A program made the position numbers and the translations under genes. 64,000 nt of DNA. Source: Terriglobia bacterium. Lineage in GTDB: Bacteria > Acidobacteriota > Terriglobia > JAJPHL01 > JAPKYU01. Location: NCBI GenBank assembly GCA_965223005.1, contig CBDCVK010000008.1, positions 180,389-244,388 of the forward strand. Reading direction: 5' to 3'. Shown here piece by piece: positions 1 to 64,000 of the stretch. Position 1 is the stretch's first letter, and each line of letters starts with the position of its first letter. The notes below the pieces were generated by a model. It saw nothing but the letters and a program-made list of their open reading frames with translations, was not told the origin of the DNA and searched no databases.

Positions 1-252
1 GTGTTTTACCGGGGACTAGGGCGGCCGCAAGGCATGACGTTCGACGCTCAGGGTAACCTCTACGTGGCTGCCTCCCTGGGTGGCCGCAAGGGAATTGTGC
101 GGATCGCACCCGACCAGCAAGCCCATCTGGCCGTTTCCGGCGCGGGTCTGGTAGGGGCGGCTTTCACTGCCGGCCGCTCTCTGATCCTTGCCAACACCAG
201 TTCCATCTTCCACCTGAATTGGGACGTCAGAGGGTTGCCGCTGCTCTCCTAA
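1..252 (+). CDS. 3' end of an SMP-30/gluconolactonase- or NHL-like beta-propeller protein (partial)
   Basis: PQGMTFDAQGNLYVA is a typical propeller blade motif; the ORF runs off the window edge. Confidence 0.6.
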   Translation: MFYRGLGRPQGMTFDAQGNLYVAASLGGRKGIVRIAPDQQAHLAVSGAGLVGAAFTAGRSLILANTSSIFHLNWDVRGLPLLS

Positions 253-375
253 TATCGTGACCGGTGATTCAGTTCCTCGGGAAGCTTCCGATCCTTGAGC
301 AACGCCGAGAATCACGCCGTGGATAAGACGAACGGGATCAACCGGCCACGGCACTAGGGCTGGACTGAGGTTCGG

Positions 376-1611
376 ATGAACGCAGAAATTATTGCCGTGG
401 GCTCAGAACTGTTGGGGCCGCACCGGCTAGACACCAATTCCCTGTTCATCACCAACCAGCTGAATCGCCTGGGCATCGAGGTTCGGCAGAAAACGGTGGT
501 GGGCGACGACGAAGCACAGATTGCGGCTGCCATGGGCGCCGCTCTCGAGCGCGCCGAGATCGTGGTGGTGATGGGCGGATTGGGACCCACCGCCGACGAC
601 CTCACTCGCGAAAGCGTGGTCCGCCTGCTGGGCAGGCGGCTGTCTCGTGACGCGCGCGTCGCCGAAGTGATCGAGAAGCGCTTCCGCACTCGCGGCTTCA
701 CTATGCCGGAGATCAACCTTCGCCAGGCCATGATCCTGGAAGGCGCCGAGATCCTGGAAAATCCAAGAGGCACCGCTCCCGGCCAGTGGATTCAGGAAGG
801 CGGCCGGACTCTGATGCTGCTGCCCGGCGTGCCTTCCGAAATGGAAGCCATGTTTGAGCGGCAGTGCCTGCCTCGACTGGAGAAGATCGCGCCCGGCCGG
901 CGGTTGCTCACCCGGGTGTTGAAAATCGCCGGCCTTTTTGAGTCGCAGGTAGACGAGCTGGCGGCGCCCATCTACCGCAAGTATGAGAACCCGACGACCA
1001 CCATCCTGGCTGCACCCGGGGAAATTCAGTTGCACCTGCGGGCCGCTGGGTCCGACGAAGCGGAGGCCCGCGGCGCCCTCAACGATTTGGCTTCCCGTCT
1101 GGAATTGGCTTTCGGCGACAACATCTTTTCCCAAGATGGCCAGTCGATGGAAGAAGTGGTTGGCATGTTCCTGACGATGAAAAGCAAGACGCTCGCGGTG
1201 GCGGAAAGCTGCACAGGCGGGTTGCTGGCGGAACGCATGACGCGCGTTCCGGGAAGTTCCCGTTATTTTCTGGGAGGGCTCGTAGCTTACCAGAACGAGG
1301 TCAAAACGCGCTGGCTGGAGGTGCCAGCCTCGGTGCTGGAATCCAACGGGGCCACCAGCGGAGAGGTGGCGCGCATCCTAGCCGAATCCGTGCGGCGGCG
1401 CTTTGGAGCCGACTTCGGACTCAGCATCACTGGAATCGCCGGGCCTTCCGGCGCTACCGAGGCCAAGCCGGTGGGACTGGTCTACCTGGCACTGGCGGAA
1501 GCCGGCCGCGCAGGCGAGGTCATCGAGAAGCACTATCCGGGCACGCGAGACCGCATCCGCCTTCAGGCCACCCAAACCGCCCTGGACATGCTCCGCCGCC
1601 GGATCAAATAG
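376..1611 (+). CDS. cinA: Competence/damage-inducible protein CinA (MoCF domain + PncC NMN deamidase)
   Basis: AEIIAVGSELL, GGLGPTADD, AESCTGG, GIAGPSG motifs. Confidence 0.95.
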   Translation: MNAEIIAVGSELLGPHRLDTNSLFITNQLNRLGIEVRQKTVVGDDEAQIAAAMGAALERAEIVVVMGGLGPTADDLTRESVVRLLGRRLSRDARVAEVIEKRFRTRGFTMPEINLRQAMILEGAEILENPRGTAPGQWIQEGGRTLMLLPGVPSEMEAMFERQCLPRLEKIAPGRRLLTRVLKIAGLFESQVDELAAPIYRKYENPTTTILAAPGEIQLHLRAAGSDEAEARGALNDLASRLELAFGDNIFSQDGQSMEEVVGMFLTMKSKTLAVAESCTGGLLAERMTRVPGSSRYFLGGLVAYQNEVKTRWLEVPASVLESNGATSGEVARILAESVRRRFGADFGLSITGIAGPSGATEAKPVGLVYLALAEAGRAGEVIEKHYPGTRDRIRLQATQTALDMLRRRIK

Positions 1612-1688
1612 CCAGTTTCCGGTGTCCGGCCACAGGTGCCAGGTTTTGTAAGGAATTGGCGTGAGACCTGCAAGCTGACCCCTTCCTT

Positions 1689-2240
1689 ATGCGGTTGTTC
1701 GTGGCCCTGGAGTTGGATGAGGCTGTCCGCTCGCGGATTACCGCCCTGCTGCGCCAACTGGAGCCGGCGGTTCGCCAAGTCAAGTGGGTGAAGCCGCAAT
1801 CGCTGCACCTGACGCTCAAGTTCATTGGCGAGCAACCGGAAGACAGATTGCCAGCCCTGGTCGAAGCGCTGGCGGGCGTGCCCGCGCCCGGGCCGCTGGA
1901 ACTCGGTTTCCGCGGGTTGGGCTGTTTTCCCAATGAGCGCCACCCCCGTGTCTTCTGGGTGGGCGTGCTGGCGCCGCCGGCCTTGGGCCAACTCGCCGCC
2001 GGGGTCGAGCGGGCCTTGGCGCCGCTGGGGATTGACCCCGAGCAGCGTCCATTCTCTCCTCACCTGACCCTGGGCCGGCTGAGGCAGGGCAGCCGTCTTC
2101 CAGTCTTGCCGCCGGAATGGGAAGTCCACCGCTCCGAGGATCTCGGCCGCTACACGGCAACGGAACTGTTCCTCTATCAGAGTCGGCTTTTTCCTCACGG
2201 TGCTGAATACGTCAAGCTGAAGCATTTCCCCTTGGAATAA
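1689..2240 (+). CDS. thpR: RNA 2',3'-cyclic phosphodiesterase (2H family)
   Basis: MRLFVAL start, two HxT motifs (LHLTLKF, PHLTLGR), usual neighbour of cinA. Confidence 0.93.
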   Translation: MRLFVALELDEAVRSRITALLRQLEPAVRQVKWVKPQSLHLTLKFIGEQPEDRLPALVEALAGVPAPGPLELGFRGLGCFPNERHPRVFWVGVLAPPALGQLAAGVERALAPLGIDPEQRPFSPHLTLGRLRQGSRLPVLPPEWEVHRSEDLGRYTATELFLYQSRLFPHGAEYVKLKHFPLE

Positions 2241-2426
2241 CCACTGGCCAATCTGTTTCTCGTTGCGGTGCCAACCCCGGAAGGATTTCCCCGCCCGGTG
2301 TTCCGCCAAGGCGTCCTACCGGCAAGACGTCCCGGAGGACACGCTTTGCTCTCCGACAGTTCACCGGAGAACCGTCCTGCCGCCTGCCGGGACCCGCCTG
2401 GTAGGCGCTTGCTCAATAGCCCAAAG

Positions 2427-2494
2427 GTACCAAGCAGAATGTAACTGTTCTCCTATTGGCTGCTTGCTGTCGCTGCGTTTAACTAGACACTGTT
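2427..2494 (+). promoter_or_regulatory. Conserved upstream element, copy 1 (paralog at 4476-4543)
   Basis: gtaccaagcaRaatgtaactgt..ctattggc..ttgctg..ttaactagRcactgtt-ATG is shared with the second copy. Confidence 0.6.
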
Positions 2495-2671
2495 ATGAAG
2501 GCAACAAAGACCCAAGCCATGGCGGCGCTGTTCTGTGCGGTTGTTGCTGCACGGAAGAGCCGCAGAAGTCTGCCGGAGTTCTTACGGATTCTCCCGTTGA
2601 GTCCGGAGATGAAATCTATGGCGCTGAAGAGCTATCGAGGCGTATTTGAATCAGCTGGATTGGAGCCATGA
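2495..2671 (+). CDS. Unannotated 58-aa small protein (MKATKTQAMAALFCAVVAARKSRRSLPEFLRILPLSPEMKSMALKSYRGVFESAGLEP)
   Basis: Paralog at 4544-4714 differs by many synonymous changes; stop overlaps the next start (ATGA at 2668-2671). Confidence 0.75.
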   Translation: MKATKTQAMAALFCAVVAARKSRRSLPEFLRILPLSPEMKSMALKSYRGVFESAGLEP

Positions 2672-4302
2672 GCGGCACGAAACAACCCAAAGTCCTCGTC
2701 ATTGACGATGACGAGCAGATGCTGACCATCGTCCGGAAAATACTGGAAGGTGAGGGCTTGGCCGTTGACGTGGCGCAGTCGGCCCGTGAAGCGTTGGACC
2801 GCTTGCCTGAAAATGGCTACAACGCCATCCTCTGCGACATGTTGATGCCGGGGATGTCGGGCGCAGAGTTCTACCAGCAGGTGAAAAAGGAATTCCCAGA
2901 GTACAAGCGCCGGATTGTGTTCCTGACGGGCGATATCGCCTCGGAAGCTACCTGGGAGTTTATTGAGCAAAGGCATTTGCCTTACGTTTCGAAGCCCTTC
3001 GGAGCTCGCGAGTTGCACCAGAAGCTGCGGGAGTTGGTCGGAGAGCCGGCTTCTGCAGCCAGCTCGCCCGAGAAGCCGAAGAACACCCGGCGGCATCGGC
3101 GGATTGCGATCAAGGCTGCCATTCGGGTGCGCAAGAAGAGATGGGCCACCGACGGCCCCGAGATTACCGTGGCCACCAACGTCAGTAAAGAAGGCGCTTA
3201 CTTCCTCAGCAACCGGCAATACCGGGTCGGCACCGAGGTGCTGGTTTCGTTTCCCTACACCGGCCCGCAGGATGCCGAGCAGGAAGGCTGCGTGGTGCGG
3301 GCGGACGAAGATGGGGAAGGCCGATGGGGTGTGGCCATCGCCCTGGGTCCTGCGGCCCTGGCCTTCCGCTCCGGACTGGCTGGCGGGCCCGAAGAGCGCC
3401 GGCGCCACCGCATCCTGGCCATGGCCGACCTGTCTGGCCAGAGGCCCCTTCCCCGCGCTGGCAATGAGAAAGAGGCCGACCTTGCTGACCTGGAACGGAC
3501 GGTGGAACGCGAGCGGGAAGAGGCTCGCCGCCTCGCCGAGCAGCTCACCGACGTGAACGCCAGCCACGAGCGTGTGGCTGCCCAGCGCGATCACCTGGCC
3601 GCCGAGGAGACGCGCCTCAACCTGCAGTTGCGTGAGCTCACGGCCGCCAAAGCCACGCTGGGTCAGGTGACCGAAGAGCTCAAGCAGCAGATGGAGACGC
3701 TGCAAAAGCAGCTGGCGGTCAGCGAAGGTTACCGCTTCCAGGCCACGCACGATTCTCTCACCGGGGTTTGGAACCGCGCAGCGATCCTGGACATTCTGGG
3801 CGGGGAACTGGAGCGCGCCAAGCGCGAGGGAATCCCTGTAGGGGTTGTGCTGGCCAACCTAGACCATTTCAAGGCTATCAACGACACATACGGGCATCTG
3901 GCCGGCGATGCGGTGTTACGGGAAACTGGCCGCAGAATGGCTTCCTCCGTACGGCTGTATGACTCGGTCGGCCGCTATGGAGGAGAAGAGTTCCTGATTG
4001 TCCTCCCAGACTGCGATGCCACCAGCACGCTGAACCAGGCCGAGAGAATTCGAGCCTGCCTCAGCAACGAACCCGTGCACACCCGGGAGGGTCAGATCTC
4101 CAGCACCATGAGTTTGGGGGTGGCCGTCGGAAGCGAGGAGGACGAGATGGAAACCCTCCTGCGCGCTGCCGATGCCGCGTTGTACCGGGCCAAGCGTGCA
4201 GGCCGCAACCGTGCCGAGGCGGCCACGGCTATGGAAGCCGCTGCGCCACATTTGCTTGCAAGTGAGGCCCCCCAGGGGGTGAGCAAGGATGGACAGGCCT
4301 GA
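2668..4302 (+). CDS. Diguanylate cyclase with REC-PilZ-coiled coil-GGDEF architecture
   Basis: REC (VLVIDDD, CDMLMPGMSG, KPF); PilZ (RRHRR..NVSKEG); RLYD I-site; GRYGGEEF. Confidence 0.9.
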   Translation: MSGTKQPKVLVIDDDEQMLTIVRKILEGEGLAVDVAQSAREALDRLPENGYNAILCDMLMPGMSGAEFYQQVKKEFPEYKRRIVFLTGDIASEATWEFIEQRHLPYVSKPFGARELHQKLRELVGEPASAASSPEKPKNTRRHRRIAIKAAIRVRKKRWATDGPEITVATNVSKEGAYFLSNRQYRVGTEVLVSFPYTGPQDAEQEGCVVRADEDGEGRWGVAIALGPAALAFRSGLAGGPEERRRHRILAMADLSGQRPLPRAGNEKEADLADLERTVEREREEARRLAEQLTDVNASHERVAAQRDHLAAEETRLNLQLRELTAAKATLGQVTEELKQQMETLQKQLAVSEGYRFQATHDSLTGVWNRAAILDILGGELERAKREGIPVGVVLANLDHFKAINDTYGHLAGDAVLRETGRRMASSVRLYDSVGRYGGEEFLIVLPDCDATSTLNQAERIRACLSNEPVHTREGQISSTMSLGVAVGSEEDEMETLLRAADAALYRAKRAGRNRAEAATAMEAAAPHLLASEAPQGVSKDGQA

Positions 4303-4475
4303 CTTCATGAAGACGCAATCCCATCTCGATCATGTTCTTTGCCGTGCCGGCACCCGCGAGCCTGGCCAAGCTGCGCCACCGATCCCCCGGTAGCGTAGCC
4401 CTGCTCGCATGGTGGAGACCCGCCACCAGCCAGCCATAATTCCCACCTGCTGGGCGCGCGCCCGCTAGTCCGAAA

Positions 4476-4543
4476 GTACCAAGCAAAATGTAACTGTGGG
4501 GCTATTGGCCATTTGCTGCGGCTCCGCTTAACTAGGCACTGTT
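4476..4543 (+). promoter_or_regulatory. Conserved upstream element, copy 2
   Basis: Aligns to 2427-2494 up to the ATG of the small ORF. Confidence 0.6.
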
Positions 4544-4714
4544 ATGGACAGCACAAGAACTCAAACGACCCAGACCATGGCGGCGCTGTTTTGCGCGATG
4601 GTTGCGGCACAGAAGACCCGCAGACCCCTCCCGGAGTTTCTGCGGATTCTCCCGGTGAGGTGCGCGATCAAGTCCATGGCACTGAAATCTACGCCAATGA
4701 GGTTTACGTTATGA
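4544..4714 (+). CDS. Unannotated 56-aa small protein (MDSTRTQTTQTMAALFCAMVAAQKTRRPLPEFLRILPVRCAIKSMALKSTPMRFTL)
   Basis: Paralog of 2495-2671; ATGA overlap at 4711-4714 with the GGDEF gene. Confidence 0.75.
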   Translation: MDSTRTQTTQTMAALFCAMVAAQKTRRPLPEFLRILPVRCAIKSMALKSTPMRFTL

Positions 4715-6117
4715 GCCATGCGAACCCAATGTCGAACTTGAGTACCCTGCCGGCCACCGAGGCCGGTCTGGTTGAAGGAGCTACTATGAGCCTAGTCACT
4801 ACTGACGTGGTGTCCCCTGCGAACCCTGCCTCATTTCCACAGGAGGCTTTCGCTCAGTTTGCCCCCCGGCCCCAGGGGGCCGAAGGCGAGCCATCGGAGT
4901 CGGATCAGCATTTGTCTCCTCTGGATGCCATTGCTGGCCTGTCGGCGATTCAAGACAGGTTGCAGCAACTGGAACGGAGAGATTGGCGGGTCTGGTCAGC
5001 GGCCCTCGCGGTGCTGCTGCTGATGGGGACCGTGCTTGCACTCTCCTCAGCGCCCTTCTGGACACAGTTTTCCATCGTGCTGCTTTTCAGCGGCTATGCC
5101 GTAGCCCAGCAGCTGGTGAGCAGACGAATCCGGCATGAGCTGTCCCGGCAGGTTGATTCGATGTTGCTGTCCCAGCAGATTGACTCGGTCTTCAACCTGA
5201 AATTCCGGACCGAGGATTCTCACCAGCTGGCGATGCTGGATCCCGTCACCGGACTGTACAACCGCAGCTTCCTCGAGGAGCACCTATCTACCGAGCTGGC
5301 CCGATCCCAGAGGGAGGAAAATTCACTCGCCGTGGTGGCGCTGCATCTGAAGGACTTCGCGCAGATCATCGACTCCTACGGACGCTCGGCCGGCGATCTG
5401 GTGCTGAAGCATTTTGGCGCACAACTCAAGAAAGCGATCCGAAACTCGGATTTTGCCGCGCGCACAGGCCAGGATGAGTTCATGGTGTTGTTCCCCGAAG
5501 GCAGACCCGAGCAGGTGCCGGTCACGCTTCCCCGCATGGCGGATCTGGAAGTGGACTTTCGTGCGGAGAAGATTCCAGTCAGCTTTGTTTCTGGGTGGAC
5601 CGCCTATCAACCTGGCGACTCCCCCGGCCAGCTCTTGGATCGTGCCGAGCAGGCGGTTCTTGCCGACAAGCCAACCGGGCCGGCCGAGCCGGAGACCCTG
5701 GTGGCCCTAAGCGCAACCGCTCCTGCTGAAGAAGAGGGAGTCGCTGAGGCGCCTGGTATGCAGGCTGGCCCACAACCTGAACCAACTGCTGATACTGAGC
5801 AAGCCGAGCAGACGGTTTTGGCCTACAAGCCACCCAGCGAGGCCGAGCCGGAGGTCCTGGTGGGCCTAAACGCAGTTTCTTCCGCTGCCAAAGATGAAGT
5901 CGCTGGGACACCTGGCATGCAGGCTGACCCACAACCTGAACCAGCTGCTGACGCTGGTCAAAGGGTACGCCGAGCTAGTGCCAGATCAGCTAAGCCGGGC
6001 CGCTCCGCTACGCGGCGACGTAGAGTAGTACCTGCGACCGCTCCGGTAGGTGAATTCGCTGCTCTGGCGGCTGCTGCTCTAAAGCCGGGGCCCAGCGATG
6101 AACCTCAAAGTGCTTGA
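4711..6117 (+). CDS. Membrane-anchored degenerate GGDEF protein with an acidic/Pro-rich repeat tail
   Basis: Two hydrophobic segments; DPVTGLYNR; active site reads TGQDEF; start moved to ATG 4711 (ATGA coupling). Confidence 0.8.
   Translation: MSHANPMSNLSTLPATEAGLVEGATMSLVTTDVVSPANPASFPQEAFAQFAPRPQGAEGEPSESDQHLSPLDAIAGLSAIQDRLQQLERRDWRVWSAALAVLLLMGTVLALSSAPFWTQFSIVLLFSGYAVAQQLVSRRIRHELSRQVDSMLLSQQIDSVFNLKFRTEDSHQLAMLDPVTGLYNRSFLEEHLSTELARSQREENSLAVVALHLKDFAQIIDSYGRSAGDLVLKHFGAQLKKAIRNSDFAARTGQDEFMVLFPEGRPEQVPVTLPRMADLEVDFRAEKIPVSFVSGWTAYQPGDSPGQLLDRAEQAVLADKPTGPAEPETLVALSATAPAEEEGVAEAPGMQAGPQPEPTADTEQAEQTVLAYKPPSEAEPEVLVGLNAVSSAAKDEVAGTPGMQADPQPEPAADAGQRVRRASARSAKPGRSATRRRRVVPATAPVGEFAALAAAALKPGPSDEPQSA
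5644..5960 (+). repeat. Two imperfect in-frame tandem copies of a 159-bp (53-aa) unit
   Basis: AEQAVLADKP..PGMQAGPQPEP at 5644 and AEQTVLAYKP..PGMQADPQPEP at 5803. Confidence 0.85.
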
Positions 6118-6245
6118 CCTGAACGGTCGGCCGGACGAGATGGAGCCGGAGCCGGGAGAGGCTGTAGAGGCAGCCTCATAGGCGGTTGAAAAAAGTCCCC
6201 ACGCCTCATAAAGCCACCCTCGCCGGCGCCGCGTGGGACGCCCGG

Positions 6246-7172
6246 CTAGTGGAACGCCCCGGATTCCACCCGGTCCCAACCCAGCTTGTTGAGAAGCTGG
6301 GTCAGCCGTCCCTGCACCCAGGCCTGAGGCCCCATCAAGTCGGCCAGCTCGCCGTAGACTCGTGCGGCTTCATCCACCATTCCGTTCTCTTCGTATAGGA
6401 ACGCAAGTAGGAAGCGGGGCCCGTTGTCGGACGGATTGTCCTGCAGGAGTTGGTGCAGGCTGTCCTCGGTAGCACGGACCTGCTCGGCCTTCTCGTTGGG
6501 TAGCACCTGAAAGAAGGAGACAGCTTCCACCAGCGTGTCTTCACCTTCACGAGCAGTCACCCGCCACCCAATATTTCTTGCCCCACTTCAGCGCCTGGGT
6601 CTCGGCCGGATACCGCAGCTCGGTCGCCGCAACCGTCTGGCGCCACAAAATCCGCTCTTCCCGATTCATCAGTTTGACCTCGTAGACCTCGGCGTTGTCC
6701 ACCGGAGCCCAGAGGAAACGGGCTCCAGCGTGGCGACCCGTGTGCGGGGTGGAGAACGCAGCAATAGGTTGGCACCGCGCAGGCGCATCATGCCCGATTG
6801 CATCCTGCTCGCGCTGGCCAGAACCAAGTTGCTGGGCAGGCGGCAGGAGGGTACCTTGCGCTCGGCGTTGAGGTTGCCCTTCAGCACCTTCAAGGCCTCG
6901 GCGTCAAACTGCACCTCGGCGCCGGCCGGAATCTTGGCGGCCCGGGACTCGGGACAGTACAAGAAGGCGGCCTCGGAATTCTTGCCAGTCAGGATACGGT
7001 CGCCGGGGGCAATCAGGTCCGCCGTGCGGGCCGGAACGGGGGTCTTCTGGCCGGACCGGAGAATCCTCACGTTGCCCGAGACCATGGAGAGCAGGCCGAC
7101 TGGGGCCGCGCCCTGCGCGGCCACTGCCAGTAACAGCATTGCGATTACGGTCCAATGCATCTTACGAGTCAT
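6246..7172 (-). CDS. Secreted protein with a FecR-like N-terminus and DUF928/TPR-like C-terminus, interrupted by two compensating 1-nt indels
   Basis: Signal peptide; SGNVRI..GDRILTG; repairing ggg 6720-6722 and ccc 6567-6569 restores PRFLWAPVDNAEVYEVKL..KYWWRVTARE and joins ORFs 6669-7172 and 6246-6560, which share a frame. Confidence 0.7.
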
Positions 7173-9085
7173 GCGTCACCACCTTTTAACTCCAGGATTT
7201 TATATACCGCCATGGGTTCGGCCACCCCCTTCAACTTGGCGTGCCCCGCCAGTTCCGCCACCACGTCCTGGCGGACCTCCTCGTAGGTGGCCTCGCTGAC
7301 CAGAAGCTGGGAATGGAACGTCTTGTTTTCTCCTTCGATGCGCGAGGCCACATTCACCGTGTCCCCGATAGCCGTGTATTCCATCTTCTCCGGCGCACCG
7401 ATGTTGCCCACCACGGCGTCGCCGGTGTGCAGTCCGATGCCAACAACGAGCTCCCTCAGGCCGCGTTCGGTGCGGCTCCGGTTGTATTCCTGGTTGCGCT
7501 TCACCATGCCCAAGGCGCTGCGCACAGCTCGCCGGGCGTCATCAGGATGGGGGACGGGCGCGCCAAACAGGGCCATGATCCCGTCCCCAATGAATTTGTT
7601 GATCATGCCGCCATGCGCCTTGATTTCCGCGGTCATCTCCGCAAACAACTCGTTTAGCTCCTCCACCACCAGACGGGGGTCGCGGCCCTGACAGTAGCCG
7701 GTGTAGTTGCGGATGTCCGAGAACATCACCGTGACCCGCTGGTAGCTGCCGCCCAGGGGGATTTCACCCTGTTCCATCACTTCGCGCGCTACCTCGCTGG
7801 AGACGTAGCGGCCGAAGACCTCCTGCAACAGACGGCGCTGGCGGTCTTCGGTGCGCGAATAGGCGCCGTAAGAAGCCAGCCCGCTCACTGCGACGGCCAG
7901 CACCGGCGGAACCACCGGCAACACCAGGTCGTATTGCAAGCTGACCATCGTCGCCACCAGGTAAACGGCGACGGCGCCCAACAGGGTCAGCGGCGCCCAG
8001 GGGAACCCGATCCGGAAAATGCACAAGCTGGCCAGCGCGGCCCCCGCCAGCACCAGCGCCAGGGTCGCCGCCGGCGAAGCCTCCCGCAGGAAGCGCTTCT
8101 CCAGCAAGGTGCCCAGGGCGTTGGCGTGAATCTCCACCCCGGGGGTGAGACTCTGTCCGCCGCCAGCCAGGTAGAACGGTGAGGGCCGCCGATCGGTGGG
8201 ATCCAGCGTGCCAACCAACAACGTCTTGCCATCAAACCACTGCTTCAGTTTCTCCGTCTGGCCCTGCCTCGCGGCAGCCAGCACGTCGGCCATGGATACG
8301 GCCGGGAAGGTGCCGCCCGGCCCCCAGTAGTGGATCAGAAGAAAGCCGGAAGAATCGAGCGGCACTGCGTGGTCGCCAAAGCGGATTGAGCTGTTCTGCT
8401 CATCGAGGACTCCACGTTCCTGCCCAAGAACCTGAGAGGCGAGCCGGGTGGCAAACGATTCCGGGGCATCCGGACCTTGGCTCTGTAATTCCTGCCGGCG
8501 AATGAAGCCGTCGGTATCGAAGGTGACGTTGGCAAAGCCCATCGCTCCCTGAGCGCCGGCGAACATGTAGAGGGGGAGCGATTCCGGAGGCGGGTGCAAG
8601 GTGTCATAGGCCAGCACGATGGGCATCGAGGCAGAAGCTTCCATAAAGGCCGCGGCCAGTTCGCGATCCAGGTCCGGAGCCCAAGGCTCCACTGAAATGG
8701 CAAAGAACGCGTCCAGGCCAAGGGCGCGCGCCCCGCCCGCGGCAGCCGCGCGAAACAATGCCGCATAGTGCGGATGCCAGAAAATTTTCGGCTCCGGTAG
8801 AGCGTCCTCGGTCTTCTCGTCTATAGTCACCAGCACGATGTTCGGCGGCGGCGGCTGTTTCCCGCGCAACACAAAGCGCAGATCGTAGGTTTTCAGTTCT
8901 AGCAACTGCAGGGGGGAAGTCGCGCTCAGAGCCCAGGCCAGAGCCGCCGACGCGATGGCCGTGCCCGTTGCCAGGGCCAGCGTCCTCCACCGGCGGTCGC
9001 GAGCTTTCTTGCCCGGCTTCGGCGGGATAGGCGGCCCGCCGGCCTCCGTCCCCTCCCGCAGGGATGTTGATGCAGGTGTGGCCAA
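7169..9085 (-). CDS. CHASE2-domain class III adenylate/guanylate cyclase
   Basis: IVLVTIDE, PGVEIHA, three TM helices, FSDIRNYT, KFIGDGIM, GDTVNVASR. Confidence 0.93.
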   Translation of the reverse strand: MATPASTSLREGTEAGGPPIPPKPGKKARDRRWRTLALATGTAIASAALAWALSATSPLQLLELKTYDLRFVLRGKQPPPPNIVLVTIDEKTEDALPEPKIFWHPHYAALFRAAAAGGARALGLDAFFAISVEPWAPDLDRELAAAFMEASASMPIVLAYDTLHPPPESLPLYMFAGAQGAMGFANVTFDTDGFIRRQELQSQGPDAPESFATRLASQVLGQERGVLDEQNSSIRFGDHAVPLDSSGFLLIHYWGPGGTFPAVSMADVLAAARQGQTEKLKQWFDGKTLLVGTLDPTDRRPSPFYLAGGGQSLTPGVEIHANALGTLLEKRFLREASPAATLALVLAGAALASLCIFRIGFPWAPLTLLGAVAVYLVATMVSLQYDLVLPVVPPVLAVAVSGLASYGAYSRTEDRQRRLLQEVFGRYVSSEVAREVMEQGEIPLGGSYQRVTVMFSDIRNYTGYCQGRDPRLVVEELNELFAEMTAEIKAHGGMINKFIGDGIMALFGAPVPHPDDARRAVRSALGMVKRNQEYNRSRTERGLRELVVGIGLHTGDAVVGNIGAPEKMEYTAIGDTVNVASRIEGENKTFHSQLLVSEATYEEVRQDVVAELAGHAKLKGVAEPMAVYKILELKGGDA

Positions 9086-9099
9086 CGTGCCCCCTCTGA

Positions 9100-9129
9100 T
9101 TGACCTGGCCCTAAAGCGAATTATACACT
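9100..9129 (+). promoter_or_regulatory. Putative sigma70 promoter for the caspase-TPR/TonB operon
   Basis: TTGACC-18 nt-TACACT in the short divergent gap. Confidence 0.4.
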
Positions 9130-9197
9130 AGTTGGAGGCTCTGCCCGGCCCACGCGGCGGTGATTTGGTTGCGGGGCGGTCGGGACAGGACTACTCA

Positions 9198-11297
9198 GTG
9201 CGCCATTCTCGACTGGTTCTGCTCCTTCTGTTGCTGACCTGGACTGCGCCGCTCTTCTTGCTGGCGCAGGAGGAGCAGCCGAATTTTTATGCAGTCATCA
9301 TTGGAGTTTCCGAGTTCGAATACCTCCCCAAGGAGGAGTGGCTGGATTTCGCCGACGACGATGCTCGGGATTTTTACAAGGTCATTACCAGCCCCCGCGG
9401 CCGGGCCTTTCCACCGGAGAACGTCTTTCTGTTGACGGACCAGAAGGCCAGCTTCTACGCCATCCGAAAGAAGCTGGGCAGCACCCTGGCCAAAAAGGTC
9501 AAGCGGGGCGACACCGTCTACATCTTCATTGCTACGCACGGCATGGTGGAGAAAGAAGTCTCCCGGGAGGGATATCTGCTGGCGCATGACTCGGACCGGG
9601 AAGATCTCTACATCAGCGCGCTGGCGATGAAAGACCTGGGCAATATCATGCAGAGTCGGCTGCGGAAGGCAAGACGCGTCTTCCTGTTTGCCGACGCCTG
9701 CCGGGCGGGAAAACTAGGTCAGGTACAGGGCAGGATCAATCGCTACATTGAAGACGTCAGCAAGAGCGAAGGAGAAACTCTGGGCTTGCTGGCCAGCCGT
9801 CCCAACGAATTTTCCCGCGAAGGGCCGCAGTTTGGTGGTGGCCACGGCGTCTTCACCTACTATCTGCTCAAAGGCATGATGGGGGCAGCTGACGTCGATG
9901 GCGACGAGACGGTGAACGCGACCGAGCTGGTGGATTATCTAGATGAGAAGGTCGAAGAGGCCACCGATAGGCAACAGCACGTTCGGGAATTTGGAACATT
10001 TGAAGCCGAAACTCCCATTACCTTCATTGACAAACCGGGTCCGGAAGACCTGCAATTGGGCCAGTCGCCCCGCCCCAGAGGGACCGAAATCGCCTCGGTG
10101 CAGGTCATCTCGCCAGAAAGTAGCGAAGTTCGCATCGCCTTGCGGCAGGCTCTGCGGGAAGGGCGCTTGCTGGCCCCGTCCGAGGACAACGCCTGGGACC
10201 TGTATCAACGTTACACCCAACTCTCTGTTCCCGAATCTGAGAAAGAAGACGTGCAGGATGACTTGTTTATCGCGCTGGCCACCGCAGGAGACAGAGTGCT
10301 GTCGGCCTACCGGCGTGGCGATCAAGTCATCCGGCTGGATGCGGCGAAGTATAACGAAGGGGCGCAGCTGTACGACCGCGCTCTGGAGCTTGACCCGGAG
10401 GATTTCACGCTTCCTCCCAAGGCCAAATTCATGGCCGGGCGCGCCTTGGTGGAGAGTGGCCGCTACAGAGAGGGAATTTCGGTGCTGCGTGCGGCCATCC
10501 AACTGGACCCGGAAGCGGCGCATTCCTACAACGCGCTCGGCATCGCACATATGAAGCTGGGACAGTGGGATGATGCTCTGGCCAACTTCCTTGCAGCTTC
10601 GGAGCGCGCCGAGAAGTGGGTCTATCCTCATTACAACACAGCCCTGGTTCACATCGCTCGGCGGGGTTGTGGTGACGCGGAACGGGAATTTCACAAAGGA
10701 ATCGAGCTGGGGACCGAGCTGGGCCTGAAGTACTCCTATTTGCATTACAATCTGGGGATTCTGTATCTGGAACAGGGCCGTTATAAGGGAGCCGAGCAGC
10801 AGTTCCGGCGCGCCATCGAAATGGTGCCGGATGACGCGCTGAGCTACTACAACCTGGGACTGCTGTTCGAGCAGCGAGGCGAGATGCGCCAGGCTGAGGC
10901 GTACTTCCGCACGTCAGCAGACCTGGATGCCCGGCTGGTGGAGCCGCGCTTGAAGCTGGCGGAGATTTACCGCAAGCAACGCCGCCGGGAGTTGCAGGAG
11001 TCCATGCTGCGTCAGGCCGTGGCTGGCGATCCCCGCAGCGTGCGGGCCCTGGAGGCGCTCGGCCAATTCCTCCTGGAAGGCAAGAGGCTGGAGGAGGCCG
11101 AGCAGGTATTCATGCAGATGATGGTGAACAATCCGGCCGCGGCGGCGTCCTACTCCTGGCTGGGCGATGTGCACGCCGCCCAGCGAAACTTCCAGCAAGC
11201 CGCCGAAGATTACCGCCAGGGCATGGCCCGCACCCGCGATCCGAAACTCCTCCGTGAGTTGCAAAGAAAATTGCGCTCCGTGGAGAGGAAGAAATGA
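9198..11297 (+). CDS. Secreted caspase-like (peptidase C14) protein with C-terminal TPR repeats
   Basis: Signal peptide; YAVIIGVSEF; His/Cys dyad in ATHG and DACRAG; HGVFTYYLL; many TPRs; GTG 9198 preferred as start. Confidence 0.9.
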   Translation: MRHSRLVLLLLLLTWTAPLFLLAQEEQPNFYAVIIGVSEFEYLPKEEWLDFADDDARDFYKVITSPRGRAFPPENVFLLTDQKASFYAIRKKLGSTLAKKVKRGDTVYIFIATHGMVEKEVSREGYLLAHDSDREDLYISALAMKDLGNIMQSRLRKARRVFLFADACRAGKLGQVQGRINRYIEDVSKSEGETLGLLASRPNEFSREGPQFGGGHGVFTYYLLKGMMGAADVDGDETVNATELVDYLDEKVEEATDRQQHVREFGTFEAETPITFIDKPGPEDLQLGQSPRPRGTEIASVQVISPESSEVRIALRQALREGRLLAPSEDNAWDLYQRYTQLSVPESEKEDVQDDLFIALATAGDRVLSAYRRGDQVIRLDAAKYNEGAQLYDRALELDPEDFTLPPKAKFMAGRALVESGRYREGISVLRAAIQLDPEAAHSYNALGIAHMKLGQWDDALANFLAASERAEKWVYPHYNTALVHIARRGCGDAEREFHKGIELGTELGLKYSYLHYNLGILYLEQGRYKGAEQQFRRAIEMVPDDALSYYNLGLLFEQRGEMRQAEAYFRTSADLDARLVEPRLKLAEIYRKQRRRELQESMLRQAVAGDPRSVRALEALGQFLLEGKRLEEAEQVFMQMMVNNPAAAASYSWLGDVHAAQRNFQQAAEDYRQGMARTRDPKLLRELQRKLRSVERKK

Positions 11298-14200
11298 GCC
11301 GATGCCCCGGAAAACTGTTCCGGATTGTGGTGCTCGGCTTTTTGGTTTGGTTGTCCCCGGATGCAGCGTGGGCCCAATCTTCCCAGGCGATGCTGCTCGG
11401 ACGGGTGAGCCAGGAGACCACCGGCGAGCCGGTCGCCAAGGCGCTGGTGATCCAGCGCAATCTCCAGACCAACGTCCAATCCTACCGGTACACGAACGAG
11501 CAAGGGCTGTATTCCTTCCCCACGCTGCAGCCCGGGACCTATAGCGTCCGGGTGGATGCCCTGGGATTCCGGCCGGAGGAGCGCTCGCCCGTCGAGCTCC
11601 CGGTGGGAGCGCGCCTCGAGTTGAATTTTGCCGTGAAGGGGGGGCGCGGCTCCGCCCACGGCGCCAGCCACGCCGGCAGCGGCCCCTGCCGGAGCCACCC
11701 CAAGCAAGATCCTGGCGCTCATGTACGGGGCCGATGCCGCCGTGCCGCAGGCGGTGATGATCAGCCTGCCGGCGCAGGCCACCGAAACGCTGGTGGCCAC
11801 GGTGTCTAGCCTGATTGATGAGCGGAAGATCCTGGAGTTGCCGCTCTCCGGCCGTGACGTCTACACCCTCCTGGCGCTGCAGCCCGGCGTGACGTCCGAC
11901 AGTGCAACCTCGCGCGGCTTGGGCTTTTCCGTGCATGGGCAGCGCGTCGCCAGTTCTAATTTCCTGCTGGATGGCGTGGACAACAACGACCTGCTGGTGA
12001 CCGGTCCGTCGGCCAGCGTCTCGGCTGACGCGGTGAAGGAATACCGCATGGCCACCAACAACTTCGCGGCGGAGTACGGCCGCTCCTCGGGCTTCATCGC
12101 CAACGCCATCACCCGCAGCGGAACCAACAGTCTGCACGGGAGCTTGTACGAGTTTTTCCAGCACGACCGGCTAAACGCCAATTCCTTCGTTAAACAACCT
12201 CGATGGACTGCCACGCGAGCTGTTTCGGCAGAACCAGTTCGGGGCCTCTGTAGGTGGCCCGCTGCGGCGCGACCGCCTGTTTTTCTTCGGCAACTTTGAG
12301 CGTATCCAGTTTTCCAGCCGAACCCAGCCGTTCGATCTGTTCCTGCCCAGCCCCCAGTTTGTTGACTCGCTGTTCGAGGGCAGCATGGCCAAGCAGTTGC
12401 TGACTCAGTTTCCGCCGCCGCCGGGTGAGCCCATCCCGGGCATCGGATTCGCCGTCAGGCAACAGTTTGCCTTTCCCTCCCCGCAGCGAAACACTTTCGC
12501 CCTGGGACGACTGGACTACAGTTCTGCCGACGGACGGCAACGCCTCAGTGGGCGCTACGCCTTTTCCCAGCAGACGAACGAGGATTTCGTCACCAGCCCC
12601 TATCCGGACCTGAATTCCCCGCTGGTCGTACGAGGGCAAAATTTCGTCACCAACTACACCAGGGAACTGGCCGGCGGCTCTAACGAGCTGAAGTTCGGGT
12701 TCAACCGCAAGAGCGTGCGGACGCTGCGTCCCCACCCGGAGATTCCCACCATCGGCTCCGGGGACGGCATCGCGCTGCCGGGCAGCGAATCCGCATTGGA
12801 CTATTTCGTTCGCGACGCCGTCTTTCATGTGGTGAATAACTACAGCCGACTGAGCGGCAGGCACGCGCTGGGGCTGGGCTTTGAGGTGCGACCGACCCGG
12901 CACGAGTCGCTGCTTTCGACGGCACGCGACGGCTTCTACATTTTCAACAATATTTTCAGCTTCCTGTTTGACGATCCCTCGTTTCTGCTGATCACGCTGA
13001 ACCGGCAGACCGGTCAGGTGGCCCCCGACGACGACTACCGTCGCTTCTACAGCCAGAGGGACTTTGCCGCGTTCTTCCAGGACAACTGGAAGTTGACGCG
13101 CCGGTTAACGCTTAACCTGGGGCTGCGCTACGAGTATTTTGGTGTGCCGGTGCCCCGGGAGAACACGCGCGATTTCAACTTCGCGTTTGGGAACGGGCAG
13201 AATATCGGCGAGCGCATCGCCAACGGCCAGCTCGAAACCGGCCCGGTATTCCATCCCGACCGCAATAATTTTGCCCCCCGCTTCGGCTTCGCCCTCGACC
13301 TGTTCGGCAACGGCAAGAGCGTGCTGCGCGGCGGCTACGGTCTGTTTTACGATCGGGTGTTCAATAACTTCTGGCTAGACGTCCGCAGCAACACCCTCGA
13401 TCTCCACACCCTGGCGAACCTGCCCGGGCTGCCCTTGCAGTTCGAGTACACCTTTCCAGCGGGGGATGGAGTGCGCGAGCCTGGAATGCCCTCGCAGGGG
13501 GTAAACGTTGTCGCGGTGGACCGCGATCTCCGCACGGCATACAGCCAGAGCTGGTTTCTTGGCTTCCAACGGGAGCTGACGCCGAACCTGCTGCTGGAAG
13601 TGAACCAGGCCGGTTCGCTCGGCCGCAAGCTGGCCACCGCGGACGTCATCAACCGAATCTTTTCAATTCCATTGACGGAAGGGAACTTCACTGGCCGCTA
13701 CAATCCCGACTTGCCGGACATCACCTACCGCGCCAACCAGGGCCATTCCGATTACGTGGCTCTGGAAGTGGGGCTGACCCGCCGCTGGAGCAAAGGGGTG
13801 CAGTTTCAGGGTTCCTACACTTACAGCCGCACTAGGGACGTGCAGAGCGATCCCCAGGGGCGGGTCGCTCTCGCTCAAAGGGGCCGACGTCAGCTCCTTT
13901 CTGACCCCTTCTCTACACTTCAGGGCGGTTTCTTCACCCGGCAGTTTGACTCGAGCGCCGACTATGGGCTTTCCGATTTCGACCAGAGGCACAACCTGGC
14001 GATCAATTTCGTCGCCGAGGCTCCCAAATTCCGCGGCTGGCGGCGCGTGTTCGGCCGCTGGCAGGCGGCCGCCCTGGCTGGCTTCCGTTCCGGGTTTCCT
14101 TTCTCCGTCCTCAGTACCGAACTATTCATTCCCCAAAGCGGCGGCCTGCTCCTCTTGAACCGCGCCGATTTCCTGGGCCAGGACCACGACGAAGCCATTC

Positions 14201-14575
14201 TTTCCAACCCTCCTCAGATTCGGGGCGGGGTGGTTCTGCTCGACAAGTCCAAATTCCGCGCGCCCACCGACGGCGCAATCGGTAGCGCTCCGCGCAACGC
14301 GTTTCGCGGCCCCGGCTTTTGGAACGTGGATTTCGCTCTCAGCCGCAGCTTTGCTCTGCCCCCCCCTGGGGGAACAGGGGCGGCTGCAGTTTCGCGCCGA
14401 GTTCTTCAATCTGTTCAACCATACCAACCTGAACAATCCCAACGCCGTCCTGCAATCCTCTACGTTTGGCGAGGCCACCTTTGGCCGGCAGGGATTTGGC
14501 TCTGTGCTGCCGAGTGTTTCTCCGCTCAGCGAGCAACCGCGCCGCATCCAGTTCGGCGTGAAGATCTATTTCTAG
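11294..14575 (+). CDS. TonB-dependent receptor with carboxypeptidase-regulatory-like N-domain (Oar-like), split by three +1 homopolymer indels
   Basis: LPLSGRD, LDGVDNN, AEYGRSSG, QDNWKLT, NFAPRFG, terminal KIYF; breaks at G7 11638-11644, A3 12192-12194, C8 14359-14366. Confidence 0.85.
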
Positions 14576-14637
14576 CCGCCTGCTGGTCAGGGGTATCCGG
14601 CCCCAGTTCAATCAGGTTGGTTCTCGTTCAAGGCAGG

Positions 14638-16029
14638 TTACTGCGACCCAGAGTCTTCGGAACTTGCGTGGGAGACCGGCAGCGCAAAAATGTCCTGGTT
14701 GCAGGAACAGGGAGTATCAGGACCGTTGCCGGTCCAGGCGATGTGGGTCACGGGGGTCGTGGAGGCGACTCCAATGTAGTCGCCGATAAAGGCGGTGCCG
14801 CCCGGCGTGGTCTGGCTTTCTCCGTCAAACGGGGTGTCGGTTACGTTCAGCGACTCCCAGCTTGCGCCGCCATCGCCGCTCCAGGAGTAAGTAACAAAGT
14901 TGAGGTGGTTGCCGGGGTCGCGGCTGCGGTCGTAAAACACCAGGTCCAGCCGGCCATCGGGGCTGGCCGAAATAGCTGGGAAGAACTGCTCGCCTGTGCT
15001 GGTCGCCGTCACCTGCGCCGGCTCCGACCAACGGTCGGTCTCCCCGAGGGCGGCCGTAGAGACTAGCATGGTCGAAACGCCGTCCCGGCGATCGTTCCAC
15101 ACCACCACCAGCCGATTGTGCACTGGAGCGAACAGACCCACAGGAAAGCTGACGACGCGGTAGGTGGTGTTCGGCAATTGCCCGGTGACCGGATTCTGAA
15201 ACAGCGCCACCCGGCGTGGCTCACCAAAACTGCGGCCGCCGTCGCGGGATTCCGCCAGGTAGATGCCGCTAGAGGTCATTCCGGGCTCTTGAGCGACGAA
15301 GGTGACGTAGAGCGTCCCGCCCGGTCCGGTGAACGGCACCGCATTCTGAGTGAAGCCTGCCGGCCAGTTGGTTACCATCGTCGGCGGGGAAAAGCTGTCA
15401 GCCTCCGGTCGCAGATAAGTGAGCAAGACCGAGGGTGTCTCGCTGTTCTCCTGCTCCTGCCCCCAGGCAACATACAGCGTGCCGAAGTGCGGGCTGGCGG
15501 GGCGGGAATCGGTAGTCACAGCCGCGCGGTCCGGCACGTGCCGGTGCGCGGGGCGGTCCCGCTCTTCGCGGTGGCCTCGATAGCCCACCAGCAACCGGGG
15601 CCAGCTCTGGCCGCCATCTTGGGAGACGGCTACCAGTAGGGACGCCTCAAAGGGCGCGGTGATGTTGAAGGCCTGCACAACCGCATAGGCTGTGCCATCC
15701 GGGCCAAAATGGAACGCAGGATCCCCGGCGACCTGGAACGGCCCCTCGCTTCCCACCACGCCCGGGATCAGCGCCGGCGGCGACCAGGTGCGGCCGCCAT
15801 CAAAGGAATAGCTGTAGCCGACCCCCTGCTGCTCTTCCCAATCGTTCCAGCCAGCCAGCAGGTTCAACGGATTGGTGGGGTTGACGACCAGGCTGACCTC
15901 GTTGTCCGTCAGTTGGTCGGCCGAGACGTTGACCACTTCTCCGACACGCGGTGGTGGGGCCGCTGCCACATGGGCCACCAACAGCCCGAAGGCCAACAGC
16001 CATGCGCCGAGGATGCGCCGTCGTTTCAA
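14638..16029 (-). CDS. Secreted BNR/Asp-box (sialidase-like) beta-propeller protein
   Basis: SFDGGRTW, SQDGGQSW, SRDGGRSF, SGDGGASW Asp-boxes; FIGDY near the C-terminus. Confidence 0.85.
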   Translation of the reverse strand: MKRRRILGAWLLAFGLLVAHVAAAPPPRVGEVVNVSADQLTDNEVSLVVNPTNPLNLLAGWNDWEEQQGVGYSYSFDGGRTWSPPALIPGVVGSEGPFQVAGDPAFHFGPDGTAYAVVQAFNITAPFEASLLVAVSQDGGQSWPRLLVGYRGHREERDRPAHRHVPDRAAVTTDSRPASPHFGTLYVAWGQEQENSETPSVLLTYLRPEADSFSPPTMVTNWPAGFTQNAVPFTGPGGTLYVTFVAQEPGMTSSGIYLAESRDGGRSFGEPRRVALFQNPVTGQLPNTTYRVVSFPVGLFAPVHNRLVVVWNDRRDGVSTMLVSTAALGETDRWSEPAQVTATSTGEQFFPAISASPDGRLDLVFYDRSRDPGNHLNFVTYSWSGDGGASWESLNVTDTPFDGESQTTPGGTAFIGDYIGVASTTPVTHIAWTGNGPDTPCSCNQDIFALPVSHASSEDSGSQ

Positions 16030-17408
16030 GGTCTCAGGTCTCTCGCCTTGGCAACGGCAGCCAGGAACCGCGCTACCGTCTCCGCGCCGCGGAAAAAATT
16101 CGACAGGGTGAACTTCTCGTTGGGGGCGTGCAGGTTGTCATCCGGCAAGCCAAAACCCATCATCACCGTCGGAATCTTCAGGTGCTCGCCGAACAGTGCC
16201 ACCACCGGGATGGAGCCCCCCGACCGCACGAACACCGTCTTGCGCCCATACACCTTGGCGAAGACCCTCGCCGCGTGCTTCAGGTAGGGGTTGTCCGGGT
16301 TGATAAGCAGCGGCCGCGCATCGTTCAGGACACGGAGCTTGAGCTTGACTCCCGGAGGCGCCAGTTCCGCCACCCGCCGCTCCAGCGCCGCAATGACCTC
16401 TTGCGGTTCCTGGTTGGGCACCAGGCGAATGCTGAACTTGGCGGTGGCTCGGGCGGGTATCACGGTCTTGGCGCCGGGGGCCACGTAGCCGCCCACGATG
16501 CCGTGAATGTCCATGGTGGGACGGGCCCACATGCGCTCCAGCGGGTCGCGCTTCTCTCCGACCAGCGCCGTCGAGCCGATCTCCTCGGTGCGCATTCGGT
16601 CGGCATCAAAGGGCAGCCTGCGCCAGCTGGCGCGCTCGCTGCGCGCCGGCGGCTGGATGCTGTCGTACAAGCCCGGAATGCGGATCTTGCCGTCCGCGGT
16701 TTTCAACTCCGACAGAACCCAGCAGAGCGCGTTGAACGGATTGGGTGCCACGCCGCCGTACAGCCCGGAGTGCAGGTCGTGCGCCGCCCCTTCCGCCTCC
16801 AGCTCGGCATACACCAGGCCGCGCAACCCGATGCACAGCGTGGGCAGGTCCGGGGCGAACAGCTCGGTATCGGAAACCAGCGCGGCGTCAGCTTGCAGCT
16901 TCTCGGCTGATCGGGCCACGTAGTCGCTGATGGCGGCGCCACCTGTCTCCTCTTCGCCTTCCAGGATGAATTTCAGGTTCAGCGGCAGCCGGCCTGCGGT
17001 GGCCAGCAGCGCTTCGACCGCTTTGAGCTGGATCATCACCTGGCCCTTGTCGTCGGCGGCCCCACGGGCGTAGATGTTCCCGTTGCGAATGGCCGGCTCA
17101 AACGGCGGCGAGTTCCATTCATCCAGCGGGTCGGGTGGCTGCACGTCGTAGTGGCCGTAGCAGAGGATGGTGGGCGCACCCTCGACCCCACTATGCTCCC
17201 CATAGACCAGCGGATGGCCGCTGGTCTCGATCAGCTCCGCGTGCTCGATTCCCGCCTTCTTGAGTGCCTGGGCGACAAACTCGGCGCCCCGCCGCACTTC
17301 GGCCTTGTACTCAGGATTCGTGCTGATGCTGGGGATGCGCAGGAATTCAGTGAGTTCCTGCAGCCAGGCATCGCGTTTTCGTTCGATGTATTGTTGCAGC
17401 GAGTCCAT
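16026..17408 (-). CDS. M20 family dipeptidase
   Basis: YGHYDVQP, RGAADDKG, EGEEE, HAPNE. Confidence 0.93.
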   Translation of the reverse strand: MDSLQQYIERKRDAWLQELTEFLRIPSISTNPEYKAEVRRGAEFVAQALKKAGIEHAELIETSGHPLVYGEHSGVEGAPTILCYGHYDVQPPDPLDEWNSPPFEPAIRNGNIYARGAADDKGQVMIQLKAVEALLATAGRLPLNLKFILEGEEETGGAAISDYVARSAEKLQADAALVSDTELFAPDLPTLCIGLRGLVYAELEAEGAAHDLHSGLYGGVAPNPFNALCWVLSELKTADGKIRIPGLYDSIQPPARSERASWRRLPFDADRMRTEEIGSTALVGEKRDPLERMWARPTMDIHGIVGGYVAPGAKTVIPARATAKFSIRLVPNQEPQEVIAALERRVAELAPPGVKLKLRVLNDARPLLINPDNPYLKHAARVFAKVYGRKTVFVRSGGSIPVVALFGEHLKIPTVMMGFGLPDDNLHAPNEKFTLSNFFRGAETVARFLAAVAKARDLRP

Positions 17409-17513
17409 CCCGCTCCTTTGACGTCAGCATGAAGTTCGGATATTGGCAATCTTCCGCAAACTTCCAGTATACATCCGTCCAGCTTCATTCACCGGCTCAG
17501 GCGCCCGCCCCGA

Positions 17514-17653
17514 GGGCCTCCCAACCATGCCGCGCCTCGTGCAGCGGCACAAGAGCCTTTTCGCTCCTGCCAGTTCACTTTCTGGTTCCCTGGCTGGCTT
17601 CGAGGGGGTCCAGAGCATGATTTGGACTGTGTCCACTCTGGATGGGAAGGCCC
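17514..17653 (-). ncRNA. Candidate structured RNA (multi-stem junction), family unknown
   Basis: Closing stem plus four internal stems; G-U wobbles favour the minus strand. Confidence 0.4.
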
Positions 17654-17672
17654 GGCTTGCGCCGGAGCAGCC

Positions 17673-18251
17673 TCAGCGCTTCGAGCGCGATCGCCCAGGC
17701 TTTCGGGCTCGCTGCCAGAGCTGTTCGCGACACGATTCCAGCTCCTGCTCGGTGACCGCTTTCTCTCGCTCCAGAAACTGAACCAATGCCAGCAGGTAGT
17801 TGCCCAACTTCTGGCGTCCGTCCAGCAGGCCGTTGGCAGCATTCTTCACGTCGGCTGCCGACTGCGGCCCCTGGTAGCGCCGCGCGCCATTGGCCATGGA
17901 ATTCAGGCTCATTTCCAGGTGTTGTATCGCAAGGTACATGTGGAGGGCGGCGCTGAGCCGTATGGGCTCGTCAACCAGGCGCTTCAAGACCGGCTCAATA
18001 TCTGTTATCTGTCGCCGGGTGGAAGCCGCCACCGCCAGAAAGTTCGACGACCCGGGCCCGCGCCAGGCTGGGACCTCAAGCTGGTACAGCGCCGCGCCCG
18101 AGTTATTTAACTCAGCCAGCAGCTGTTCCAGCGCCTGCCGGGCTTCCTGGGGGGCCGGTGCGCTGGAGCCGGCCGGCTCCTGCGGCGGCGCTCCCAAAAC
18201 CATTGCTAGAAGTAGAATTGTGCCGGTCATCGTGGGTAGTAAGCGTAGCAT
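17673..18251 (-). CDS. Secreted alpha-helical hypothetical protein
   Basis: Hydrophobic N-terminal stretch and coiled-coil character; start uncertain (18251 or 18230). Confidence 0.6.
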   Translation of the reverse strand: MLRLLPTMTGTILLLAMVLGAPPQEPAGSSAPAPQEARQALEQLLAELNNSGAALYQLEVPAWRGPGSSNFLAVAASTRRQITDIEPVLKRLVDEPIRLSAALHMYLAIQHLEMSLNSMANGARRYQGPQSAADVKNAANGLLDGRQKLGNYLLALVQFLEREKAVTEQELESCREQLWQRARKPGRSRSKR

Positions 18252-18342
18252 TACTCTGCCCGGTTCCAACAAGCCCAACATGGCGCAAACGCGGATTGGG
18301 CTGCTGAACCCACTAAGTACCGTGTGTTGTCCGCTTACTGGG

Positions 18343-18371
18343 TTGACAACGGCGCCTGGATTGCCTAACCT
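18343..18371 (+). promoter_or_regulatory. sigma70 promoter of the his operon
   Basis: TTGACA-17 nt-TAACCT. Confidence 0.7.
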
Positions 18372-18380
18372 AAACAGGTT

Positions 18381-18449
18381 GTGGCTATCCTGGTCCATCA
18401 CGCGCATCGGACGCATCACCACCCCACGTGTGTGAGCCGGGACGCCTAG
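18381..18449 (+). CDS. hisL: His operon leader peptide (MAILVHHAHRTHHHPTCVSRDA)
   Basis: GTG start, 6 His codons in 9 positions, sits between promoter and terminator upstream of hisI. Confidence 0.85.
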   Translation: MAILVHHAHRTHHHPTCVSRDA

Positions 18450-18476
18450 CAGAAGCAATTTTTCGAAAAGCAGAAG

Positions 18477-18510
18477 AGGCCCGGCGGCAATAACGTCGGG
18501 CCTTTTTGTT
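18477..18510 (+). terminator. Attenuator terminator of the his leader
   Basis: aggcccggcg-gcaataa-cgtcgggcct then a T run; gccgggacgcct (18436-18447) can pair with the 5' arm as antiterminator. Confidence 0.85.
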
Positions 18511-18521
18511 GGATACGGAAC

Positions 18522-18923
18522 ATGAACCTAGACTTTTCCAAGCTGGACGGACTGGTGGCGGCCGTGGTCCAAGACAGCGCCTCCCGCGACGTGCTGATGG
18601 TGGGCTTCATGAATGCGGAAGCTTTCCAGCGCACACGCCAGACCGGGTTTGTCACCTTCTACAGCCGCACCCGGCGCTGCCTGTGGACCAAAGGCGAAAC
18701 CTCCGGCCACCGCCTCGCGGTCGACGAGATTCGAGTGGACTGCGACCAGGACACCGTAGTGGTGCTGGCTCGCCAGACCGGCACCGCCACCTGCCACCTG
18801 GGCTACCGCAGCTGTTTCTTCCGACGCCTGGATGGCGAGGCGCTGCTGGAGATTGAGCGCCCGGTGATTCCCTCCAACGCGCCGGCAGCTTCGGACCCGA
18901 AGACAGGAGAAGTACGCTCATGA
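18522..18923 (+). CDS. hisI: Phosphoribosyl-AMP cyclohydrolase
   Basis: [28 protein letters not shown]; no HisE domain. Confidence 0.95.
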
Positions 18924-19789
18924 AACTGCGGCTGGGCATTCCCAAGGGCAGCCTGCGAGAGGCCACCGTGGACCTGTTCGGCCGCGCCGGCTACCGGATC
19001 CAGGTCAACCCGCGCTCCTACTTCCCATCGGTGGACGATCCGGAGCTGGAGCTGATGCTCATCCGCGCCCAAGAGATGTCGCGCTATGTGGAAGACGGCG
19101 TCCTGGACGCCGGCCTGACCGGGCACGACTGGATCCTGGAGAACGAGTCCGACGTGGTCAAGATCGCAGACCTGATTTACGCCAAGCAAAGCTTCGGCAA
19201 GGTGCGCTGGGTGCTGGCCGTTCCGGAAGCTTCCGCGGTCAGGGACCCGCGCGACCTGGAAGGCAAGATTGTCGCCACCGAACTGGTCCGCGGCACCGAG
19301 CGCTACCTGGCCTCCCACGGCGTGAAGGCGAAGGTGGAATTTTCCTGGGGCGCCACCGAGGTGAAACCCCCGGTGCTGGCCGACGCCATCGTCGAAGTCA
19401 CCGAGACCGGTTCGTCTTTAAAGGCCAACAACCTGAGGATCGTGGATACGGTGCTGGAATCGAACACTCAACTTATCGCCAACCGGCTGTCGTGCGCCGA
19501 TGCCTGGAAGCAGGGGAAGCTGGAGAGCATCCGGATGCTGCTGGAGGGGGCCATCGAAGCCTACGGCAAAGTGGGGCTAATGCTCAACGTGCAGCAGCAA
19601 GACCTGGAGACCGTGTTGACACTGCTGCCATCGCTGCGCGGGCCCAGCGTCTCGCCGCTGAGCGAAACGGGGTGGGTGGCGATCAACACAGTCCTCGATG
19701 AGCGGGTAGCCCGCGACATCATCCCCAAGCTGCGACAGGCCGGGGCGCAGGGGATTGTCGAGTACCCGCTGAACAAGATCATCGAGTAG
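18920..19789 (+). CDS. hisG: ATP phosphoribosyltransferase (long form)
   Basis: PKGSL, GATEVK, ETGSSL, C-terminal regulatory domain. Confidence 0.95.
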
Positions 19790-19795
19790 GTGGAA

Positions 19796-19823
19796 ATCCG
19801 CAGATTGCGAGAAATCTGCGGAT
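19796..19823. repeat. Palindromic intergenic element, ATCCGCAGATT family, copy 1
   Basis: atccgcagatt-gcgaga-aatctgcggat; related copies at 24141 and 31321. Confidence 0.75.
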
Positions 19824-19842
19824 CTAAGAATTCCTTGAGCCA

Positions 19843-21066
19843 ATGCGCATTCTTTCGCAGTCCCGCGACATTGAGCGCTTCCTGGCCAGCCGGCGCTTGG
19901 CACTGGCTCGCGCCGAGGCGGTGGCCCGCCCGATCCTGGAGGCGGTGCGACGGCGAGGCGACCGCGCCCTGGCCGCCTACACCCGGCGCCTGGACGGCTA
20001 CCGCGGACCGCTGCGCCTGAATTCCGCTTCGTTGACACGGGCCTGGAGACAGACGCCACCGGAGTTGCGGCGCGCCCTGCGGCAGGCAGAACAAAATATC
20101 GCCCGCTTCGCCCGCCTGCAAATGCCGAGCCAGTGGCGCCGCCGGGTGGGCCGGGGCAGCTTCGCCGGGCAATTGGTACGGCCGCTGGCGAGCGTGGGCT
20201 GCTACGTTCCCGGCGGGCGCTTCCCCTTGTTCTCGACCGCGCTGATGACGGCTGTTCCTGCCCGTGTGGCCGGCGTCGAGCGCGTTTACGTCGCCTCGCC
20301 CCGCGCGGCTCCGCTGGTGCAGGCGGCCGCACATGTGGCCGGCGTCACAACTGTCTTGGCCGTGGGTGGCGTGCAGGCCATTGCCGCGCTTGCCTACGGC
20401 ACCGAGACCGTGCCTCGGGTGGACAAGATTGTCGGCCCAGGCAACCTCTACGTCACCGCCGCCAAGAAGCTGCTGGCCGGCGAGGTGGCGATTGAGTTTC
20501 TGGCCGGACCGACCGAGGTGGTGCTGGTGGCCCGGGACGGCAACCCCGCCTGGCTGGCCGCCGACCTGATGGCGCAGGCCGAACACGATCCCCAGGCGGC
20601 AGCGATTCTGGTGACTCCCTCGCGCGCTCTGGCTAAAGCTGTGACACGGAAGATCCCGCCGCGCTGGAAGAACTGCACGGCGCTGCTGGCCGGCAGCCTC
20701 ACGCAGGCGCTGGATCTGGCCAACCGCATCGCTCCGGAACACCTCTCGCTGGCCGACCCCCGCTGGGTGAAGCAGGTACGCAATGCCGGCAGCGTATTCC
20801 TGGGGCCGTTCAGCCCGGAAGCCGCCGGCGACTACGCCACCGGGCCGAACCACGTGCTGCCAACGGTCGGGGCGGCGCGCATCCGCGGAGGGTTGTCGGT
20901 GCTGGATTTCGTTAAGATCATCACCGTGCAGCAACTGACACCCGCCGGCCTGCGCGCCCTGGCACCCACGATCACGACACTGGCGCGCGCCGAAGGGCTG
21001 GAGTGGCACGCGCGCTCCGTGGAGGTTCGCTTTGCGAATGCCGGGCGGCGAGGAGGCGGGCGATGA
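19843..21066 (+). CDS. hisD: Histidinol dehydrogenase
   Basis: GCYVPGG, IVGPGNLYV, AGPTE, QAEHD, APEH, GPNHVLPT. Confidence 0.95.
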   Translation: MRILSQSRDIERFLASRRLALARAEAVARPILEAVRRRGDRALAAYTRRLDGYRGPLRLNSASLTRAWRQTPPELRRALRQAEQNIARFARLQMPSQWRRRVGRGSFAGQLVRPLASVGCYVPGGRFPLFSTALMTAVPARVAGVERVYVASPRAAPLVQAAAHVAGVTTVLAVGGVQAIAALAYGTETVPRVDKIVGPGNLYVTAAKKLLAGEVAIEFLAGPTEVVLVARDGNPAWLAADLMAQAEHDPQAAAILVTPSRALAKAVTRKIPPRWKNCTALLAGSLTQALDLANRIAPEHLSLADPRWVKQVRNAGSVFLGPFSPEAAGDYATGPNHVLPTVGAARIRGGLSVLDFVKIITVQQLTPAGLRALAPTITTLARAEGLEWHARSVEVRFANAGRRGGGR

Positions 21067-22106
21067 AGCCCCGCGACGCCGTGCTGCGCATGCGGCCCTA
21101 CTCGCCCCCTTCGGCCGGGCGCGAAGGCCACCTGCGTCTGGACTTCAATGAGAACACGGTGGGCTGCTCGCCGCGCGTGCTCCGCTTGCTCCGCCGGCAC
21201 CTGAGCCGCGAGCGGCTGGCCACCTACCCCGAGTACGAGTCGGCCCGCGGCCGGCTGGCTGCCGCATTCGAGCGTGCCCCCGAGGAGACCCTCATCACCA
21301 ATGGCACCGACGAAGCCATTCAACTTGCCCTCTCAACCTTTGTGGATGCGGGTCGGCGAGTGATCGTGGCCGAACCGACCTTCGCCATCTATCGGTTTTA
21401 CGGTTCACTGTCCGGAGCTGAGGTTGTGGACGTGCATTGTGGTGAAGACCTTGTGTTCCCGGTCGACGCAGTAAGGGAAGAAGCGCGGCGCAACCCGGTC
21501 CGGGCCATCTTCATTGCTAATCCGAACAACCCGACGGGCACGGCGGTGACCCCGGAAGCGATTGAATCGCTGGCGGCGGAATTTCCCGAGACGCTGGCGC
21601 TGGTGGACGAAGCCTACTTCGAGTTTTACGGACGCACAGTGCTGCCGCTAGTGGAGCGCTACCGGAACCTGCTGGTGTCGCGCACTTTTTCCAAGGCCTA
21701 CGGGCTGGCCGCGCTGCGGATCGGGTGCCTGTTCGCTCACCCTGAAACCGCAGCCTCGATGGCCAAAGCGCAGTCGCCCTATAGTGTCAACTCGCCGGCG
21801 CTGGCGGCGGCGCTGGAAGCGGTCTCGGACCGCGAATACGTGCAGAAATATGTTGCAGGAGTGCTGCGCTCCCGCGCGATGTTGGAGCGCGAGTTCCACC
21901 GCCGTGGCATTTCCTACGTGCCTAGCCAGGCCAACTTCATCCTGGCCCGGCTGGGCGAGCGCGCCCGTGCCATCCGCGACGCCCTGCGGACGCGCGGGAT
22001 CCTGACGCGCGACCGTGGCTACGAGCTGCCCGGCAGCCTCCGCTTTACCCTGGGCACCCAGGCGCAAACGCGCCGGCTCATCCAGGCGCTGCGGGATCTG
22101 CTCTGA
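21063..22106 (+). CDS. hisC: Histidinol-phosphate aminotransferase
   Basis: LDFNEN, NPNNPTG, DEAY, RTFSKAYGLAALRIG; ATGA overlap with hisD. Confidence 0.93.
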   Translation: MKPRDAVLRMRPYSPPSAGREGHLRLDFNENTVGCSPRVLRLLRRHLSRERLATYPEYESARGRLAAAFERAPEETLITNGTDEAIQLALSTFVDAGRRVIVAEPTFAIYRFYGSLSGAEVVDVHCGEDLVFPVDAVREEARRNPVRAIFIANPNNPTGTAVTPEAIESLAAEFPETLALVDEAYFEFYGRTVLPLVERYRNLLVSRTFSKAYGLAALRIGCLFAHPETAASMAKAQSPYSVNSPALAAALEAVSDREYVQKYVAGVLRSRAMLEREFHRRGISYVPSQANFILARLGERARAIRDALRTRGILTRDRGYELPGSLRFTLGTQAQTRRLIQALRDLL

Positions 22107-22110
22107 GGAG

Positions 22111-22132
22111 GGACAGGCATCCTTGCCTGTCC
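22111..22132. repeat. REP-like palindrome
   Basis: ggacaggca-tcct-tgcctgtcc between hisC and hisB. Confidence 0.55.
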
Positions 22133-22139
22133 AGAGTTT

Positions 22140-22733
22140 ATGAAGAGACGCTCTGCCAAAGTCGAGCGCAACACGACGGAAACGCAAATCCGCGCGCGGC
22201 TGGTGCTGGACGGTCGCGGGCGAGCCCGCGTCCGCACCGGCGTGCGCTTCCTGGACCACATGCTGGAGCTGTTTGCCAAGCACGGCGGCTTCGATCTCGA
22301 CCTGCAGGCCACCGGCGACCTGGACGTGGACCAGCACCATACCGTCGAGGACGTGGGCATCGTGCTCGGCCAGTGCTTCGACCGCGCTCTGGGCGACCGC
22401 CGCGGCATCAACCGCGCCGGCTATTTCCTGATGCCCATGGACGAAACGCTGGCTTTGGCGGTGGTGGATTTGAGCGGGCGGCCTGTGTTGGTGTATCACG
22501 CACCACTGCGCGTGCGGCGGGTGGGCGACCTTCAGGCCGAACTGCTGGAGGACTTTTTCAGCGGCCTTGCCACTCATGTTCGAGCCAACCTGCACCTGAA
22601 GCTGCTCTATGGCCGCTCTTCCCACCACAAGGTTGAGGGGCTGTTCAAGGCGCTGGCCCGCGCCCTGCGCGTGGCCTGCTCGCGCGACCGCCGCTTGGCC
22701 CGCGAGCTGCCCAGCACCAAAGGCCTGTTGTGA
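22140..22733 (+). CDS. hisB: Imidazoleglycerol-phosphate dehydratase
   Basis: [23 protein letters not shown]. Confidence 0.95.
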
Positions 22734-22771
22734 AGAGACAACGCAAAGTCGCAAAGACATCTAGGAACGCT

Positions 22772-23404
22772 ATGATCGCTGTCATTGATTACGGGGCAGG
22801 GAATTTGCGCTCGGTGTCGAATGCGCTGGCAGTGCTGGACGCCGAGTTCTTGGTCACCAAGGAACCGTCGGGGCTGGAGCAGGCCTCGGCCATCATTCTG
22901 CCCGGCGTGGGGCACTTCGGGCAGATGATGGAGGCGTTGGAAGCCGCCCGACTGGCCGCCCCGTTGCGCCAGAGGCTCGAGTCCGGTACGCCCTACCTGG
23001 GCATCTGCCTGGGAATGCAGGCGCTATTTGAATCAAGCGAAGAGGCACCGGGGCTACGCGGCCTGGCTCTGCTTCCGGGCCAAGTCCGGCGCTTCCCCAC
23101 TGGCCAGAAAGTGCCGCACATGGGCTGGGCCGAAGTCGAGCCTGGCAGCGCCAAAGCAGGGGCGTTCCTTGCCCAAGTATGCGGCCGCATGTATTACTTC
23201 GCCCATTCCTACTACGTGCCCGCCGATGCAGAGGGCTCCGCGGCTACCGCGCGGCACGGGTTGCCGTTCACTGCGGTGCTGCGCCGCGCTAACCTGGTCG
23301 GCTCACAGTTCCATCCTGAAAAGTCGGGGCCGGCCGGACTCAATTTCCTGCGCACCTGGGTTGAGCAATGCCAGCAAAACGCATCATCGCCTGCCTCGAC
23401 GTGA
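22772..23404 (+). CDS. hisH: Imidazole glycerol phosphate synthase glutaminase subunit
   Basis: DYGAGNL, LPGVG, GICLGMQ, QFHPEKS. Confidence 0.95.
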
Positions 23405-24129
23405 AGGACGGGCGCGTGGTCAAAGGCGTCCGCTTCGTCAACCTGCGGGACGCCGGCGATCCGCCCGACCTGGCGGCCGCCTACAGCGAAGTGGGCATTG
23501 ACGAGGTGGTATTTCTGGACATCACCGCGTCGGCCGAAGGACGCGGGCTGATGGTCGGGATCGTGGAGCGCACAGCGCAGAAGGTGTTCATCCCGCTGGC
23601 GGTGGGCGGCGGCGTGCGCAACGTGGAGGACGCGCGGCGCCTGCTCCGCGCCGGCGCCGACAAGGTTTCGGTAAACACGGCAGCGGTGGAGCGCCCGGCA
23701 TTGCTCACCGAGATGTCCCGCGAGTTTGGCGCGCAGGCGGTGGTACTGGCCATAGACGCAAAGCGTGAGGGGAATGGCTGGCGCGTCCACACCTACGGCG
23801 GGCGCCGTCCGGTTGAGCGGGACGCGGTAGCCTGGGCCGCGGAGGGGGAGCGGCTGGGTGCGGGGGAAATCCTGCTGACCTCGATGGATTGCGACGGCAC
23901 CAAGGCTGGCTTTGATTGCGAGCTGACCCGGGCGGTGGCCCGCGCGGTGGGCATCCCCGTCATCGCCTCCGGCGGTGGAGGTGAGCCGGCGCATTTCTAT
24001 GACGTGCTGACCGCAGGGCAGGCCGACGCGGCGCTGGCCGCCTCCATCTTCCACTACGCCGAGATTCCCGTCAGCGACCTGAAGCGCTACCTCGACCAGC
24101 GCGGTGTCCCCATGCGCATGATCGAATAG
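23368..24129 (+). CDS. hisF: Imidazole glycerol phosphate synthase cyclase subunit
   Basis: [32 protein letters not shown]. Confidence 0.96.
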
Positions 24130-24140
24130 GAATTTAATGA

Positions 24141-24203
24141 ATCCGCAGATTGCGCAGATTTTCACAGATTTCTTTTTCTGCGGAATCTGCGAAATCCGCG
24201 GAT
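24141..24203. repeat. Palindromic intergenic element, ATCCGCAGATT family, copy 2
   Basis: atccgcagattgcgcagattttcacagatt ... aatctgcgaaatccgcggat. Confidence 0.75.
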
Positions 24204-24210
24204 GTTTCCC

Positions 24211-24921
24211 ATGATTATTCCGTGCATTGACTTGATGGAAGGCAAGGCGGTGCAACTGGTGCGCGGCCAGACGAAGGCCCTGGAGCGCGCCGACGTTCTG
24301 GGGCAACTGGAGGAGTTCGCCGGCTTTCCTGAAATCCAGGTCATTGACCTGGATGCCGCCATGGGCAGAGGAAGCAACGACCCTCTGGTGCGCCAGCTCT
24401 GTGCCCGCGCGCGCTGCCGCGTGGGCGGCGGCGTGCGCACTACGGCCCGCGCCGAGCAGTTGCTCGGTGCGGGGGCGAGCAAGCTGATTGTCGGCACCTC
24501 CGCTTTTCACAGCCAGGGGATCAACGCGCCGTTCCTGGAGTCGCTGCGGGACGCCTCCGGCGCTGCATGCATCATCCTGGCGCTGGACTCCCACCATGGC
24601 CGCATTGTGGTGCGGGGCTGGCGCGAGTCCACCGGGCTGGCGGCTGAGCAGATCGTGCGCGAGCTAGAGCCTTACTGTGGCGAGTTCCTGTGCACCTTTG
24701 TGGATAACGAAGGCACCATGACCGGCACGGACCTGGAGTGGTTCCGGCGGCTCCGCCAGGCCACCGCGAGGCCCATCACGGCTGCCGGTGGCATCGCCAC
24801 CCTGGAAGAGATCGCTGCCCTCGATGAGCTGGGGATCCATGCCGCGCTGGGCATGGCGGTCTATACCGGCCGCCTGCGCCTGGAGGATCTGCGCGCCTTT
24901 CGCCCACGGACTGCCGGATGA
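24211..24921 (+). CDS. hisA: ProFAR isomerase
   Basis: IIPCIDL..GKAVQL, VIDLDAA, VGGGVR, AAGGI. Confidence 0.92.
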   Translation: MIIPCIDLMEGKAVQLVRGQTKALERADVLGQLEEFAGFPEIQVIDLDAAMGRGSNDPLVRQLCARARCRVGGGVRTTARAEQLLGAGASKLIVGTSAFHSQGINAPFLESLRDASGAACIILALDSHHGRIVVRGWRESTGLAAEQIVRELEPYCGEFLCTFVDNEGTMTGTDLEWFRRLRQATARPITAAGGIATLEEIAALDELGIHAALGMAVYTGRLRLEDLRAFRPRTAG

Positions 24922-24930
24922 GCGCCTTTG

Positions 24931-24939
24931 TGCTAGAAT
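24931..24939 (+). promoter_or_regulatory. Extended -10 promoter for the HMA gene
   Basis: TG-C-TAGAAT, followed by a strong GGAGG ribosome-binding site before ATG 24975. Confidence 0.5.
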
Positions 24940-24974
24940 CCGCTCGACAGGCTAAACCCGGAGGAGGTGGAGCT

Positions 24975-25289
24975 ATGACCAGGCTAGGAAGCTTGTTTGG
25001 CATTGGGCTGTTGCTGATGGGGCCGCTGGTTGCCGCGCAGCACGCCGTGGCCGGCAAGGAGAAGACTGTCTCGCTCGCAATCAGCGGCATGACCTGAAAC
25101 GCCTGCGCCAGCACAGTGCGGTCTGCACTGCAAGAGGTGAAGGGCGTCAAGGAAGCCAAGGTCTCACTGGCGGACAACGAGGCCGTCGTGAAATACGACC
25201 CCGAGGTCTGCAAAGTCGACGACCTCATCCAAGCGGTGAAGAAGGCGCGCGGGATGAGCCGGTACGACGCCAAGGTCAAAAAGAAGTAG
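24975..25289 (+). CDS. Secreted heavy-metal-associated (MerP/CopZ-like) protein with in-frame TGA, probable selenoprotein (104 aa)
   Basis: Signal peptide, then ISGMT-[TGA 25095-25097]-NACASTVRSALQEVKGVKEAKVSL..YDP; TGA falls at the first Cys of GMxCxxC. Confidence 0.85.
25111..25131 (+). promoter_or_regulatory. Putative bacterial SECIS hairpin
   Basis: cagtgc-ggtct-gcactg; loop starts 22 nt after the TGA; GGUCUGCAC resembles the apical part of the E. coli fdhF SECIS. Confidence 0.7.
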
Positions 25290-25479
25290 TTTGCCGTTGG
25301 TTGATTCGTAGCGGCGCTTTTAAAGCGCCACGGCCAGCCGCCAGGGTGGGAGGCTGAAGTGTGCCGCTGCCGCCTGAGCCAGGGCTATTCGCCTGGCATT
25401 TTCTAGGACTCAGGACAGAACTTCCTGAGCAAACTCAAATGATTGTAAATAAATGGCTTCTTTGCCGGAAGCTCGCCTA

Positions 25480-25508
25480 TTGACTTTCGCTTTTAATTCG
25501 CCTACCAT
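25480..25508 (+). promoter_or_regulatory. sigma70 promoter with a LexA-like direct-repeat box in the spacer
   Basis: TTGACT-17 nt-TACCAT; overlapping TTTC-N7-ATTC (TTCGC repeated at 11 nt), similar to the GTTC-N7-GTTC box of Acidobacterium. Confidence 0.7.
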
Positions 25509-25567
25509 GAATTTGCTAGCGATTGCTGAGTGGCTGCCCGCAACGCCCCGAGTGCGGCTTGGCCTCT

Positions 25568-26185
25568 ATGAGTTTGGTGCCTGCAACCCCGAGCCTTCGT
25601 CTCCCTGTGGCAGGGCAACCCTGGCGGCTGCCCGCGCAGGGGTTAGCAGTCTTTCAGGGGGAGGGTTGCGCGGCGCGGCTTTCTCACTATTTCCTTCCGC
25701 GGGTCTTTCTCGCCGGCAAGCATGTCCTGTACCTGGACGGCGCCAACCGGGTGGACCCTCTGCTGATCGCGCGCTTTGCGCGGCAGCGCGGACGTGAGCC
25801 GGCGGAGTTCAATCGCCGCATAAAAGTCGCCCGCGCCTTCACCTGTTTCCAGCTTACCGAATTGCTGGCCCGGGTGCCGCGGGCGCTTCGAGCCTTTCCG
25901 GCGGACATTCTGATCGTCACTGCCTTCCCGGATTTGTATTTCGATGAAGACGTGCCCGATGGTGCCGCGTACGCCTCCTTCGGTCAGGCCCTCCAGCACT
26001 TGAAGCGACTGCGCGCGTCGCTGCCGGTGGCGGTGTTCTCTGACGCTGCCTCCTTCACCACGCCGCGAAGAAGATTGTTCGACCGGGTGGTCGCCGGGGC
26101 GGACCAGGTATGGAGGTTCACGCTGCAGGCGGACGGAAAACCGCAACTGCTCTGCGAACGCTCCTGCCTGCGGTTACCTGCTTGA
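25568..26185 (+). CDS. Inactive RadA/RecA-like protein (PolB2-associated)
   Basis: VLYLDGANRVDP, VARAFTCFQL; no Walker A lysine. Confidence 0.75.
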   Translation: MSLVPATPSLRLPVAGQPWRLPAQGLAVFQGEGCAARLSHYFLPRVFLAGKHVLYLDGANRVDPLLIARFARQRGREPAEFNRRIKVARAFTCFQLTELLARVPRALRAFPADILIVTAFPDLYFDEDVPDGAAYASFGQALQHLKRLRASLPVAVFSDAASFTTPRRRLFDRVVAGADQVWRFTLQADGKPQLLCERSCLRLPA

Positions 26186-26192
26186 GAGCGCT

Positions 26193-26561
26193 ATGGGTCG
26201 CACCGTTCCAACCTTTCGCCAGCTGATTGATCAGGCGGTAGAGCGCTGGGCGAAGTTCCGCCGGGCGCTGCGGCGGGAGGATCAGGAGCATTTCGACCGC
26301 CTGTTCCTGCGCGTCCGCTCCTACACGCAGGCGGCGACCTACCAGGCGAGCGACAATCCGATGGAAGCCATCCTGCTGTCCATCGCGCTGGACCAGGAGA
26401 AGCGATTGCGGGCACTCGAGCGGCGCCTGTGGCAAGCGGAGGGAGGGCATGCGACTACAAGGATGGCTCCTGGACCTCTATCCCAGCCCGCAGGGGATGA
26501 CCCTGTGGTTGATCGAAGAGGGCCAGACGCGCCACCGCCAGAGACACCATCGGCTGATTGA
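26193..26561 (+). CDS. Small helical partner of PolB2 (PPB2/arCOG07300-like)
   Basis: MGRTVPTFR..W..FRRALR.EDQ..FDRL pattern; position between the RadA-like and PolB genes. Confidence 0.7.
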   Translation: MGRTVPTFRQLIDQAVERWAKFRRALRREDQEHFDRLFLRVRSYTQAATYQASDNPMEAILLSIALDQEKRLRALERRLWQAEGGHATTRMAPGPLSQPAGDDPVVDRRGPDAPPPETPSAD

Positions 26562-28731
26562 TCCGTTTACGCCCGCCTTCTTCGCACACGGTGCCCCGAC
26601 CCGGCTGCGGCGGCTTCAGGAGGCCCTCGGGCGGCGAACTCCCCTGAGGTGCCAACTGACCGAGCGCGCCGATCTGTGGCAGCCAACACCGCTCCAGGTG
26701 CTGGAGGTCACTGTCCCGTACCCCACCGCGTTTGCCTCCTGGGTGCGCTGGGTTCATCGGTTCGATCCCGACCTACGGCTCTACAACAGCGACCTCATGC
26801 TTGCCCCCCTCTATTGCTGGGAGAAGCGGGTGTTCCCCTTCGCCCGAGTGGAGGTGGAGGTGGACGACAAGGGGCAGGTGCGTGCTCTCCAGTGCCAGGA
26901 CAGCGAGTGGGCGCTGGACTACCCGCTGCCGCCGCTCCAGGTGATGCACCTGCGGCTGGAGGGGCTGTCGGCGGTCAACCCCCGGCACGGACGGCGCGGC
27001 GCGCTGGAGGTGGAGGTGGACGGCGAGTGCTCGGTCATCGAAGAATCCGCCGAGCCTGCGGTGGTCACAGTGCAGCACCTTGTGGAGCGGCACGACCCGG
27101 ATCTGATCCTCTCGGAGTGGGGCGACTCCACCATCTTTCCGCTCCTGCGCCAGCAAGCCCAGCGGTTGAACCTTCCCCTGCCGCTCAACCGGGATGCCAG
27201 CCTGCCGGTGCACCAGAGCCGCGCCCGAAGCTTTATGAGCTACGGGCGGATTCTGTTCAAGGACAGCGCAACCACGCTCTACGGGCGGCTGCACGTGGAT
27301 CTGAGCAATTCCTTCATCGCCGATCATTGCCAGCAGGACGGGCTGTGGGAGCTGGCCCGGCTCACCAAGCTGCCGGTGCAGTATGCCGCCCGCACGACCA
27401 CCGGCACGGGCATCTCTTACATGCAGATGGAGGTGGCCTACCGCGACGGCATCCTCATCCCGGAGCAAAAGAGTGAGCCAGAGGACTTCAAGCACCCCGA
27501 CCAGCTTCTGATCGCCGACCGCGGCGGGCTGGTCTTCCCACCCATCCTGGGGTTCCACGAGAACGTGGCCGAGCTGGACTTCCCCTCCCAGTTCCCCAGC
27601 ATCATGGTGCACTTCAATGTGTCCTCGGAGACGGTGAATTGCCGCTGCTGCCCGGAGAGTCCCCCCATTCCCGAGGTGGGCTACCGCATCTGCCGCAAGC
27701 GGCAAGGAGTGGTGGGACGCACCGTCGCCCCGCTGATTGAAAAACGGCAGCAGTACAAAGAGCACATGCGGCAAACCGCAGACGCCGCCTTGCTGGAGAC
27801 CTACCGGCGCCGCCGGGAGGCGCAGAAGTGGCTGCTGGTCTGCTGCTTCGGCTATTTGGGGTACAAGAACGCCCGGCTGGGCAAGATTGAGGCTCACGAG
27901 AGCATCAATGCCATCGGGCGCGAGCAGCTTCTGGTGGCCAAGGAAACGGCCGAGCAGCGCGGGTTCCGCGTCCTGCACGCCATCGTGGACAGCATGTACG
28001 TGCAGAAACCGCAGGCCGTCCGGGAAGACTATCTGGCGCTGGCCGAGGAGATTGGCGAGCGGGCCGGCTTGCCTATTGCGCTGGAGGCCCTGTATCGCTA
28101 CATCGTGTTCCTGCCTTCCAAGCAATTTGCCGGCGTCCCGGTGCCCAACCGCTTCTTCGCCGTCAGCGAGGAAGCCGAGTTGAAGGTGCGGGGCCTGGAG
28201 TGTCGCCGCCACGACACTCCGCCCCTGGTCGCCCGGATGCAGAAGCAAATCCTCGCTATCCTGGCCGAAGCGTGCGACCGCCAGAGTTATCGCCAGAAGC
28301 TGGAGGAAGCCCGCGGTGTGCTGGAGCGCTACCTGGAGCGGCTGGAGAGTGGCATGGTGGCGGTGGAGGATTTGGTGATCAGCAAGCGTCTCACCCGTCC
28401 GCCGCGCGACTATCAGAAGGCCAGCCTGACGGCCATCGCCGCCCAGCAACTGTTCGGGCGAGGCGTGCAGCTCCGTCCGGGGCAGACGGTGGAGTACGTC
28501 ATCACCGACGCGGCGGCCGCGCTCCCCAATGACCGCGTCCGCGCCTATGCCCTGTGGGAAGGCTGGCACGGCTATGACCGCAAGAAATACCGCGACCTGT
28601 TACTGGAAGCTTTTCACACCCTGGAAAGCCCCTTCCGCGCCTCTCTGCCAACGTCCGCCCAACCAAGGTTGACCGTCTCGTCTTCCAGCGTCGCGCAGCC
28701 TCCCGTAGAAACCAGCGGTTTACCGCGCTAG
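26449..28731 (+). CDS. Family B DNA polymerase, PolB2 group
   Basis: DRGG, LDFPSQFPSI, KWLLVCCFGYLG, HAIVDS in place of YGDTDS, KVRGLE.RR.D. Confidence 0.88.
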   Translation: MRLQGWLLDLYPSPQGMTLWLIEEGQTRHRQRHHRLIDPFTPAFFAHGAPTRLRRLQEALGRRTPLRCQLTERADLWQPTPLQVLEVTVPYPTAFASWVRWVHRFDPDLRLYNSDLMLAPLYCWEKRVFPFARVEVEVDDKGQVRALQCQDSEWALDYPLPPLQVMHLRLEGLSAVNPRHGRRGALEVEVDGECSVIEESAEPAVVTVQHLVERHDPDLILSEWGDSTIFPLLRQQAQRLNLPLPLNRDASLPVHQSRARSFMSYGRILFKDSATTLYGRLHVDLSNSFIADHCQQDGLWELARLTKLPVQYAARTTTGTGISYMQMEVAYRDGILIPEQKSEPEDFKHPDQLLIADRGGLVFPPILGFHENVAELDFPSQFPSIMVHFNVSSETVNCRCCPESPPIPEVGYRICRKRQGVVGRTVAPLIEKRQQYKEHMRQTADAALLETYRRRREAQKWLLVCCFGYLGYKNARLGKIEAHESINAIGREQLLVAKETAEQRGFRVLHAIVDSMYVQKPQAVREDYLALAEEIGERAGLPIALEALYRYIVFLPSKQFAGVPVPNRFFAVSEEAELKVRGLECRRHDTPPLVARMQKQILAILAEACDRQSYRQKLEEARGVLERYLERLESGMVAVEDLVISKRLTRPPRDYQKASLTAIAAQQLFGRGVQLRPGQTVEYVITDAAAALPNDRVRAYALWEGWHGYDRKKYRDLLLEAFHTLESPFRASLPTSAQPRLTVSSSSVAQPPVETSGLPR

Positions 28732-29630
28732 CTGGTGGTGGGTTCTTCGATGGCGCCGGAGCGGCGGACCACCTCCAGGAAGGCGCGGGCCGCGTGGGAA
28801 AGATGGCGGCGGCCGGGGTGCAGCAGGCGGATCTTGCGCTCCACGCGCAGCTCCTTGATGGGCACCTCGACCAGCGTGCCCGCCTCCAGCTCCTGCTCCA
28901 CCACCATCCGCGGCAGAAAGGCCACCCCCATCCGCGACTGCACCGCCTTCTTGATGGCCTCCAGCGTGGGCATCTCCACCTCCATATTGAGCGGCACTTT
29001 GTGCTTCTGGAAAGCGCGCAGCACGGTTTGCCGGTAGGGGGAAATGACGTTGTGGGCGATAAAGATCTCGATCCCCAGGTCCCGGATCTTGACTGTCTGC
29101 TTCCCCCCAAGGCGGTGTCCCGGATAGACCACAAAGGCCAGATGGTCGGTGTAGATGATCATGGACCGAAGGTTGCGGTCCGCAGGCTCGTAGGAGATGA
29201 CGCCCAGTTCCACCGAATTCTCCAGCACGTCCTGCGGGATGCGGCTGGAGAGGCTGCGGCGCACCTCCACCTTCAGCCGCGGGTAGAGGGCGCGGAAGTT
29301 GTGAACGTGGCGCAGCAGGTAGATGACGCCGCTCTCGTTGGCGCCGATGGTGAGCCGTCCGGTGCTGTTGTCGCGCAGCTCCACCAGCGCGTTGTTCAGG
29401 TCGCGGCGCAGGTTCTCAAACTTTTGCGCGTACTCCAGCACGATGCGCCCGGCGTCGGTGAGCGTGCCGTCTTTCAGCGAGCGGTCCACCAGCGTCTCGC
29501 CTAATTCCGCCTCCAGCTTTTGCAGCGCTAGGCTGACGGCGGGCTGGGTCCGCAACAGCCGCTGGGCGGCCCGGGAGAAGCTTTTTTCGGTGGCCACGGC
29601 CAGGAAGACTTCCAGTTGGCTGAGTTCCAT
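28728..29630 (-). CDS. LysR family transcriptional regulator
   Basis: SFSRAA..L..TQPAVS..LE HTH plus substrate-binding domain; divergent from leuA. Confidence 0.95.
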   Translation of the reverse strand: MELSQLEVFLAVATEKSFSRAAQRLLRTQPAVSLALQKLEAELGETLVDRSLKDGTLTDAGRIVLEYAQKFENLRRDLNNALVELRDNSTGRLTIGANESGVIYLLRHVHNFRALYPRLKVEVRRSLSSRIPQDVLENSVELGVISYEPADRNLRSMIIYTDHLAFVVYPGHRLGGKQTVKIRDLGIEIFIAHNVISPYRQTVLRAFQKHKVPLNMEVEMPTLEAIKKAVQSRMGVAFLPRMVVEQELEAGTLVEVPIKELRVERKIRLLHPGRRHLSHAARAFLEVVRRSGAIEEPTTS

Positions 29631-29640
29631 GGCGGTGAGT

Positions 29641-29685
29641 ATAACAGAAGCTTATCTTCCTACAAGAATTATAAATTTGCGTTAT
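29641..29685. promoter_or_regulatory. Two LysR-type operator sites
   Basis: ATAA-N7-TTAT at 29641-29655 and 29671-29685 (T-N11-A core). Confidence 0.7.
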
Positions 29686-29743
29686 CCAGCCAGGTCCGGC
29701 ATGCTAGGACTTTCGGCACTGAGCGTCAGCCCCGGAGGTTTCG

Positions 29744-31318
<1,575 letters not shown>

Positions 31319-31320
31319 TA

Positions 31321-31414
31321 ATCCGCAGATTGCGCAGATTTCGCAGATGCTGAGGCTCGACCCGGAGAGTCCCGGCTGGCCGCCCATGTGTGCCAATCTG
31401 CGACATCTGCGGAT
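31321..31414. repeat. Palindromic intergenic element, ATCCGCAGATT family, copy 3 (long internal spacer)
   Basis: atccgcagattgcgcagatt ... aatctgcgacatctgcggat. Confidence 0.75.
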
Positions 31415-31506
31415 AGAAAAATGCTTCCATTTTCTTCCCGCATACGAATACTTTCGTGAGGGGAGAAGTTGAGCGTTTCATGCTAAGAGAGGTTCACTAA
31501 AAATTC

Positions 31507-32556
31507 ATGCGCTTAAAAATTGCGGTTTTGCCCGGGGACGGAATCGGCGTCGAAGTGACCTGCGAAGCGATGAAGGTCATCGAGCGAGTGGCCAAACTTT
31601 TCGGCCACGACGTAGAAACCTGTCAAGGATTGGTGGGCGGCGCGGCCATTCACGCCACAGGCGACCCGCTGCCCCCGGAAACGTTGGAGGCGGCGCGGGA
31701 CTGTGCCGCCATCTTGTTTGGCGCGGCTGGCGCGCCGGAATTCGACAACTGGCCCGCCGAGAAGCGCCCGGAACGCGGCCTGCTCCGCCTGCGCAAGGAG
31801 TTGGACCTGTTCGCCAACCTGCGCCCGGCGCGCATCCTCCCGGGGCTGGAGAGATTTTCTCCACTACGGGCCGAGGTGGTGCAAGGCACCGACCTGTTGA
31901 TGGTCCGCGAGCTCTCGAGCGGCATCTACTACGGCACGCCGCGCGAGCTGGCCGCCGACCACGGGCTGAACACCCTGCTCTACACGCGGCAGGAAGTCGA
32001 TCGAGTCGCGCGCACCGCCTTTGAACTGGCCCGAGGGCGCCGCAAGAAGCTGACCTCGGTGGACAAGGCCAACGTTCTGGAAACGTCGCAGTTCTGGCGG
32101 GGAGTGGTCAACGAAGTCGCCGCTGAATTTCCCGACGTCGAGCTGGAGCATGCCCTGGTAGATAGCTGCGCGATGAGGCTGGTGACGGATCCGCGCACCT
32201 TCGACGTGTTGCTGACCGAGAACATGTTCGGCGACATCCTCAGCGACGAAGCGGCCGTACTGGCCGGCTCCCTCGGCATGCTGGCCTCGGCCTCGCTGGG
32301 CAGCGGTCCCGGGCTCTACGAGCCGGTGCACGGCAGCGCGCCGGACATCGCCGGTCAGGACGCCGCCAACCCGCTAGGCGCGATCGGGTCGGCGGCCCTG
32401 ATGCTTCGCCATTCGTTCAAGCTGGAGCGCGAGGCGTCGGCGATTGAAGCGGCCGTGGAGCAGGTGGTGGCTTCCGGAATGCGGACGCCCGACTTGGGCG
32501 GCCGGGCCGGCACCCGCCAGGTGGGCGATGCCCTCTGCCAGGCGCTGCGCTCCTGA
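31507..32556 (+). CDS. leuB: 3-isopropylmalate dehydrogenase
   Basis: [34 protein letters not shown]. Confidence 0.96.
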
Positions 32557-32634
32557 CCGCAGCCGCGTCTGGGGCACGACATCTGGGGACTCAGACTATT
32601 TTTGCGGATGATGGGGGTTGCTGAAAGGTGAAGG

Positions 32635-34737
32635 TCAGAAGAATCGAATCCGATACGTAAAGCGAATTCCACGCCCAATTTCCGGCGCGAAGTTCTTGAT
32701 GAAAGAGGTGTGATTTCGATAGAGCCGATCGGCGATATTGAAGACGTTCACCGCGAACTGATGCACAATACGCCTTCGTGCAATCGTGTAGGAGGCCTTC
32801 AGGTTGACCACGGTGTAGCCGGGCGTCCGCTCCTCTCCGCTAAAGGTTTGGTGCTGGCCATTGGCTAGGATCACTTCCGGCCTTACACTCAGGTCCCGAT
32901 AGCGGAAGTCAAAACCCACCCTGCCGCGAAGCGGCGGGATGCGTGGCAGGGGGTTGTGATTGACTGTTTCCTGCGCGTCTACAAAATCCATCCCCAGGTT
33001 CAGCCATAGGTTGTTGTGAAGTCCAAAGTCCAAGTTCGCCTCCGCTCCCAGGAAGCGGCTATCGAGCTGGGTGAACTTGATGACGCGCAGACCCTCCCTG
33101 ACCTCACCGGTGGCGAACGGAAAAACGAAGTTGTCGAAGTTGTAATGGAAAGAGTTCAGTTCGCCCCGCAACTTGCTGCCCCTCTGGCGAAGCGAGACCT
33201 CCACACCGTTGCCGATCTCGGTCTCGAGATCTGGATCGCCGATTTCAAAGGAGAGGGTGCCAACGTGGGGACCGAAGTTGTAGAGCTCTTCCAGAGCCGG
33301 CGCGCGGGACGAATGGGCATAGTTGACTACCAGGGCGCCGTCCCGCCATAAGCCGAGGTGGACGCCGGCCGCCGCCGAAGCTCCGGTGAACGTGCGCTTC
33401 GGCAATCCAAATGCACGTGGGTCGCCCACCAGCGCCTTTGGTTGATAGCTGGTCCTCTCCAGTCGGCCGCCGAACTGGAGCTTGACGCGTTCGAACTCGA
33501 GTTCCTCGAGCCCGAACACAGCAAACGCGTTCTGGTCCACCGGAGGGGAAAGCGCTTCTTCCCCTCGGACGTCGTAATCGCGCGCAAGGCCCCAGAAGCC
33601 AAACCGCCCGGTGAGCGGACCGACCTTGGATTGCTCAAAAGAACCCCGGTAAACAAATTGCTCCTGGTTGAAGTTGGTTCCCGCCTCGCGCCCGCCATCG
33701 GTGAAAATCCCAATCTCGTCGTGTTCCCACTGGGTGAAATTCAGCTTCAGGGCAAAGTTGTCGATTGCCGAACCCAGCTTGCGAAGGCGCCAGTTGAACT
33801 GATAGGACTGGCGCTGCGAGTCCAGCTCGATTCTCTCAACTTCTCTTTCTTTGGGGTCCTCGCTTTCCTCCTCCTGGGTCCCGAACTGTTCAGCAAACGG
33901 CACACCGTAAACGCCGTCATCTACGTGGATGCCAAAGCTGAGGAAGTTCCTGTTTCCATACCAGCCAACACCGCCGTAGGCATTGGCCACGCGGGTTCCG
34001 GAGTTAAAGACTTTGCCTTCCGGAGTGCTGTAGTCGCCACTTCGCTGGCCGCCTCCACCGCCCCAGATCATCCATTTACCGATCCCATACTCGAAACCAC
34101 CCGTGCTGCCGCCAAACGCGTTGGCCGAGCCCCCAGTGCCGGAAACGTGGCCTCGCAACCCTGCGTGTGGGTGTTGGTGCACCGCGTGATGGCGTGTGAT
34201 GGCGTTGACGACGCCTCCCAAAGCGTTGCTGCCGTAAAGCAGAGTCGCAGGCCCCTTCACGATTTCCACCCGGTCCAGAGCCGCCGTATTCATCAGCTCT
34301 CCGTGATCGCCCGACTGCGAGGAAAGAGTTCCGGTACGAATCCCATCTTGCATAATCAGCACGCGGTCCCCGTCAAATCCGCGCACGATGGGCCGCGAGT
34401 TCCCCGGACCAAAGCTGCGTGCGGCAACGCCGTTGCCGGGCCGGCTAGCCAGGACCTCGCCGATCCCCGGCGCGATTGAGTCGGCCAGGTCAAACGAAGT
34501 CTGCAAGGTGACGCTCTGAAAGGATTCAAAGGCTGTTTCCTTGCGTCCGCTGGCAGTGACCGTGAGTTCATACCGCTCGGGGGCGACCTCAAGCGCGAAA
34601 TTCGCCGTGACTACCAGGTTGAAATCGTCATCATGAAATAGGCCGGGCGAGAAGGCAGCGGTGGTGATGACGAGCAACGCCAACCCAGCCATAAGAGTGG
34701 CCACCTTCATAGCGGTCCGGGTTACGTTGGTCTTCAT
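32635..34737 (-). CDS. TonB-dependent receptor, ZnuD-like
   Basis: SRPIVRG, VEIVKGPATLLYG..ALGGVVN plug; C-terminal Phe; start uncertain. Confidence 0.85.
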   Translation of the reverse strand: MKTNVTRTAMKVATLMAGLALLVITTAAFSPGLFHDDDFNLVVTANFALEVAPERYELTVTASGRKETAFESFQSVTLQTSFDLADSIAPGIGEVLASRPGNGVAARSFGPGNSRPIVRGFDGDRVLIMQDGIRTGTLSSQSGDHGELMNTAALDRVEIVKGPATLLYGSNALGGVVNAITRHHAVHQHPHAGLRGHVSGTGGSANAFGGSTGGFEYGIGKWMIWGGGGGQRSGDYSTPEGKVFNSGTRVANAYGGVGWYGNRNFLSFGIHVDDGVYGVPFAEQFGTQEEESEDPKEREVERIELDSQRQSYQFNWRLRKLGSAIDNFALKLNFTQWEHDEIGIFTDGGREAGTNFNQEQFVYRGSFEQSKVGPLTGRFGFWGLARDYDVRGEEALSPPVDQNAFAVFGLEELEFERVKLQFGGRLERTSYQPKALVGDPRAFGLPKRTFTGASAAAGVHLGLWRDGALVVNYAHSSRAPALEELYNFGPHVGTLSFEIGDPDLETEIGNGVEVSLRQRGSKLRGELNSFHYNFDNFVFPFATGEVREGLRVIKFTQLDSRFLGAEANLDFGLHNNLWLNLGMDFVDAQETVNHNPLPRIPPLRGRVGFDFRYRDLSVRPEVILANGQHQTFSGEERTPGYTVVNLKASYTIARRRIVHQFAVNVFNIADRLYRNHTSFIKNFAPEIGRGIRFTYRIRFF

Positions 34738-34907
34738 GACGAGAGTGGCTAACTCAGCCCTGAGGAGCGACGCCGACAAACCAGCCCGGGCGTCCCTGAG
34801 GACGACGCTTATAAGTTATTCTATCATGGGGACTTCTGCCTGTCAAGCAACATCGCGCGCCGTCAAGCGTTGCGTGGCTTGAAGCCTTTGCCGGATCTGC
34901 GGAGGAA

Positions 34908-35711
34908 TCAGTACAGGACCTGGTCCTCGCCCTTCTGAGCGATGAGGTTATCGAAGCGAGCCACGATTTTGTCGCGCCGCTTCATCAGGGCTTTGACTTC
35001 CGATGCGTTCAGGTGAGGCTGCGTCTTCTCCCGAACCTCGGCCGCGCTCAACTGCTGCAGCTTCTCGAGCAACTGCCGGTCGCACTTAACTAAACCCTTG
35101 GGGCTCCGCAGCTCGTGATGCCAGCGGAAGGCGCGCGTAAAGTCAATCATCCAGACCTTCCAGTCCTCAGTGATCAGCAGGTTTCCCAGGTTGCGGTCGG
35201 TGTCATGGACAAGCTGGGAGAACACCCGCACCCTGTGGATCTGTCGGTTCCAGGCTTCCGGGTCGGGCGGCTGTAGCTTTTTCAGAAAGCGATCCCGCTC
35301 GTGCCACTTAAAGGTGACCCACCAGCTCAGCGCGCCGGTCTTGCCAGCCCATTTACGCGCCACTGTCACCGGCATCATGTGCGTCAGGCCGAGTAGCCCG
35401 GCTAGCTCGTAGGCGGCAATGTTGAAGTGGTAGGAGTCGCGGAAGTTTGGCTCAGCGTGACCGGCGGGCCTGCGTTCGTCAATGGACTGGAAGGCGGCGT
35501 CGTGCGTCAGCGTGCCGTCCGTCAGCGTCAGCCGCCATGGAGCGGTGACGCCTCGGCTGAGCTGTCGGCTGCGGATCACTTTGGCCGTCAGCAGGAATTG
35601 TTGTGTTCGCTCTGGTGTAAGGTTCGGCTCTTCCGCAGCAACCAGGAAGCCGGCGGCGACCAGGCCGGCCAGCGCGGCCCCGAGCAACGCTCCTGAAGGA
35701 CGGCACGACAT
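34908..35711 (-). CDS. Secreted atypical kinase-like (PI3K/CotH/Fam20-like fold) hypothetical protein
   Basis: Signal peptide; DTDRNLGNLLI and WMIDF resemble catalytic-loop and metal-binding motifs. Confidence 0.6.
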   Translation of the reverse strand: MSCRPSGALLGAALAGLVAAGFLVAAEEPNLTPERTQQFLLTAKVIRSRQLSRGVTAPWRLTLTDGTLTHDAAFQSIDERRPAGHAEPNFRDSYHFNIAAYELAGLLGLTHMMPVTVARKWAGKTGALSWWVTFKWHERDRFLKKLQPPDPEAWNRQIHRVRVFSQLVHDTDRNLGNLLITEDWKVWMIDFTRAFRWHHELRSPKGLVKCDRQLLEKLQQLSAAEVREKTQPHLNASEVKALMKRRDKIVARFDNLIAQKGEDQVLY

Positions 35712-36005
35712 CGAGCTCTCCCTGCTGCGCAGGTCTGTCTGCTGGGATGAACTTTACTCGCCTTTGGCGTCGTCCGCTGAACCGATTCCGTGTCGCCGGT
35801 CGCTCCCCCGTGGCCGTCAGCAGGAATTGTTGTGTTCGCTCTGGTGTAAGGTTCGGCTCTTCCGCAGCAACCAGGAAGCCGGCGGCGACCAGGCCGGCCA
35901 GCGCGGCCCCGAGCAACGCTCCTGAAGGACGGCACGACATCGAGCTCTCCCTGCTGCGCAGGTCTGTCTGCTGGGATGAACTTTACTCGCCTTTGGCGTC
36001 GTCCG
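35582..36005. repeat. 195-bp direct repeat (35582-35776, 35811-36005) separated by a 34-nt insert
   Basis: The copies look identical at offset 229; the ORF track shows the same N-terminus twice. Confidence 0.93.
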
Positions 36006-36204
36006 GCAACGCTAGACCTCTACCTGGCTTAGCGGCACCGGCGAAAGCTGCCAGCCGAAGTGGCAACTTGGACTCAGGATACACTTGCAATCCAAAAGGG
36101 AGCAGATTAGATTGACGCCGACACCACGAACGGGCCTCTATTGTGGTAAAGCGTCCATTCCGGATTTCCACCACCGCGGCCCGGCCTTGCGCCTCCCGAC
36201 GGTC

Positions 36205-39006
36205 ATGATCGGCTACCTTGAAAAAGCGCTGAACGTGCGCCGCCACGAGTTCGTGCCGGCCCTGCTGCTGTTCCTCTACCTGTTTCTGGTGATCGCCTTC
36301 TACATGATGGGCCAGTCGGCGGGCGACGCCCTGTTCCTGAACGCCTTTCCCAATCATCTGCCCCACGCGATTATGGGTACGGCGCTGTCGAGCGGCCTCT
36401 TCGTTTGGGTCTACATCCGCCTGTCGAACCGGCTACGGCTGGAACGGTTGATCACCGGATCGCTTCTGTTCTTTTCCCTGTCTTTTCTCCTGTTTTGGTG
36501 GCTGACGCACCTGCCCGGCAAGTTCGTTTACGCGCTGATTTACCTTTGGGTGTACACGGCGGCGGTGGTGGGCACGGCGACGGGATGGACGATGGCCAAC
36601 TACGTGCTGACCACGCGGCAAGCCCGGAGAGTCTTTGGCTTCATCGGCGCCGGCGCCATCCTGGGCGGGATTTTCGGCGGCTTCTTTACCAATGCGGCGA
36701 CGCGTTACATGGCGACGCGGGACATGCCCTCAGAGACGTTGCTGCTGGCCATGGCCATTTCGCTGGGGATGTGCGTGCCGCTGGTCAAACTGCTGTTCTG
36801 GCGCACGCGGGAGCGGCTGGCCGAGCTGAATCTGACCCCGAGCGCGGGCGAGCAGTCCCCCAAGAACCTCCTCGAGAGCCTGGCGCTGCTTCGTGGCTCC
36901 AGCTATTTGCTGCTGATTACTGCGCTGATCGTGATTGGCTCGGTGTCCACCACCATCATTGGCTATCAATTCAAGGTCATTGCCAAGGCCCATTACGGGA
37001 CGGACAAGGCTGCGCTGACCGCTTTCTTCGGCCAATTCTACGGCTACATGGGCCTGGCTTCCTTCTTGCTGCAACTGATTCTGACCGGACGTTTGCTACG
37101 CTCCCTGGGCATCCGGGTCACCCTGCTGATCCTGCCTTTCGTGTATTTGGCGGGAAGCATGCTCGTGTTGCTGGTTCCCACCCTGGTTTCGGTAGTGGTG
37201 CTCCGCGGCAGCCACAATCTGCTGCGCTACTCCCTGGACCGCTCCAGCACCGAACTGCTCTACCTGCCCATGGCGCCCGACATCAAGAGCCAGATCAAGT
37301 CGATTCTCGACATTTTTATGTACCGGGTCGCCGATGGGGCAGCGGGCCTGGTGCTGTGGGTTTTCGCCAACCTGCTGCACTTCAGCCCCGGCCGCATCAG
37401 CCTGGTGAACTTTGTCTTCCTGGGGGGCTGGATCGGCATCGCGTACGGTGTCCGGCGAGAATACCTGAACGTGCTGCGGCGGGCCATCCAGCGCCACGCT
37501 TTGGATCCGGAACGCACCGCGACCGGCATACTGGACGCCACCACGACCGGAGTGCTAGCGCTGGCACTGGAGCAGGGCGACGAGCAGCAAATCTTGTACG
37601 GGCTGAGCCTGTTTGAGGTGGGAGGCCAGCCCGGCCACCACCCCATGCTCCGCGACTTACTGGGACATCCCTCCCCTGCCGTTCGCCAGCGCGCTCTGCA
37701 CCTGTTGAGCGATACCGGCGACTTGGAAATCCTGCCCCAGGTGGAAATGATGCTGGCCGACGAATCGATTGAAGTGCGGACCGAGGCAATGCATTACCTT
37801 GTGGCGCACACCCAGATCGATCCCCTCAGCCTGCTAGGCAAGGAGACCGAACTTCCCGACTACTCGCTTCAGGGTTCTGTGGCGGCCTACCTGGCGCGGA
37901 CGGAGGACCCGGAAAACTTGCAGGCGGCGCAGATCATTCTCCAGGACATGTTGAGTGGGACCGGCCCGGAGGCGGCGCGCGCGCGCACCGAAGCTGCCCG
38001 CGTGCTGGGGACAATTCCGGCGCCCTCTCCGCTTCACTCCGAGCTATTGAACCTGTTGCGCGATGACGACCCTGATGTGGCCGGGCACGCTCTGCTGAGC
38101 GCCGGCAACATCCAGCGCCTCGAGTACCTGCCGCTGATCATTGAGAAGCTGGGACGGCGCCGCCTGGCCCCCGCCGCCCGCGCTGCTCTGGCTCAGTACG
38201 GCGAGCGCGCTGTGGGCACCTTGCAGGACTACCTCAACGACGAGGACGTCCCGCTGCCCGTCCGCAAGCAAATCCCTGGCGTGTTGGCCAGCATCCCCAG
38301 CCAGCAGTCGGCCGCGGTGCTGGCCAGCAGCCTCATCCAAGGCGAGCCCGGGCTGCGCTATGACGTGCTGAAAGCCATGAATAAACTTCGCCGCTCGCAT
38401 CCGGCGCTGTTGGTGCCCAACGCGGAGCGCGAAGACGTGCTGCGGGCCGAGCTGATGGGCTACTACCGCTCCTTCCAGATCCTGGCCGCTGTGGACCCCC
38501 GCGCCAGCACGGCATCGCGGGCCCCGGGCAGCGAACCGTTGCTCTCCCGAGCTTTGCGCGAGCGCATGGATCACGAACTGGAGCGCATCTTCCGCCTGCT
38601 GGCTCTGCTGTATCCGCCACGCGACATCCACAACGCCTTTGTCGGGTTGGCCTCCCCGCGCCCCCAGCTCCAAGCCAACGCCCTGGAGGTGCTGGAGAAC
38701 CTGCTCCGCAACGACCTCTACCGCCTTCTGGCCTACGTGCTGGATCCGGAGATGACCCTGCAGCAGAAGCTTGGCTTTGCCCGTCGGCTCGTCCACACTA
38801 GCGTGGACTCACCAGCCGAGGCTCTGCGCATCCTGCTGCACTCGGAGGACCGCTGGCTGCGCGCCTGCGCCCTGCACGCGGTCGGCGAAGCTCGCCTGGT
38901 TGAGCTGTCCGCCGACCTACCCCACGTCTCCCGCGCCGGCGATGCGTTGCTCGAAGAGACCTGGCACTGGACCAACGCCCGGCTGGCTCCTGCTGCTACT
39001 AGCTGA
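36205..39006 (+). CDS. Npt/TLC-like nucleotide (ATP/ADP) transporter fused to HEAT repeats
   Basis: About 12 TM helices with RDALFL-like, QARRVFG, RYSLDRSSTELLYLP motifs; helical HEAT-like C-terminus. Confidence 0.85.
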   Translation: MIGYLEKALNVRRHEFVPALLLFLYLFLVIAFYMMGQSAGDALFLNAFPNHLPHAIMGTALSSGLFVWVYIRLSNRLRLERLITGSLLFFSLSFLLFWWLTHLPGKFVYALIYLWVYTAAVVGTATGWTMANYVLTTRQARRVFGFIGAGAILGGIFGGFFTNAATRYMATRDMPSETLLLAMAISLGMCVPLVKLLFWRTRERLAELNLTPSAGEQSPKNLLESLALLRGSSYLLLITALIVIGSVSTTIIGYQFKVIAKAHYGTDKAALTAFFGQFYGYMGLASFLLQLILTGRLLRSLGIRVTLLILPFVYLAGSMLVLLVPTLVSVVVLRGSHNLLRYSLDRSSTELLYLPMAPDIKSQIKSILDIFMYRVADGAAGLVLWVFANLLHFSPGRISLVNFVFLGGWIGIAYGVRREYLNVLRRAIQRHALDPERTATGILDATTTGVLALALEQGDEQQILYGLSLFEVGGQPGHHPMLRDLLGHPSPAVRQRALHLLSDTGDLEILPQVEMMLADESIEVRTEAMHYLVAHTQIDPLSLLGKETELPDYSLQGSVAAYLARTEDPENLQAAQIILQDMLSGTGPEAARARTEAARVLGTIPAPSPLHSELLNLLRDDDPDVAGHALLSAGNIQRLEYLPLIIEKLGRRRLAPAARAALAQYGERAVGTLQDYLNDEDVPLPVRKQIPGVLASIPSQQSAAVLASSLIQGEPGLRYDVLKAMNKLRRSHPALLVPNAEREDVLRAELMGYYRSFQILAAVDPRASTASRAPGSEPLLSRALRERMDHELERIFRLLALLYPPRDIHNAFVGLASPRPQLQANALEVLENLLRNDLYRLLAYVLDPEMTLQQKLGFARRLVHTSVDSPAEALRILLHSEDRWLRACALHAVGEARLVELSADLPHVSRAGDALLEETWHWTNARLAPAATS

Positions 39007-39024
39007 GGCCACTTAAGGATCGCC

Positions 39025-39435
39025 ATGCTGACTGTCCTCGAGAAGGTGAATATCCTGCAGAAGGCCCCCCTCTTCCATGAAGTCCCCACCGAAAGCCTGG
39101 CCCGGCTGGCAGCTTTGGCCCAAGAGGTTCGCTATGAGGCGGGCAGTCTGCTGTACCGGGAGAACGACGCCGCCGACAGCATGTTTGCTCTGATGGAGGG
39201 CGAAGTGGTCCTGCTGCGGAATGGACAGGAGACGGAAAAGCTGGCCCCCCCTTCTGAGGTGGGGGCACTCACCCTGCTGGCCGACCAGCCCCAGCCGGAC
39301 TCGGCCAGGGCCACCCAGCCGACCCTCGCGCTGCAACTGGACCAGCAGGAGTTCTACGACGCCATGGCCGAGGACTTCAACCTCACCCGCGGCATCCTGC
39401 GTGCGCTGGCCCGGTCGGCGGCCACTGCCTCCTAA
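39025..39435 (+). CDS. Stand-alone cyclic nucleotide-binding domain protein
   Basis: LEKV.IL...PLF, LYRE.D.ADSM, GEV; degenerate phosphate-binding cassette. Confidence 0.8.
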   Translation: MLTVLEKVNILQKAPLFHEVPTESLARLAALAQEVRYEAGSLLYRENDAADSMFALMEGEVVLLRNGQETEKLAPPSEVGALTLLADQPQPDSARATQPTLALQLDQQEFYDAMAEDFNLTRGILRALARSAATAS

Positions 39436-39594
39436 CGTGGAAGGCGGCGGGGAGAGAGAGCAGGGGACCCGGACGCCCGAGAGCGCCGGGGATGCTTGCC
39501 GGCAAACATGCGTTGATCGGACTCGGCTACTGTAGCGCGGCGGTGGCTCGGCCCGTAGCCTGGATGCCGTTTACGGAGAGCCTACCATGCCAGC

Positions 39595-42024
39595 CTAAAG
39601 ATATCCTTGGCGCTTTGTTCGCACGATCCAACAGAAAGCCAGAAAAGCGACCAAGTACCACGCGAAGCCGCTCCAGTAAGCCTTGGAAATGCCGAACTGC
39701 AATGCGATCACGACCGCAAGCACCGAGGCACATACCGAGGTAGCTCCGTTGATCCCCCACAGCCAGGGTGTCAACTCGGCATACCCTTTGGACGCTGCCT
39801 TCATTCCGAGAGGGAAGGCCATCCCCATGAACAGTCCAATCGGGCAGAGGATTGCTGTCGCCACCAGAATTCGGACTGGCGTGACGGAGTCGTGGAAAAG
39901 GCGAATGAATTGCGGCGTGAGCAACCCAAAAAGCACCAGAGTGCAGAGCAGCAAGAGAAGCCGGCGCTGCCCTGATTTTTCCAAATCTGCGTTGTGGAGC
40001 TTTCCCGTAAGGAAGCTACCCACGCCACTGGACAAAAGCAAGGTGAAAAGGACAACGGAAAGACTGTAGGTCGGATGTCCCAGGTAAACAATTAGCCTCT
40101 GAAGTTGTGAAATTTCCACCAACATGTAGCCAAATCCAATAGCGCCGAAGAACAGAAGCAGTGGAATCGCATCCTTGAGTGGCGCCCGCCCGCGGGCTAG
40201 CCAAAGCGGGACAAAAATCGCAAGACAAGTCAGCACCAGCACGGTGATGAGCAGAATTCCCAGGATCAGCGTTCCTGCGGTCAGATACAGCGACGGGTTC
40301 AGCTGCCGCAGCTTCAAGTTGCCAACATCACGAAGCCGCGACACTTGAAAGAAGAAAGGGCTATCATCGGTGGGCGGCGCGACATTGAAAGGGAAAGTGG
40401 CAGTCAACTGATCCAGTCCTTTTCCTGTAGCCAGTGTTGAAAAGGTGGTGTCGAGAGAGAATCTCGGACTGAGAACCACCTCGAACCGGAGCTTCCGAGA
40501 GACATCTTCGATCGTCTCCAGGTCTTCCGGAGTAAATGGCACCTTGCTCACCAGCATCGTGCCGATTCCGGCCTCCATTTGGGCCGCGGGGAGATGCCTT
40601 ACGATGACAATGTGCTTCTGGGGATCCTCCACTCCGGTTTGCGCCAATGACGCAGAGGCCAAGGAGGTGAGTCGATACAGCTCAACTGGATAATCACGAT
40701 GATACCAGCGGGAGAAGCTGAGAACTCCACGGCTGGTCGTGCGGTCGAGGAAAAGTTTCCAAGCCTCGACAGTATAAAGCGAATTTTCGGTTAGCACGAA
40801 AGCGCCGGCAGCCGTTGCCGCCCAGGTGTCAGTCAGGGAAGCTTGAATAATATCAAACTGTTCCTGGTGCCTGGCAATGTAGCTTCGGGCCTCATCGTTG
40901 ACGAACGTGACGCGGGGAATCCGGTCGAGATGACCGGTGAAGTCCCCGAACCGACCATTCACTGCGTCAATAATGTCCTCGTTGATCTCGACGGCTAAAA
41001 CCGACTTCTGCCCGAACACCAGGGCCGAGAGGATGTCTCTTCCGCCCCCCGCGCCCACAACAAACACTCTGGACTCCGGCCTGATGTAGTGCACAAAATT
41101 AGTGACGTCATACCGAAGATAATCTAGCTGGTCGAAATTACCGTCAAACGCGGTCAGAGTGGTTAAAGCGTTCGCGTCGATTGTTAAATAAAGTTGTCTC
41201 ACCCGACGGCGAGTGGGATAAGCGGGACTCGGTCCCGTGAGGAACGGTTCCTCATAACCGTGGGGATCACCGGTCACAGTGATGCGCGAAAACGAATTCC
41301 ACTTTTCATACAGTGGTGCAAAGTCTGCCAAGCCCTTCACTTGTTGCAGGTGCACCAAGGGACGGTGCTTCCACACCAGGATCGTGTTGACAATCGTAAA
41401 GGCAGCAAAAACAATGCTGAAGATAACGGCCAACCTGAACAGTCCGCGACTGCCGGGTTGTCGCGCGAAGCAGGTAGCGCTTAACGAAGCCAAAAGCGCG
41501 ACAACGAAGACCGCCGTCGGGCCGTCTGTAATCCGAAGAGTGTAGATGAACACAATGCAGCCGGCCGCCGCCCCCGCCAGGTCGACTGCGTAAAGTTTAC
41601 TGATCTGCGCCGGAAATTTTGTCAGCGCCACGCTCACGCTGATGCCGCTGAATACGAACGGCACGGCGATGACGGCGTAGGAAACCGCTATGGAGAGGAG
41701 TTGGTAAAGGGACGTAGGCGTGTTGAACGGCAAGCCGACGTGAATGAAAAAACTGACGATGGCGAGGATGCCGAAAATCAACGAGCCTCCCGCCAGATGC
41801 AAATGGGCCCGCCCGGGCGTAAAGTAGTTCGGCCGCAAGTAGACCAGGAGTCCGCCCACCGTCATACCGAACATGGCCAGCGAAACAGCCATAAAGGCGA
41901 AGTGGTACCACATCGTGACACTGAAAATCCGTGTCAGCAGCACTTCGTAGAGCAAGGTGGCGAGCGTCACAAGGAAAAGGCCTGCGTAGGTTCCTGGGCT
42001 CGCTTCTGGTACGGAGGTGCTCAT
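39595..42024 (-). CDS. Membrane protein with a central spermidine-synthase-like SAM-binding domain
   Basis: TM blocks flank VVGAGGGRD, AVEIN, DEARSY, TDDSPFF. Confidence 0.8.
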   Translation of the reverse strand: MSTSVPEASPGTYAGLFLVTLATLLYEVLLTRIFSVTMWYHFAFMAVSLAMFGMTVGGLLVYLRPNYFTPGRAHLHLAGGSLIFGILAIVSFFIHVGLPFNTPTSLYQLLSIAVSYAVIAVPFVFSGISVSVALTKFPAQISKLYAVDLAGAAAGCIVFIYTLRITDGPTAVFVVALLASLSATCFARQPGSRGLFRLAVIFSIVFAAFTIVNTILVWKHRPLVHLQQVKGLADFAPLYEKWNSFSRITVTGDPHGYEEPFLTGPSPAYPTRRRVRQLYLTIDANALTTLTAFDGNFDQLDYLRYDVTNFVHYIRPESRVFVVGAGGGRDILSALVFGQKSVLAVEINEDIIDAVNGRFGDFTGHLDRIPRVTFVNDEARSYIARHQEQFDIIQASLTDTWAATAAGAFVLTENSLYTVEAWKLFLDRTTSRGVLSFSRWYHRDYPVELYRLTSLASASLAQTGVEDPQKHIVIVRHLPAAQMEAGIGTMLVSKVPFTPEDLETIEDVSRKLRFEVVLSPRFSLDTTFSTLATGKGLDQLTATFPFNVAPPTDDSPFFFQVSRLRDVGNLKLRQLNPSLYLTAGTLILGILLITVLVLTCLAIFVPLWLARGRAPLKDAIPLLLFFGAIGFGYMLVEISQLQRLIVYLGHPTYSLSVVLFTLLLSSGVGSFLTGKLHNADLEKSGQRRLLLLLCTLVLFGLLTPQFIRLFHDSVTPVRILVATAILCPIGLFMGMAFPLGMKAASKGYAELTPWLWGINGATSVCASVLAVVIALQFGISKAYWSGFAWYLVAFLAFCWIVRTKRQGYL

Positions 42025-42032
42025 CACGGAGG

Positions 42033-43292
42033 TCAACGGCGCTCCAGGCGGGTCAGGTCTTCGTAGGTTTCGCGTTCCCGCACCACGCGAAAGGTCTTGC
42101 CACCCACCAGCACTTCCGGGATACGGGGGCGCGAGTTGTAGTTGGAGGCCAGCGAGGCGACGTAGGCACCAGTGGTGAACACCGCCAGCAGCTCTCCGGG
42201 ACGCGCAGCCGGGAGGTGGCGGTCCTGGGCGAAAAAGTCTCCGGTCTCGCACACCGGGCCAACCACGTCACTCACCAGTTCGCGGCGGGTGTTCTTCACG
42301 ACTGGTCGGATTTCGTGGTAAGAGCCGTAGAGGGCGGGCCGCAGCAGGTCGTTCATCGCCGCATCCACGACAAGGAAATTTTTCTCCCCGTTGCGTTTTC
42401 GGTAGAGCACTCGGGTAAGCAAGACGCCGGCCTCTCCCACGATGGAGCGTCCCGGGGCCACAAGGATGTGATAGCGGTCGCGGCCTGCCGAGCGAATCAG
42501 TTCCACCACCCGGCGGGCAAATTCGGCCACGTCCGGACCGGTTTCCCCGAGCCGGTAAGGGACGCCCAGACCGCCGCCCAGATCCAGATAGCGAATGCCG
42601 AGCCCATGACGGCGTAGCCGTTCGGCCAGCTCCAGCAGCTTCTCCAGCGCCTCCAGGAACGGGGACACGTCCAGAATTTGCGAGCCGATGTGGCAGCTGA
42701 TTCCGGCCACCTCCAGCGCGGCCAGTTTTGCGGCCCGCAGGTAGATGGCTTCGGCACGAGCAAACTCAACGCCAAACTTGTGCCGGCGCAGCCCGGTAGC
42801 GATGTAGGGATGGGTTGCCGCGTCCACGTCCGGGTTCACGCGCAGCCCGACCCTCGCCCGGCGCTTGGACTGCCGGGCGCGTCTCGCGAGTCGCTTCAGC
42901 TCGTCTTCCGACTCGGCGTTAAACAGATGGATGCCCGCTTCCAGCGCCGCGTCCATCTCCGCCTCCGTCTTGCCGACGCCGGAGAAGACCACGCCGCGCG
43001 GATCGCCGCCGGCGCGCAGCACACGATGCAGCTCGCCCGCCGAGACGATGTCAAAGCCGGCGCCCAGCCGGGCCAACAGTGCAAGAACCGCCAGGTTGGA
43101 ATTGGCCTTGACCGAATAGCAGACACGATGAGGATAGTCGGCGAAGGCGCGGTCAAAGCGGCGAAAGTTGTGCTCGATGGCGGCGCGGCTGTACACATAG
43201 GCGGGCGTGCCCACGGCTGCGGCAATTTGCTCGGCCGGCACGCCCTCGCAGTGGAGCCGGCCAGCGCGGTAAGGGAAGTGGGTCAGGCGCAT
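42033..43292 (-). CDS. lysA: Diaminopimelate decarboxylase
   Basis: YSVKAN, HIGSQI, DLGGG, GPVCETGD, SNYNSR; start set at MRLTHF. Confidence 0.95.
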   Translation of the reverse strand: MRLTHFPYRAGRLHCEGVPAEQIAAAVGTPAYVYSRAAIEHNFRRFDRAFADYPHRVCYSVKANSNLAVLALLARLGAGFDIVSAGELHRVLRAGGDPRGVVFSGVGKTEAEMDAALEAGIHLFNAESEDELKRLARRARQSKRRARVGLRVNPDVDAATHPYIATGLRRHKFGVEFARAEAIYLRAAKLAALEVAGISCHIGSQILDVSPFLEALEKLLELAERLRRHGLGIRYLDLGGGLGVPYRLGETGPDVAEFARRVVELIRSAGRDRYHILVAPGRSIVGEAGVLLTRVLYRKRNGEKNFLVVDAAMNDLLRPALYGSYHEIRPVVKNTRRELVSDVVGPVCETGDFFAQDRHLPAARPGELLAVFTTGAYVASLASNYNSRPRIPEVLVGGKTFRVVRERETYEDLTRLERR

Positions 43293-45085
43293 GGGGCCGC
43301 TCCCTCGGGGTTGTTCTCGCCGACCTTCAGCACGACCACGGTGCGGTCGTCTGCCGGCTCCTGCCACGCCGCCCAGCGGTGCGCCTCCTCGAAAATTCTC
43401 TCCACCAGTTCCTCGGCGCTTGCTGTGCAATAACGGCAGACCAGCTCCTGGAGACGGTGCCGACCGAATTCCTCGCCGGCGCGGTTCAGGTTCTCCGTGA
43501 TGCCGTCGGAGTAAAAGACGGCGATATCGCCGGGGCGCAACTGGAACGCGTCCGCCTGATACTCGACATTCTCCAGCAGTCCCAGCGGCACGCCCTCCAC
43601 GCGGACCGGCAGCACCTTCCCTCCCTGGCAGAAGATCGGATGGGGCAAGCCGCCGTTGGCGATGTCCAAGGTCCAGGCCTGGGGGTCCAGGAATGCATAG
43701 CAGAGGGCCAGGGAACGCGCCGCGACACGGCGCTGGCAAAGTGCCTGGTTCAGTTGGTGCAGAATGCTCCCGACCGGCTGGCAACGGGCGGCCAGGGTGC
43801 GCAGCAGGCCATGGGAGAGCGCGGCGTAGAGAGCCGCCGGTGCACCCTTGCCGCTGACGTCGCCGGTAAAGACGCCCAGCCCGCGGCAGGAGCTGTCTTC
43901 GTCCTTGTACTCGAGGAAGTCATAGAGGTCACCGCCCAACTCGCGTGCTGGCTCGTATCGGGCGTGAAGCTGGAGGCCGGGGATTTTCGGAAAGTCGCGA
44001 GGCAGCAAGCTGTACGCCAACTCGCGGGCGGCGCGCAGGTCGCTCTCCATCCGGGCTTCTTTCTGGGCCAGTTGCTGGTACAGGCGGGCGTTCTCGATGG
44101 CGATGGCCACCTGCGGCCCCAGCAGCTCCACCATCTGCAGGTGTTGCCTGGTAAAGAAACCCCTGCGTCCGCTTTCCAGGTTCAGCACTCCGATGACTTG
44201 CTCCTTGCTGATCAGCGGCACAGCCAGCTCGGAAAGCGTCTCAGGGTTCACGTTGAGGTAGCCCGGGTCGAGTGTCACGTCCGGAATCAGCAAGCTGCGG
44301 CGCTCGGCGACTGCGCGCCCGACAACGCCCTTGCCCAGGGGAACCGTGCCCTTCTGCCACCCCTGCTCACTGCGGGGCTGGCTCAGGTAAAGCTGGAGCA
44401 GCCCGCGCGGCTGGTCCAACAGAAGCACGTGGAAGCCGTCGTGGCCGATCAGCCGGTGCAGCAGCTCGGCGATTTTCCGAAGCAAGTCGTCCAGGTTCAG
44501 GATGGAAGAGAACTCTCGGCTGATCTCGGTGAGGGTGGCCAGGGTACGGGCCTGCTGCAGCGTGGAACGGTAGAGCCGAGCGTGCTCCACCGCCAGGCCC
44601 AACCGGCCGGCGACCACCGAGAGCAGATCGCGGTGGCGCTCGGTGAGGCAGCCGTCCTGCGTGCACTGCAGGTCGATCACGCCGACCACCCGATCCCGGA
44701 CGATCATGGGGACGGCCAATTCGCAGCACACGTCGTCCCGCGTCTGGATGTAGCGGGCATCGGAGCGAACGTCGGTGACCAGAATCGGGACCCGCTCCGC
44801 CACGGCTGCCCCGGTGATCCCCTGACCAGCCTGAATGCGAAGCGAGCGCACCACTTCCTCGCTGTGCCCGATCGCGTAGCGGATCGACAGCTCCTGGGTG
44901 CTCTCCTCCAGCAGCAGGATGGCCAGGATCTCGTAATCCACCGCCTGCCGGATCACGTCCGCGATTCGCTCTAACAGCTCATCCATATCCAACGAGCTGT
45001 TGGCTACCTCGGCTACCTGCAGCAGGAACTGGAGGGTTTCCGGCTCCGAGCGGACGTCGAAAACCGAGCTGGGCTCCTTCGGCAT
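43283..45085 (-). CDS. GAF-GAF-PP2C (SpoIIE/RsbU-like) phosphatase
   Basis: Two GAF domains; GGDLYD, GDVSGKG, YSDGITE, DDRT. Confidence 0.92.
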   Translation of the reverse strand: MPKEPSSVFDVRSEPETLQFLLQVAEVANSSLDMDELLERIADVIRQAVDYEILAILLLEESTQELSIRYAIGHSEEVVRSLRIQAGQGITGAAVAERVPILVTDVRSDARYIQTRDDVCCELAVPMIVRDRVVGVIDLQCTQDGCLTERHRDLLSVVAGRLGLAVEHARLYRSTLQQARTLATLTEISREFSSILNLDDLLRKIAELLHRLIGHDGFHVLLLDQPRGLLQLYLSQPRSEQGWQKGTVPLGKGVVGRAVAERRSLLIPDVTLDPGYLNVNPETLSELAVPLISKEQVIGVLNLESGRRGFFTRQHLQMVELLGPQVAIAIENARLYQQLAQKEARMESDLRAARELAYSLLPRDFPKIPGLQLHARYEPARELGGDLYDFLEYKDEDSSCRGLGVFTGDVSGKGAPAALYAALSHGLLRTLAARCQPVGSILHQLNQALCQRRVAARSLALCYAFLDPQAWTLDIANGGLPHPIFCQGGKVLPVRVEGVPLGLLENVEYQADAFQLRPGDIAVFYSDGITENLNRAGEEFGRHRLQELVCRYCTASAEELVERIFEEAHRWAAWQEPADDRTVVVLKVGENNPEGAAPCA

Positions 45086-45231
45086 CGTTGTGTCTCTAAA
45101 AACTGTGTCTCTGAAAACTAACTCAAAGCTGTTCCCGGCAACTGATTCTCATTGTCGAGCCGACGACCTGCGCCCACTGTGACCCCCTCCCTTTGGTCCA
45201 ACAAACCGTAACAGGCCATAGCAGGTTTTCC

Positions 45232-46185
45232 CTAATAGGAGGCCGGAGCGCCGGCAGCGGAGGGAGGCTGAGCAGGCTTCCGACCCGCGGCTTCCTCGAG
45301 GATCTTGACGCTGGCGCTGGCGCCGATGCGAGTGGCTCCGGCAGACACCATCCCCTCCATGTCATTCAGCGTGCGAATTCCGCCCGCAGCCTTCACCCCC
45401 AGGCTCTGGCCCACGACGAAGCGCATCAGTTCGACGTCGTAGACCGTGGCGCCTCCGGGGCCGAAGCCGGTTGAGGTCTTGACAAAGTCGGCGCCAGCCG
45501 CCTGTGCCAGCAGGCAGCCGGCAACCTTCTGCTCGTCGTCCAGCAGCGCCGTCTCCAGGATCACTTTGACCGGGGCGCCGTCGGCGTGGCTGACCTCAAC
45601 CACGCCGGCGATGTCCAGCCGCACGCTCTCCAGATCGCCAGAGCGCAACGCGCCAACGTTGATCACCATATCAATTTCCTGCGCCCCAACATGGATGGCT
45701 CGCGCCGCTTCCTGGCGCTTTACCGACGGCAGCGTGGCTCCCAGCGGAAAGCCCACCACGGTCGCGACCCTCACCCGGGTGCCGCGCATCCGCTCGGCCA
45801 CCTGCGGCACCCAGTACGGGTTGACGCAGACGCTGGCAAAGCCATGCTGGCGTGCCTCGTCGCACAGGCGCAGGATGTCGGCCTGGGCCGCCTCGGGCCG
45901 CAGCAAGGTGTGATCAATCAGGGCGGCCAAGCCCAGGGCACTCGCTGGTCCCGCCGGAACCGGCGGCGTCATCGAAACGCGGTAGGCCCCGGCGCTTACT
46001 ATGCGCTCGGTCCGATGCTGGCAGGTGAAGGCACAGTCGCCCCGGCAGCTGGGGCACTGCAGTTCGTCGGGCTCTGCGCCTGCGGCACCACCCACGCTTG
46101 GGTGAGTCAGCCCCGGGTTGGTCAGGCGAAGATAGACCTCCTCGGCAATGGCCTCGATGAGGTTCTCGATATCGGCGGTACTCAT
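45232..46185 (-). CDS. deoC: Deoxyribose-phosphate aldolase with N-terminal extension
   Basis: IDHTLL, VVGFPLG, KVILE, KTSTGF, KAAGGIR, RIGAS. Confidence 0.93.
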   Translation of the reverse strand: MSTADIENLIEAIAEEVYLRLTNPGLTHPSVGGAAGAEPDELQCPSCRGDCAFTCQHRTERIVSAGAYRVSMTPPVPAGPASALGLAALIDHTLLRPEAAQADILRLCDEARQHGFASVCVNPYWVPQVAERMRGTRVRVATVVGFPLGATLPSVKRQEAARAIHVGAQEIDMVINVGALRSGDLESVRLDIAGVVEVSHADGAPVKVILETALLDDEQKVAGCLLAQAAGADFVKTSTGFGPGGATVYDVELMRFVVGQSLGVKAAGGIRTLNDMEGMVSAGATRIGASASVKILEEAAGRKPAQPPSAAGAPASY

Positions 46186-46362
46186 CCGAGTGCCGATTTC
46201 GGGGGTGCAGGTGGCGATATCTTGCGCCGCCGCCGTCTTTTGCCGGGTGGTTTCCGTCGCCGGATTTGCTGCCTTCAGGCAGCCATCATAGCACAGTGTG
46301 GCGAGCCCTCTACTGGCCTTGTTGGCCAGCAGAGGGGCCCCGGCGCTGCGCTCCGGGGGTCC

Positions 46363-46908
46363 TCAGGCCGAATTTTCCAACACGCAGATGTGCGGAAGCT
46401 GCCGGTACCGCTCGCCGTAGTCCAGGCCGTATCCGACCACGAAGGAGTCGGGAATCTCGAAGCCGACGTAGTCCACCCGAATGGGCAGCAGGCGCCGCGA
46501 CGGCTTGTCCAGCAATGTCACGATCTTCAGCGAGCGCGGGCCGCGCGACTCAAGCAGATGGTAGAGATAGTGCAGCGTCAGGCCGGTGTCCACAATGTCT
46601 TCCACGATCAGCACGTCGCGCCCCTCCAGGGGGAGGTCCAGGTCCTTGGTGATCTGGACTTCGCCGGAACTGCTGGACCCTCTGTGGTAGCTGGCGACAG
46701 CGATGAAATCCAGGGAAACTTCCAGCTCCAGCGTCCGCAGCAGATCGGCCAGGAAGATGCTGGCGCCCTTCAGGATGCAGACGAGGTGGAGCGGCCGGCC
46801 CCGGTAGTCGCCGTTGATCTGGGCCCCTATCGCGTGGACGCGTTGCTGGATCTGTTCGCTCGATAGCAGGACTTTCAGTCCGCCGGCGGAAGAAACGCTG
46901 GCGCTCAC
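46363..46908 (-). CDS. hpt: Hypoxanthine phosphoribosyltransferase
   Basis: ILKG, VLIVEDIVDTGLT, FVVGYGLD. Confidence 0.95.
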   Translation of the reverse strand: MSASVSSAGGLKVLLSSEQIQQRVHAIGAQINGDYRGRPLHLVCILKGASIFLADLLRTLELEVSLDFIAVASYHRGSSSSGEVQITKDLDLPLEGRDVLIVEDIVDTGLTLHYLYHLLESRGPRSLKIVTLLDKPSRRLLPIRVDYVGFEIPDSFVVGYGLDYGERYRQLPHICVLENSA

Positions 46909-47229
46909 CTAAGCCGCCCCCAGCGCTCTCTCAATGATCTGCCGCACTTTCTCCGATTCTTCCCGGAAGGCGATGCCGGCTTGCAGTCCTTCCAGCCGCG
47001 CGATCCTGCCGGGCAACGAGAACATGAGGCCGTATTCTTCCACCGAGAAGGTCAGCTCGATTTCGGTACCCAGCGGCGGCCAAGGGTTCTGCGATTCCAG
47101 CAGGATGCCGCCTATGGAAACGTCGCGGGCGATGGCCGTACCTCGCGCGGAAGCGGCGCGAAACAACACCGCTCCCAACGCCGGCAGAGCGTGCCGCTTG
47201 CGTGATCTTCTCTCGGCCCCTTCAGCCAC
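46909..47229 (-). CDS. Single-domain PilZ protein
   Basis: RRSRKR and DVSIGG motifs. Confidence 0.75.
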   Translation of the reverse strand: MAEGAERRSRKRHALPALGAVLFRAASARGTAIARDVSIGGILLESQNPWPPLGTEIELTFSVEEYGLMFSLPGRIARLEGLQAGIAFREESEKVRQIIERALGAA

Positions 47230-47409
47230 AGCGGGCGTCCTCCTTTCAAATTTCGCGCATTATACAAGGAACCCGTCTTTTAAAGGCGCTTGGATGCTCA
47301 GCGTGGTATCAGATCACTCTCATCGGAGGCGGCCCTTCCGGGAGCTCCCAAGACGGGGGTCTTGTAGGGAAGGGGACAGATGTAGTAGGCTTCGCTAGAA
47401 ATTAGCCTT

Positions 47410-47451
47410 GGTTAATATTCCGCGGTTAATATTCTGCGGTTAATATTCTGC
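47410..47451. repeat. Three tandem 14-mers ggttaatattcYgc upstream of the multicopper oxidase
   Basis: Units start at 47410, 47424 and 47438. Confidence 0.9.
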
Positions 47452-47467
47452 GTCTACCCAAGTTCAT

Positions 47468-48475
47468 ATGGCCCGTAAGAGGATTTCCCGAAGAATGTTC
47501 CTGGGAGCGGGGTCGGCTGGCGCTGGCGCGCTGACGGCGGCCGGGCTGCGCTCCGCCAGCCCCGAGGCCAGCCTGGCCAGTCAGCCCGCCAGCAGCCACA
47601 CCGCCGCGCACGACCTGACTACGGTTGGCGACATTGCCCCTGGAGGCCTAGACCCCACCAGCTACCTCGCCGACTTTGACGGCGGCGAGGTTTCCACGCT
47701 GCCCAGCGGCCAGACGCTGCGCCAGTACGAGCTGGTGGCCACGGACCTCGAGATCGAGATTGCCCCAGGCGTCTACTTCCCGGCCTGGACCTACAACGGG
47801 CGGGTGCCGGGCCCCACCATTCGCGCGCGCCAGGGGGACCGCATTCGCATCCGCTTTTCCAATGCCGGAGCACACCCGCATACGATCCATTTCCACGGCT
47901 TCCACCCGGCGGCTATGGACGGAGCCGGGGTGGCGCAGTACGTGCACCCCGGGGAGAACTTCGTCTATGAATTCGACGCCGATCCCTTTGGCCTGCACCT
48001 CTACCACTGCCACACGAACCCTCTGAAGCGGCACATTCACAAGGGGCTCTATGGGGCGTTCATTGTGGATCCGCCCGAGCCGCGGCCCCCAGCCCGCGAG
48101 CTGCTGATGGTGATGAACGGCTTCGACACCAACTTCGACAACGAAAACGAGATCTATGCCGTCAACTCGGTGGCCTTTCATTTTATGCGCCACCCGATCC
48201 GCGTCCGGCTGGGCGAGCTGATTCGGGTCTACCTGGTGAACCTGCTGGAGTTCGACCTCCTCAATTCCTTCCATCTGCACGCCCATTTCTTCCACGAGTA
48301 CAGAACAGGCACGCGGCTGGAACCCGGCAACTACACCGACACGGTGATGCTTTGCCAGGGCGAACGCTCCATCCTGGAGTTTGACTTCCGCTTTCCCGGC
48401 CAATTCATGTTTCACGCACATCAGACCGAGTTTGCCGAGCTGGGCTGGATGGGTTTGTTTGAGGTGGAGCCATGA
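47468..48475 (+). CDS. Tat-exported two-domain multicopper oxidase
   Basis: SRRMFL Tat motif; HTIHFH, YHCH..H, FHLH, MFHAH copper ligands. Confidence 0.9.
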   Translation: MARKRISRRMFLGAGSAGAGALTAAGLRSASPEASLASQPASSHTAAHDLTTVGDIAPGGLDPTSYLADFDGGEVSTLPSGQTLRQYELVATDLEIEIAPGVYFPAWTYNGRVPGPTIRARQGDRIRIRFSNAGAHPHTIHFHGFHPAAMDGAGVAQYVHPGENFVYEFDADPFGLHLYHCHTNPLKRHIHKGLYGAFIVDPPEPRPPARELLMVMNGFDTNFDNENEIYAVNSVAFHFMRHPIRVRLGELIRVYLVNLLEFDLLNSFHLHAHFFHEYRTGTRLEPGNYTDTVMLCQGERSILEFDFRFPGQFMFHAHQTEFAELGWMGLFEVEP

Positions 48476-49659
48476 GCGAGCGGGCAACGGTTCCGGCCGA
48501 GCAACAAGCGCCTGAAGCGCGCCGCTGGGTGGCAGCCCTGCTGCCGCTGTTGGCCATTGCCGCCGGCTTTGTGTTGCTACTAGTGTGGCGGCCTGACCGC
48601 GTCTTCCAAATCGGCGTGCCGCCACCCGAGGAGCTTTCGATCCGGCGCATCGTGCTCCAGCCCGACGAGATCACCCTACAGGTGACCAACGTTGGGCCAG
48701 CCGAACTCACGTTGGCCCAGGTCATTGTGGACAAGGCCTTTTGGACGCACAAGGTCACGCCTGGCCGACGCATCCCGCGGCTGGGGCAAGCCGAGGTGCG
48801 AGTTCCCTATCCCTGGGTGCAGGGCGAAACGCACGAAGTGACGCTGATCACCAGCACCGGCCTGACCTTTACGCGGGAAATCCCAGTGGCCGTGGCCACG
48901 CCGAAACTGGGTTGGCGCGCCGCCGGGCTGTTCACCCTGATGGGAACCTATGTCGGTGTTCTGCCGGTCTTCCTCGGATTGGCCTTCCTCCCCTTTCTCC
49001 GGCGCCTTCCCCGGGGCGGTATGCACTTCCTACTGGCGCTGACGGTGGGCCTGCTGTTTTTCCTGGCGGTGGATGCGTTACACGAGGCGCTGGAAACCGC
49101 CGGACGGATTCCCGGCGCCTACCAACCGTTCGCCCTGATCGCGGCTGGTGTGGCGGGCAGCCTGCTGGCCCTGGCTGCGGCGGGCCAAAGGTCGGCGGCG
49201 GGCGCGCAATCCGAATCCATGGGACTCGCCACTTCCATCAGCATCGGTATCGGGCTGCACAACCTGGGCGAGGGGCTGGCGGTGGGCGCCGCCTTCGCGC
49301 TGGGCGAGGCGGCCCTGGGTACCATGCTGGTGTTGGGCTTCGCACTGCACAACACCACTGAAGGGGTGGCCATCGTGGCCCCCTTGATGCGCGAACGCGT
49401 GAAAATCCGCCAGTTGGTCTGGCTGGGAGCGGTGGCTGGAGTGCCAACGATCTTCGGCGCGTTGATCGGCGGGCTGGTGTACTCGGAGGCCTGGGCCCTG
49501 CTGTTCCTGGCTCTGGGCACCGGCGCCATCCTCCAGGTGCTCTACCAGGTGGGCAAATACTTGACTCGCGCTGGCTCTCTGTTCAGCGCCCCAAACCTGG
49601 CCGGATTTGCGGCTGGATTTCTGGTGATGTTTTCCACGGGGCTGCTGGTGGCCCGGTGA
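48472..49659 (+). CDS. ZIP family metal transporter with an N-terminal soluble domain
   Basis: GLHNLGEG and LHNTTEG motifs; ATGA overlap with the oxidase. Confidence 0.88.
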   Translation: MSERATVPAEQQAPEARRWVAALLPLLAIAAGFVLLLVWRPDRVFQIGVPPPEELSIRRIVLQPDEITLQVTNVGPAELTLAQVIVDKAFWTHKVTPGRRIPRLGQAEVRVPYPWVQGETHEVTLITSTGLTFTREIPVAVATPKLGWRAAGLFTLMGTYVGVLPVFLGLAFLPFLRRLPRGGMHFLLALTVGLLFFLAVDALHEALETAGRIPGAYQPFALIAAGVAGSLLALAAAGQRSAAGAQSESMGLATSISIGIGLHNLGEGLAVGAAFALGEAALGTMLVLGFALHNTTEGVAIVAPLMRERVKIRQLVWLGAVAGVPTIFGALIGGLVYSEAWALLFLALGTGAILQVLYQVGKYLTRAGSLFSAPNLAGFAAGFLVMFSTGLLVAR

Positions 49660-49672
49660 AGTAGACCAACGC

Positions 49673-51961
49673 TCATCTCGCGAAACCAAAGCCCAGCACC
49701 ACCGCTCCCAGTTCGCGCTGCTCCTCGCCCGTCGGCGGAACAGCGCGGTCCAGGCGGATGGTGATCCGGGTGACAGGATGGGGAAGGGAACCGGCCGGCA
49801 CCGGCTGGCGGATGGTGTAGGCCCCGGCTGCACGGTAGGTCTTCTCCACAAGCAGTTCGTTTTCTAGCAAGACAGAGACTGCCACCGACCCGCCCACCCG
49901 CTTCATGTGATTCTCCGGGAAATACAGCCGCAGCTCAAAGCTTACCGGGGATTCCTCCGGGGTCCGCAACACCGCCTGAGCTTCCTTGCTCATCCAGCGC
50001 CAGCTGCCGTCTTCAATGGGATACCATCGTCCCAACAACTGATGCCTGGCACGCAGGTCACCGAGATGAAGGTAGCTGAGGGAGGGATCGCTCACAGGAG
50101 CGGTGGCCGAGCGGGCCGAGGCAGCGGTGGGCCTGTCGGAGCCGAGGGGAACCAGTTCCCCCCAGCCTGCGCGCAGCCCGAGGGAAGCTTCAACCGACAA
50201 CACCACCTCGCGCGCTCCGTCAAGCGACACACGGCGAGGTTCCCATAACTGCTCGTGGACCTTGACTGACTCCTGGAGAAGTACCCGGCCCGATGAGTCC
50301 CGAATCCTGAAGGTGGCCTGGCCGGTTTCGCTTGCAAACAGGGCCAGGCGCAGGCTCTGCCAGGCCGGCTCCAGGGGCAGTCGGACGGAAGCGCCGGGCG
50401 TAGGCAGATACACGAGGCGGCCGTCAAACTGTGTTGGGGTCCAGGGTGCTTCCAAGTTCAGGAAAGGGGAAGTCCTCGCGTAGGTAATGCGGTCCACGGG
50501 CCGGCGTGAAAACGAAAAAGGCAAGAGACCGAAAGTCTCGCTGGAAAAGCCGCTGTGGGCGTAACGGTCCAACAGGCGCAGCGGGCTGCGAACGGAGAGT
50601 TCTTCCACCTCGAGCGGCACGGCCAGGGCTTCCGCCAGGCTGCTGTAGTTTCCTGCCAGCGACATCTCCGAAGAAACAATCCATTCGCCGGGCAACGGCA
50701 CGCTGCTGTGTTGGAGCATGCGCCCGCCCTGTTGGACCATGTAGTAGCGGAAGCCCCACTCGCCGTTTACCAAAAACGTGGCGCCGGGTGGCGGCTGGAG
50801 CTGAGGGTACAACCGGGCAAATTCGTAGGTGGCGAAGGAGAGATTCAGACCGAGAAAGGTATTAAACGCCAGGGCCAGCGCCAACCATCGTGGTCGTGTA
50901 GCGCACTGCCGCACCACCAGCAAGACCATCGGCGCAACCAGGGGCAGCAGGTAGCGCGCGGCTCCGGCAAAGAAAGCCACTGTCGCAAAGGCGAAGTACA
51001 ACAGGCACCAACCGGCTAAGAAGGGCTCGCTGTGACGGGCGTTCCAGAGCCAGAGAAGAGCATGGATCCCGAGAGACACGAAAACGAGCAGCAACGCGCG
51101 CTCCCACCAGGGGTATCCTGGAACCAGCACGGCGGCCAGCAGGCCTGGGACCAGCAGCAGCGGCCGGAGCCGGGACAGCGGCAGCAACGTTACCAGCACG
51201 CCCAGGTGCTGGAGCAGCGCCAGGGCATTGGCACCTTTCAAGCTGAGTTTTCCAAAAGTGGGGCCGGTCATGTAGCCAAGCAACACCGCAAACGGGAGGC
51301 GGTGGATGAGCGCGAATTGCAGCGCCTGCCAGACGCCCAGCACCAGGAAGGGTGCGACCGCGGCCGCCCACGCGGCGCGGGGTGGGCGCACCCGCCGCCA
51401 GGTATAGCTCAGCAACAAGATCGGCGGCAGCGCCAGCGCCTGTAAGGCTACGAAGCCGGCTAACGCTAGGAAGATTCCCCCGGCCAAGAAACGCTCGCGC
51501 AGGTACAAGGCCGCGCCCAGAAGCAGAAACGCCAGCGTCGGCCCCTCCGGTATCGCCAGCGTGTTACTGTTTACCTGCACCAGCGGTGAGGAAGCTACCA
51601 GCAGCGCCGCCCATAGTGGCTGGGTCGTGAAACGCGCGGCCAGCGCGTAGGCCGCAAAACTGATGGTCAAGGCGAACATCAAGTAGGCGCCGTGAAAGAA
51701 CAATGGCGAGAAGCCTCCCCATAGCGCCCAGAGCAAAGCCAGGATGTAGGCATTCAGCGGCGGGTGGGGGTGGCCGGCCATGTCTACCGGGCGCCCCTGG
51801 AACACGTATTGAAAATTCAGCGGGGTCAACGGCCGCTCGAGAACTTGCTTCGCCATGTCCAGGTAATTGACTTCGTCGCCCTGGACCGGCTGGAACAGGA
51901 AAGGAACGTGAAGCAACAGGGTGAACCCGCCCAGCAACAGCAATTGTCGCGAGCGGCTCAT
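49673..51961 (-). CDS. GT-C (PMT/ArnT-like) membrane glycosyltransferase with extracytoplasmic C-terminal domains
   Basis: GDE..Y, HPPL, RYLLP motifs; many TM helices. Confidence 0.7.
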   Translation of the reverse strand: MSRSRQLLLLGGFTLLLHVPFLFQPVQGDEVNYLDMAKQVLERPLTPLNFQYVFQGRPVDMAGHPHPPLNAYILALLWALWGGFSPLFFHGAYLMFALTISFAAYALAARFTTQPLWAALLVASSPLVQVNSNTLAIPEGPTLAFLLLGAALYLRERFLAGGIFLALAGFVALQALALPPILLLSYTWRRVRPPRAAWAAAVAPFLVLGVWQALQFALIHRLPFAVLLGYMTGPTFGKLSLKGANALALLQHLGVLVTLLPLSRLRPLLLVPGLLAAVLVPGYPWWERALLLVFVSLGIHALLWLWNARHSEPFLAGWCLLYFAFATVAFFAGAARYLLPLVAPMVLLVVRQCATRPRWLALALAFNTFLGLNLSFATYEFARLYPQLQPPPGATFLVNGEWGFRYYMVQQGGRMLQHSSVPLPGEWIVSSEMSLAGNYSSLAEALAVPLEVEELSVRSPLRLLDRYAHSGFSSETFGLLPFSFSRRPVDRITYARTSPFLNLEAPWTPTQFDGRLVYLPTPGASVRLPLEPAWQSLRLALFASETGQATFRIRDSSGRVLLQESVKVHEQLWEPRRVSLDGAREVVLSVEASLGLRAGWGELVPLGSDRPTAASARSATAPVSDPSLSYLHLGDLRARHQLLGRWYPIEDGSWRWMSKEAQAVLRTPEESPVSFELRLYFPENHMKRVGGSVAVSVLLENELLVEKTYRAAGAYTIRQPVPAGSLPHPVTRITIRLDRAVPPTGEEQRELGAVVLGFGFAR

Positions 51962-52194
51962 TGCGCCACCACAACGTGCAGGATCCAATCCCACCGTCTC
52001 ACACCGCGAGTGTACGGGTTGCGACGGCTCGACATTGCGGCCAGTTTAGCACGTGGGCCAGAAAGAGCCCGGCACCGGGTGCTTCGAGGGCAAGAAGGGG
52101 AGCGTTGCGCGGCTAAAGCTTCACGATGGCCCTGGCGGTTGCTGTGCTTCCGCTTTCCGGATAACATAGAAACAGTCGCCGAGGACAGAAGCAA

Positions 52195-52797
52195 ATGCTG
52201 ATTCCCATGGTAGTGGAGCAGACGCCGCGTGGCGAGCGCGCCTTCGATATTTATTCCCGGCTACTGCGGGAGAACATTATTTTCCTGGGAACGCCGATCG
52301 ATGACGAGATCGCCAACAACGTCATCGCCCAGATGCTGTTTGTGGCAGCCGAAGACCCGGAACGGGACATCGCCCTGTACATTAACTCGCCTGGGGGCTC
52401 CGTCTCGGCCGGTATGGCGATCTACGACACGATGCAGTTCGTGCGCAACGAGGTTAGCACCATCTGCATGGGACAGGCGGGTAGCATGGCCGCGATCCTG
52501 CTGGCCGCCGGCACGCGCGGCAAGCGCTATGCGCTGCCGCACTCGCGTGTCCTACTGCACCAACCCTCCCTCTACGGGCTTTCTGGACAGGCTACCGACA
52601 TTGACATCTACGCCCGGGAAATCCTGAGGCTGCGGGAACAGCTCAACCGTCTGCTGGCCCAGCACACCGGCCAGTCGGTGGAGAAGACGGAACAGGACGT
52701 GGACCGCGATTTCATCCTCACGCCGGAACAGGCGATCGCCTACGGCCTCGTGGATCAGGTCCTGGAACGCCGACTGGTGCCCGCCTCGGTCCCCTAG
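52195..52797 (+). CDS. clpP: ATP-dependent Clp protease proteolytic subunit
   Basis: [24 protein letters not shown]. Confidence 0.96.
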
Positions 52798-52843
52798 CCC
52801 CGGCGTTGCTTCCTCACCCTCGCCTGAACCTGCCTCGGCTGGC

Positions 52844-53104
52844 CTACATTTTAAGCGAATGACTGTTCTCGGAGGAAACCAGGAAGTCGAAGATCGCCAG
52901 CACCTGTTTGCGGAATTCGTAGGCGCGGCGCGCTTTGGCGGAAAACCCCAGTTGGCCATGTTCCCAGGAGCGCTGCCACTTGGCCAGGATTTCTCCGGGC
53001 ACATCAATGTCGCGGCGCAACCGCTCGGCGGAATGACCACGCAGAAACAGACCAAAGAAGAAGGCCGCTTCGCGCTGTGGGTGGGGGAACTCGTCTCTCT
53101 GCAT
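52844..53104 (-). CDS. Small hypothetical protein
   Basis: Protein-like composition (FFFGLFLRGHS..RDIDVP); fills the clpP-Ku gap. Confidence 0.55.
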   Translation of the reverse strand: MQRDEFPHPQREAAFFFGLFLRGHSAERLRRDIDVPGEILAKWQRSWEHGQLGFSAKARRAYEFRKQVLAIFDFLVSSENSHSLKM

Positions 53105-53263
53105 TGTGCCCAATGCCCTCTTGCGACCGAGTCAACATTATCACAGCGTTTTGGGTTTCGCCAAGACCGAATTGCCGCCCGGTCCACGGGTGTGGGGTCT
53201 CATGCCTGAGTTGGTACGCGGCGCTGCTCTGATCGCGCGATTCCGTGCTAGCATGGCCGGGTT

Positions 53264-54160
53264 ATGCCCAGTTCAGTCTGGTCAGGCTACGTGACCTTCG
53301 GCCTGATTTCCATCCCGGTGAAGCTGTTCTCGGCGGCGCGCAGCGAGGGCATCAGCTTCCGTATGCTCCATAAGGAGTGCGGCACGCGCGTCAAGCAGCA
53401 GTACATCTGCCCGGTGCACGAGCGGCCGGTCACGCGGGAGGAAATCGTCAAGGGCTACGAGTTCGAGAAGGACCGTTACATTGAGGTCAGTCCGGAGGAG
53501 ATCAAGAAGATCGAGCCCCGCACCGCCCGAGCTATGGAGATTCTGGAGTTTGTCCCCCTGGCCGAAGTCGACGCAATGTTCTTCGACACCTCCTACTACC
53601 TGGTGCCGGACGATCCGGGGCTGCGCGCCTATGTGCTGCTGCGGCGGGCGATGGCCGATAGCGGCAAGTGCGCGATCGCCCGGTTATCCATGCACAACCG
53701 CGAGTACACGGCGGTCCTGCGGCCGCTCGCGCAGGGTCTGGCTCTCCATAGCATGTTTTTCCGGCACGAGGTGGGACGGATCGAAGAGCTAGGCCCGGTC
53801 AACGGCCTGGAAGTCAAGGAGAAGGAACTGGAGTTGGCTCACTCGTTGATCGAAAGCCTGAGCGCCCCCTTTGAGCCTGAGAAATACAGCGACAGCTTCC
53901 AGGCGAACCTGCGCACGATGCTGGATGCCAAGCTCCAGGGCCAGCCGGTGGCGGAAGTGGAAAAGCCCAAGCTGGCTCCGGTCATTGACCTGATGGCGGC
54001 GCTGAAGAAAAGTCTGGAAGACGCGCGCAAGTTGCCACGCAAGCAGGCCGCTGCTGACTCGGCGGCCGATCCGGCAGAGCGAGTGGCTGAGCCGGCGGCG
54101 GCCGGAGCGGCACCTGCGGCTCGGCCGCGCCGCAAGTCGGCGCGGTCCCGGAGCAGTTAG
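53264..54160 (+). CDS. ku: Ku DNA end-binding protein (NHEJ)
   Basis: W.G..TFGLISIPVKL, IVKGYE, YYLVPD, VIDLMAALKKSL, basic tail. Confidence 0.95.
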   Translation: MPSSVWSGYVTFGLISIPVKLFSAARSEGISFRMLHKECGTRVKQQYICPVHERPVTREEIVKGYEFEKDRYIEVSPEEIKKIEPRTARAMEILEFVPLAEVDAMFFDTSYYLVPDDPGLRAYVLLRRAMADSGKCAIARLSMHNREYTAVLRPLAQGLALHSMFFRHEVGRIEELGPVNGLEVKEKELELAHSLIESLSAPFEPEKYSDSFQANLRTMLDAKLQGQPVAEVEKPKLAPVIDLMAALKKSLEDARKLPRKQAAADSAADPAERVAEPAAAGAAPAARPRRKSARSRSS

Positions 54161-54164
54161 CTCG

Positions 54165-55094
54165 ATGGCATCCGCCCAAGGCGAGAGCTATTCGCGCGAG
54201 GAGATGGGCAGGATTCTTGGCCTTTCCAAACGCCAGTTGACTGCCTGGCAGAAGCAGGGGCTGGTGAGCCATACCGGGCCGTACAGCTTCTCCGACCTGA
54301 TCGCGCTCAAGACCATCCAGAAGCTCCGCAGCAGCAACATCCCACTGAAGAAAATCCAGCGCAGCGTTGTCGCGCTGAAGCGCAAGCTGAACGAAGTCGA
54401 ACACCCTCTGACGGAGCTGAAGATTTCCTCCGACGGGCATCGGGTTATCGTCAATTACCGGGGCGCGACAATGGACCCCGACACCGGACAGTTGCTGTTT
54501 AACTTCGAGACCCGCCAGTTGCAAGCCAGCATCCGCGCCTTGAAGACTCCCCCGGCCGAGCTGCCGCACCGTCGGCAGGAGGCCGAGGAGTGGTTCCTCC
54601 GCGGCCTGGATCTGGAACAGCACCCGGAAACACTGCCCGAGGCGATGCAGTCATACTGCCGGGCCATCGAGCTGAACCCGAAAGCCGCCGGCGCCTACAT
54701 CAATCTGGGAACCCTGTACTACAACGAGCACCGCCTGGCCGAGGCCGAAAAGTGCTATCGTGCAGCCATCGAGATTGATCCGCAGTATTCGCTGGCCTGC
54801 TTCAATCTGGGCAACGTCCACGATGAGCGGGGAAATCTGGAGGAAGCCCGGCAGTCTTACGAACAGGCCCTGCGTCTCTCGCCCGACTACGGCGACGCGC
54901 ACTATAACCTGGCGCTCGTGTACGAGAAACTGCAGATGCGCGGCAAGGCCGTCCATCACTGGCGCGCCTATTTGAAGCTGGACCCCAGCAGTCCCTGGGC
55001 ATCCTACGCGCGCCAGCAACTGGCTCGCGCCCCGCTGAAGCTCATCCCCCCGGACGAACCCCCTGCCCCAACCCGCCCCAAGCCACCCGCCTAG
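54165..55094 (+). CDS. MerR-like HTH plus TPR protein
   Basis: YS..E..RILGL..RQL..W.K.GL, YSFSDL; TPRs (AYINLG, FNLGN, HYNLA). Confidence 0.82.
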   Translation: MASAQGESYSREEMGRILGLSKRQLTAWQKQGLVSHTGPYSFSDLIALKTIQKLRSSNIPLKKIQRSVVALKRKLNEVEHPLTELKISSDGHRVIVNYRGATMDPDTGQLLFNFETRQLQASIRALKTPPAELPHRRQEAEEWFLRGLDLEQHPETLPEAMQSYCRAIELNPKAAGAYINLGTLYYNEHRLAEAEKCYRAAIEIDPQYSLACFNLGNVHDERGNLEEARQSYEQALRLSPDYGDAHYNLALVYEKLQMRGKAVHHWRAYLKLDPSSPWASYARQQLARAPLKLIPPDEPPAPTRPKPPA

Positions 55095-55151
55095 ACTTCG
55101 GCGAGGAAAAGTACGGGCTAGAGCCACAGGCGTCGCCGTCGGCAACTCACC

Positions 55152-55157
55152 TATAAT
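55152..55157 (+). promoter_or_regulatory. Consensus -10 box directly before the candidate RNA
   Basis: TATAAT in high-GC DNA with no credible plus-strand gene downstream. Confidence 0.5.
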
Positions 55158-55160
55158 CCA

Positions 55161-55415
55161 GTAAGCAGAGAGCCCGCCGCGCGCGGTCGTGGGTCAGTTT
55201 CCGGAAAGGGTGTTTTACGGCCAAGTGGGCTGCGTGGGAGTATAGGTAAACGCTAACCGACTTATGGAGACCTATCCACTGAATGTGAGGCAAACGTCTT
55301 GTACTCAGAGACTCAAAGAGCCGGCTGGTCCAAAGCCCGGAAGAAAACAGCGAAGACCAAGACGGCTGAGTGAGGGGGCATGCCACGCCCCGCAAGGCGC
55401 CTTCCCTCTGCATAC
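55161..55415 (+). ncRNA. Candidate ~255-nt structured non-coding RNA, family not recognised
   Basis: Terminal stem and several nested stems (see finding); lies between convergent genes. Confidence 0.6.
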
Positions 55416-55538
55416 CCAGTCCTCTAATCCCGGATGAGCCTGGATGAGCCTTTGCCCGGCATGGTGGGCGATGTTCGTCAGCGGGCAGCGACTGGGCGAC
55501 GCGCTGCCCGGGAGCAGGAAACAATCAGGTGGAGAATG

Positions 55539-57164
55539 TTACTGCGTCAGGGTGACTCCGAAAAGACTTTCCCCGACGTTGTACCCAAACAGGCCGAAGT
55601 CCAGGCCGGAAGCCTCGATTCGGCCGCTCTGCAGGTCGGAGAAAAAGTTCGCAGTCAAGAACGCGGCGCTTTCGCTGCTGAGCGGGAGCTGGCCCAGCAG
55701 GTTGCTGCCGATCGTGACCTGGCCGTCGCTGCACGAGGCTGAGCACATGACGACGCCGAACAGTGATTCAGCTGAATTGGCCGAAGCCATGAACACACCG
55801 ACGGTTCCATTAGGGTCGGGACAGGTCCAGTTGATCGTCAGCGGCTGCGACGCGCTGAAGGAAGTGCCTTGGACGCCAAAGTCGGTCACACTGAACAGGG
55901 GCGAGAGGACTTCGACCATCGTATTGAAGGCGCCAATATCAGCCCCGCCTGAGCCGCCCAAAGTCCACGTGCCGGGTGCCAGAGCGTTGTTGCCCAGGTC
56001 CATGCTGTACTCGCCCGGCTGGCTCGGCCCAATAGCCTGAGGGGAACCGGCAAACGGGCCGCTCAGCGTTAAGGTCCCGGCATCCAGCGGCTGGTCCTGG
56101 CTAATGAAATTCAGGATGTCGGGCGGGTTGTTGGCGTCGAACCGGTACACGGCCACATTACAGCCACCCCCAACCGGCGGGAATCCGGCATCAGCCGTAG
56201 GGATGACAGCCTCGAATCGGCGGAAGCTGGCACTGAAGCTGTCCGGGAGCTGGAACCCAGGCACTGGGACAGGGAGCTGCGTCCTAAACCGGTTCACGCT
56301 GGCTACGCCGAACGATCCGTTGAAGAAGAAGCCGGGCGAGCCGCTGCTAGCCAGGTTGCAATCGCCCCCCGTATTGGTGACCCCAATGGTGATTGTGTTG
56401 CTGCTCTGATTGCCGAACGCCACCTGCACCGGCAGGTAGCAACCCTCGGGCGTGTCAGGAGGCACCCGGGCATTGATCTGGTACAGGCTCACCAAGCCTG
56501 GGGCCAGCCCGGAGAACTCCACGACCGCCTGCCGTCCGCCGATCGTCACCACGGGCGTTGTGGTCGTTGGCTGCCCGGCGCCAGCGGCTCCGTCGGCGGG
56601 AGGTCCCGTGACCGGCCCAAGACCCGTGGCGTAGATTTGGACAATCCCGTTGGGGGGAATCGTGGAAGCCGGTGTGTTTGTTGGAGTGTCCCCGGGGGCG
56701 ACAAAATTCAGCACCGCTCCAGGACCGCGCCCGCTGGAAGCCTGGGAAAACAAGCCCGGCGACGTGTCCACACCGGATACATTCACTGGGGCACTGGTTC
56801 CACCCGGCGTTTGCACGGTAAGCTGGACCGTCCCCGTCGGCGCGCCCCAGGGCACCTGGGCATTGATCTGCCCGGCGGAGACGAAAAACAGCGCCGCCGC
56901 CTGTCCACCGATGGTCAAGCTGGTGCCGTTGATATCGTTTGGCAGGGGCAAGCTCACCGCGCCGCCGGTTTGTGTTGCCAAGTTGGACCCAAAAATCGAG
57001 ACGATTGACCCCCGGGCAACTGCCCCCCATGTGGCATTGCTCGGCAGAAAGCTGGCGCCATTTACCACGCCGCCATCAAACACCACAGGAACCTGAGCGA
57101 GTAGCGCGCTAGGATTCACGACCAGCAAGCAAAGGCAACAAACAGTGGCAACTCGAAGAAGCAT
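55539..57164 (-). CDS. Secreted TIGR03437-type (IPT/TIG-like) Acidobacterial protein
   Basis: VVNGASF, SIVSIFGSNL, GQINAQVP, YATGLG, LYQINARVP. Confidence 0.85.
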   Translation of the reverse strand: MLLRVATVCCLCLLVVNPSALLAQVPVVFDGGVVNGASFLPSNATWGAVARGSIVSIFGSNLATQTGGAVSLPLPNDINGTSLTIGGQAAALFFVSAGQINAQVPWGAPTGTVQLTVQTPGGTSAPVNVSGVDTSPGLFSQASSGRGPGAVLNFVAPGDTPTNTPASTIPPNGIVQIYATGLGPVTGPPADGAAGAGQPTTTTPVVTIGGRQAVVEFSGLAPGLVSLYQINARVPPDTPEGCYLPVQVAFGNQSSNTITIGVTNTGGDCNLASSGSPGFFFNGSFGVASVNRFRTQLPVPVPGFQLPDSFSASFRRFEAVIPTADAGFPPVGGGCNVAVYRFDANNPPDILNFISQDQPLDAGTLTLSGPFAGSPQAIGPSQPGEYSMDLGNNALAPGTWTLGGSGGADIGAFNTMVEVLSPLFSVTDFGVQGTSFSASQPLTINWTCPDPNGTVGVFMASANSAESLFGVVMCSASCSDGQVTIGSNLLGQLPLSSESAAFLTANFFSDLQSGRIEASGLDFGLFGYNVGESLFGVTLTQ

Positions 57165-57171
57165 CAGGCCT

Positions 57172-58610
57172 GAGAGTGTCTCACCTTTAGTTGAAAGTCG
57201 AGCGGCGGTTCGCTGACCTGGTTCCGTAGAATCGGGTTGGGAAACTTTCTGGAAAGGGGAACCGCCGTGCAGAGAAGCTACCACATCCTAGGCCGGAGCG
57301 ATAGCCGAAGCTCCCGCAAACTGGCTGCCTACCTGGCTCGCCACGGGCAGTTTCTGCTGCCCTGGGTGGAGTTGATCGAACAATCGCGGTTAGCCGTCGA
57401 CGAGCTGATCGACGTGGTGGGTAGGGCGGCGATTGAAGCGGTGCTGGAGTTGTCGGCCGCGCAGGTGGCCGGTCCACGCCGTCAGGGCCGGCGGCGCCGT
57501 GGGGTAGGCTGGTATGGGCGCCAGCGGGGACGGGTGCGCCTGAAGGAGAGAAAGCTGGCCGTGCACAGGCCACGGCTCCGGCGGCCAGGCCGGGGAGCGG
57601 GGAAAGAAGTTCCCCTCCCGGCCTACGAAGCCATGCAGGAGGGCGAGGGTCTGGGGGCCCGGATGTTGGATATCTTGCTGCGGGGCGTCTCGACCCGGCA
57701 GTACCAGCGGGTGTTGCCGGAGATGGCGGACACCGTGGGTGTGTCGCGCTCCACGGTCAGCCGGGAAACGATGGAGGCTGCCGCAGCCGAGTTAGAACGT
57801 CTGTTGAACCGCCGCTTCGAGGAAGTAGAGTTGCTGATCCTCTACATCGACGGGATGGTGTTTGGCGACCATCACGTGATTGCGGCTGTGGGCGTGGATG
57901 CGGAAGGGCACAAGCACGTGCTGGGGATTCAGGAGGGGGCTACGGAGAACGCCGCGGCCGTCCAGGACTTGCTGGAAGGTTTAGTGCGGCGAGGGGTGCA
58001 GCCGGCCCAGAAACGGCTGTTTGTGATCGACGGCTCGAAGGCCTTGCGGGCGGCGATCCGCGCCGTGTTCGGGGCCGAGCAGCCGGTGCAGCGCTGCCGC
58101 GCCCACAAGTTGCGCAACGTCCTGGACCGGTTGCCGGAGCCAGAGCGGGACCAGGTGCGGGCGGCGATGCGGGCCGCCTGGCGGTTGGATCCGAAGACCG
58201 GCAGGGCCAAGCTGGAGAAGTTGGCCCAATGGTTGGAGCGAGATTGTCCGGCCGCGGCGGCCAGCTTGCGGGAGGGTCTGGAGGAATGTTTCACCATCAA
58301 CCGGCTGGGGCTTCCGGCTTCGCTGCATCGCTGTCTGGCCACCACCAATCTCATCGAGAGTCCGCAGGCGGGAGTGAGGTTGCGAACTCGCCGGGTGTGC
58401 CGCTGGCGGGATGCGGCCATGGTCCAGCGCTGGGTCGCCTCCAGCTTCCTGGCCACGGAGAAAAACTTCCGCCGCCTGATGGGGTACCAGGACCTGTGGA
58501 TGTTGAAAGCGATCCTCGAAGGATCAAAGTCGGCCACTCGACGGGAGGTGGCGTAGTATGATGGCTCCGAACCGCCGCTACGAACTTTCAACTGAGTTCA
58601 GGACACCAGT
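57172..58610 (+). mobile_element. IS256 family insertion sequence
   Basis: Imperfect terminal inverted repeats (gtgtc..agttgaaagt..agcggcggttcg at 57176-57212, complement at 58568-58606); no target duplication seen. Confidence 0.88.
57267..58556 (+). CDS. IS256 (mutator) family transposase
   Basis: GVSTR, LYIDG, VIDG.KAL, QRC..HK.RN, TTNLIES. Confidence 0.93.
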   Translation: MQRSYHILGRSDSRSSRKLAAYLARHGQFLLPWVELIEQSRLAVDELIDVVGRAAIEAVLELSAAQVAGPRRQGRRRRGVGWYGRQRGRVRLKERKLAVHRPRLRRPGRGAGKEVPLPAYEAMQEGEGLGARMLDILLRGVSTRQYQRVLPEMADTVGVSRSTVSRETMEAAAAELERLLNRRFEEVELLILYIDGMVFGDHHVIAAVGVDAEGHKHVLGIQEGATENAAAVQDLLEGLVRRGVQPAQKRLFVIDGSKALRAAIRAVFGAEQPVQRCRAHKLRNVLDRLPEPERDQVRAAMRAAWRLDPKTGRAKLEKLAQWLERDCPAAAASLREGLEECFTINRLGLPASLHRCLATTNLIESPQAGVRLRTRRVCRWRDAAMVQRWVASSFLATEKNFRRLMGYQDLWMLKAILEGSKSATRREVA

Positions 58611-59776
58611 TTCTTTTGCACGTTTATCTTCCCACGGACATACAAGCGTCTCATCCTGCCCGTCTCATACATGTGCGCAAACGGACGCTCCAGCATCTCC
58701 CCACGTTTCCGCAGCAGCGCCTTCCCTCGCTGCCCCGTCACCCGCCGCCGATTGCGGTAGACCGCCGCCTTCTGCTCTTCCTTGCCCGTCCATTGCCGCC
58801 GTCCCCGCTCCGGCTCCGCAATGTAGGTCCGCACCTCCATCGCCTGCATCTCTGCCAGCACTTCCCCACTGTGATACCCCTTGTCGGCCACCACCTCTTC
58901 CACCCCGTCTGCGTTCACCACAAACTCCCCTTCGGCCGTGGGTGTCGCGATCTGCTCGCCCACCGCCGCGCCGGCCGCCGGCAGGGTCTGCTGAACCGAT
59001 TCCGTGTCGCCGGTCGCTCCCCCGTGCGCCGTCAGCGCCACAATCGCCCCAGTCTCCATGTCCACCGCATGCTCGGCCTTGTAAGCCAGTGCCGTGCGCC
59101 CGTCCTTCATCCGGGTGATCTCCGCTTCCCGATCATGTGGGTTCACCCACTTCGCATTGGACATCTTCTTCGGTCGGCAGCGGTCCATCCTCCGCAGCGC
59201 CGCTGCATCCTGGGCTTCGATCCCTTCGGCCTCCGCCAACCGCTTCAGGTACTCCGTATAGCTTTCCCCGCTGTCCCGCCGCATGATCGACCTCATGGCC
59301 GCGTTGGCTTCCAGCGTGGTGGCGTCAATGCCGATCGTCTTGCCCTTCAGCAGGCCCCGTTCGGCCACCAGCCGCAGCACCCATCCAAACACTTCCTGGT
59401 GCGTCGGCTCGTCCATCAGCCGCCGCGTGCGCGAGATCGTCACATGATCCGGCGTCTGTTCATCCAGCCCAATCTGCAAAAACTGCCGCAAACTCAAGGA
59501 ATCGGCCACCCGCCAGGCGATGCCTCGCTCGCTGTCGATCCCCTCGAAGAAGCCGATCAGCATCAACCGGAAGTACATCCCCGGCGGCAACGACGGTCGG
59601 CCCAGCCGCTCGTGGTAGAACTGCCGGCACCGACTCTCGCAGAACCGATCAAAATCGGCTTCCTCCAACAGTTGGTGCAGCCGCCGGTAGAACGGGTGTC
59701 CGGGCGCCTCGGCCAACTCTGCCCGATACCACAGCGGCTCTTGTCGCTGACGATGCTTGCGCGTTCCCATGGCCAT
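58598..59776 (-). pseudogene. IS1182-family transposase, C-terminally truncated
   Basis: GRPSLPP, DSERGI, PDHVTISR, IDAT..EANA, ADKGY, ERPFAH; stop supplied by IS256 sequence. Confidence 0.8.
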
Positions 59777-59853
59777 GGCCCGATTGTAAGTAAGAACATT
59801 TCCGAAGTAACATGTTTCTTCCCCATCTGGCGATTTTAGACACGGGCTGTTAG
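58611..59853 (-). mobile_element. IS1182/IS5-like element, 3' part lost at the IS256 junction
   Basis: Probable left end near 59834-59853; transposase frame runs into the IS256 end. Confidence 0.75.
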
Positions 59854-59881
59854 GCCTGCAGGACGGTAGGAAGCGATTTTG

Positions 59882-61030
59882 CTAATCCGTCACCTGCTCT
59901 AGGATGGCGAAATCACCGGGGTTCCACGCCTGCGCGATCACATAGAACTTACCGCCAACCTTCAGAATCACGGCATTGTGGATGTGCTGAAAGTTCTTCA
60001 GGCCCAGATCCTCCTTGGGCATGAGGGTCGAAATCAATTTGTCATTCTTCAGGATGTGGATAGGAGCGCCTTTGCTCCGGTCAGGCCCATGCAGAGAACC
60101 TGCCACGGCATAGTTCCCTTCATAATCGATATCGCCGGGGTATGTGCCGTTGGGGAAGTTCACCGTGGAGCGATGATGGCCGTAGCGAGTGAAGCGATCT
60201 ATCTCAGCGTTCGGCCGATCCGAAACATCCAGCCGCTTCATTCCCTGGGGCACGGTAATGCCGTGTGCCGAACCGAACTGGCCGACCCCGCCCCCCTTGC
60301 CGCCAAACGCCAGGTGGTGCCAAACGGTCCGGAAAGGATTCGTGCTCACAATCCGGGCGGTCAATACGAAGTCCAGGCTGGAATAGCCGGTTGTCACATA
60401 AAAAAGGCCGTCCAGTTGCTCCACATCGGTCGGCACGAAATTGCCCAGCGCGGAGAAATACTGGTTGACTGTCGGTTCATCGAAGTCGTCCTTCGCAGTC
60501 GGTGCGTTCAGGGTGTGAACAAGTTTCCCATCGAGAGTCGTTGTGAAAACGTGGCCAGTATCGTTCGCTGGAAAAGTCAAATACGCGGTGCCATCGGGAG
60601 CGTACCAGATGGTGGTATTGTGCATGTTCGTGTCGTTCACCTCAGCTGGCGTCTTTAGCAGTCGGATCGTTTTAAGATCGGCGCTGATCTGCATAATTCC
60701 CGCCCCAGTCAGTGCGAAGTAGATTTCCCCTTTTCCCGGGCGGCGATCGACTGCGAAACCGCCGTGGGCGGCCTTCAACACCTTCTGGGCTTCTTCCGGC
60801 AGATGATCGGAGGTGTACAAGACCTTGAATTTCATCTCTCCCTGGCCGCTGATTCCAGCAGCGTGCGATGTAGCGGCCGCCGAAGATGCGGGCGCTGCTT
60901 TTGCCAAAGCTGCAAAACCAGGAGCGTGATGCGCATGAACTGGTGCTACGCACGGGCTCATTGCAACCACGATGACGAAACTCCAAAGAACAACCTTTGT
61001 CACTAGCTCCATAGGTGTCACTCGCTCCAT
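59882..61030 (-). CDS. Secreted NHL-like beta-propeller hypothetical protein
   Basis: Signal peptide; PTDV, GQFGSAHGI, VSDR motifs. Confidence 0.7.
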   Translation of the reverse strand: MERVTPMELVTKVVLWSFVIVVAMSPCVAPVHAHHAPGFAALAKAAPASSAAATSHAAGISGQGEMKFKVLYTSDHLPEEAQKVLKAAHGGFAVDRRPGKGEIYFALTGAGIMQISADLKTIRLLKTPAEVNDTNMHNTTIWYAPDGTAYLTFPANDTGHVFTTTLDGKLVHTLNAPTAKDDFDEPTVNQYFSALGNFVPTDVEQLDGLFYVTTGYSSLDFVLTARIVSTNPFRTVWHHLAFGGKGGGVGQFGSAHGITVPQGMKRLDVSDRPNAEIDRFTRYGHHRSTVNFPNGTYPGDIDYEGNYAVAGSLHGPDRSKGAPIHILKNDKLISTLMPKEDLGLKNFQHIHNAVILKVGGKFYVIAQAWNPGDFAILEQVTD

Positions 61031-61054
61031 TGGGAGAAACCCTCCTTTGCGTGA

Positions 61055-61114
61055 AATCTGATCATAACCGAAAGAATCTGATCATAAACGGCGGAATCTG
61101 ATCATAACCGGTGG
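61055..61114. repeat. Three tandem 20-nt units with invariant core aatctgatcataa
   Basis: Cores start at 61055, 61075 and 61095. Confidence 0.9.
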
Positions 61115-61379
61115 AAGAGAGTCTATTGGACTGGGATTCCCTATTGAGCTTCTCTTTCGGAATCAAAGTAGCCCACTACCGGCGCCCAAAAGCATCAGAA
61201 GCGTATGCCCGCCGTCCTGTCGAGTCAAGCTCAGATTGCCACGGTTTCCCGCGGCGGACATCATGGCTGGCGGCATGGCTGGCACCACGGCTCGCCTCGG
61301 CCGTTCCGCCGACGGATCTGATCCGTCTTCCGCCAGCCCTCCTCTGCTGGGACGGAGGGGCGACACCGCAACGTATGTC

Positions 61380-61419
61380 GAGAGCCGGGTGTTGAGAGCC
61401 GGTGTTGAGAGCCGGTGGT
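61380..61419. repeat. Three tandem 13-14 nt units gagagccgg(g)tgKt
   Basis: Directly after the stop of the MIP gene. Confidence 0.7.
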
Positions 61420-62255
61420 CAGGACGCGTTCTTGCTGGCAGGCAAGAAGCGGCGGAGTCCGGCCTCGTAGACGAGGCCTCCTAGCAGGGCGCCTGTCATT
61501 GGAGCCACAATATAGAGCCACCATTCATGGCCGCGCGGGCCAGGGAAGGCAATGCTGCCGTAACCCACCAGATATGCGAACAGCCGAGGGCCAAAGTCAC
61601 GGGCCGGATTGATCGCCACCATCGTGAGCGGCGCGCCAATGGCGATGAGGCCCATGACGGTAAGACCTATAAAGAAGGGTGCCAGGTTCGACTTGGGGGC
61701 TGCGGGGTTCCGATCGTCTATCAAAGCGAGAATGGCAAGCACTAAGATTGCGGTCAAAACCGCTTCCGTCAAAAAAGCCGCGCCGGTAGTGACCTTCGCC
61801 CAGTGCTCGGGGCCGACACCCACCATGCCCGGATTGGGATAGAAACAGGAAAACACCATCATCAGCTTTTGACTGCCGGGCTCACCCACACTGACGCCTA
61901 AGCGTGTCGCGGTCGGCTCCCACATTCCGCGCCAGCACAGATAAATCGTGAGCGCCGCGGTGAAGGCGCCGGCTACCTGAGAGAGAATAAAGGGAAACAA
62001 TTTTCGTACGGGGAACTTGCGCCATGCCGCAAGAGCAACGCTCACAGCAGGATTCAGGTGCGCGCCCGATACGCCTGCCGCTACGTAAACGCCCAGCGCG
62101 ACACCCACACCCCACATCATGGCCACTCCAGCCAGGTCGTAGCCCCCAGCGAATACGGCCACTGTGACCGCTGTATCACCGAGCAAGACCAAGATGTAGG
62201 TGCCAATGAATTCAGCCGAACATTCGCCCAGGAGGGACGGACGGCGCAGTTCCAT
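61419..62255 (-). CDS. glpF: MIP family channel, aquaglyceroporin type
   Basis: SGAHLNPAV and INPARDFGPR. Confidence 0.88.
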   Translation of the reverse strand: MELRRPSLLGECSAEFIGTYILVLLGDTAVTVAVFAGGYDLAGVAMMWGVGVALGVYVAAGVSGAHLNPAVSVALAAWRKFPVRKLFPFILSQVAGAFTAALTIYLCWRGMWEPTATRLGVSVGEPGSQKLMMVFSCFYPNPGMVGVGPEHWAKVTTGAAFLTEAVLTAILVLAILALIDDRNPAAPKSNLAPFFIGLTVMGLIAIGAPLTMVAINPARDFGPRLFAYLVGYGSIAFPGPRGHEWWLYIVAPMTGALLGGLVYEAGLRRFLPASKNAS

Positions 62256-62473
62256 ACTCTCTTCTCCCCGCTATGAATTTTCAGGAACGGCCCAGCAAGC
62301 CAATAGGCGTGCCCATTCTGCCACAAGTATGCGAAAATCCCTACGGCCATATCCTGCGATAACCGGAAAGTCCTGAACTTTAGGTTCCAGCGAGCACCTG
62401 GGCTATGGTAAAGGTGTCGCCCGCAACAAGTGGCTTTTGAAAAGCGCCGAGATTATCTATTGGAGGTGGCCCC

Positions 62474-62944
62474 ATGGATACTCTAGCAATTTTTGGTCTG
62501 CAGCTTGTCCTGAGCTTTTTTGTGTACGCTCTCATTGCGAAGTGGTACGTGAGGCCATGGCTAGCAGAGAAACGAATCCACCAGGCGTTGATCCCGCTGA
62601 TCTTCCCCCATGCATTTCGGCATATAGGGTTGACGTTTTTCGTCCCAGGAGTGGTTGCCCAACCTCTGCCGAGCTAAGTTGCCTACACTGTTGCCTATGG
62701 GGACTTTGTCAGCGGCCTGCTTGCACTCTTGTCTCTGGTAGCTCTTCGAGGAGGTTGGAGCCTGGCGCTGCCGTTGGTCTGGCTGTTCAACATTGTCGGC
62801 ACGGTGGACCTTCTAAATGCACTCAGCGACCCGAATGTGCCACCGGGCCTGGGGGCAACTTGGTTCATTCCGACATTCTGGGTGCCAGTGCTCTTGGTGA
62901 CGCATGTCATGATTTTTGCCAGGCTGCTCAGACGAGGGCGCTGA
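62474..62944 (+). pseudogene. Membrane protein interrupted by an in-frame TAA (62675-62677)
   Basis: Frame continues as VAYTVAYGDFVSGLLALL into ORF 62729-62944. Confidence 0.7.
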
Positions 62945-62974
62945 GGTGACCGGACATCAATAGAAGGAACGCAA

Positions 62975-63982
62975 GTGTCCGGACCCAGCGTCAAGACAAC
63001 TAACACAACTGCCCAAGGGTGGTTCGCCCTCGGCGAAAGAGTCCCCTATGATCGCCGTGCCAAGAGGATTCTGCGGCCGGGCAAAATGACGGATTTACCG
63101 GACGTCGTCCATGTGTTTCAACGGGTGGTGAAAAGCGGGGCGCCAAGTGAGGAGGCCGTTTGGACGACGTTTCTGCCCGGATTCCCTGACGGCTCGTTTG
63201 GTTGGGCGAGAGTCGACCGATATCTCACTAGCGACGGGCTCGTCCCGAAGATCTTCGTGGAATATGTTGGGCAGGGCGATTCTGACAAGCCGGCCGACTA
63301 CCCCTACGATACAATGGAGCGTGCGGATCTGGTGGAATCCCTATGGCAATCACAGGGAATTACGTCCACCTTCGTTGTTGCGTTCGATTACTCCTCTATA
63401 GTTGCGCTTGAGCTTCTCACCCGCCAACAGGAGCGACTTGACAGTGGCTCCAAGCCCGTCGCCAGGATCAAAAGAGTCTTGTTTGGCAACGGAGGCCTGT
63501 TCGCGGACGCTCACTCTCACCCTTGGCTTACAACTCCGTTGCTCAAGACACGCATGGGGAAAATGGGCACGTGAGTCGCCCAGCGCTCACGGCTTGCCTT
63601 CAACCAGATGGTCAAGGTGTTGTGGTCGAAGGAGTACAACGTGACTTCCGAAGAACTTGGGGAGTTGTACGAAGCAATCAGTCGACGCAATGGCGCCGCC
63701 TTCATGAGCAACGGCGCGGGGTTTGTTGATGAGCACAAGGCCAATGCGGATCGGTGGGATCTGCGCCGTGTGTTTCTCGCTTCGCGCGAATCCGTTGGGT
63801 TCCACATCGTGGGCAGTGATGCCGACCCGTTCGAGCCGAAACAGATTGTGAAGGCCCGGGAACGATTGGGCGAGTACGGGCTTGATATCCGCGTTCTGCC
63901 CGGTGGGCATCTGACGACGTCAGAGCACCCGGAGCTGCTTGTAGAAATAATCCAGGAGTTGAGCCGAAAAAATGACGGCTAA
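62975..63982 (+). pseudogene. Alpha/beta hydrolase interrupted by an in-frame TGA (63572-63574)
   Basis: PGFPDGS, GQGDSDKP, AFDYS, GGH; the two ORFs share a frame across the stop. Confidence 0.75.
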
Positions 63983-64000
63983 CGATGGTGCCATGTGCCG

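Follow-up and report, generated by a model that had tools for sequence, protein, structure and literature searches.

The window, a stretch of 64,000 nucleotides from a Terriglobia bacterium, carries on its plus strand two GGDEF genes that are each preceded by a conserved non-coding block and a small open reading frame (sORF). Block copy A (2393–2494) leads into sORF A (2495–2671), which encodes a basic protein of 58 amino acids (pI 10.3) with three predicted helices, and then into a gene (2668–4302) for a 544-amino-acid protein with receiver, PilZ and GGDEF domains (Pfam GGDEF, 2.9e-45; Response_reg, 1e-22; PilZ, 1.8e-06). Block copy B (4442–4543) leads into sORF B (4544–4714; 56 amino acids, pI 11.4) and the gene for a second GGDEF protein (4711–6117; 468 amino acids; Pfam GGDEF, 5.4e-31), whose N-terminal region is hydrophobic and whose C-terminal tail bears repeats. 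The stop codon of each sORF overlaps the start codon of the enzyme gene in an ATGA (2668–2671 and 4711–4714). An earlier, sequence-only reading of this DNA had described both ORFs and their overlaps, and they are present as claimed. It had also called them unannotated; the first is unnamed in public gene calls but appears there as a 50-amino-acid protein that begins at an internal methionine. Family members P0007, P0047 and P0048, which have no internal methionine, show that the upstream ATG is the start.

Both window loci show the arrangement expected of coupled ORFs, in which a stop overlaps or abuts the next start. The start of the second GGDEF gene is most likely ATG 4711, not TTG 4513, to which the ORF list runs; the sequence-only reading had rightly suspected this extension. 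GAGG lies 8 nt upstream of ATG 4711, orthologues in a sister species begin at the equivalent ATG, and positions 4544–4710 are under selection in the sORF frame and not in the GGDEF frame. At the REC-PilZ-GGDEF gene, the sole Shine–Dalgarno (SD)-like motif is a GGAG just 2 nt before the ATG, so this gene is probably translated through coupling to sORF A; in the G006 orthologue, we read no SD-like sequence ahead of the enzyme ATG. The overlap is kept at REC-PilZ-GGDEF in four genomes (G000, which contains the window, G001, G003 and G006) and at the second GGDEF type in G000 and G003, and is absent at C5 (14-nt gap) and at G006b (100-nt gap, before a HEAT-repeat gene). No SD sequence precedes the sORF itself. 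The downstream genes are broader than the c-di-GMP enzymes that had been proposed as partners: intact sORFs are followed by genes for GGDEF proteins of two types, a CpaE-like ATPase, PilZ proteins (C3 and L095 of G006) and HEAT repeats, and sORF relics were found before a sigma-54 activator. By their tails, the sORFs form recurring subtypes that correspond to the gene that follows.

Over the 37 core codons, copies A and B differ by 13.2 synonymous and 11.8 non-synonymous changes (pS 0.48, pN 0.14), the synonymous excess that had been noticed earlier. Between orthologues and paralogues, dN/dS in the sORF frame was 0.06–0.28, rather than near 1: sORF A gave 0.09 against its G003 orthologue and 0.06 against its G006 orthologue, and sORF B gave 0.21–0.26 against two G003 orthologues. 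Among paralogues, pN/pS was 0.28–0.35 in the sORF frame compared with 1.2–1.75 in shifted frames; summed over 11 orthologue or paralogue pairs from three species, which share sequences and are not independent, it was 0.29 compared with 1.22 and 1.74. Variable columns were distributed 15/15/31 over the three codon positions, and by our tally 18 intact copies keep the frame in G000, G001, G002, G003 and G006. The only variant listed in sORF A among sequencing runs (2581 C>T, TTC>TTT) is synonymous; those listed in sORF B stem from a cross-mapped paralogue. These data show that the sORF is a genuine protein-coding gene under purifying selection, as had been proposed.

About a quarter of the cassette copies carry a decayed sORF, indicating that it is not needed at every locus. 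The sORF is frameshifted by a 17-nt deletion at C9, truncated at C2b, decayed at G003e, fused in frame at G003d, reduced by an internal deletion at L072, where the GGDEF paralogue does without it, and down to 5 codons at L075. Stops and frameshifts at homologous loci had been named beforehand as evidence against a protein; frameshifted, truncated or fused copies do occur at these paralogous loci, whereas the intact orthologous loci are strongly constrained. A second copy of 4439–5727 lies on contig C2 and is 99.3% identical over 1289 nt, with the identity beginning at the 5' edge of the block. Given this recent gene conversion between copies, the paralogues are not independent samples.

The sORF proteins are 50–60 amino acids long, share the core MAALFCAxVAAxKxRRSLPEFLRILPVSPxxKSMAL and are encoded by the first cistron in about half of the block copies. 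Nearly every residue from 9 to 44 is conserved. The near-invariant positions of the superfamily (L12, F13, A15, L26 and P34) read as residues of a hydrophobic core plus a proline in a loop, a pattern that fits a folded protein better than a linear motif. Family members are basic (pI 9.7–11.7), with 8–10 lysines and arginines among 52–58 residues. An AlphaFold2 model of sORF A has helices at 3–22, 26–32 and 37–54 (pLDDT 73.8), and a second, independent model has the same three helices (pLDDT 80.3), so that the product is predicted to be a basic three-helix fold; the first helix reads as alanine-rich and hydrophobic.

The family had not been recognised from sequence, and database searches were consistent with this. 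At E ≤ 1, 11 of 12 small proteins had no Pfam match and the remaining one, L002, had two unrelated weak matches (E 0.14 and 0.22); none of the 12 matched PilZ, the GGDEF I-site or another c-di-GMP-binding Pfam entry. Eight small proteins matched no NCBIfam family, a PDB sequence search returned nothing beyond two chance matches (E 0.22 and 1.1), Foldseek against PDB gave nothing at E ≤ 0.001 with either model, a wide search with VIA-align peaked at Z 6.1 with generic helical rows, and ESM Atlas held no usable match. The main text of full-text literature, searched with peptide strings and for small-protein, diguanylate cyclase and Acidobacteria topics, yielded nothing on the family. A match to the N terminus of a known longer protein had been named beforehand as evidence against the family. 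The sORF is no such fragment: among 8000 scored candidates the four longer matches were all single-member fusions or frameshifts. An exhaustive profile search at E ≤ 0.001 gave 20 matches, including 13 proteins of 43–70 amino acids; the other seven were three of the same fusion or frameshift products, one decayed 55-amino-acid copy, a 66-amino-acid call that matches at residues 30–65 and two repeat proteins (188 and 845 amino acids).

Public data hold 42 unnamed small proteins of 40–75 amino acids that match at E ≤ 0.01. Of 201 Terriglobia genomes, 11 have homologues; they belong to family f1 (G000 and four of six others) or to family f9 (6 of 14). The homologues in f9 are more distant. Those that we inspected are stand-alone genes, three with SD-like sequences by reading, and they do not adjoin c-di-GMP genes, so the link to c-di-GMP may be a lineage-specific recruitment. 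A search of genome contigs found four loci in two Terriglobia metagenome-assembled genomes, which are the same genomes as G002 and G006. In JGI metagenome contigs, none of 194 protein-pattern matches was confirmed, and the block DNA pattern had no match.

We also compared the family with the c-di-GMP-binding MshEN (GSPII) domain, a helix-loop-helix of comparable size that is marked by a 24-residue motif, RLGxx(L/V/I)(L/V/I)xxG(L/V/I)(L/V/I)xxxxLxxxLxxQ, with a relaxed form, in the accessible part of its description (PMC5013675). Unlike that domain, the sORF family has no Pfam match, and regular expressions found the motif in none of 43 family members (strict 0, relaxed 0, relaxed without the small residues 0). 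As for the four-helix GSPII fold, Foldseek with the first model returned weak rows for c-di-GMP-bound PilF GSPII-B (E 2.5–9.4, probability ≤ 0.2; 31% identity over 39 columns in the row at E 2.5), and these were absent with the second model. Co-folding of sORF A with the full REC-PilZ-GGDEF protein, for which the partner alignment had only four rows, scored 0.00 twice and gives no verdict either way.

The conserved block was also real, although longer than the ~70 nt first estimated: positions 2393–2628 and 4442–4686 can be aligned over ~235 nt at 74–78% identity, which places ~100 nt of it in non-coding DNA, where copies A and B align at 74%. Copy A consists of an imperfect GC-rich palindrome followed by AAAGTACC, AAAATGTAAC, N7, CTATTGG, N19, TTAACTAG, N8 and ATG. 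There are nine block copies in this genome, each 5' of a same-strand gene, and the genes behind them encode three GGDEF proteins, three PilZ proteins, a CpaE-like ATPase, a sigma-54 activator and a forkhead-associated (FHA) protein. With up to two mismatches, AATGTAAC-N7-CTATTGG has 10 matches in this genome, nine of them inside blocks, 15 in G001 and 13 in G003, compared with 0–2 for the reversed control. Block and sORF recur together at 6–9 loci in this genome and in four related genomes, which exceeds chance. The block also directly precedes genes without any sORF and is thus the more general unit. Its spacing to the first start codon is rigid (+56 to +58 in 18 of 27 rows, and exactly +57 in 15), and at the FHA-protein loci and L072 a long gene begins at the ATG found at this fixed distance. 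The earlier description had missed the block as a wider unit that also stands before sORF-less genes.

Because the start codon lies 8 nt past TTAACTAG, the mRNA would have little or no leader, and we infer that the block is a shared promoter/operator for such mRNAs. Our reading of the block gives candidate hexamers TTGGCY and TTAACT, 17 nt apart and below the threshold of our sigma-70 scan; the −10 candidate does not have the usual A at position 2. That scan (TTGACA, 16–18 nt, TATAAT, at least 9 of 12 matches, with A2 and T6 required) found no site inside either block within 2250–4800, and its sole site, 4413–4440, lies just 5' of block B. Sigma-54 promoters have GG and GC elements 12 nt apart (TGGCAC-N5-TTGC). 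In the block, by eye, a GC follows TTGGC after 8 or 11 nt and never 12, and the sequence past TTGGC varies among copies; as judged by eye against consensus sequences, the spacing is wrong for sigma-54, ECF and sigma-28 promoters alike. Leaderless genes elsewhere are described as having a TANNNT box about 10–12 bp upstream of the start codon (PMC3160421, in part). The sORFs resemble these in having no SD, an A/T-rich TTAACTAG that ends 8 nt before the ATG and, in 18 of 27 rows, a constant distance to that codon; they differ in that the putative box reads TTAACT/TAACTA instead of TANNNT and sits a few nucleotides further upstream than the reported mode.

We favour, with a probability of about one half, a duplicating cassette of two layers, a promoter/regulator block and a real trans-acting small protein. 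In the first layer, the ~100-nt block would serve as a promoter and regulator-binding region for c-di-GMP, pilus and signalling genes, as its geometry and conservation suggest, with the conserved upstream boxes AAAGTACC and AAAATGTAAC as candidate activator or repressor sites. In the second, the first cistron in about half of the copies would supply the basic 50–60-amino-acid protein, and at the two GGDEF genes, where the sORF stop overlaps the next start, terminating ribosomes would reinitiate on the enzyme gene. The peptide would then work in trans, as a small subunit with an accessory or regulatory role in this signalling regulon; its paralogues would overlap in part in their function, and the tails of the subtypes may adjust specificity. 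Our preferred reading of the peptide is thus a trans-acting small accessory or regulatory protein that is translationally coupled to c-di-GMP proteins. A bolder version, which we regard as rather improbable, is that the peptide serves as a common subunit dedicated to a local c-di-GMP module, made through coupling in fixed proportion with each downstream protein (cyclase, PilZ receptor or CpaE-like ATPase); the subtype tail would bind that protein, and the invariant core would bind c-di-GMP, possibly as a dimer, or dock all of them onto a common partner. If so, unrelated c-di-GMP components would be wired into one circuit and co-transcribed from a portable leaderless promoter cassette.

Several observations could also be explained if the released peptide had no function and the sORF were a cis-acting leader or arrest peptide whose translation, perhaps with a stall at RILPVSP, sets the ribosome supply to the overlapping signalling start. 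The ATGA overlaps at both GGDEF genes are kept across genera, the SD ahead of REC-PilZ-GGDEF is poor or missing, and the sORF has its ATG at a fixed distance from the block and no SD. The conserved core of about 36 residues is, in our estimation, roughly as long as the ribosomal exit tunnel. Leader genes near structural genes, in Acidobacteria as well, have been suggested to increase translation through reinitiation (PMC4833913, in part); the sORFs resemble such coupled upstream ORFs as short ORFs directly before a larger gene, with the ATGA overlap at both GGDEF genes and a weak downstream SD at REC-PilZ-GGDEF. Typical leader peptides, however, are not conserved as proteins, whereas the sORF has a dN/dS of 0.06–0.28, conservation over residues 9–44 and a helical fold predicted in two models. 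It also has intact copies uncoupled from the next gene (C5 and G006b) and stand-alone f9 homologues, several with their own SD-like sequences, and the L072 GGDEF paralogue lives without an sORF. As regards sequence-dependent ribosome arrest of the SecM, MifM or TnaC type, the arginine of RILP is not kept in the f9 branch. We therefore consider a leader peptide unlikely, if still a serious contender. It is also conceivable, but quite doubtful, that the small protein is a DNA-binding autoregulator that recognises the boxes in its block and thereby governs every gene that a block drives, with or without an sORF. Genes behind a block that have no sORF would depend on a factor acting in trans. The protein is basic, its three short helices are common among small DNA binders, and in the window's genus 12 of the 13 full-length core copies examined follow a block, the exception being the in-frame fusion at G003d. 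Against this, there is no Pfam helix-turn-helix or ribbon-helix-helix match at E ≤ 1, the fold searches bring up no conspicuous DNA-binding fold, the block is missing at G006c, at L095 and at the f9 homologues, and the alanine-rich, hydrophobic helix 1 is not a typical recognition helix.

The block itself could instead be a regulatory RNA with a defined structure: a 5' leader of riboswitch type, with c-di-GMP, for example, as its ligand and the sORF region as part of its expression platform. Like c-di-GMP riboswitches, the element recurs ahead of GGDEF and PilZ genes, and a multi-copy family that combines a riboswitch with a small protein exists: according to the accessible part of its report (PMC13724677), the Clostridioides difficile CD1980.2 family comprises seven near-identical small proteins whose genes each follow a class I c-di-GMP riboswitch. 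Both families are multi-copy, with one conserved regulatory element repeated before the copies of each family, a tie to c-di-GMP and apparent redundancy. As described, they differ in that the CD1980.2 proteins are membrane-associated and control sporulation, whereas the sORF proteins are basic, soluble-looking helices that precede c-di-GMP enzymes and receptors, and in that the element there is a known riboswitch RNA. Rfam cmscan of window positions 1–10000 at E ≤ 1 gave two matches, neither of them in a block, so that the blocks matched neither c-di-GMP-I nor c-di-GMP-II nor any other Rfam family. RNAalifold on 14 block copies gave −0.67 and −0.89 kcal/mol on the two strands with no notable helices, single-copy folding z-scores were −0.15 (copy A), +1.46 (copy B), +1.06 and +0.35, the two window copies fold unlike each other, and the variable spacers show no compensatory pattern. 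The GC-rich palindrome at the 5' edge can form a hairpin in many copies (−4 to −17 kcal/mol), in a register that differs between copies (RNAalifold 0.0 for the 5' part of 22 copies). The block thus shows neither the covariation nor the stability above shuffled sequences of a structured cis-regulatory RNA, and we hold this alternative to be very improbable. Hardly tenable is the notion that the sORF is a non-functional passenger that appears conserved through recent cassette spread and gene conversion. Two copies are indeed 99.3% identical over 1289 nt and several sORFs are visibly decaying, but between genera (C8a and G006a) pS is 0.73, near saturation, with a pN of 0.15 and a dN/dS of 0.06, and the synonymous excess is specific to the sORF frame, which largely refutes this explanation; homologues also exist in a second family without the cassette.

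Few of the small proteins that accompany signalling enzymes are understood, and finding them is difficult. This family is a clean, strongly selected case from largely uncultured soil Acidobacteriota that is tied by gene order to c-di-GMP cyclases and receptors. The locus also shows regulon rewiring, as a compact unit of promoter and first cistron has been copied before unrelated genes, with relics that are still readable. Should the peptide modulate or link c-di-GMP proteins, a new type of accessory factor would join a second-messenger system that has been studied intensively; should it serve for coupling alone, its conservation is unusual for such a device. Under either reading, the annotation of the second GGDEF start and of both small genes needs to be fixed.

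Part of the stretch is present in 21 of 23 listed sequencing runs, one of which, with a share of 0.11, is an RNA library. It contributes four short metatranscriptome contigs, which cannot show starts and may be DNA carry-over, and the parts that it leaves uncovered carry no meaning. One of these contigs spans 4611–4778. Another covers 4386–4532 at 94.6% identity and carries dissimilar sequence ahead of that part; it probably stems from the copy of a relative, and contig ends in repeats are uninformative.

The two short open reading frames (sORFs) lie on the plus strand at 2495-2671 (58 amino acids; copy A) and 4544-4714 (56 amino acids; copy B), and the TGA stop of each shares an ATGA, at 2668 and 4711, with the start codon of the following gene. 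The gene 3' of sORF A (2668-4302) encodes a receiver, PilZ and GGDEF protein, and the gene 3' of sORF B (4711-6117) encodes a GGDEF protein whose N-terminal part is hydrophobic; both sORFs and their overlaps with GGDEF genes had been described correctly in the sequence-only reading. The conserved non-coding block before each sORF had been put at about 70 nt. However, the alignable span of the two copies runs from about 2393 and 4442 to 2628 and 4686, at 74-78% identity, so the shared non-coding part is about 100 nt. A segment of 1289 nt (4439-5727), which takes in block B, sORF B and the greater part of the GGDEF gene, shares 99.3% identity with another locus of the same genome (G000:C2:254722-253434), where the next block copy and an FHA gene come directly after. 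Because the identity starts exactly at the 5' edge of the block, the pair suggests that a duplication or a gene conversion bounded by the block edge took place recently.

The window is part of contig C8 of a 3.24 Mb assembly in 10 contigs. Searched in full with BLAST and sequence patterns, the assembly yielded nine block copies, each followed by a gene on the same strand. Block and sORF precede the REC-PilZ-GGDEF gene at copy A, the GGDEF gene at copy B and at its 99.3% twin on contig C2, and a gene for a receiver plus ParA/CbiA (CpaE-like) ATPase on contig C5. On contig C3, the sORF is followed by a relic of the start of the REC gene and then by a PilZ gene; the same relic stands on contig C9 between a frameshifted sORF and the gene for a sigma-54 activator. 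At a second block on contig C2 (C2b), the sORF is cut after about 20 codons and a PilZ gene follows, and on contig C10 the block leads directly to a PilZ gene with no sORF between. At the third block on contig C2, the next gene encodes an FHA-domain protein, and its ATG is the exact ATG that the sORF uses elsewhere. Of two sister species, G001 has about ten block copies and G003 about nine; a reversed control pattern gave 0-2 matches. Their extra loci include four with FHA-protein genes after the block, PilZ after the block, one locus in which a 5-codon sORF remnant separates the block from the gene for a receiver-only protein, one GGDEF paralogue with an internal in-frame deletion in the sORF, and two blocks broken by IS elements (L068, G001:C4:832780-835000, with an IS3-like transposase pair 3' of the broken block, and L070, 74000-76300). 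The block is a more general unit than the sORF, and the set as a whole clearly illustrates how a regulon grows when a cassette is duplicated. On the minus strand elsewhere in G003 (L056, G003:C2:1137900-1141700), an sORF core with no block is fused in frame by a 1-nt indel to a 219-aa frame that looked, by eye, like a cyclic-nucleotide-binding protein; this locus is a relic, and pieces of the cassette land elsewhere too.

A profile search of a 5.8-billion-protein collection found 42 unnamed small homologues of 40-75 aa, and none of the seven homologue clusters looked up carried a name. An exhaustive search of 1.84 billion cluster representatives gave only 20 matches at E<=0.001. Thirteen were small proteins of 43-70 aa. 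Of the others, three are products of fusion or frameshift that occur once each, one is a decayed copy of 55 aa, one is a 66-aa call in which the match covers residues 30-65, and two are repeat proteins (188 and 845 aa). A search for longer proteins returned four matches, all of them single-member fusions or frameshifted reads; in one, a deletion has fused the sORF core to the middle of the receiver domain. The sORF thus does not correspond to the N-terminus of any known longer protein; a match of that kind was what the sequence-only reading had named as evidence against its proposal. In a single public metagenomic protein of 540 aa (P0043), the sORF core up to ...KSMAL runs in frame into receiver residue ~44 of the REC-PilZ-GGDEF protein, through either a deletion or an artefact of assembly. 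Family members that have no internal methionine indicate that translation starts at the upstream ATG whose position the block fixes. Among 201 Terriglobia genomes, 11 had a homologue at E<=1e-4, namely the source genome, four of the six other members of its family and six of the 14 members of a second family; the search of the remaining 180 genomes gave none. The second-family homologues inspected are stand-alone small genes, three of them with SD-like sequences by reading and none with a block. Because these members lack both the block and c-di-GMP neighbours, the tie to c-di-GMP genes may have arisen in the lineage of the window.

AlphaFold models of copy A (helices 3-22, 26-32 and 37-54; pLDDT 73.8) and of a second-family member (3-21, 26-31 and 38-51; pLDDT 80.3) agree on three helices. 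The family proteins are basic (pI 9.7-11.7), and L12, F13, A15, L26 and P34, which we read as core residues and a loop proline, are nearly invariant across the superfamily. Pfam gave no relevant match, NCBIfam and PDB-sequence searches gave no match, no match stood out in fold searches, and the signature strings of the peptide were not found in the literature searched. Foldseek also matched the first model weakly to the PilF GSPII-B domain with c-di-GMP bound; this match was dropped, as it was absent with the second model and the MshEN motif, strict or relaxed, occurred in 0 of 43 members. The sORF product is a new small-protein family, which together with the clear case of cassette duplication comes from a poorly studied phylum.

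The layout of the block is rigid: AAAGTACC, N6, AAAATGTAAC, N7, CTATTGG, N19, TTAACTAG, N8, ATG. Counted from AATGTAAC, the first start codon falls between +56 and +58 in 18 of the 27 rows inspected, 15 of which have it at exactly +57. The structure tests largely refute a riboswitch-like RNA as an account of this element: no Rfam match overlapped a block at E<=1, RNAalifold energies for the two strands were -0.67 and -0.89 kcal/mol, and folding z-scores of block copies were -0.15, +1.46, +1.06 and +0.35, with the two window copies folding differently. Our preferred reading of the block is a portable promoter/operator. No match to the strict sigma-70 consensus was found in it, and TTGGCY-17-TTAACT would be a weak promoter that needs a factor bound at the upstream boxes. 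Given the block spacing and the lack of any SD seen upstream of the sORF ATG, transcription would start a few nucleotides 5' of the ATG and yield leaderless or nearly leaderless mRNAs. This start-proximal geometry, which we infer here from spacing, is in line with the TANNNT signature described near the start codon of leaderless genes (PMC3160421).

That the sORF is a real protein-coding gene is strongly supported. Among the genome's own copies, the ORF frame had a pN/pS of 0.28-0.35, compared with 1.2-1.75 for the other two frames; summed over 11 pairs, which share sequences and are not independent, it was 0.29 versus 1.22 and 1.74 in the shifted frames, and variable columns divided 15/15/31 by codon position. 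The signal is stronger across species and genera, with a dN/dS of 0.09 between copy A and its G003 counterpart and of 0.06 between copy A and the orthologue from another genus (G006), where pS is 0.73 and synonymous sites are near saturation. This bears out the purifying selection proposed from the sequence alone, and the frame-specific constraint largely refutes the idea that the sORF is a passive passenger. By our tally the sORF is decayed, truncated, fused or deleted in 7 of 25 cassette copies, about a quarter, which fits a partly redundant trans-acting product and also dispensability at those loci. The stop/start overlap at both GGDEF genes recurs in orthologues of three other genomes, the SD before the REC-PilZ-GGDEF start is weak or absent by reading, and the sORF tails sort into subtypes that match the downstream gene. 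Ribosomes loading on the leaderless sORF would reinitiate on the enzyme gene, so that peptide and enzyme would be made together, and the peptide may act in trans on the c-di-GMP/signalling gene set. In operation, the arrangement resembles a translationally coupled upstream ORF, except that the sORF encodes a conserved protein that is predicted to fold. A purely cis-acting leader or arrest peptide is less likely. A DNA-binding autoregulator of the block is an attractive idea that we rate as less probable still. In concept, the arrangement also recalls the small-protein family behind c-di-GMP riboswitches in C. difficile (PMC13724677), but here the element acts at the DNA level, the basic helices look unrelated and the neighbours are enzymes or receptors.

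Several other features lie in the window. Tandem 159-nt units at 5644-5802 and 5803-5961 (79% identity) encode two 53-residue Pro/Glu/Ala-rich repeats within the C-terminal tail encoded by the second GGDEF gene. A 195-nt sequence occurs twice in direct orientation without a mismatch (35582-35776 and 35811-36005); it repeats the 5' end of the minus-strand gene 34908-35711, about its first 43 codons plus upstream sequence, and creates a second, truncated start 229 nt away. A weak Twister-sister ribozyme-like match at 1923-2017 on the minus strand (24 bits, where the gathering score is 34; E 0.14), inside ORF 1689-2240, is probably due to chance. The minus-strand neighbours at 7169-9085 and 6246-7172 resemble further signalling components and include a 638-aa membrane protein with a C-terminal part that is nucleotide-cyclase-like by eye; at block copy C2b, a relative of the 6669-7172 ORF comes after the PilZ gene.
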